Assembly: GCA_900617105.1 (NCBI GenBank)
Contig: UYFQ01000586.1
Location: 62,001-95,280 of the forward strand
Reading direction: 5' to 3'
DNA length: 33,280 bases
DNA from: Hydrurus foetidus
Taxonomy: Eukaryota
Numbering within the stretch: position 1 is the first letter of the stretch; each line of letters starts with the position of its first letter. A program made the translations under genes and the position numbers. Shown here in pieces: positions 1-33,280 of this stretch. A model generated the notes under the pieces. The model searched no databases, had not been told where the DNA came from, and was given only the letters and a program-made list of their open reading frames with translations.

Positions 1-27
1 TCGACAGACTGTCGTAGTGTCACAAAA

Positions 28-1903
28 ATGATGGTCGATAATATCACTCTTCTTGCGGTGTTGACGCTCATGCTCGTCCCAGAATTGAACTGCTTCATGT
101 ACGGGTCGTCGCCGACACGGCATGTCGAAGTGAGATCTTCCTCTTTAAGTAAAAGGTCAAAATTGGATCACAGCTTCCGAAAAACTTCTCTGAGTAGCAG
201 CTCAGAATTCAAAAGTAATGGGGATGATAACAGATTGATTCCGAACCTGAATCCCTCTGGTGGTAGAATTAAAGAAATTAGTAAGAGTGTGAACGTCGGC
301 TCTATCCAGCAGGGTGGTTACTACTGCTCATTTGAGATGTATGCATGCCAGAAACAAACTCAGAGACTAGTTGGAAGCCATTTGGCTAACTGGGCTAGAG
401 CTGAGATATACTGCTTGAAAGATTGCGGAACGTTCTCTATGATTCTGCATTCTCTGTGCGGCAAAAGAGTATTCCATGTCATAGGGTGGAAGATCGAGGG
501 AAATATCCTTGCTAGAAACTTTGCTGATATGAGGAAGCGTGGAGAAGGTTATGACACAGACATTGCATCAACTTTACTGTCACCTGGGCTCCTGCATTAC
601 GTCACTCTATGCAATGTCCTCTCATATTTGTCCCGACTAAGTGTTCTTAGATGAGTCTCAACTTTAGCTAACTCAATTATTGTTCGTGTTATCACAATTC
701 AGCCAAGATCACAGAGATATCATTGCGATTTCCAATACTGTTGTAATCCGTCCGCGCAATTTTGTTTATATTACACCAGAAACTGTATGAATTTATATCA
801 AGACTGCGTCTACAGAGGGAGGGATTACACACTAACACACATTCATTCTATAATCTGGCTTTGCTTCTCTTCTTAACTATTTCCACATCTTACACTTCTG
901 CTGTCGTATCTGTATTCAAAATAACAAATTTAAATGCAGTTCAGCACGTTTATTATTTAATATTCTCCTCTTTCGCCTGCTCTCTCCCCATGCCTACTCT
1001 CCTCCTCCTTCGCCTCGCCTCACGTCTCCTCTCCTCCTTTACCTCCTCGCACTTCCATCATGTCCACTTCCACATCCCCTCCTCAAAACTAAAATCCGCC
1101 CTCCTCCATTCTCAGGCCCTGATGGCGGTCCAGCAGCGTTGAAGGAATCCTCGCACATGTACCACCCCTCCCTCTCCATGCCTCAAAGTGAGTCCCAGGA
1201 CTTTTCTTCCTTCACTCATTTGATCAGTCTTTTTTCATATCTCCTCTTTTTCTACTACAAATCCCTCTTTCTAGCACACTTCGATTCTCTCATTTCTCAA
1301 CAAACTTACTAACTCACTCTCTTTTCACTTTCAGCAGGCGGTGCGTTAGGAGGACTTACTCGGTTTGACACGGAAGAGACGCACCAGTACCCCCTCTTCT
1401 CAATCGATCTCTTCAACTGCCAACAGTCAGAAAGACACGGAGAGCTAGTGAAGTCTCTTGAAAAAGCGGTTTTATCGACATTTCCGTCAAATTCAAAGTC
1501 AATTAAAAAAGATTCAACGGAAATACACAAAAATATCGATGGAAGGGAGAATAGAGAATCTAGTCAAGAAGAGAGAGGAGAAGAGTTGTCCATACGGCAA
1601 GAAACACGTACCGAAGGGCGGACAGAGGACATTCCTGAGTTACAGGCTATGCATCTTCTTCAATCCACCGATAAACTGTGCTGCATTCTGTTGGGTGCAT
1701 GGACGGACGTACATGCGTACTCACAGCTGTCGGAGATACCCAAGTATGCGGCTAATATAGCGGATGCAAAGAAGCTGTCCATTCAGGGCTCTTACAGCGA
1801 TATTGTGGAGAAAACGGCTCCTAACAGAATGTACTACGTGTACGACGTGTTGCTGCCCAACAGTCTGGACAACCCTCTGCTGGACTACTCCAAGATGTTC
1901 TAG
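28..1903 (+). CDS. Probably plastid-targeted protein (~386 aa) with two ABM-like (dimeric alpha+beta barrel) repeats; exons 28-547, 1116-1187, 1335-1903
   Basis: GT-AG junctions are phase-compatible (GAAG|gttat, ctcag|GC, CAAA|gtgagt, ttcag|CA) and sum to 1161 nt. The N-terminus is hydrophobic (ITLLAVLTLMLV), then C|F, then a Ser/Arg/Lys-rich stretch. Motifs GTFSMILHSLCGKRVFHVIGW and LQAMHLLQSTDKLCCILLGAWTD resemble the ABM 'H.S.DG.rv....W' pattern. The frame is also open from base 1, so the start could lie upstream. Confidence 0.65.
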
Positions 1904-3372
1904 TCATCGGAATGCCATCATTGTTATGCGGTGTATGATGTAACGCCATACAGCCATAGAGTTGATTTAAGATGTCCTGAGATCGTCTAGCTGAATTCAG
2001 AGTGAGGACTCGCTCCCCTGGTTCCCAATGCTATGACTGCCCTACGCGCTGTCGCTCCATCTCTTCCCTCTTTTTTTCTCTTCGCCCTTTCCTTTCTCTC
2101 CTTACATCGTCAGCCCTACCGTACATCTCATCACTTCATTTCGCCTTCGACCACGCACTGTCAACGACAGACTGTCACTCCTTTCTCTTACAAGTGGTTG
2201 ACCCTTTCACTCACCGATCTAATCTCGTCCTTCACACCTTTCTCACTTCTTTCTCTCTCTTACACCAGTCCCTTCTTTTCTTTTCTTTTCTGCCCTTTGA
2301 AACACTCCTGACGACACGTACACTCCTTCTCTACTTCTCTATCTCAAATCATCAAATCTTTATCCTGGTCGCATTTCTCTCTGTACATGGTAACAATTTA
2401 CTTCAAGTAACAAATCTTATTTTCATCGAGCGGATTTCTTTATTTTAATTTCCAACGGTGCATTATCTGCCGAGCAGAGACCCCACAACTCTTCGATTCC
2501 TGATTCGTTCCTCAACGGCTTCAAGACTGAGCTACTTAGCTGTATTGCTGTTCACAGTAGAGACGAGACAACGATTTCACCGCTGAGAATCACGGAATCA
2601 GTTGAATTCCGGTAGGGAGATACAGGACAAGCGCGATGAGAAGATCAGAATTACGCGTAGACCGTGGAAATTGCACCGATGCCCATTCCGGCACTAACTC
2701 GTCCATTTCCGACTAGATGAGGACGCTGATTTCGTATGATATACAATTGGTCGAATTTGCGTCTAGCAAAGCAATTATGGTAAGATGAGAAAAACTCAGC
2801 GCAATAATATTCGTACTCAACGTTTTTGTTCAGAATAGAAAGAAAGCGGGCGCTATCAAGGTGTTTAAAAGCAATTTTCAGAAGTGATTGCTGAAATTTA
2901 TTCACGGAGTTACCGAGTTACCAGACATACTCTGCAACCATGCATGCATGTGCGATGCAGGAGCATGAGGCGATTTTGTACCGTGTGTGTACCATTGACA
3001 GTACGTTCGGTTCGTTGATCGATTGACCCAGTTTTCCCACTGGAAGATCAAATCGAAATTTTCCCCCGTCGAGAGTCGAGAGGGTTGTTGATTGTCGTCA
3101 ATTGTAGCGGGGATAAAAGGTATTTATCATGATATTAGGCCTAAAGCTGAGATATCTTCTTGCTTCCCACTTCCCTACGTATCACAGTGACAGCACAACG
3201 CGGCAGTGAGTGCTGCTAGACTGGACAGATAAGTCGAGGTCGACAGCACTTGTTTGAAAACGGGAATTCTGGAAGAAGCATTTCCAAAGGAGAACTTCTT
3301 GAAGTTTGTCTGCAACGGCGACGTTTGCAGCAGCGCCTTGCCTATTTTGGCGCACTTGCGGCGGTAGCTTCG

Positions 3373-6300
3373 ATGGGGAATGCATCCAGTGAAGTCCAAT
3401 CGAGTGTGGAGGAAATCACCGACGAGAACTGGTCAAAGCAGCTCGAAAAGTATTTGGAAATTGAGAATGCGGATGTGCAAGCAGATTTGATCTACCTTTT
3501 CGATGGGAAGGCTGTCTCAGGTGAACTACCGTTTACTTTGGAAGCTGGAATCAATCAGTGATTTATTTCATTTTATGCGTGGGGAAAGATGAAAATTTCA
3601 CACTTATCATGATTGCATTTTGACCACAACTCAGTCCTGTCAGGAAGTCAGCGCAATTCAATATCACAGAAAACGCCACTATCTCATGCATGTCTCTGTG
3701 GGGTGTTGAGATTTTGAACGCGGTTGGGATAAAAGCGTGAATGTGTTGTGATCGAAAGAACTCAAAATCAAGTTTGCAAAACTCTCACCCCATCTTTATT
3801 GAATAATACTTACTGCAACCTATGTTCGATTGTGCTGTAGAATCTATCTTGTACTCCATCTGATCTCTCGTAAGTTTCAATTTTCAACACTTTCATCCCA
3901 TCTTACTCCTTTTCATCCCCTCTTCTACTCCTCCTCACCCATGTCAAACTGACACCCCCTTCAGGTCCGGCTCAGAATGACCCCCTTCGATGCAGACAGA
4001 CTGGTAGACACCTGCAACACGGCTCCTTCACACATGTGGTGAAGATGGGGGGACTGACCTGTCTCCCCATCCTCCGATACCAAGGAGCTTCCATTAGAAC
4101 CGGTTAGTTGATTATTTAGTCAGTTTGTCAATTAGCTTGTGTTTAATCATTGAGTGACTTAGTTAGTTCGTTCGTTCCTTGGTTAGTTGGTTGGTCAGTC
4201 AGTAAGTTAGTCGCTAGTCCATCGTCATGTCACTTCAGTCGTGTCGGACAGCGTAAACACCCTTCATCGCATCGCATTCATACGCCATCAGTGCAATAGT
4301 CAATTGATCATCCACAGCTGACGTGCACTGCATCTCGCGTCTTCGCAGCTCCATGCCGCACCACCAATATATCTCTTCTCACCTCCTGTACACTGTGTAC
4401 TTACTAACCCATATGCTTCTTCTGTAATCGTTCCTCAATCGATGTACTAACACGATATTTAATATTTACACAAATTCGGCATGTAGGTGAATTGGCCTGG
4501 TTGGACAGAAACCGTTTTTCCGTTTCTTTCGACGTTTTCACGATTCCTAGAACGCGAAAAGAAAAAGAAAAAAACAGCCGTCGGTCTTTGATAGTTGGCG
4601 GGAGGAATTTCCCGTGGCTTACGGTAGACACGGTATCCCCTTACGGTGAGCACGAGAAGAACAAGGAGGAGGAAAGGTGTGCGAATGACATCGGATATTC
4701 GTACAGCTGCATGAAGAGAGGCTCGAGAAATCACATGAACAAAATCATCTGTTCGAAGAAACGAGATGGAGACAGAGAAACCAAATACAGAGAAAGAGAA
4801 GAGGCAGAGAGGAGAGCTGCTGACAAATTGGGTTCCGCGAAAAGAACGGGAAATCGTGCAAAACCGGATGATATCGATTTTGAAGAAGAGACGTTACGGA
4901 TTTGCTTGAACCATCTCGGAGTGCATTTTAACTGTTTTGACGAGCACGGAAATCCAGGTATCACACGTAATGTACACATTTGCGTACATGCATGTGTACA
5001 CATCGCGTGTACTTACATGTATGCATGAGCGTACGCACAAACACCTATGTACACACACATGCATCCATATGTACCCATATGTATATACCCGAACACACGC
5101 GTCTATCCCATTCATCTCACCTCCACTATCTGCCTTCTATGACGTGCATCCCCACTCTCTCACTACAACTTCTTCTATCCACCGCCTCACTCCCATTTCG
5201 AAATCTTTCTATTCATCATTTTCCAGCTGTTTTACCATCAAATAAATGGAATCATTTAGTACTCTCAGTGGACTATCAGGATCCGTTAAAACTCTATTCA
5301 CCGAAACGAAAAGACCAAAACACTTCAAAAGGGTCAGCAATGAATTCCTCCGGGAAGAGTGAGAACGATGCAGTGATAGAGGAGGTGTCGGACGTAATCC
5401 CCTCAAGTACGTCAAACGATTATTCTGAAGAAAACGAAGAAAAAATACCGTCTCTGATTTCGATAACTGATTTACCATCAAATTCAAAATACATAGGGAA
5501 TAGGAAATTGTTAAAAATCGAAAGTACAGAAGTGATGAGGAGAATTGAATTCGAGAGAAGATTGACGGATAGTGGAAAAAGTGACAGAAGCGTGGAAGAA
5601 AGAAAAGAAAAAGACAGTCAGAGCAGTTTCAAAGAAAAAGAATTTGAAAAAGAAAATGAAGAAGAAAAAGAAAGGGAACCTGTTGTTCCGGGATATAGTG
5701 TGAGAGTCGCATTAAATGGTGTGCCATTAAGTTGCAAGGAGTACTGTACGTTCACCGTGAAGGGCAGTAAGTACGTGAGTGAATTCAACTCAATGGCGAG
5801 CAAGGGCTTGAGAAACAACGACAGCAACACAAGTTACAACAGTGACTGGAGCACCAAAAGCGATGAAGACTTTAGCAGCAATATGAACGCCAATGCCATT
5901 GCGCTGAGTGTGATTGACACCAGTGGGATTCACGGCAATTTAATGAATCTAAACAGCAATTTTCTTCCGAAAAGTTCACAGACTGTCGGACCAAACAACA
6001 TGACAAATAACAATTCTCTAAACTCCTATGTCGTTCCGAAAAGTCTTCATTCCTCCTATTTCAACAATTCGGGTTCGATTGTTGCCGATTTGGACGAAAA
6101 ATACAGCAAAGCAAGTCTCGGCAGTCAAGAGAACCTGAAAAAAGTTGAACTGGAAAAAGAGGAACTTCTAAGAGCTCTAAATGAAAAAATTCAAATTAAA
6201 AGAATAATGGAAATTGAACGAATTAAAAATCTCAAATCTGCGACCCTATCGCCCCCCAAAGAAAAAGGTCAAAACTTAGAATTATCGCCAAATAAAGTAG

Positions 6301-8804
6301 TGGTGGTAAAAAAGGAAAGAAAAGTGAATCGTGAATTATCGTTTGGATTTTATGACAATTTATCGAATTCTTGTTTCAACGGATATGTCCGCTCTTTCCG
6401 TGTTTACAGTCACCCTCCCAGACTGCTCTCAGAAACGGGCATAAAGGTAAAGAAAGAGAAGAAAAGAGAGGAAGAGAGTAGGAGACTGTCACAGATAGAA
6501 TTCAGTACTAATACTGTGAATTTAATACTAAATGATACCGACAATGGCCGTATGACTGTTAATGGAATGATCGGGAAGGATTCCTCTCTTATGGGTGACT
6601 GCATGAACATTATCAATAGAAGAGATGACAGCTTGGAGTTATTGGACAGAAACAGTGCGACGTTAAGGACTGACAACAACATGGGGTCAGCGGAGAGCAA
6701 TATCACAGAGAACACAGAGAACAATCTAACTGAAGTGAAGGCTGCCGATCCATTTGGTATGAGTATCCACCGCAATAGCGGCACCAGTGACTCCGCGAAA
6801 CTGAGAAAAGCACTGGGACACATAACAACGAAGAATGCAGTTTATGCAGTACTGCATGACTTGCCCATAAATAGGATTACTTTAACGAATACTACCGGGC
6901 ACACGGGACAGTACAGAGGGAAGCTGATCAATCAATGGTAAAGCACATTCTTAGCTTTCCTCTGTCTGCTCATCTATCCTTCCAAATATTTTCCTTCCTT
7001 TTTGCTTCTTTTCTCTGCTTCCCACTATCTTCCGAGTTACTCTCTTCTTCTCTACTCTATTCTCATCTTGACTGGACTGTCAGTCACTCCATTCTAATAT
7101 CTGCGGAATCGTATCCAGTATTCTACTGACTCTACTCTCTCTATTTTTGATAATATCTTTCCCTCTCTACCATCAATTCCTCGCTGTCCCTCTCCTTCCT
7201 CTTCCTCAATCAGTTCATCTTCCTCATTCTACTGTTCTGTCTCATTCTCCTCATCTTTCTCTCTCTTCTCAGGTCTTGTTGCGGATCTAGCGATTTCGAT
7301 TCTGTGGGATGCGGCAGATACCATCCAGGTACTCTGCACCTAACTTCAACTACATCCCATCCTACTCTATCTCACCTCCTTTCTTTTCTATCATGTTCTC
7401 TCCCGTTTCATTCTTTTACCTACACTTTTGACTTATCTTCACTACATTATTAATTTCCACTTTCGCTATTATTTTGATACCCTGATTATTATGATATCGT
7501 ACTCCTTGTCATCTGGAACGAACAGCATTTGGTATTTTGTATTTTGTATTTAGCCTGACCGTTCTCTCAAATGCATTGCACTTCGACAGGGGCGTTTGTC
7601 AAGACAGCGAGGAACAACAACGATCTGAACATCGATCAAATCAGAGAGAGGGGCGGACTCTTGAACTCAAATTCCAAAAATGACTCGAACCCGAGCAGCG
7701 CTCCCAACGGCTGTCTCTCCTCTACCTCGTCCACTTCCTCATTTTCCACCACCGGGACTACCTCGAACTCTTCCTCTTCTAGTGATGACGTGTTCTGCGA
7801 CCGCTCCAACACGTACAGCTGCTGTGAGAGAATGAACAAAGGTGAGTACATCACTTGACTCGGCTTGAGACGACTTGAGATGGGCGCATTGCATGCACTG
7901 AGCAATGTAGTGCACACGAGTGCCAGGGGAAAATGCTCACGTTTCTCACACATACATGCGTACATACATACATTCATACTTAATCCGTACCAACGTGCGT
8001 TCCTTTCACTCTCGTCTAGGCTGCATGGCTGGTCCAATCACGCACCATCCCTCGAAGTACTACAGACTCGAAACGTATAACTACACCATCAAGCAATATT
8101 GGGCTTGCTGTGGAAGGAGGAAACGGGCCGGACCGGGGTGCAGAATGGGGCCCCACCCTGACCCTTTCGGACTGGAAGGAGAGCAGAACACGTTGCTGTG
8201 TGAAGTGATCGGTCATGTTAAAGCGGTGAGGAAACCGGTTAATGCGAGCACCATAAGAGTAGTGAGAGACGAAGAGGGAGAAGGCAAAGAAAAAGAAATA
8301 GAAAACAACAAAATAATCGGGAAGAAGGATTTCAATTCTGACTTATACACGCAATTAAAAAATACCAAAATTGGTGTCGTAGAAAATGGAACAGATAAGA
8401 AGATTCTGGAATTAAGCAGTCCAAGGACCTCTCCTTTGAAAAGCGAAATTCAGGAAATTCAAATTCAGATCGAATCGCCTCCCAACATGTCTGTCGATAA
8501 ACCATTTTTAGACATCGGAAAAACTGAAATGGCATCTATTTCAAATGAAACTTCACCTAATAATATGGAATCACCATCTAGATTGGGGAAATCTCTGACC
8601 CGGAAGAAATCACCTTTACGAATGGAAAGCGACTTGAACACCAAATTGAACCTAATCATCAGCAGTCTAACGCAAGAAGACATCGATGAATTTGATGCTG
8701 ATTCCTATTTATTAGATGATAATGACGGACATGCGAGTGTGAAATCGAAGAAAAGAGTTGTGTTTGCATTTGATGACGAGAGAAAAAGAGAATATTTGAT
8801 GTGA
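3373..8804 (+). CDS. 1186-aa protein: MGNxxS myristoylation-like start, LamG/concanavalin-like domain split by low-complexity inserts, three Btk-type Zn-finger-like motifs; exons 3373-3520, 3965-4102, 4487-4957, 5227-6937, 7273-7328, 7590-7841, 8020-8804
   Basis: All six introns are GT-AG and phase-consistent (3561 nt in total). LamG-like motifs: FSVSFDV, LPSNKWNHLVLSVD, VALNGVPL, FNGYVRSFRVYS. Splicing assembles H...WSCCG...GC, YHPG...YSCC...GC and HHP...YWACCG...PGC. Confidence 0.8.
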
Positions 8805-9291
8805 TTCCATTCACTTGGTGGTGATAGATCAATCAATTATTTACGAAAAGTGAGGGAGGGGTTGTTCTGTTTCGGTCCGTCTTATGCTCTGCGGTCAACT
8901 GTGCGAGTAGTTGGGTGAAGGAGGGAGTGCATATGATGTGACAAGACAAACAAAATAAGATGAAAATAAAATGTTGATATTAGAAAGCACTAGTTGATTT
9001 TTGTCGTTATGAAGATTAGATTACAATTATCCCACTAGATTAGAGCGTACATGTTTGGAACGTACATGTTTCAATCAGATAAAATTCCAATTTTATGTTG
9101 CAGACATTGACACACACAACTGTTATTTCTAGATACAGACACAGGTTGAAATAAATCAAAGAGAAAGAGTGAACACATGAATGGTTAAGCCATGTCTGCG
9201 TGCCATACTGCGTGAAGGTGGTCGGGTGGTCACTTGGCTCACCGTTATTAATAATGTAGAGGGGATCAACTATCGGGATAAGTAATTTTCA

Positions 9292-9372
9292 CGGCCAATA
9301 ATCGTACGGCCAATATTTCTTACGGCTGATAATTATTACGGCTAAATCCAATAATCTTACGGCCAATAATTC
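9292..9372. repeat. Array of ~5 degenerate TACGGCCAATAAT motifs
   Basis: cacggccaataat, tacggccaatatt, tacggctgataat, tacggctaaat, tacggccaataat at short spacing. Confidence 0.7.
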
Positions 9373-9861
9373 CTCCGTATAAGAAATTTAATTAAGAGCA
9401 CGAGGAAAGTTAAATGAGACTAAACTAAGCCTCACGCGCCCATGATCACTGTTTACTATAAGGTTTGCCAATGGCTTACTTGCATAGCACAGAGTATGTA
9501 TCACGCACGAAACGACACAACACAGCACTGCATTCATTCATGTCTGATGTGTGACGTGTGATGTGTGCGCCATATGAATGCGTGTTTCTCGTCCTGTGAT
9601 TTCTTAGCAAACGTTGCCTTTTCCCTTCTTTTCCTTTATTTCTTTCTTTCTCTCTTTCTTTCTTTATGATCGTACGTACGCGTCCAGACTTTTTCCCTGA
9701 TTTATTTTCAGTTTTTTGCCTTTGCTACAGAGTCTGCTTTTACTGTAAAAATTTTAACTCTCGTAAAGGGCAATAATTGAATACACCGACATAAATTTTT
9801 GCGTAAAGAATTCGCAGCAATTTTTGACATTTCTTCTGAACGATTATGTAGCACCCAGTGC

Positions 9862-9914
9862 TGTCAAAAAGTCCGCTCAGTGTCAAAAAGTCCGCTCAGT
9901 GTCAAAAAGTCCGC
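9862..9914. repeat. 19-bp tandem repeat TGTCAAAAAGTCCGCTCAG x2.8
   Basis: Copies start at 9862, 9881 and 9900. Confidence 0.95.
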
Positions 9915-9998
9915 ACGGTTACTTAGCCCCCCAATAACTCCATGGACAAATTTCAAAAAATATTGAGGAAAATTGATCTACCGTACAGTAACTGGGTA

Positions 9999-10173
9999 TT
10001 ACGATTCCGGAATAAAATGAACCCCAAATATTTTAGAATTCGCTGGAGCGCCACTCCCCACACCATACTAATTTCCTGTTTTTGATGATTTAGTATGGTG
10101 TGGGGAGTGGCGCCCCAGCGAATTCTAAAATATTTGGCTTTTCGGAAGGGTTCATTTTATTCCGGAATCGTAA
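9999..10173. mobile_element. 175-bp near-palindromic MITE with TA flanks (Tc1/mariner, Stowaway-like)
   Basis: TIR TTACGATTCCGGAATAAAATGAACCC / GGGTTCATTTTATTCCGGAATCGTAA; inner inverted repeat CCAAATATTTTAGAATTCGCTGG...CCCCACACCATACTAA; TA at 9997-9998 and 10174-10175. Confidence 0.85.
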
Positions 10174-10638
10174 TAGTGCTTTCCGTGAATTCGAAATAAA
10201 TAAAGTCCAAAAATAATTTTATTCCATTGATGTTCCCTCACCTCAATATTCGTTTTTCCCAAATTTGACCAAACTTGTTTTTAGAAAAAGATTGCGCGAT
10301 CATCAAGACAGGTATGGTTAACTTAGTGTGGAACCGCAAGGGTTTGACTTGAAAGGGAAAATTTCTCGAGATTTCTCTATTTGAGGTTTTGTGTACCAAA
10401 AAATTGAATATCTTCTTCAACGAGGATTGATGGACAACGTTGGGTCGAGTAGGATGTGCAGTTCAGTTTGTAGCAGAGGATGCAAAAAGCGATGAAGGCT
10501 TTGTGCGCGAGTCAGATGCGCAACCTCGTAGAAGCTCTGCATAACGTTTTTGTTTGAGGAGTCTTTGAATTTCAAAGAATATTGGTACTTCACCTCTCCG
10601 AATCAACTCTCAGCGCAAACAAAAATCCTTCGACCGTT

Positions 10639-13600
10639 ATGACGTTGGCTGACTTCACGGCATGGTCGCGCGCGACCGACAGTCATGCACCGTCAGTTCT
10701 ACCACCCCCTGATGAAGGCGACTACATCAGGGAGCTAGGAGGGATCGAAAAATTCTTGTCGAGAAAAATTCCCGGTACAGACAAGGTTGACTGTTATGAG
10801 TAACAAGTGCCGTCAGCATATTGACTGATTTACGTCAGCTACAAACAGATTTCATTATCTCAATTGCATTATTGCGACCAGCTCTGCATTACTTTCGGAT
10901 CAGTTTATGTCCTGGACGGCGCTGTTTCGCATGACGCTCTTCTTGACGCGGTGGAGCGAGTCATGACGAGGTATCATTTCCTGAATGAAGATAAACCTGA
11001 ACCTGTGGCAAAAGAGTCTAGTTTGTATAAGAGTTGAGATGTGATTTGCTGGAAATGCAAAGGTCGCGCAATGTCGAAGAGATGACAAGTGACCCGAGTC
11101 TAAAAACCATTTGCAGAACATTCTCAACAAAAGTTATTAACGCCACGGCATATTTCAAATCAATAACTCTGCAGGCATCCGATGCTCCGATGTTATCCGA
11201 AGACGAGTCCTAAGGATGGGAAAGAATATTGGTGTCACTGTGCTCAAGAATGCATTCCGCAGAACATGAACAGTGCAGTTCAGACCGAACAAGTGAGTGG
11301 ACGAGAGACCAAGGGACTGTGTCAGCAATTAATTGCAATAATTGTAGAATGTTGCAATAATTGAAATTAGTAGTTTGGATGGAAAAGAACATTGCAACTA
11401 AGGGACAGACATGAAGTGTTGTACAGCGCGATATAGTACAGCTCACTACAGCGCACCGTAGTGTAATACAGTATATTACGATACAATACATACAATACAA
11501 CATAATGCAATACATCATATCCATTAACTTTACATCACTTTGCTCTGATATGATTATGTCTCCATGTTTCTCTTCATGCTCAATGTCACTGAGTTTGTTG
11601 TCCTGCACCGTAGCTGCGTCTGAGATTATCTTCTAGATAATCATCAGTGTTTTGTACAGTATAGTATAGTATAGTGTAGTATCGTATAGTATAGTATAGT
11701 ATAGTATAGTATAGTATAGTATAGTATAGTATAGTATAGTATAGTATTGTATAGTATTGTGTAGTATCGTATAGTATAGTGTAGTATAGTATAGTATAGT
11801 ATAGTATAGTATAGTATAGTATAGTATAGTATAGTATAGTATAGTATAGTATAGTGTAGTACGGTATAGTACAGTACAGTACGTATAGTAGCTGCCTCGA
11901 CTATTATCCCCATCTTCATTTTCCCTCAGCAGATATTTGCTTTTCTGACAGCTTTGAAATGTTTCAGGTGCCTGACAAAGAGTTTGAGCAGCACTGCCAT
12001 CGAGAGTTAGAACGTTCTCTGAATGAAGGAATGTTCCCTGAGCATGGTCCACAATGGTGGTACGGAGCGGAACGTACTGTACTGTACTGTACTGTACTTC
12101 TGATTCTGCTGTGCTGTACTGTACTTCTGATTCTGCTGTGCTGTGATGTATCGCGTTGTGTTGTGTTTTCTGATTCGATTCGCATAACGTCACTGTCATT
12201 TGTGCTCGTAAGTAGCAGTGTCATCACCATCACAATTATCATCATCGACACAATGATAAGTAATATTTTTGCCACCATCATCGTTTACTCTCTGTAAGGA
12301 TGAGGAACATCGTAAGTACGAGTGAAGAAAGATCGTGCTGGGTGTTCTGCTTCAATCATGGAATAAACGACCAAAAGGCAACAAATTTGATGGTCACCGA
12401 GTTATTAGATGCTATTTCATCTAATGCGCCATTCAAGGGATTGAATCCATTTAATGCAGTGATCAGCAAATCGATAACGGATGACATCAAGTTCAACAAT
12501 GGGCAAAAAGAAACGCAAGTTGAGAACCATCCTGAAACATTCAACAAAATGGAAATGGAGATGACCGCAAATGCTTTCAAAAATATCGATAACAAGCCTA
12601 AAATAGATTTGGCTTCTCCATTTCCGCGTAGTCTCGAAAGTGCATTGCACTGCGGGATGTCGTTGGATAGTCTGGGGGAGTGGGAGAAATTGCAGTCACA
12701 GGACCATTATGAAAATGAGGCGTCTCGCGTACCTGACAAGATCCGTCAAAACTACGCAAAGCACCCCGATATATTCGCACACTACGGAAATCCTCTCACT
12801 AGAAAAGCGTTTGTGGATTTAATTCAATTGAGCGAAGAAGACACTGCCCGCCTTGTGTTGAAATGTCGGTTAAAGGGGGTTACTGTGACGAGTGTGTTGA
12901 GCGCTGCTGTGCTGCTAGTGACCTCTGTCTTTCTCCAAAACAAGGGCGGTGATAAAGGGGAAGAGGAGGAGGGGGAGGGGGAGGAGCGAGATAGAGAGGG
13001 GGCGAAGAAAGATGATTTGAATTTCCGAGAGAGAAGACAGGAAAATCAATTAGAAGGGACACTTGATATCGTTGATGTTGAGAATATAAGTGTGAAGCAA
13101 GATGAGATGAAGAGAAAAGATGAGGAGAGGGGAAAGAAAGGGGGCGAGAAAGAGAAGGAGGCAGATAAAGAGGAGGTGGAGGGTGTGGGATCTCAGATTC
13201 TGAAGTTCTACCTGGCCGTGGACTCAAGACCGTACGGTACGTTAGAACGTACGCTACTTCCCTTTTCATACTGCTATTCTACAGTATTATATAATGTTTG
13301 ACATGTACTGTAGTTCGCGTCACAATGGGCATCCTGAACATCGATGATTAAATGCCATAATTCAATGCATTGCCAACGCCCATCGAGTTCACCGCACCCA
13401 CTGCACCAGTCGATTTCAACCCCATCTACTATACGAAACATTAATGGCGCTCAACCTATTGTGTACACATCTACTTCTGCCCCTGCACCTCATGATGAAT
13501 GAGAAGCCTCAAGTTGCGAACTATTCGCCTTCTCTTTTATGTTTTCTTCTCCTCTCTTCGTTCGTCTTCCTCCCCCCGTTTGTTGTCAAAAACAAGCATT

Positions 13601-14522
13601 CATCACATCATATCTCGTGACATCACAAGTGATGTAACATAATGCAACAAAATACGATTTCGCTTCACATCACATCAACACAGGCCACCCTGCACAGACT
13701 GACGGCAGCTATACCTCTACCCTGAAGTCGCAACGAGGTACTGGTCCGCTCTCCGACTGGACAGATAATGGAATAGTGTGCGCCAGTCACGTCATTGATT
13801 TCGCCGTGTACGTTCCCTCCAGTACGGTGCAGTATGTGAAAGATTTTCTTTCAAAAAACACTTCCTCTGCTTTGCTCGATGATAGAGAGAAAGACGGAAA
13901 GGGAGAGCGAGAGGGAGACAGAGACAGAGGGGAGAGTGTAGAAGATTTGTGTTGCTCTGACGACGAGGACGTCACTGAGAAGAAACATTTCTGGAATCGA
14001 GAGTTCTGGATCCTCTCGAAATTCTGTCGAGATAAATCAAAAGAGAAAACTGAATTTTATTTCATCGAGAATGTGCAGTACATCCAGTACTTGGTATTGC
14101 ACACGGACATGATAAAAGAGATTGATGCGGAGTGTATTAGTCCGACACTCATGGGTAGGGACTCTCCATGCGCGGTGTCTAATGTGGGTGTGTGGGATTA
14201 TAGTGAGGATGGTGTGTGTGGGGAACCATTGGCATTGCGTCCTTCACTTCGAGGGGACAGGGATGTTGAAATCCCCTTGTCATGCACTGACCATTTTCCA
14301 AATGCCGCTCAAATCAAGCCTGTATCAGCCTGGAAGATATCTGTCACAGCGGTGTACTTCGCTGCCGGTCCCGCTTATACCGGATCAACCGCATGTGCTT
14401 ACAGTATGACGGTTAAAGGGCGTCTGTGTGTGTGTCTGTCATTCGCCACTCCATTCATGACGGCTGAAGATGGACACCTGTTCAAAGATACCTTTTTAAA
14501 TTTAATTGCACACGTAATCTAA
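10639..14522 (+). CDS. CoA-dependent acyltransferase, alcohol acetyltransferase/condensation-domain-like (~740 aa); exons 10639-10785, 10882-10970, 11175-11292, 11968-12059, 12299-13236, 13684-14522
   Basis: Phase-consistent GT-AG introns (2223 nt). Family motifs in the expected order: RELGGIEKF, RHPMLR, catalytic HxxxD (FNHGIND), CRLKGVTVTSVLSAA, VSNVG, TVKGRLCVCLSF. Intron 1 has an alternative in-frame pair (10774/10904). Confidence 0.85.
11656..11889. repeat. (TATAG)n pentanucleotide microsatellite in intron 3 of the acyltransferase gene
   Basis: About 230 bp of tatag/tgtag/tacag units. Confidence 0.97.
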
Positions 14523-15015
14523 TTAATTTGTTCCGATCTACAGTGCAGTACAGTCTAGTACGTATAGCAATACTGGTGAGGGAGAGTGTTCTTCTTTTCT
14601 CCCCACTCACTCCCTTGTTCGAGTCATAGAGCTCTAGCGAGAAGCATGAACCACTTGTTCTGAACTTTCAAACTACCATCGCTCCTGCCTGAAGGTAATT
14701 TCTTAAATCGCAGCTAATTATCTACCCAAGACTTCCTATTTACAGCAATTGGCAGAGAGACATTCAGTCACAGTAAGATAGTAGAATGACGAGAAGAAGC
14801 ACGGGTAGAGCAAGGAGGTAATCTGCGAGAAAGTGAAGGGACAGAATGTGACGAAGAAAATGAAACGTCATCATTCTCTTAATCTTGCATATGGATCACT
14901 GAGGTATTCTATCCATCTGACCTACAAGCCATGTATGCATGCAATATATTATAATATAAAATAACATGATAGAAATGAATGTTTTTACATGCAAATACAA
15001 TTGCGTGAGTGAAAT

Positions 15016-15960
15016 TCACCGAAACAGGCAAGGTGAATAAACGGAATAAAGATCAGGGGACGTTGCTGAGTGAGGAAATATAAAATTCTCTCCCGCTAGC
15101 TGTACGAGTTGCGGCATGATGTGTTTGTCCTTGTCTGCCAGATCGGTTGGTCCGTTCTTCTGCGAGGAGTTGTCCACCCAAATGTTCTGCCAACTCACTC
15201 GACACAGAATCTCAGATATCTTCTCATAGCTGCCCTTCGCACTGATCCAATGGGACCCGATGAGAGGGTTGGAGAAGAACAAATGAGAAGAGATCTGTCG
15301 AATGTTTTCTCTGTTGTCGTAGTCCACTTCATCCACATCGCCAGTGTATTGTTCTGACCCGATTCCCTCGCCCCTCTCAGAGATGTACACAGTGGCGGTA
15401 TCCATCAGCAACAAATCGGAGAACTTCCTGGTTGTTGGTGCATGACATAATCTGTATTTCCTCGAGTCCAATGTTGCCTGATTATCCGTCACTTGCTGCA
15501 GACCTCCTAAGATGCTCTGTCTTACACTGCTAGAGTCAGTTTCTGTTGTTCCGACGTCAAGCAGTAAAATCTCTCCCAAACTTGCGAGGGATGACTTCTT
15601 ATTCAAGCTGTTCACTGGGCTTCTTCCGTCTAATGAAAGCTCAGTTGCCGATGAAGACTCAATTAAGCTATTAGTAGAAATGCTGGATGTTGCTATTTTC
15701 GTGAACGACGGAGGTTCCACAGCTCCAGCATTTGTTGCCATTCCGCATACGGCTGCTAAGATCGCTGTAGAGCGCGCTAACCAATCCCATTTGGTTGTCA
15801 AGCACGCAAGTGATGCAGTGTCATAGGAAAGATTAGCATCTGGGGGGACAAAAAAACGTGTAGATGATTTCGGAGCAGTGAGTACAGCGAAGACATTTCC
15901 AAGGGCTGACAAGATTATGAAAGGCACTACGAAGCGGCCTTTTCGTGACACTGGATGCAT
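15016..15960 (-). CDS. Hypothetical protein (314-aa ORF) with a signal-peptide-like N-terminus; the 3' end may be spliced
   Basis: Long ORF; FVVPFIILSALGNVFA hydrophobic leader; a second hydrophobic stretch ending in A-X-A (AILAAVCGMATNAGA). No domain recognised. Confidence 0.5.
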   Translation of the reverse strand: MHPVSRKGRFVVPFIILSALGNVFAVLTAPKSSTRFFVPPDANLSYDTASLACLTTKWDWLARSTAILAAVCGMATNAGAVEPPSFTKIATSSISTNSLIESSSATELSLDGRSPVNSLNKKSSLASLGEILLLDVGTTETDSSSVRQSILGGLQQVTDNQATLDSRKYRLCHAPTTRKFSDLLLMDTATVYISERGEGIGSEQYTGDVDEVDYDNRENIRQISSHLFFSNPLIGSHWISAKGSYEKISEILCRVSWQNIWVDNSSQKNGPTDLADKDKHIMPQLVQLAGENFIFPHSATSPDLYSVYSPCLFR

Positions 15961-16193
15961 TGCCTGAATGGCTCAGAATTATGAGATTCTCGCGCGTTGT
16001 CGGTAAAGATAAATCTGAAGGACCAACCAGGGAATACTACAGTGCCAGATGCGAAATTGACTACAGCGATTCGAATGTCCAGCGGATGCTTAGCGCATTC
16101 TATCGAGATGTTGACGATGGAGGAAGAAATGATTTGATTAAGAAACAACATATACTTTGTGTTGGAGAGGTATTACCGTAGCAGAATAAAATG

Positions 16194-17189
16194 TAGAGCT
16201 TCTTACCGACGTCGAAAATCCGTGTCGGTAAATATGCCGGTTACTTTTACCATTTACCGGCCACACCGACCGGTAAATTACACCGGGTACACCGGGTATG
16301 CCGGAAACATACACCGGGTACACCGGGCGTAGTCTGGCCGGATTTATAGTAGGATAAGGGACCGAAATGTTGATCGTCGAACACAAATCAATCTGGGCCT
16401 CCAGCACCTATTCTCCACAGAATTTGACGCTCAACGGCTCCAGTTTCACGTTGTCAACCATCATCGACAACCTCTGCTCTTTTTCAGCAAATTTAATGAT
16501 GACCAACGTGAGAATTAATTTAATGATGACCAAATTTAATGATGAAAGAAGTAAGGGAACCTACATCTTTCCGCTTTTTGACTGCCTCCACTGCAGTGTG
16601 TTCATCGTAAACGTCCCGGTGTTTGTAAAGAAAGTGGTTTAACAGAGCGCTGGTGCTCTTGCTTTTTCCATAGTTAATAATCTTCTTGCATACGTCGCAT
16701 GTCGGATTGGGACTTGTAGAACTAAGAAAGTTCCACACCCAAGATAATTTTTTGGACTTTGCAGCAGCGACTATCGAAAGATCAATCACTGGATCCACCA
16801 CTGGTGCAGGATCACCTATAGGTGCTGGAGATGGCACCGCTATGTTGGAAGAACTAGCGCTTGCCGATGATGCAGACGGCGTCGAATTTGAAATGTTCAA
16901 CATTTTTTCAATTATTTTAGCGAAGAGCTTTCGAAAGGTATCGATGAGCAGGTAGATAGTAGATATTGACGTTGATTATCAGTAGTACTGTGCTAAATGC
17001 TATCTCCTCTATGCTTAAGTCAGGAAACTTAGCGACCAATTACCGATGGTTCTCGCATTATTCTGTATCGGTAAAGTGTCGGTAAAGTACCGGTATATAC
17101 CGGCCCTTTTTATTTGGTGTCGGTAAACTTACCGATACCGATACCGGCCGGTATTTGCCGGCCGGCATCGGTGTCGGTAAGAAGCTCTA
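16194..17189 (-). mobile_element. Non-autonomous hAT DNA transposon (996 bp, internal-deletion derivative)
   Basis: Perfect 17-bp TIR TAGAGCTTCTTACCGAC; 8-bp TSD ATAAAATG at 16186-16193 and 17190-17197; many subterminal ACCGG/CCGGT motifs; BED-finger ORF inside. Confidence 0.93.
16520..16903 (-). pseudogene. Truncated hAT transposase N-terminus (BED zinc finger)
   Basis: SWVWNFL...CDVC...STSALLNHFLYKH matches the BED consensus; no DDE or dimerisation domain follows. Confidence 0.88.
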
Positions 17190-17400
17190 ATAAAATGTCT
17201 GCTTTTCGTGCCCAAAACTCAAACACCTCGGGTCACGTCCAAATCACCCCACACCATACTAAAAAAGCAAAAAATCTGGGGAACCTTCCTCTTTTTGATT
17301 TTTAGTATGGTGTGGGCTCCGTTTTTGACCATGCCACACACACGTTTGAGTTGGATTTTGGGCATGAAAAGCAGACATTTTATTCTGGTACGGTAATATC

Positions 17401-17724
17401 TGTTGGAATATCTTTGAGTTCCTAGGTCGCGTACGAACGAGGTAGTACAGCGCCGAAAGAGATCAAGGCCAAGGCTCGCGAAATAAGACAACCGTAGTCA
17501 GTAATCACTTGTTAATTTGACTGTGCTTCATCCCTGCTGAAGTCCCCGAGTCCCTTTCAACGCAACAACAATATATTCCTACACTACACTTGAAGTACAA
17601 AACAAATGCATGGGTCCATACATCTCATTCACGTGCCACACACACACACACAATGATCCGTACGTCCGTACGAATGCATAAGTACACAGATTGTGTTCGT
17701 GTCATAACTATGATATCTCCAACA
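17401..17724 (-). repeat. 3' LTR of copia A
   Basis: Direct repeat of 22650-22973; contains a (CA)n tract. Confidence 0.97.
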
Positions 17725-17733
17725 CACCCCTAT
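17725..17733 (-). other. Polypurine tract of copia A
   Basis: ATAGGGGTG immediately before the 3' LTR on the minus strand. Confidence 0.7.
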
Positions 17734-17793
17734 GCCACATCACAATCGATACTCATTCACACATCAAACATAAGTCGTCGTAAAAATAAAAGT

Positions 17794-20700
17794 CTAAACT
17801 AAAGTGTCGTCTTCCCATCCGGTAATCCCACGTCTCTCCGATCTGAATTGAATCCCCTGCAGCGGCTTGGTCAGGAGGTTGGCGTACATGTCCTTGGTCC
17901 CCAGGTGGCGCACTCTCGCCTCGCCTTGGTCCACTCGCTCCTTGAGCCAGAAATACTTGATCGCTATGTGCCTCGTCCTCTCCGCCGCTGACCGTCCTCT
18001 CTCGATAAGGGACATGCATGACATGTTGTCTTGATACACGGTGACCGGCCCACACAAGTGTCCCTGACCTATGATAAAATTTCTTAGGTATAAGGCTTGG
18101 TTAGAAGAGTCGGACAGAGCCACCAACTCCGCCTCAGTGCTCGACTTCGTCACGATCTGCTGCTTCGCCGACTTGCAATGCACCGCACCCCTCTCTCCGA
18201 TCACAACGCAGCTCCCCGTGTGCGACTTCCCATCGGGGTGCACCCCGTATGCCGCATCGATGAGCACACTGATCACGATCCCCTTGTCCCCAGGTGCAAA
18301 TACGATGCCCCTATCTCGAGTGCAGCACACATACTTGAGTAGCCGCTCTAGCTTCACCAGATCATCGACGCTGCACTTGGTCACCCTGGTCGCGAGGAAC
18401 GCCACAGCTGTCAGGCAGTCAGGCCTTGCACGCTTCGCCAGGTACAGTAGCTTCGCAACCAGTCGGTGGAACCTCACCCGCTGTTCCTCAGTCGCCATCC
18501 CAGCACACTCCCTCACATCGAAGAGCCCTTCCGTGGCGGGTGTCCTCGCCCCTCCGACCGTTCCACTCTCCTTGAGCATGTCTTCTACGTACCCACACAT
18601 CGACACCTTGGCTGTACCTACAGTAGATAAGTCGAAAACCATGCCTAGATAGTTAACCACAGGTCCATTCTTTCTTGTGATATCACCATACCTTTTGATC
18701 AACCCGGTAACAAATGCCTCGATCATTCCTTCATCTATGCTCATGATCATTAGATCATCGACGTGCACTGCCACAGTGCATTGCACCCCGTATTCGTTGC
18801 ATTTGTTGAATACGCATATGTCATGCGTATTAGCCACGTACCCCAGCTCCGACAGACTGTCCCTGAGATTCTCATACCATAGGGCCGCCGACTCCACGCA
18901 CCCATACAATGCCTTATCCAGCCGCACAACGACACACCCCTTAGTGTCCACATAGTTCCTATACTCTGGTGCTAATTTAATCATAATGTCGGTCATGTTC
19001 CTGTCCAGTCGCATATGCACTGTAAGTCCCGTCGTCATATCGGCATTGAGAAATGCTCCGCTAATGTCGACTACCGTGATGCATCGTCTCTCGTGGGCTG
19101 CAATGCTCAACAGTGTAAACACCGAACTAGTCCCAACTGTTGGCGCCGACAAGTCGTCGTATAAATCCCTATCCTGCTGGTTTCCTCCAGCAACCAGCCG
19201 TGCCTTTAATTTCTCAAAATCCCCGCTTGCGAGGAATTTCTCCTTCAGGAACATGCTTGAACGGATGATCCTATGCTTCTCCTCGCGAGACAGCTGTCTC
19301 AGATCAACCGGTGCCCACACCTTCTTGTTGATCATTTGTCCGAGCTCCTTCTCGATCACGCTCACTGCGGCATCCCCTCTCGTTCTCAATGCTTCGTTGA
19401 CCGATATATTAAAAACATGCTCACCCCAGTCCTTTCCATCCCCTGAGTAATCTCTCGTGAGTAGTGCCAGTCCCCCATTTCCCCCACGGAAATAAGTCAT
19501 GAAATCTTCACGCCTCATGCGGACGTCCTGTCCCGGCCTTGCCATCATGCGCTTCTCAAGCATCTCCCTCTCGGCATTCCCCTGCACCCCTACCGTCTCA
19601 TCACTCCCAGTGTATGCACTGCTCCCCGAAGTGTAGTCGATCGGAACACCCTGCTCGTCGAACTTCTCGTAACTGTCTTCCGTACGCACATAAGGGCCCA
19701 CCTCGAGACTCTTAAGGCTGTCAATGAGATCGTCCATCTCGACTGGCTTCGGCTTCGCTGGAAGTCGGAGCGGCGCGATAGCGTCATCAGCATACGTCGG
19801 ATGATTCAGGTCATATGTCATGTCTGTTGCCCCGTTTTCTTGGTGCTCACTCACGTCTGGTATATCATCGATCATGTCTGTAAACTCATCACCGTCTAGC
19901 ACAGCTACCGCCGGGTCTATCCCATCATTCACCACGATCTCAATCGTATCGGGCAATCTCTTTTTAGCGTCGCTGTCTTGGTCGTATGATGTCACGCGCC
20001 CATCTAACTCACCCTTCCCTTTCACTCTGCTGTCTTCGAGCGCCATCTCATTTAGTCGCTTGATCGCTGAATCTGGCATGGGGAGTATACGGAATTGATC
20101 TCTATTCACCAGTCGACCCGTGCTCAATGACAGCATTCTGACAGACCCGGTTCGGTTCCCCAGAGGGAGCATCACCACGCAATCCTCAGTTCTCGCTTTC
20201 ATCGAATTATCTGTGTTTGGAACAGTACATTGCGCGTAGTCACCAAATGAACATCTGAAATCTCGCTTACCATCTGGTTTCCTTCCTATAAATGCCTCGC
20301 GTGGGCTGGGGCCCGAACCGCACGGTTCATAGTTCAGCCTAGATATAACGTACAGTACGCACATAGTGACACCCACGGTAGATAATGTGAAAGGTAGGTG
20401 GTACGCAACATGCGCCCGTACTCTCTCCTTAATTACTCGAATTCTGCGTTCGATCCTAGCAACATGTCCTCCGGCACCGCTGATGTCAACTTCGACCCCG
20501 AGCATTCCCAGCTCGTCGACGAGGCTAGTCACTGCTCCCTCTCCATCGCTCATAATCACCGACGTTCGGAAGTTTTGAGACGATAGAACGGCGAGGAAAT
20601 GCGTTATGCCCTTCCTCACCTCCGCTGCTGCCCTCGAAGACTTCTTTGACGCTATGTTATTGAGGCTGTATGCAATCGTTAGACCCAGTGGCGTAGCCAC

Positions 20701-22623
20701 GCCGATTAGTATAGCCAATTTTTCAATAAACATAATATCGATTGACAGCACCTGATCTCTTTGTGCGATTTTTGTGCTGACGACAACATCAGCGATAGCA
20801 GTAGCACGTTTGCATGTTTTCCCTTTTAGGGAAGCAATATCTTTCCCCCAGATAGCCTCAGCGACTTGGAAGTCTCGCGCTGTAACTTCGAAATTGCTCC
20901 CCGCATTGACGATCGACATTGCTTGCTCTATTGTCGGGAAGCCCATCCTCGCCAGTAGCTCTCGCGCTCTGCGGGCTCTCTCTACCTCCCGTTTACTGAA
21001 TGCTGCTGTATTCTCAACTACAGTCGTCACTAGAGTCACTTCCGTATCGACGTCGCGCCAATCGCATGAGTAGAATCGTCCTTCGCTTCCCTCAACATGT
21101 TTCCGACCGAAACGGTAAATCCTTCCGCTACCCTTCGGCTGCAGAGTGAAACAGTCTTCCTCGTGGTCATATCTAACTGTCGCCCCAGCGTCGACTTGCG
21201 ATGCGAATGATAGAATGTTCGCTGAAGCCGATCCACTGTAAAACACCGTCCCGAACTCGCCAAAATCTCCTTCACGATCGACGGACACGCCGACTCCTTC
21301 CTGAATCCCAGATACCTTGATCGATTTGCTCGCTTTCCTTAGGCCGGTGAGTAACTCGGCGTTGTTAAATATGTTTAGTGACGCTTCATTGTCAAGTAGG
21401 ACGTCGTATCTCGAGAAACAACACCTCTCCACCGACGCAACCAAAGCAACACCCCACTCATCACGCTCGCTTTCGTCATCACCTTCTGGCTCTTCAATCG
21501 ATACGTGGACTTTTCCCAATGACGATTTACGTTTCGGACAGTCTCTCACGTAGTGTCCTTTCTCCTCGCACAGGTAACATTCCACATCAGCTAGAGACTT
21601 CTTCTTGGCCCCCCCGGTCTTCCCTGCCTTCTTCTCAGCAGGATCCTTGGCTGCGGTGACGTGTGCGCTGTCTGTAACGTACGCGGCGTTCGGTGCACCG
21701 GGAGTGGGAGTGAGTGGTGTGTCATCGTCATGCCAGCCAGATGCGATGTGGAATGCCTCGGCTAGGGTCTTGGGGAACGCGTCCGGTTTGCGGCGGAGTG
21801 CGTCGTTCTTCATGCTGTCGTGCATCTTTTTGTACCGCTTAGGATCCAGTTTCCCGAGGAAGTCGAGTGCTCTCTTCGACTCGGACACCTCCGGCACTCC
21901 TACAGCGTGATTTGCTTCGACCTGTTCGTCGAATCTGTTCTTGAATGTAACAATGAATTCTCTCTCACCTTGTCTCATTGATCCGTACTTACTCTCCTGT
22001 TGGTGTTGATTGATTTCCATTGTCGAATCGTCACTACCATGCAGGTGGGTGAGGTGAGTCTTCCTGATCATCGCCCATAGCATGATGGAGTCGAGCGTCA
22101 TGTACGCTTCACGAAAATTTGGTTCCTCTCGTACCCTGGTCTGTGATGCGACGGACATACGCTTCCACATCATCGGGTACATCGTACGTTCGTTCTCTTT
22201 CTGTGACTTGAGGTCGCGCTTCCTTTGGATGTAATCTTCCTCCCTGAATTTCGCCCTCGATCTTTCAGACGCTTTTCTCCTTCTTTCGTTTCTAACCGCT
22301 CGCGCCGCTCTTCGCGCCTGCTTTTCACGGGCGTTCAATGCAAGTCGTTCTGCACTTACGACCGGTTGTTCGGGGTCCTGAACTTCGTCTTCTGACTCCG
22401 AACTCGAGCTCTCCGAGGATGAATCCGCAGGGTAATCCCTGTAGGAAAGTCTCGGTTGCTCGTATCTTTCGTTGGTGGTAAAGAACATGCCGACGATCCC
22501 GTACAGTTCGGTGGCAATCGTCTGCATATGTTCCCTCCATTTTATGATGTTGCTGTTTTTGCCGTACTGAAGCATACACTCCTCTGTACTCTTCGAAGCT
22601 TCGACGGCGCGTTTGGGAGGCAT
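17794..22623 (-). CDS. Gag-Pol polyprotein (1609 aa): gag, CCHC knuckle, protease, integrase, reverse transcriptase, RNase H
   Basis: CYLCEEKGHYVRDC knuckle; LLDNEAS protease site; integrase SID/SDGEG/IERR; RT KARLVAGG, DISGAFL, LDKALYG, HVDD; RNase H IDAAY, STEAEL, QDN, LTKPL. Confidence 0.97.
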   Translation of the reverse strand: MPPKRAVEASKSTEECMLQYGKNSNIIKWREHMQTIATELYGIVGMFFTTNERYEQPRLSYRDYPADSSSESSSSESEDEVQDPEQPVVSAERLALNAREKQARRAARAVRNERRRKASERSRAKFREEDYIQRKRDLKSQKENERTMYPMMWKRMSVASQTRVREEPNFREAYMTLDSIMLWAMIRKTHLTHLHGSDDSTMEINQHQQESKYGSMRQGEREFIVTFKNRFDEQVEANHAVGVPEVSESKRALDFLGKLDPKRYKKMHDSMKNDALRRKPDAFPKTLAEAFHIASGWHDDDTPLTPTPGAPNAAYVTDSAHVTAAKDPAEKKAGKTGGAKKKSLADVECYLCEEKGHYVRDCPKRKSSLGKVHVSIEEPEGDDESERDEWGVALVASVERCCFSRYDVLLDNEASLNIFNNAELLTGLRKASKSIKVSGIQEGVGVSVDREGDFGEFGTVFYSGSASANILSFASQVDAGATVRYDHEEDCFTLQPKGSGRIYRFGRKHVEGSEGRFYSCDWRDVDTEVTLVTTVVENTAAFSKREVERARRARELLARMGFPTIEQAMSIVNAGSNFEVTARDFQVAEAIWGKDIASLKGKTCKRATAIADVVVSTKIAQRDQVLSIDIMFIEKLAILIGVATPLGLTIAYSLNNIASKKSSRAAAEVRKGITHFLAVLSSQNFRTSVIMSDGEGAVTSLVDELGMLGVEVDISGAGGHVARIERRIRVIKERVRAHVAYHLPFTLSTVGVTMCVLYVISRLNYEPCGSGPSPREAFIGRKPDGKRDFRCSFGDYAQCTVPNTDNSMKARTEDCVVMLPLGNRTGSVRMLSLSTGRLVNRDQFRILPMPDSAIKRLNEMALEDSRVKGKGELDGRVTSYDQDSDAKKRLPDTIEIVVNDGIDPAVAVLDGDEFTDMIDDIPDVSEHQENGATDMTYDLNHPTYADDAIAPLRLPAKPKPVEMDDLIDSLKSLEVGPYVRTEDSYEKFDEQGVPIDYTSGSSAYTGSDETVGVQGNAEREMLEKRMMARPGQDVRMRREDFMTYFRGGNGGLALLTRDYSGDGKDWGEHVFNISVNEALRTRGDAAVSVIEKELGQMINKKVWAPVDLRQLSREEKHRIIRSSMFLKEKFLASGDFEKLKARLVAGGNQQDRDLYDDLSAPTVGTSSVFTLLSIAAHERRCITVVDISGAFLNADMTTGLTVHMRLDRNMTDIMIKLAPEYRNYVDTKGCVVVRLDKALYGCVESAALWYENLRDSLSELGYVANTHDICVFNKCNEYGVQCTVAVHVDDLMIMSIDEGMIEAFVTGLIKRYGDITRKNGPVVNYLGMVFDLSTVGTAKVSMCGYVEDMLKESGTVGGARTPATEGLFDVRECAGMATEEQRVRFHRLVAKLLYLAKRARPDCLTAVAFLATRVTKCSVDDLVKLERLLKYVCCTRDRGIVFAPGDKGIVISVLIDAAYGVHPDGKSHTGSCVVIGERGAVHCKSAKQQIVTKSSTEAELVALSDSSNQALYLRNFIIGQGHLCGPVTVYQDNMSCMSLIERGRSAAERTRHIAIKYFWLKERVDQGEARVRHLGTKDMYANLLTKPLQGIQFRSERRGITGWEDDTLV

Positions 22624-22638
22624 TGAAGAATGCCGGTG

Positions 22639-22649
22639 CAGTCAAATTA
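22639..22649 (-). other. Non-tRNA primer-binding site of copia A (TAATTTGACTG)
   Basis: Abuts the 5' LTR, lacks TGG, and is the exact complement of LTR bases 22762-22772. Confidence 0.75.
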
Positions 22650-22973
22650 TGTTGGAATATCTTTGAGTTCCTAGGTCGCGTACGAACGAGGTAGTACAGC
22701 GCCGAAAGAGATCAAGGCCAAGGCTCGCGAAATAAGACAACCGTAGTCAGTAATCACTTGTTAATTTGACTGTGCTTCATCCCTGCTGAAGTCCCCGAGT
22801 CCCTTTCAACGCAACAACAATATATTCCTACACTACACTTGAAGTACAAAACAAATGCATGGGTCCATACATCTCATTCACGTGCCACACACACACACAC
22901 AATGATCCGTACGTCCGTACGAATGCATAAGTACACAGATTGTGTTCGTGTCATAACTATGATATCTCCAACA
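22650..22973 (-). repeat. 5' LTR of copia A
   Basis: Direct repeat of 17401-17724; only 26 nt separate it from the gag ATG. Confidence 0.97.
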
Positions 22974-22978
22974 GTATA

Positions 22979-23312
22979 GTAGTTTATGACACGGACACAA
23001 TCAGTGTACTTATGCATTCGTACGGTCGTACGGATTAATTTGTGTGTGTGTGTGTGTGTGTGTGGGTGTGCGCGTACATGCGTGACGACGATGAATGGAC
23101 CCGTGCATCGTCTCTGTACTTCAAGCGTAGTGTAGAATGTCTTTTGTTGTTGCGTTGAAAGGGACTCGGGGACTTCAGCAGGGATGAAGCACAGTCAATT
23201 AACAAGTGTTTACTGCCATACAAGAGCTTATTTCACGAGTCCTGACCGAGTGACCTTCAACCACAGTACAGCGAGAGGCGTACGTGTGGGCCGAACCGAA
23301 GATTCGTCAACA
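22979..23312 (+). repeat. Main part of the 5' LTR of copia B
   Basis: Matches 28245-28580 apart from a few substitutions and the GT-tract length. Confidence 0.95.
23144..23198 (+). promoter_or_regulatory. Candidate TATA-less LTR core promoter/initiator block
   Basis: 55 bp identical between the otherwise diverged A and B LTRs, ending in an Inr-like CAGTC. Confidence 0.45.
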
Positions 23313-23322
23313 TAATTGTCTG
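23313..23322 (+). other. Non-tRNA primer-binding site of copia B (TAATTGTCTG)
   Basis: Abuts the 5' LTR; 9/10 complementary to CAGTCAATTA at 23192-23201. Confidence 0.7.
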
Positions 23323-23336
23323 CCACAGGCATTCCG

Positions 23337-26300
23337 ATGCCTCCCAAACGCGCCGCAGAAGCTTTCAAAAGTACAGAGGAGTGTATACTTCAATGCGGCA
23401 AACACAACAACATTATCAAGGGAGAGAGCACATGCAAACGGTTGTAACCGAACTATACGGGATAGTTGGCATGTTCTTCACCACAAATGTGAGATACGAG
23501 CTCCCAAGAGTTTCTTACAGGGATTACCCTGCAGATTCGTCATCGGAAAGCTCCAGTTCCGAAGAAGATGACGAGATAGTTGAAGGTCAACAGGAACAAC
23601 CGCCTGACCCAGAGACCGTGGCGTACGCCGCCGCGAGGCCTGCTCGCATCGCCGCCAGACAGGCGAGGAACAACCGCCTGACCCTATGTTTCACCGATTG
23701 CGCCAAGTCTTGAGAAACGTGTCGAAATGACAACGTTTGCTTGAATCCTGAGTTCTCCAACCAAATGCTTTGGAAGGACTTCTGAAAACTCGGTGGACCG
23801 CGTGGACAGAAGTCTAGCTAAATAGGTGGATGGGTAGTAGGGGGCCAAGTAGTAGAATTTAGAAGGGAAAGCGGAACGAGTAGATCTACTGTAGTCCAAA
23901 TGTAGCTGGAGGTGTCAGAAAGGTAGTTTAGCTTACAACGAGAAAGAGAGGGGATGGGCTAGCAGAGGTGTAAAACTCTGCATGCAAAGCGTTGCAAGGT
24001 AAACTAACAGTCTGCGAGAGGTCGGAAGGACTCTCAGCCACAGGTACGGACGGCTATCCGGTACTACGGAGGGTGGGAATGTGGTACTAAATCCTGTACC
24101 ATCACAAGGAGGCGTGAAGCGTCAGAGCGCTCTAGAGCAAAATTTAAAGAAGATGATTACATACAGAGAAAGAGGGACATCAAAACGCAGAAAGAGAACG
24201 AACGTACGATGTACCCGATGATGTGGAAGCGCCTGTCGCTGCTATCACAAAGTAGGTTGAGGGAGGAGGAAGAAATTCAAGACCGCATATGACACCCTGG
24301 ACTGTGTCATGTTGTGGACGCTCATAAGGAGGACTCACCTCACACACATGTACGGGGGCGATGAGACACTGCAGGAGTACAACCAACACGAACAGGAGAG
24401 TAAGTACGGCTCAATGAGGCAAGGTGAGAGAGAGCACATTGTCACCTTCAAGAACAGATTCGATAAACAGGTGACCGCGAACGCTGCTGTCGGAATCGCC
24501 GCGGTGACAGAGTCGAAGCGAGCATTGGATTTCCTAGGGAAGCTCGACACTCGAAGGTACAAGGTCATGCTAGACGACATGAAGTATGACGCCTTACGAC
24601 GCCCAACCACGCTCGCCCTAGCTTTCCACATCGCCTCAGAGTGGAATGACCGAGTCCCTGCATCCACACTCACACCGGCGGGTGCGAACGCAGCGTACGT
24701 GACCGAGGGAGTCCACGTCACAGCGGCCAAGAACCCGGAAAAGAAAGCGGGGAAAGCCGGAGGTGGCAGCAAGAAATTCTTAGCAGACGTCGAGTGCTAC
24801 AAATGCGAAACAATGGATCTATCGGTTCGGGAGAAAGCGAGTCATAGGAAGCGAGGGGAGGTTCTACTCGTGCGACTAGAGGGATGTCGAGCACGACAAA
24901 GCGTTAGTAACTACGGTGGTTGAGAATCTGAAAGCATTTACGAAACGAGAGATCGAGCAGGCGAGACGAGCTCGTGAGCTGCTCGCTAGGATGGGCTTCC
25001 CGACGGTGGAATAGGCGATGTCGATCGTGAACAGCGGAAGTAATTTCGACATTACGGCGAGAGATTTCCAGATCGCTGATGCGATATGGGGCAAAGATAT
25101 AGCCTCTATAAAAGGGAAAACAGTGAAGAGAGCTACTGCTATCGCTGATATTACAGTCAGCACGAAATTGATGCAAAGGGATCAGGTGCTGTCTATCGAC
25201 ATTATGTTTATAGACAAACTAGCGATACTAGTCGGGGTATCTACACCACTGGGACTAACTATTGCATATAGCCTAAACACAGCAGATCTAACAAAGCCAG
25301 CAAGGACAGCAGCCCAAGTAAAGATCGGGATAAACCATTTTATCGCAGTCCTCGCTGCGCAAAACTTCAGGACCTCCATAATCATGATCGACGGAGAGGG
25401 GGCTGTCAAGAGTCTCATTGACGAGCTGGGACGGCTCGGTGTGGAGGTTGACGTGAGTGGAGCCGGCGGCCACGTCGCTAGGATTGAGAGAAAAATTCGC
25501 ATTGTTGGAGAACGGGTACGATGTCACGTAGCGTACCACCTTCCGTTCACACTATCGACGGTGGGTATCGCCATGCTCGTACTGTACTGTATATCCAGGC
25601 TGAACTACGAACCGGCCGGATTACGGGAATGGGGCCCGAGTCCGCGTGAAGCATACATCGGTAGGAAGCCTGATGGTAAGAGAGACTTTAGATGCTCGTT
25701 CGGAGATTATGTGCAATGTACCGTTCCTAACACTGATTCAGGATTCAAGAGCCGAACCGAGGACTGTGTGGTTATGCTCCCCCTCGGAAATCGCACGGGC
25801 TCAGTGAGAATGCTTTCGCTCAGCACAGGAAGACTAGTGTGCAGGGACCAATTCAGAGTGCTACCGATGCCCGAGTCCGTTATAAAGAGACTAAATGAAC
25901 TCGCGCATGCAGATGGTAGAGTAAAAGGGAAGGGTGATCTGTACGCACGGCCCACGTCGTACGAGCAGTACAGGAACGCTGCCAAGGGACTGCCTGACAC
26001 GATGGAACCCAACTTCAACAACGGTGTGGATCCATCGATAGAACCTCTAGATGATGACCGTGAGACTAGAAACGAAGAGGTAGACAATGGTGACCAGCAT
26101 CAAGACAGTGGAGGAGAATTGGGTGAAGAACAGTACGACAACGGCGAAGCACCGAACGAAGTAGACCCGAGGGACGACAGTGAACCATACGAGGAAGCGG
26201 TACAGGCCGAACAACCTGAAGAGCGCGACAATGATATGGATGATCTGGTCGATAGTATGAACCGGATGCGAGCCGGGCCGAGGGACCAAGTTGAAGATCC

Positions 26301-28157
26301 CACGGGGGGATTAGATGAGAGGGGTATACCGGAGGACTACACATCGACAGACGGGACACGAGACGAGTACAGCGAAGCGAGAGGAGCAGTGAGCCGAGCG
26401 ACGGAGCTGCTCGCTGCACCTGCACCGTACTACGGGATAAGTAGACATGAGGTGATGAACTTTTTTAGGAACGGTGGTGGAACCGCACTTCTAACGCGCA
26501 ACTACGACGGTGACGGTGCAGACTGGGGAGACTATGTACTTAACATATCGGTGAACGAAGCGCTGAGGACCAGGGGTGATGCGGCGCTGAGTGTGATTGA
26601 AAAAGAGCTAAAGCAGATGGTCGATAAGAAGGTGTGGGCACCTGTCTCTGTGAGCGACCTATCAACGGAGGAGAAGCACCGAATCATCAGGTCAAGCATG
26701 TTCCTGAAGGAGAAATTCCTCGCGAGCGGGGAGTTCGAGAAGCTTAAGGCGAGGCTGGTCGCCGGAGGGAACCAGCAGGATCGAGATCTATACGATGATC
26801 TATCGGCACCGACAGTTGCGACGAGCTCAGTGTTCACACTGCTGAGCATAGCAGCGCACGAGAATAGGATGATCACAGTGATTGACATCAGCGGCACATT
26901 CCTCAATGCGGACATGGATACGGGACCAGCGGTGCACATGAGGTTAGATAGGATCATGTCGAACATTATGACTAAATTGGCTCCCCATTACTCGCGCTTC
27001 ACAGATCATAAGGGGTGCATAGTGGTGAAGCTGGACAAGGCACTGTATGGGTGTGTGGAGTCGGCTGCACTATGGTACGAGAACCTGAGAGCGAGCCTGT
27101 CCGATTTGGGATACTCACCCAATGTACACGACATGTGTGTCTTCAACAAACACGACGAGTACGGGATGCAATGCACTATTGCGGTGCACGTAGATGATCT
27201 GATGATCACTGGTGCGAACGGTGAAATGATCGAGTCAGTGTCGGCCGGTCTGATAAAAAGGTATGGAGACATTACGAGGAAAAATGGACCTATTGTGAAT
27301 TACCTAGGCATGGTGTTCGACCTTACCACTGCAGGCAGAGCGCGAGTGTCGATGACGGGATACGTGGAGGACATGCTGAGGGAAAGCGGCACAACAGGGG
27401 GTGCAAGGACCCCAGTAACGGAGGGGCTGTTCGATGTGAGAGACGACAGCGACATGGCGAGTGAGGAGCAGCGGGTACGGTTCCACAGATTGGTGGCGAA
27501 AATGCTCTACCTGGCGAAGCGTGCGAGGCCCGACTGTCTGACGGCGGTGGCATATCTGGCAACACTGGTAACACGGTGCAGCGTGGACGACCTGGGAAGC
27601 TTGAGCGTCTGTTGAAGTATGTGAACAACACGAAGGATAGAGGTATAGTGTTCGAGACGGGTGCGAAGGGAATCGTCGTGAGTGTTCTCATCGATGCGGC
27701 GTACGGAGTACATCCGGACGGGAGGTCGCACACGGGGAGCTGCGTGGTGATCGGAACAAGGGGTGCGGTGCACAGCAAATCGGCGAAGCAACAGATCGTC
27801 ACCAAGTCGAGTACGGAGGCGGAGCTCGTTGCATTATCTGACTCAACTAACCAAGCGCTTCACATGAGACACTTCATTATAGGACAAGGGCACACGTGCG
27901 GACCAGTGACAGTGTACCAAGACAACATGTCATGCATGTCACTGATCGAGAGAGGGCGGTCAGCGGCGGAGCAGACGCGCCATATCGCCATCAGATACTT
28001 TTGGCTCAAGGAAAGGGCGGATCAAGGAGAAGCGAGAGTGCGACACCTGGGGACCAAGGAGATGTACGCGGACCTTCTGACGAAGCCGCTACAAGGTGCA
28101 CAGTTCAAGTGCGAGAGACAAGGGCTTACGGGATGGGACGCAACCACAGTAGTTTAG
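23337..28157 (+). pseudogene. Disrupted gag-pol of copia B
   Basis: Starts MPPKRA like A. Frameshifts near 23420, 24240-24260 and 27595; insertion 23673-24104; ~450-bp deletion near 24810 removing half of the Zn knuckle and the protease site; in-frame TAG stops near 24877 and 25012. Confidence 0.93.
23687..24104. mobile_element. Isolated LTR-like insert (418 bp) of an unrelated family inside B gag
   Basis: Absent from the aligned position in A; TGTT...CATCA ends; shares AGTAGATCTACTGT and end style with 30135-30523. Confidence 0.65.
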
Positions 28158-28229
28158 TTAAATTATTACGACAACATATGCGTGATGTGTGAATAGAAAT
28201 GATTTGATTAAGAAACAACATATACTTTG

Positions 28230-28304
28230 TGTTGGAGAGGTATCGTAGTTTATGACACGGACACAATCAGTGTACTTATGCATTCGTACGGTCGTACGGA
28301 TTAA

Positions 28305-28343
<39 letters not shown>

Positions 28344-28580
28344 ACATGCGTGACGACGATGAATGGACCCGTGCATCGTCTCTGTACTTCAAGCGTAGTG
28401 TAGAATGTCTTTTGTTGTTGCGTTGAAAGGGACTCGGGGACTTCAGCAGGGATGAAGCACAGTCAATTAACAAGTGTTTACTGCCATACAAGAGCTTATT
28501 TCACGAGTCCTGACCGAGTGACCTTCAACCACAGTACAGCGAGAGGCGTACGTGTGGGCCGAACCGAAGATCCGTCAACA
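28230..28580 (+). repeat. 3' LTR of copia B (351 bp)
   Basis: TGTTGGAGAGG...CGTCAACA followed by TSD CTTTG. Confidence 0.95.
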
Positions 28581-28626
28581 CTTTGATCCAAGACTGCGCC
28601 GCCCAGCCGCCCCGTACCCATATACC

Positions 28627-29473
28627 GATTGTACCCCGTTTCGTAAATTTCACTTCGAAAATCTCGTTTCGGAATTTTCACTTTGTAAATTTCAGATCGG
28701 AAATCTCGTTCCGTAAAAACCGCTTCGTAATTCTCGTTGTAAATTATCATGTTGTAAATTTCACTACGTAGCTTTTGCATCGTAACAGTGTAGCGTGGGA
28801 GTGAAACTTCAAGTGATTCTATTTATAATGCTCGAAGTATACACTATTCAGTCATACATGACTGCATCGTGTACCCAAGAAGTGGTACACCAATACAACC
28901 AAATTGAATGATGTCAAGCAGCATTGCTCACACGTTCAGCATAGTCATGCAGTACATGATTGATCATCGCTATGTCACTTGGCTACACGATGCAGTAATG
29001 TATATTTTCAAAGTGTTCATGTATTTGATAATACTGACTGTGCTTGTTAAGGGTCATTCTATACGGCGACGAATTTGGACGAATTCAGGCGAATTCAATC
29101 GAGAAATTCGATTGAATTTCGTTGACCTGTTTTTGACCCCTCTGAATTTTACCGAATTCAGTGGCTGTTCTCCACTGAATTCGCCTGAATTCCGCAAAAT
29201 CGTGTCTGTATAGAATGACCCTAAGGTTGATGCAAGTGACATAGCGATGATCAATCATGTACTGCATGACTATGCTGAACGTGTGAGCAATGCTGCTTGA
29301 CATCATTCAATGTTGGTTGTATTGGTGTACCACTTCTTGGGTACACGATGCAGTCATGTATGACTGAATAGTGTATACTTCGAGCATTATAAATAGAATC
29401 ACTTGAAGTTTCACTCCCACGCTACACTGTTACGATGCAAAAGTTAAGTGAAATTTACGACGTGGGAATCAAC
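28627..29473. mobile_element. Mutator-like/foldback non-autonomous element
   Basis: ~210-bp near-perfect inverted arms at 28772-28981 and 29233-29442; GTAAATTTCAC subterminal motifs; 10-bp direct repeat CCCATATACC at 28617-28626 and 29474-29483. Confidence 0.7.
29051..29221. mobile_element. Tourist-like (PIF/Harbinger) MITE, 171 bp
   Basis: 14-bp TIR GGGTCATTCTATAC; TAA TSD at 29048-29050 and 29222-29224; internal GAATTC/GAATTT repeats. Confidence 0.9.
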
Positions 29474-29612
29474 CCCATATACCCATATGCTGGTTCCTAC
29501 TCCGCAATCCGATTCTGTTCGTGAGAGGGTGCGGAAATAATTTACCGTGTACTGAATTGAGAGATTCGTGTACTGAATTAATAGTTTGATGTACTGAAAT
29601 CAATACTAAATG

Positions 29613-29678
29613 TTAGGATTAGGGTTAGGGTTAGGATTAGGGTGAAGATTAGGGTTAGGATAAGAGTTAGTGTTTGGG
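29613..29678 (+). repeat. Degenerate interstitial TTAGGG tract
   Basis: ttagga ttaggg ttaggg ttagga ttaggg tgaaga ttaggg ttagga taagag ttagtg tttggg. Confidence 0.85.
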
Positions 29679-29705
29679 CTAAACTCAGAGCCCTAACACT
29701 CATTC

Positions 29706-30038
29706 AGTACCGAAGCAGAGCTAGTGGGACTGAGTGACTAGGCTAATCAAGTGCTGTGGACACGACTGTTCCTTATTGATCAAGGATATCAAGACAGGAG
29801 CACCATCATATTTCAAGACAATAAATCGACAATTCAACTTATTAACAACGGTCGCTCCAACAGCGAACGTACACGCCATATCAATATGCGGTACTTCTTC
29901 CTACATGACCGTGTAAGATAAAAGGAAACCGCCATCATATACAAACCAACAACCGACATGTTAGCAGATATGCTAACAAAACCACTGCAAGGAGAGCAGT
30001 TCAGAGTTTTTCGAGACAAACTACTCGGCATCACCTGA
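29706..30038 (+). pseudogene. Copia RNase H remnant (two in-frame stops)
   Basis: STEAELVGLSD*ANQVLW...IFQDNKST...ERTRHINMRYFF...LADMLTKPLQG. Confidence 0.92.
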
Positions 30039-30134
30039 GTATTCTCCGCCTTCGAATTTTCTTCTACCTACGCCTTTACAGAACACAGCAGAACGCACAA
30101 AATGGCTGCTGCTGAGTCAGAAATTCGTCTTCCT

Positions 30135-30523
30135 TGTTGACGATAAATCCCAACCGATCGCTCGCGACAGTAAGAATTGACTGCAAAAGTGATTTTAGAA
30201 TTGAATTCGAACTTCACAACGCTGGATAAATGGAAGAGGTAGGGTAGCAGAGAAGGGTAGAGGAGGGTACCTTAGAGGAATAGAGACTACAGAGTAGAAA
30301 CTAAAGGAAGTAGGAGGAATGGAGACTACAGAGTAGAAACTAAAGGAAGTAGATCTACTGTGACCTTGAGAGGAAGAAGAAAGGGAAATCTAAAGACGAA
30401 AAGGGACTAGTTAGTTAGGGAGAGATGCAGAAGGTACGCTAATAACTTCTGCAAAGCAGCACAAACTAGCTAGTAACTAAGAGTCGTGGCTGTGAGCACG
30501 AAGATACTAACGTGGAAACATCA
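30135..30523. mobile_element. Isolated LTR-like sequence (389 bp), related to 23687-24104
   Basis: TGTTGA...ACATCA ends; internal duplication of GAGACTACAGAGTAGAAACTAAAGGAAGTAG; no matching TSD. Confidence 0.55.
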
Positions 30524-30771
30524 GTGCTGCACCATCGCCACCGTGCTCCGGCACCTTTAAGGGGAGTATCACAGCCTCCGATATGACCGCATCACAGCAG
30601 CAGGAGACCCATGTTGGACACCCACTGGAGTCGACCGCTGACCCAATACAGTTGTCCTAACAACTTCTCCCTTCATTGAAAATACCTCTGAGCAGTGCTG
30701 CACCATCGCCACCGTGCTCCGGCAAATTTAAGGGGAGTATCACAGCCTCCAACATGACCGCATCACAGCAG
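30522..30771 (+). repeat. 79-bp direct repeat (30522-30600 and 30693-30771), each copy carrying TTAAGGGGAGT
   Basis: Direct comparison shows a few mismatches; the second copy abuts the copia RT fragment. Confidence 0.85.
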
Positions 30772-31749
30772 TAGAATCTGCCAACCTATGGTATAATAAA
30801 CTATCCAGTGATTTGATTAAACTCAATTATACTGCTAATGAATTTGACTTCTGCGTATTCAATAGAACTGAATTAGACAACACACAAACATCACTCGTAA
30901 TACATGTTGACGATATGATTGTTACTGCTTCAAATGAATCTCGCGTTGATGATGTTATTCAGCAAATTGAAACTTTATACCCCGGTCTAACCAAACATCA
31001 CGGAAATTTTTTAAATTACATAGGAACGACTTTCGACTTCACTGAGGAAGGTAGCGTTAAGATGACTATCCAAGGATTCGTGCAAGACCTCATTGAGGGG
31101 TGTAAGGACATGCTGGGCCACCTGCACAACCTACCATATTCACTGTACCTGCCGAATGTGACTCACCTTTACCTAATAACTTGCGTAAGCGTTTCCATTC
31201 TATTACAGCGAAGCTCCTCTACTTGAGCAAGAGGACGAGGCCAGATATCTTGACTGCCGTAGCGTTCCTGACCAAGAGAGTGATAAAGCCCCAAAGGGAC
31301 GACTACAACAAATTGATCCGTACGGTACAGTACATGCAGGGTGCCCAGAACTTGGGCGTGACATTTGAAGTGCATGAACTAAAACATGTTATTGCATATA
31401 TCGATGCATCCTTCGCCATACACCCCGATATGAAAAGCCACGCAGGTTGCGTGATTGCCCTGGGAAAGGGAGCAATTTACGGTACCCAGCGCCTGATGAC
31501 GAAGTCAAGCACGGAGGCAGAGCTCGTAGCGCTTAGCGACTCCGCTAACCAAGTACTATGGACCCGCAATTTCCTACACTGTCAAGGACACCATCAACCA
31601 CCCACACTCATCCATCAGGACAACCAATCTACTATTCAGCTGATACGGAACGGACGTTCGAATAGCGAACGTACGCGCCATGTCGATATACGGTACTTTT
31701 TCCTACACGATAGGATGAGCACCGGCGATATAGATATACAATACCTACT
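30771..31749 (+). pseudogene. Copia RT-RNase H fragment (frameshifted, truncated by the next LTR)
   Basis: VESANLWY, DFCVFN, IHVDDM, LLYLSKRTRPDI, YIDASF, STEAELVALSD, HQDNQS. Confidence 0.92.
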
Positions 31750-32500
31750 TGTCAGAACACTTGATTCTATCAAGATATGTCTGTAGTAATATAGTTGCAA
31801 ATATAGTTTCAAATATATACATGTACGTTATGCGACACGTACGTACGTAAGTACACATGCAGATATGATAACATGCACACGTACGCACGTACTTACACAT
31901 GTTAGTGCATACTCATTTATGCATACGTACACACATGTACTTACACATGTACGTACATAGTCAATATGTACGTACGTACGTACTCACGCATATAGCATAG
32001 TGTACACTTGTATGGTCACGCACACCCGTACATACGTACGTGCACATGTTAGTACAAATTATTATATGCATACGTACACACACGTACTTACACATGTATG
32101 TACATATATAATATGTACGTATGTACGATCGCCAATAGCGTAGTACATAGATGTATAGGCGTACATACGTAAGTACCACTGTACTTACGCATGTACGTTC
32201 TTATACATACACATGCATACGTACTTCTATAATATCGCCATATAGCAGTTAGTACTCACGCATGTACGTTCATATACATATACACGCATACGTACCCCTG
32301 TACTATCGCCATGTATCAGTTAGTACGAACCCTCTGACCTCACGCAAATGAACGTTCGCCTTTCATGATTCTTCAGTATCGCCAAAACACTTCGTTACTA
32401 TAAGCATTCATGCAACGTTCCTCAAGCACATGCTATGAACAACACATCTCGCTGTGAACTTTGTCTCAAGGTAGTTTCACTGTCATGAACTGTTCTGATA
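31750..32500 (+). mobile_element. Probable 5' LTR (751 bp) of another LTR retrotransposon that runs off the window
   Basis: Cuts the copia RNase H abruptly; terminal inverted repeat TGTCAGAACA / TGTTCTGATA (9/10); TACG/ACAT low-complexity interior; gag-like ORF downstream. Confidence 0.6.
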
Positions 32501-32749
32501 GCTCTTTTGCGTGGCTATCTGTAAACTCTAATCAGAATTTAATACGTTGTACTTCACAGCTTCGTCTACTCGATAGCTCACTGAATTGAGACAGTAGCCT
32601 GCAGCTGCTTCTCAACTTTCGCTGCGAACGCTAGAAGGTGACATCTTGTATTTAGTCTTACATGGTAGCGATTGTTTATAGTGATTAAACGATTGCCGTG
32701 GATTCCAGGATTCTGAATTTCCTTCCTCAACTTTCAGAACCCTGCAATC

Positions 32750-33280
32750 ATGAGTGATAATGGATCTGAAGACGAGTTCGAGCTGTCCAACACAGACTCT
32801 CCGCCGGCTCTTGCCGACCTCCTTCAACATCCGTTCAGAACTCTGATCGAAGCAGCTCAACCCATCTTCACTGGTCGAGTTACAAGATCTAGGACAGGAG
32901 CAATTCCTCCTTTAGAAAATCCAAATAGTGATTTTCTAGACGAGGTGGAATTAGCCCTTCAAAATCAGGAGGTTGTTCCGACACCACCTTTAGCACCTCG
33001 GGCGCGGAATCTCGGAGCCACAGCGACAACTTTATTTTCGGACAATTTGGAGGCTCAGGATGCAGAGACAAGATTTTCCTTCGCCGATGTGGCAAGGCTC
33101 ATCGACATATGTCTTCTAAGATCCAACAGCCTCCACCGTTGGTCTCCCAACCGAAATCAACAGTTGGATCTGCCTCTATTCCAAGTGCTTCAACGCCCAA
33201 GGCTTCTTCTATCTTATCGGTGCCCATATCGGAATACCTGGATACCACCTCTGCGCAATCGAAATTCTTCTTTTCGATGC
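32750..33280 (+). CDS. Putative gag N-terminus (partial; possible frameshift near 33108)
   Basis: Open frame MSDNGSEDEFEL...GRVTRSRTG... from ATG 32750 to the window end, 250 bp after the LTR; no diagnostic domain visible. Confidence 0.4.
   Translation, partial: MSDNGSEDEFELSNTDSPPALADLLQHPFRTLIEAAQPIFTGRVTRSRTGAIPPLENPNSDFLDEVELALQNQEVVPTPPLAPRARNLGATATTLFSDNLEAQDAETRFSFADVARLIDICLLRSNSLHRWSPNRNQQLDLPLFQVLQRPRLLLSYRCPYRNTWIPPLRNRNSSFRC

Follow-up and report, generated by a model that had tools for sequence, protein, structure and literature searches.

Ty1/copia elements of Hydrurus foetidus as likely self-primers of reverse transcription

Two Ty1/copia elements, A and B, in a stretch of Hydrurus foetidus DNA likely use their own RNA as the primer of reverse transcription in a Tf1-like manner, which we regard as the best explanation of the data presented here. 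The stretch, referred to below as the window, comprises 33,280 nucleotides (GenBank assembly GCA_900617105.1, contig UYFQ01000586.1, positions 62,001 to 95,280 of the forward strand; position 1 is its first letter). In each element, the primer-binding site (PBS) following the 5' LTR is complementary to a segment of the LTR itself. The pairing is kept with different letters in three distant relatives, so copying is likely primed by the 5' end of the element RNA in the lineage as a whole.

A and B are Ty1/copia elements, with domains in the order PR-IN-RT-RH, LTRs of the form TG...CA and a 5-bp target duplication. The reverse transcriptase is of the copia type in both (Pfam RVT_2, E 1e-23 in A and 2e-26 in B), and no Pfam integrase match was found. 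A search of the PDB using RT/RNase H returned no match. The parts of the two elements are:

17401..17724 (-): element A 3' LTR, identical to 22650-22973
17725..17736 (-): element A likely PPT, short and purine-rich, with GGGG-TG as its last bases ahead of the 3' LTR, from sequence
17794..22623 (-): element A single gag-pol ORF, 1609 aa, with CCHC knuckle, PR, IN, RT and RNase H in copia order (ORF; Pfam RVT_2, zf-CCHC)
22650..22973 (-): element A 5' LTR, 324 bp, TGTTG...CAACA, identical to 17401-17724
22974..23312 (+): element B 5' LTR, main part; first 13 bases at 16160-16172
23337..28157 (+): element B gag-pol, frameshifted into several frames (tblastn with A; Pfam RVT_2)
28230..28580 (+): element B 3' LTR, 351 bp, the second LTR copy

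Element A is young and intact, with one open frame between LTRs that are free of differences; the positions of its domain motifs were read by eye. The N terminus of its integrase (about 20950-20800 (-)), also read by eye, seems to be without the HHCC zinc motif. The GGG(G)TG-TGTTG junction of A recurs in seven related contigs (L002, L034-L037, L039 and L040). A GGCAT...ATGCC hairpin spans the gag start codon in both A (22623-22636 (-)) and B (23328-23341 (+)).

The LTRs of element B are 98% identical to each other, and its target duplication is the 5-bp CTTTG at 16155-16159 and 28581-28585. The first 13 bases of its 5' LTR are displaced because A and a TIR element were inserted there. At 28195-28229, a 35-bp copy of the host DNA flanking the 5' LTR (16125-16159) stands in place of the purine tract and ends in the target duplication of B. 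The replacement resembles a gene conversion with the 5' end as donor, by which the plus-strand primer site was removed.

The window contains several nested insertions and repeats. Element A was inserted 10 bp into the 5' LTR of B (16160-22978), with the likely duplication GTATC/GTATA, and the two now lie head to head. A TA-flanked TIR element (16173-17396) later split the left copy, and within the TIR element lies a non-autonomous hAT-like element (16194-17189) with 17-bp perfect TIRs and the 8-bp duplication ATAAAATG. The hAT-like element carries a BED-finger fragment (16520-16975 (-); Pfam zf-BED, E 0.0013, below the cut-off). Rfam matches at 22909-23106 were below threshold and were rejected, their source being the palindrome of the head-to-head LTRs together with GT repeats. 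Downstream of B are a foldback element of about 680 bp with near-perfect long inverted arms and adjoining 14-bp tandem units (28766-29449), TTAGGG-like repeats inside the contig (29612-29677), and two decayed RT/RNase H fragments, both without LTRs, from elements that belong to this copia group but are more distantly related (29706-30035 and 30732-31760). A 10-bp tandem array occupies 11609-11928.

The segments involved in the pairing are:

22639..22649 (-): A PBS TAATTTGACTG, adjoining the LTR without a spacer, no TGG, from sequence
22762..22772 (-): A predicted self-primer CAGTCAAATTA at the predicted RNA 5' end; exact complement of the PBS, helix in both MFE and centroid structures
22766..22820 (-): block of 55 nt without a difference between A and B, ending in the primer, from sequence
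23192..23201 (+): B predicted self-primer CAGTCAATTA, from sequence and alignment
23313..23322 (+): B PBS TAATTGTCTG, from sequence

Since the second LTR copies fix the LTR ends of A and B, the PBS positions are fixed as well. A preliminary description of the window had reported four strings, two PBSs and two complementary LTR segments, and all four are found at the positions listed above; the LTR segments start 123 nt (A) and 121 nt (B) before the LTR ends, as it had also stated. In A, the LTR segment is indeed an exact 11-nt complement of the PBS. Pairing begins at the first base past the CA of the LTR and stops sharply on both sides, and an 11-nt PBS match occurs in none of 3000 dinucleotide shuffles of A's LTR (mean 4.1). 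B as written pairs at nine of ten positions, also as described, with six contiguous pairs (p 0.04), and its mismatch is private to the copy in the window. Alignment of A and B bears out the claim of a compensated indel, B being one base shorter in both the LTR segment and the PBS. Because A and B are homologous, their pairings do not count as two independent events. The absence of an initial TGG is likewise upheld, as the PBSs begin TAATT.., TAAGA.. and CAATT.., and three controls from other clades begin with TGG.

Further copies of B were found in sequencing runs, mostly freshwater, sediment, biofilm and air metagenomes. At the mismatched position, 23319, the pairing base A is read at all depth and in all covering contigs in seven runs of seven studies (X1, X5, X6, X20, X14, X18 and X9; 15, 14-16, 11, 1, 7, 9 and 6 contigs per run). 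Once 23319 reads A, the B family has ten of ten pairs. Among the 40 of 58 substitution rows listed for B copies, 28 fall in the U5 that separates the primer from the PBS. None falls in the primer or elsewhere in 23150-23216, and the PBS shows a single one, which repairs the mismatch of B. Variation resumes at 23323, the first base past the pairing, with four rows at 23323-23325 among the same 40 of 58. Since the primer is part of a longer block without variation, and the LTR end next to the PBS hardly varies either, the 3' edge of the PBS is the only place where conservation is specific to the pairing. The 55-nt block shared by A and B is likely the core promoter, and between the pairing sites the R-U5 of A and B is identical at 68 of 110 aligned bases.

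Loose ends in these data hint at a further matched pair. A consensus PBS TAATTAGACTG (three contigs, agreement 0.83; a second row reads GACAG) is complementary to an LTR form CAGTCTAATTA, CAGTCT-AATTA (two contigs, agreement 0.88), yet the two are on different contigs and runs. For an LTR variant with an inserted G (six contigs), no partner PBS was found among the rows listed. The RNA run X20 is available as contigs only and one of these passes through the whole LTR, so that the start site cannot be placed from it.

The wider group supplies the covariation. Searches yielded 32 protein relatives with 42-77% identity over much of the polyprotein, and the RT/RNase H region gave 2001 matches among 7991 scored. 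Some 20 eukaryotic retrotransposon contigs, from several copia clades, lie in a bacterial bin (G001), where they are contamination. Nine distinct contigs of the wider group were examined (L001, L002, L003, L034-L040). L001, L002, L034, L035 and L036 are without an LTR-PBS junction, and L003 has a non-TGG PBS with only 55 LTR bases on the contig. Four contigs, all from G001, have both an LTR end and a gag start. In three of these, the pairing again starts from the first base after the LTR, and the letters differ: L037 (TAAGATTAA) has nine perfect pairs 62 nt from the LTR end (shuffle p 0.006), L038 (TAAGAATTAA) ten at 82 nt (p 0.0013) and L039 (CAATTTAGT) nine at 79 nt (p 0.0017). Their LTR ends, initially recognized by visual inspection, rest on one LTR copy plus the terminal repeat. 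The fourth, L040 (G001:C22), has only three pairs at the inverted-repeat end.

The three TGG-type controls, copia elements of other clades in G001, give matches of 3-5 nt, and 19 of 20 cross pairs between the PBS of one element and the LTR of another reach just 3-6 nt. The remaining cross pair, the L037 PBS with the L039 LTR, matches over 9 nt, which shows that AT-rich LTR motifs can produce such matches.

An RT/RNase H tree of 124 rows, a subsample of the proteins found (quick IQ-TREE, LG+G4, SH-aLRT only), places A, B, L037, L038 and L039 in one 58-row clade (SH-aLRT 99). L040, L002 and L003 are outside this clade and inside a 104-row group that is split from plant and TGG-type copia with a support of 100. 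Pairing is thus present in all five testable clade members, four of them independent, and the sole negative, L040, lies outside. The preliminary description had named LTR/PBS covariation across related families as a test of self-priming; that covariation is seen, with three distant relatives pairing through different letters, and it backs the self-priming reading from outside the window.

In element A, the RT and the first three acidic residues of RNase H are intact, and the fourth is N. This fourth position (17883-17878 (-); residue 1582 from the ATG in P0001) is N in 54 of 55 scorable clade members and D in all 44 neighbours and all 19 outgroup rows. The D-to-N change was considered as a marker of self-priming and rejected, as D is present in L039 and in the B copy.

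Other searches for relatives added little. No related loci were found in viral contigs or JGI metagenome contigs with peptide patterns, which were narrow, so that these empty scans are no evidence of absence; JGI proteins belonging to the clade do exist. A genome scan gave three loci, all in contaminated bins, and 802 further genomes gave one short fragment. Inspection of 26 further G001 sites with the LTR-end pattern (of 40 listed) revealed no new element.

Folding agrees with a helix at the front of the RNA. For RNAs starting at the LTR segment, the pair probability is about 0.95-1.0 in A, L037, L038 and L039, and the predicted helix closes a loop over R-U5. In A, the helix tolerates as many as about 30 extra nt at the 5' end of the RNA but no longer forms with 60 nt or more, and in L037 it is insensitive to the RNA start. 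The B helix with its mismatch falls from 0.95 to 0.09 after the addition of 15 leader bases. Folding from the segment favors the helix by design, so these values amount to a prediction of the start site rather than proof. Taken as a whole, the fold shows no unusual stability (z -1.05 and 0.62). The two helices that flank the primer duplex in the Tf1 'pretzel' were not detected, with none of ten tests under p 0.05 against shuffles in a crude test using 14-nt flanks.

By analogy with Tf1, transcription would start at or slightly before CAGTC, and the first 9-11 nt of the RNA would fold onto the PBS, closing a loop over R-U5. The element's RNase H may then cut just 3' of the duplex to free a 3'-OH, from which RT would extend into U5. 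Because there is no spacer between LTR and PBS, the primer would extend straight into U5. The Tf1 primer is reportedly copied into the next PBS. If the primer is likewise copied into the plus strand here, each new PBS would be templated by the primer, and an indel could then appear in both sites at once without a second mutation, provided that copying follows Tf1.

The alternative that survives best, though we consider it unlikely, is that a host tRNA half or other small RNA serves as the primer and that the LTR-PBS pairing is merely a structural or regulatory hairpin. Such use of host RNAs has precedent within copia: tRNA halves are described for the Osser, Bryco and Bianca lineages (in the portion consulted of PMC6317226), and the AT-rich PBS of a fungal copia, ATTAAGAGTCT, matches an internal part of a tRNA (from the part of PMC5445492 consulted). 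Moreover, Ty1 is tRNA-primed and yet has internal pairing of the first 7 nt of its RNA (PMC3592414). The expectation is a host RNA whose 3' end matches the PBS, TAATTTGACTG or TAATTGACTG; no tRNA gene was found within the window. Against it, the five PBSs are all different, two being one indel apart in the same host, and each would need its own host RNA. The pairing also covers the PBS exactly up to the LTR edge, where it would block a tRNA.

A second possibility, about half as credible, is that the pairing is functional in a role other than priming in cis, for example packaging, dimerization or priming in trans by a cut piece of a second RNA. The hairpin site of fungal GalEa elements, which have no PBS and a conserved hairpin of unknown role according to the part of PMC5445492 consulted, is comparable. 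The missing Tf1 flanking helices fit this explanation, as does L040, in which a perfect 15-bp hairpin joins the U5 end to the leader just before the ATG in a different register; this hairpin reads as self-priming only if the LTR ended 71 nt later. However, in five of five elements the 3' end of the LTR segment lies exactly opposite the first base after the LTR, a register that a primer requires. It is scarcely credible that the pairing arose by chance or was left behind by an ancient inversion at the edge of the LTR. In favor of this are the common origin of A and B, the AT-rich composition of the 9-nt matches and the one cross pair of 20 that also reaches 9 nt. Against it, the shuffle p values of 0.0003, 0.006, 0.0013 and 0.0017 come from four separate lineages with different letters and distances, and conservation has a sharp edge at 23323.

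Priming by the element's own RNA remains our preferred reading, and it has several consequences. Self-priming is proven only in the gypsy-type Tf1, and with the intact element A it could be tested directly whether a copia RT/RNase H is able to make its own primer by cutting an RNA duplex. Such a test also bears on whether self-priming had several origins or is ancestral, an ancestral state having been speculated on previously (PMC3601003). Self-primers would presumably be out of reach of regulation through the host's tRNA supply or through tRNA fragments, and annotation software that requires a tRNA PBS could be expected to miss or down-rank such elements.

Among known systems, the closest in mechanism is Tf1. 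The PBS of Tf1 anneals to bases 1-11 of the RNA, which RNase H then cleaves between bases 11 and 12 (PMC7175516, as far as consulted), and Tf1 needs two extra duplexes (PMC10085805, likewise). A and B resemble Tf1/Tf2 and the Tf1/sushi group in that about 11 LTR bases complement a PBS adjoining the 5' LTR, with release by RNase H predicted (compared with the consulted parts of PMC7175516 and PMC10085805). In contrast to the Tf1/sushi elements, which are Ty3/gypsy chromoviruses, they have an RVT_2 RT and integrase motifs before the RT, and no chromodomain was found in them; they are thus outside that group though working in a Tf1-like manner. Moreover, the mechanism is proven by experiment in Tf1, whereas here it is predicted and the pretzel duplexes are undetected.

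Within copia, the precedent given in the preliminary description, that self-priming had been proposed for the plant TAR group, proved right. In TAR (Houba, Osr-1, Fourf), self-priming is predicted in 89% of 203 elements, under a rule that asks for 10 or more LTR bases with their complement beginning 0-5 bp past the LTR (both from the portion of PMC6317226 consulted). By this rule A (11), the B family (10) and L038 (10) would count as self-priming, and L037 and L039 reach 9, one short. The clade is nevertheless far from P0035, the only named plant copia in the tree (27% identity), and may have an origin separate from TAR.

A further possible relationship is with the CoDi elements of diatoms. 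The Atlas neighbors of the RT/RNase H are eukaryotic clusters, with Bacillariophyta the commonest among the 3-4 members with a record, and a deep copia branch apart from plant and fly copia fits CoDiI/II by description only (the consulted part of PMC2806351). The main text of that paper, as far as consulted, contains no mention of tRNA or a primer-binding site, and in the literature searched, which took in few subscription papers, self-priming is not described for copia elements of diatoms or stramenopiles. Fungal GalEa is likewise a copia without a tRNA PBS, but its hairpin site is palindromic and has no complementary segment in the LTR (PMC5445492, in the part consulted).

The lineage is likely a 'protist' copia. 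It is conceivable, though we hold this only tentatively, that a large and as yet undescribed protist copia radiation, comprising the clade and the adjacent diatom-type elements, gave up tRNA primers separately from Tf1 and TAR, or has retained self-priming from an ancestor, using a bare 9-11 bp helix without the pretzel and a PBS rewritten from the RNA 5' end in each cycle. The mechanism itself is known from Tf1 and predicted in TAR; what is likely new is self-priming in the deep copia lineage of A and B.
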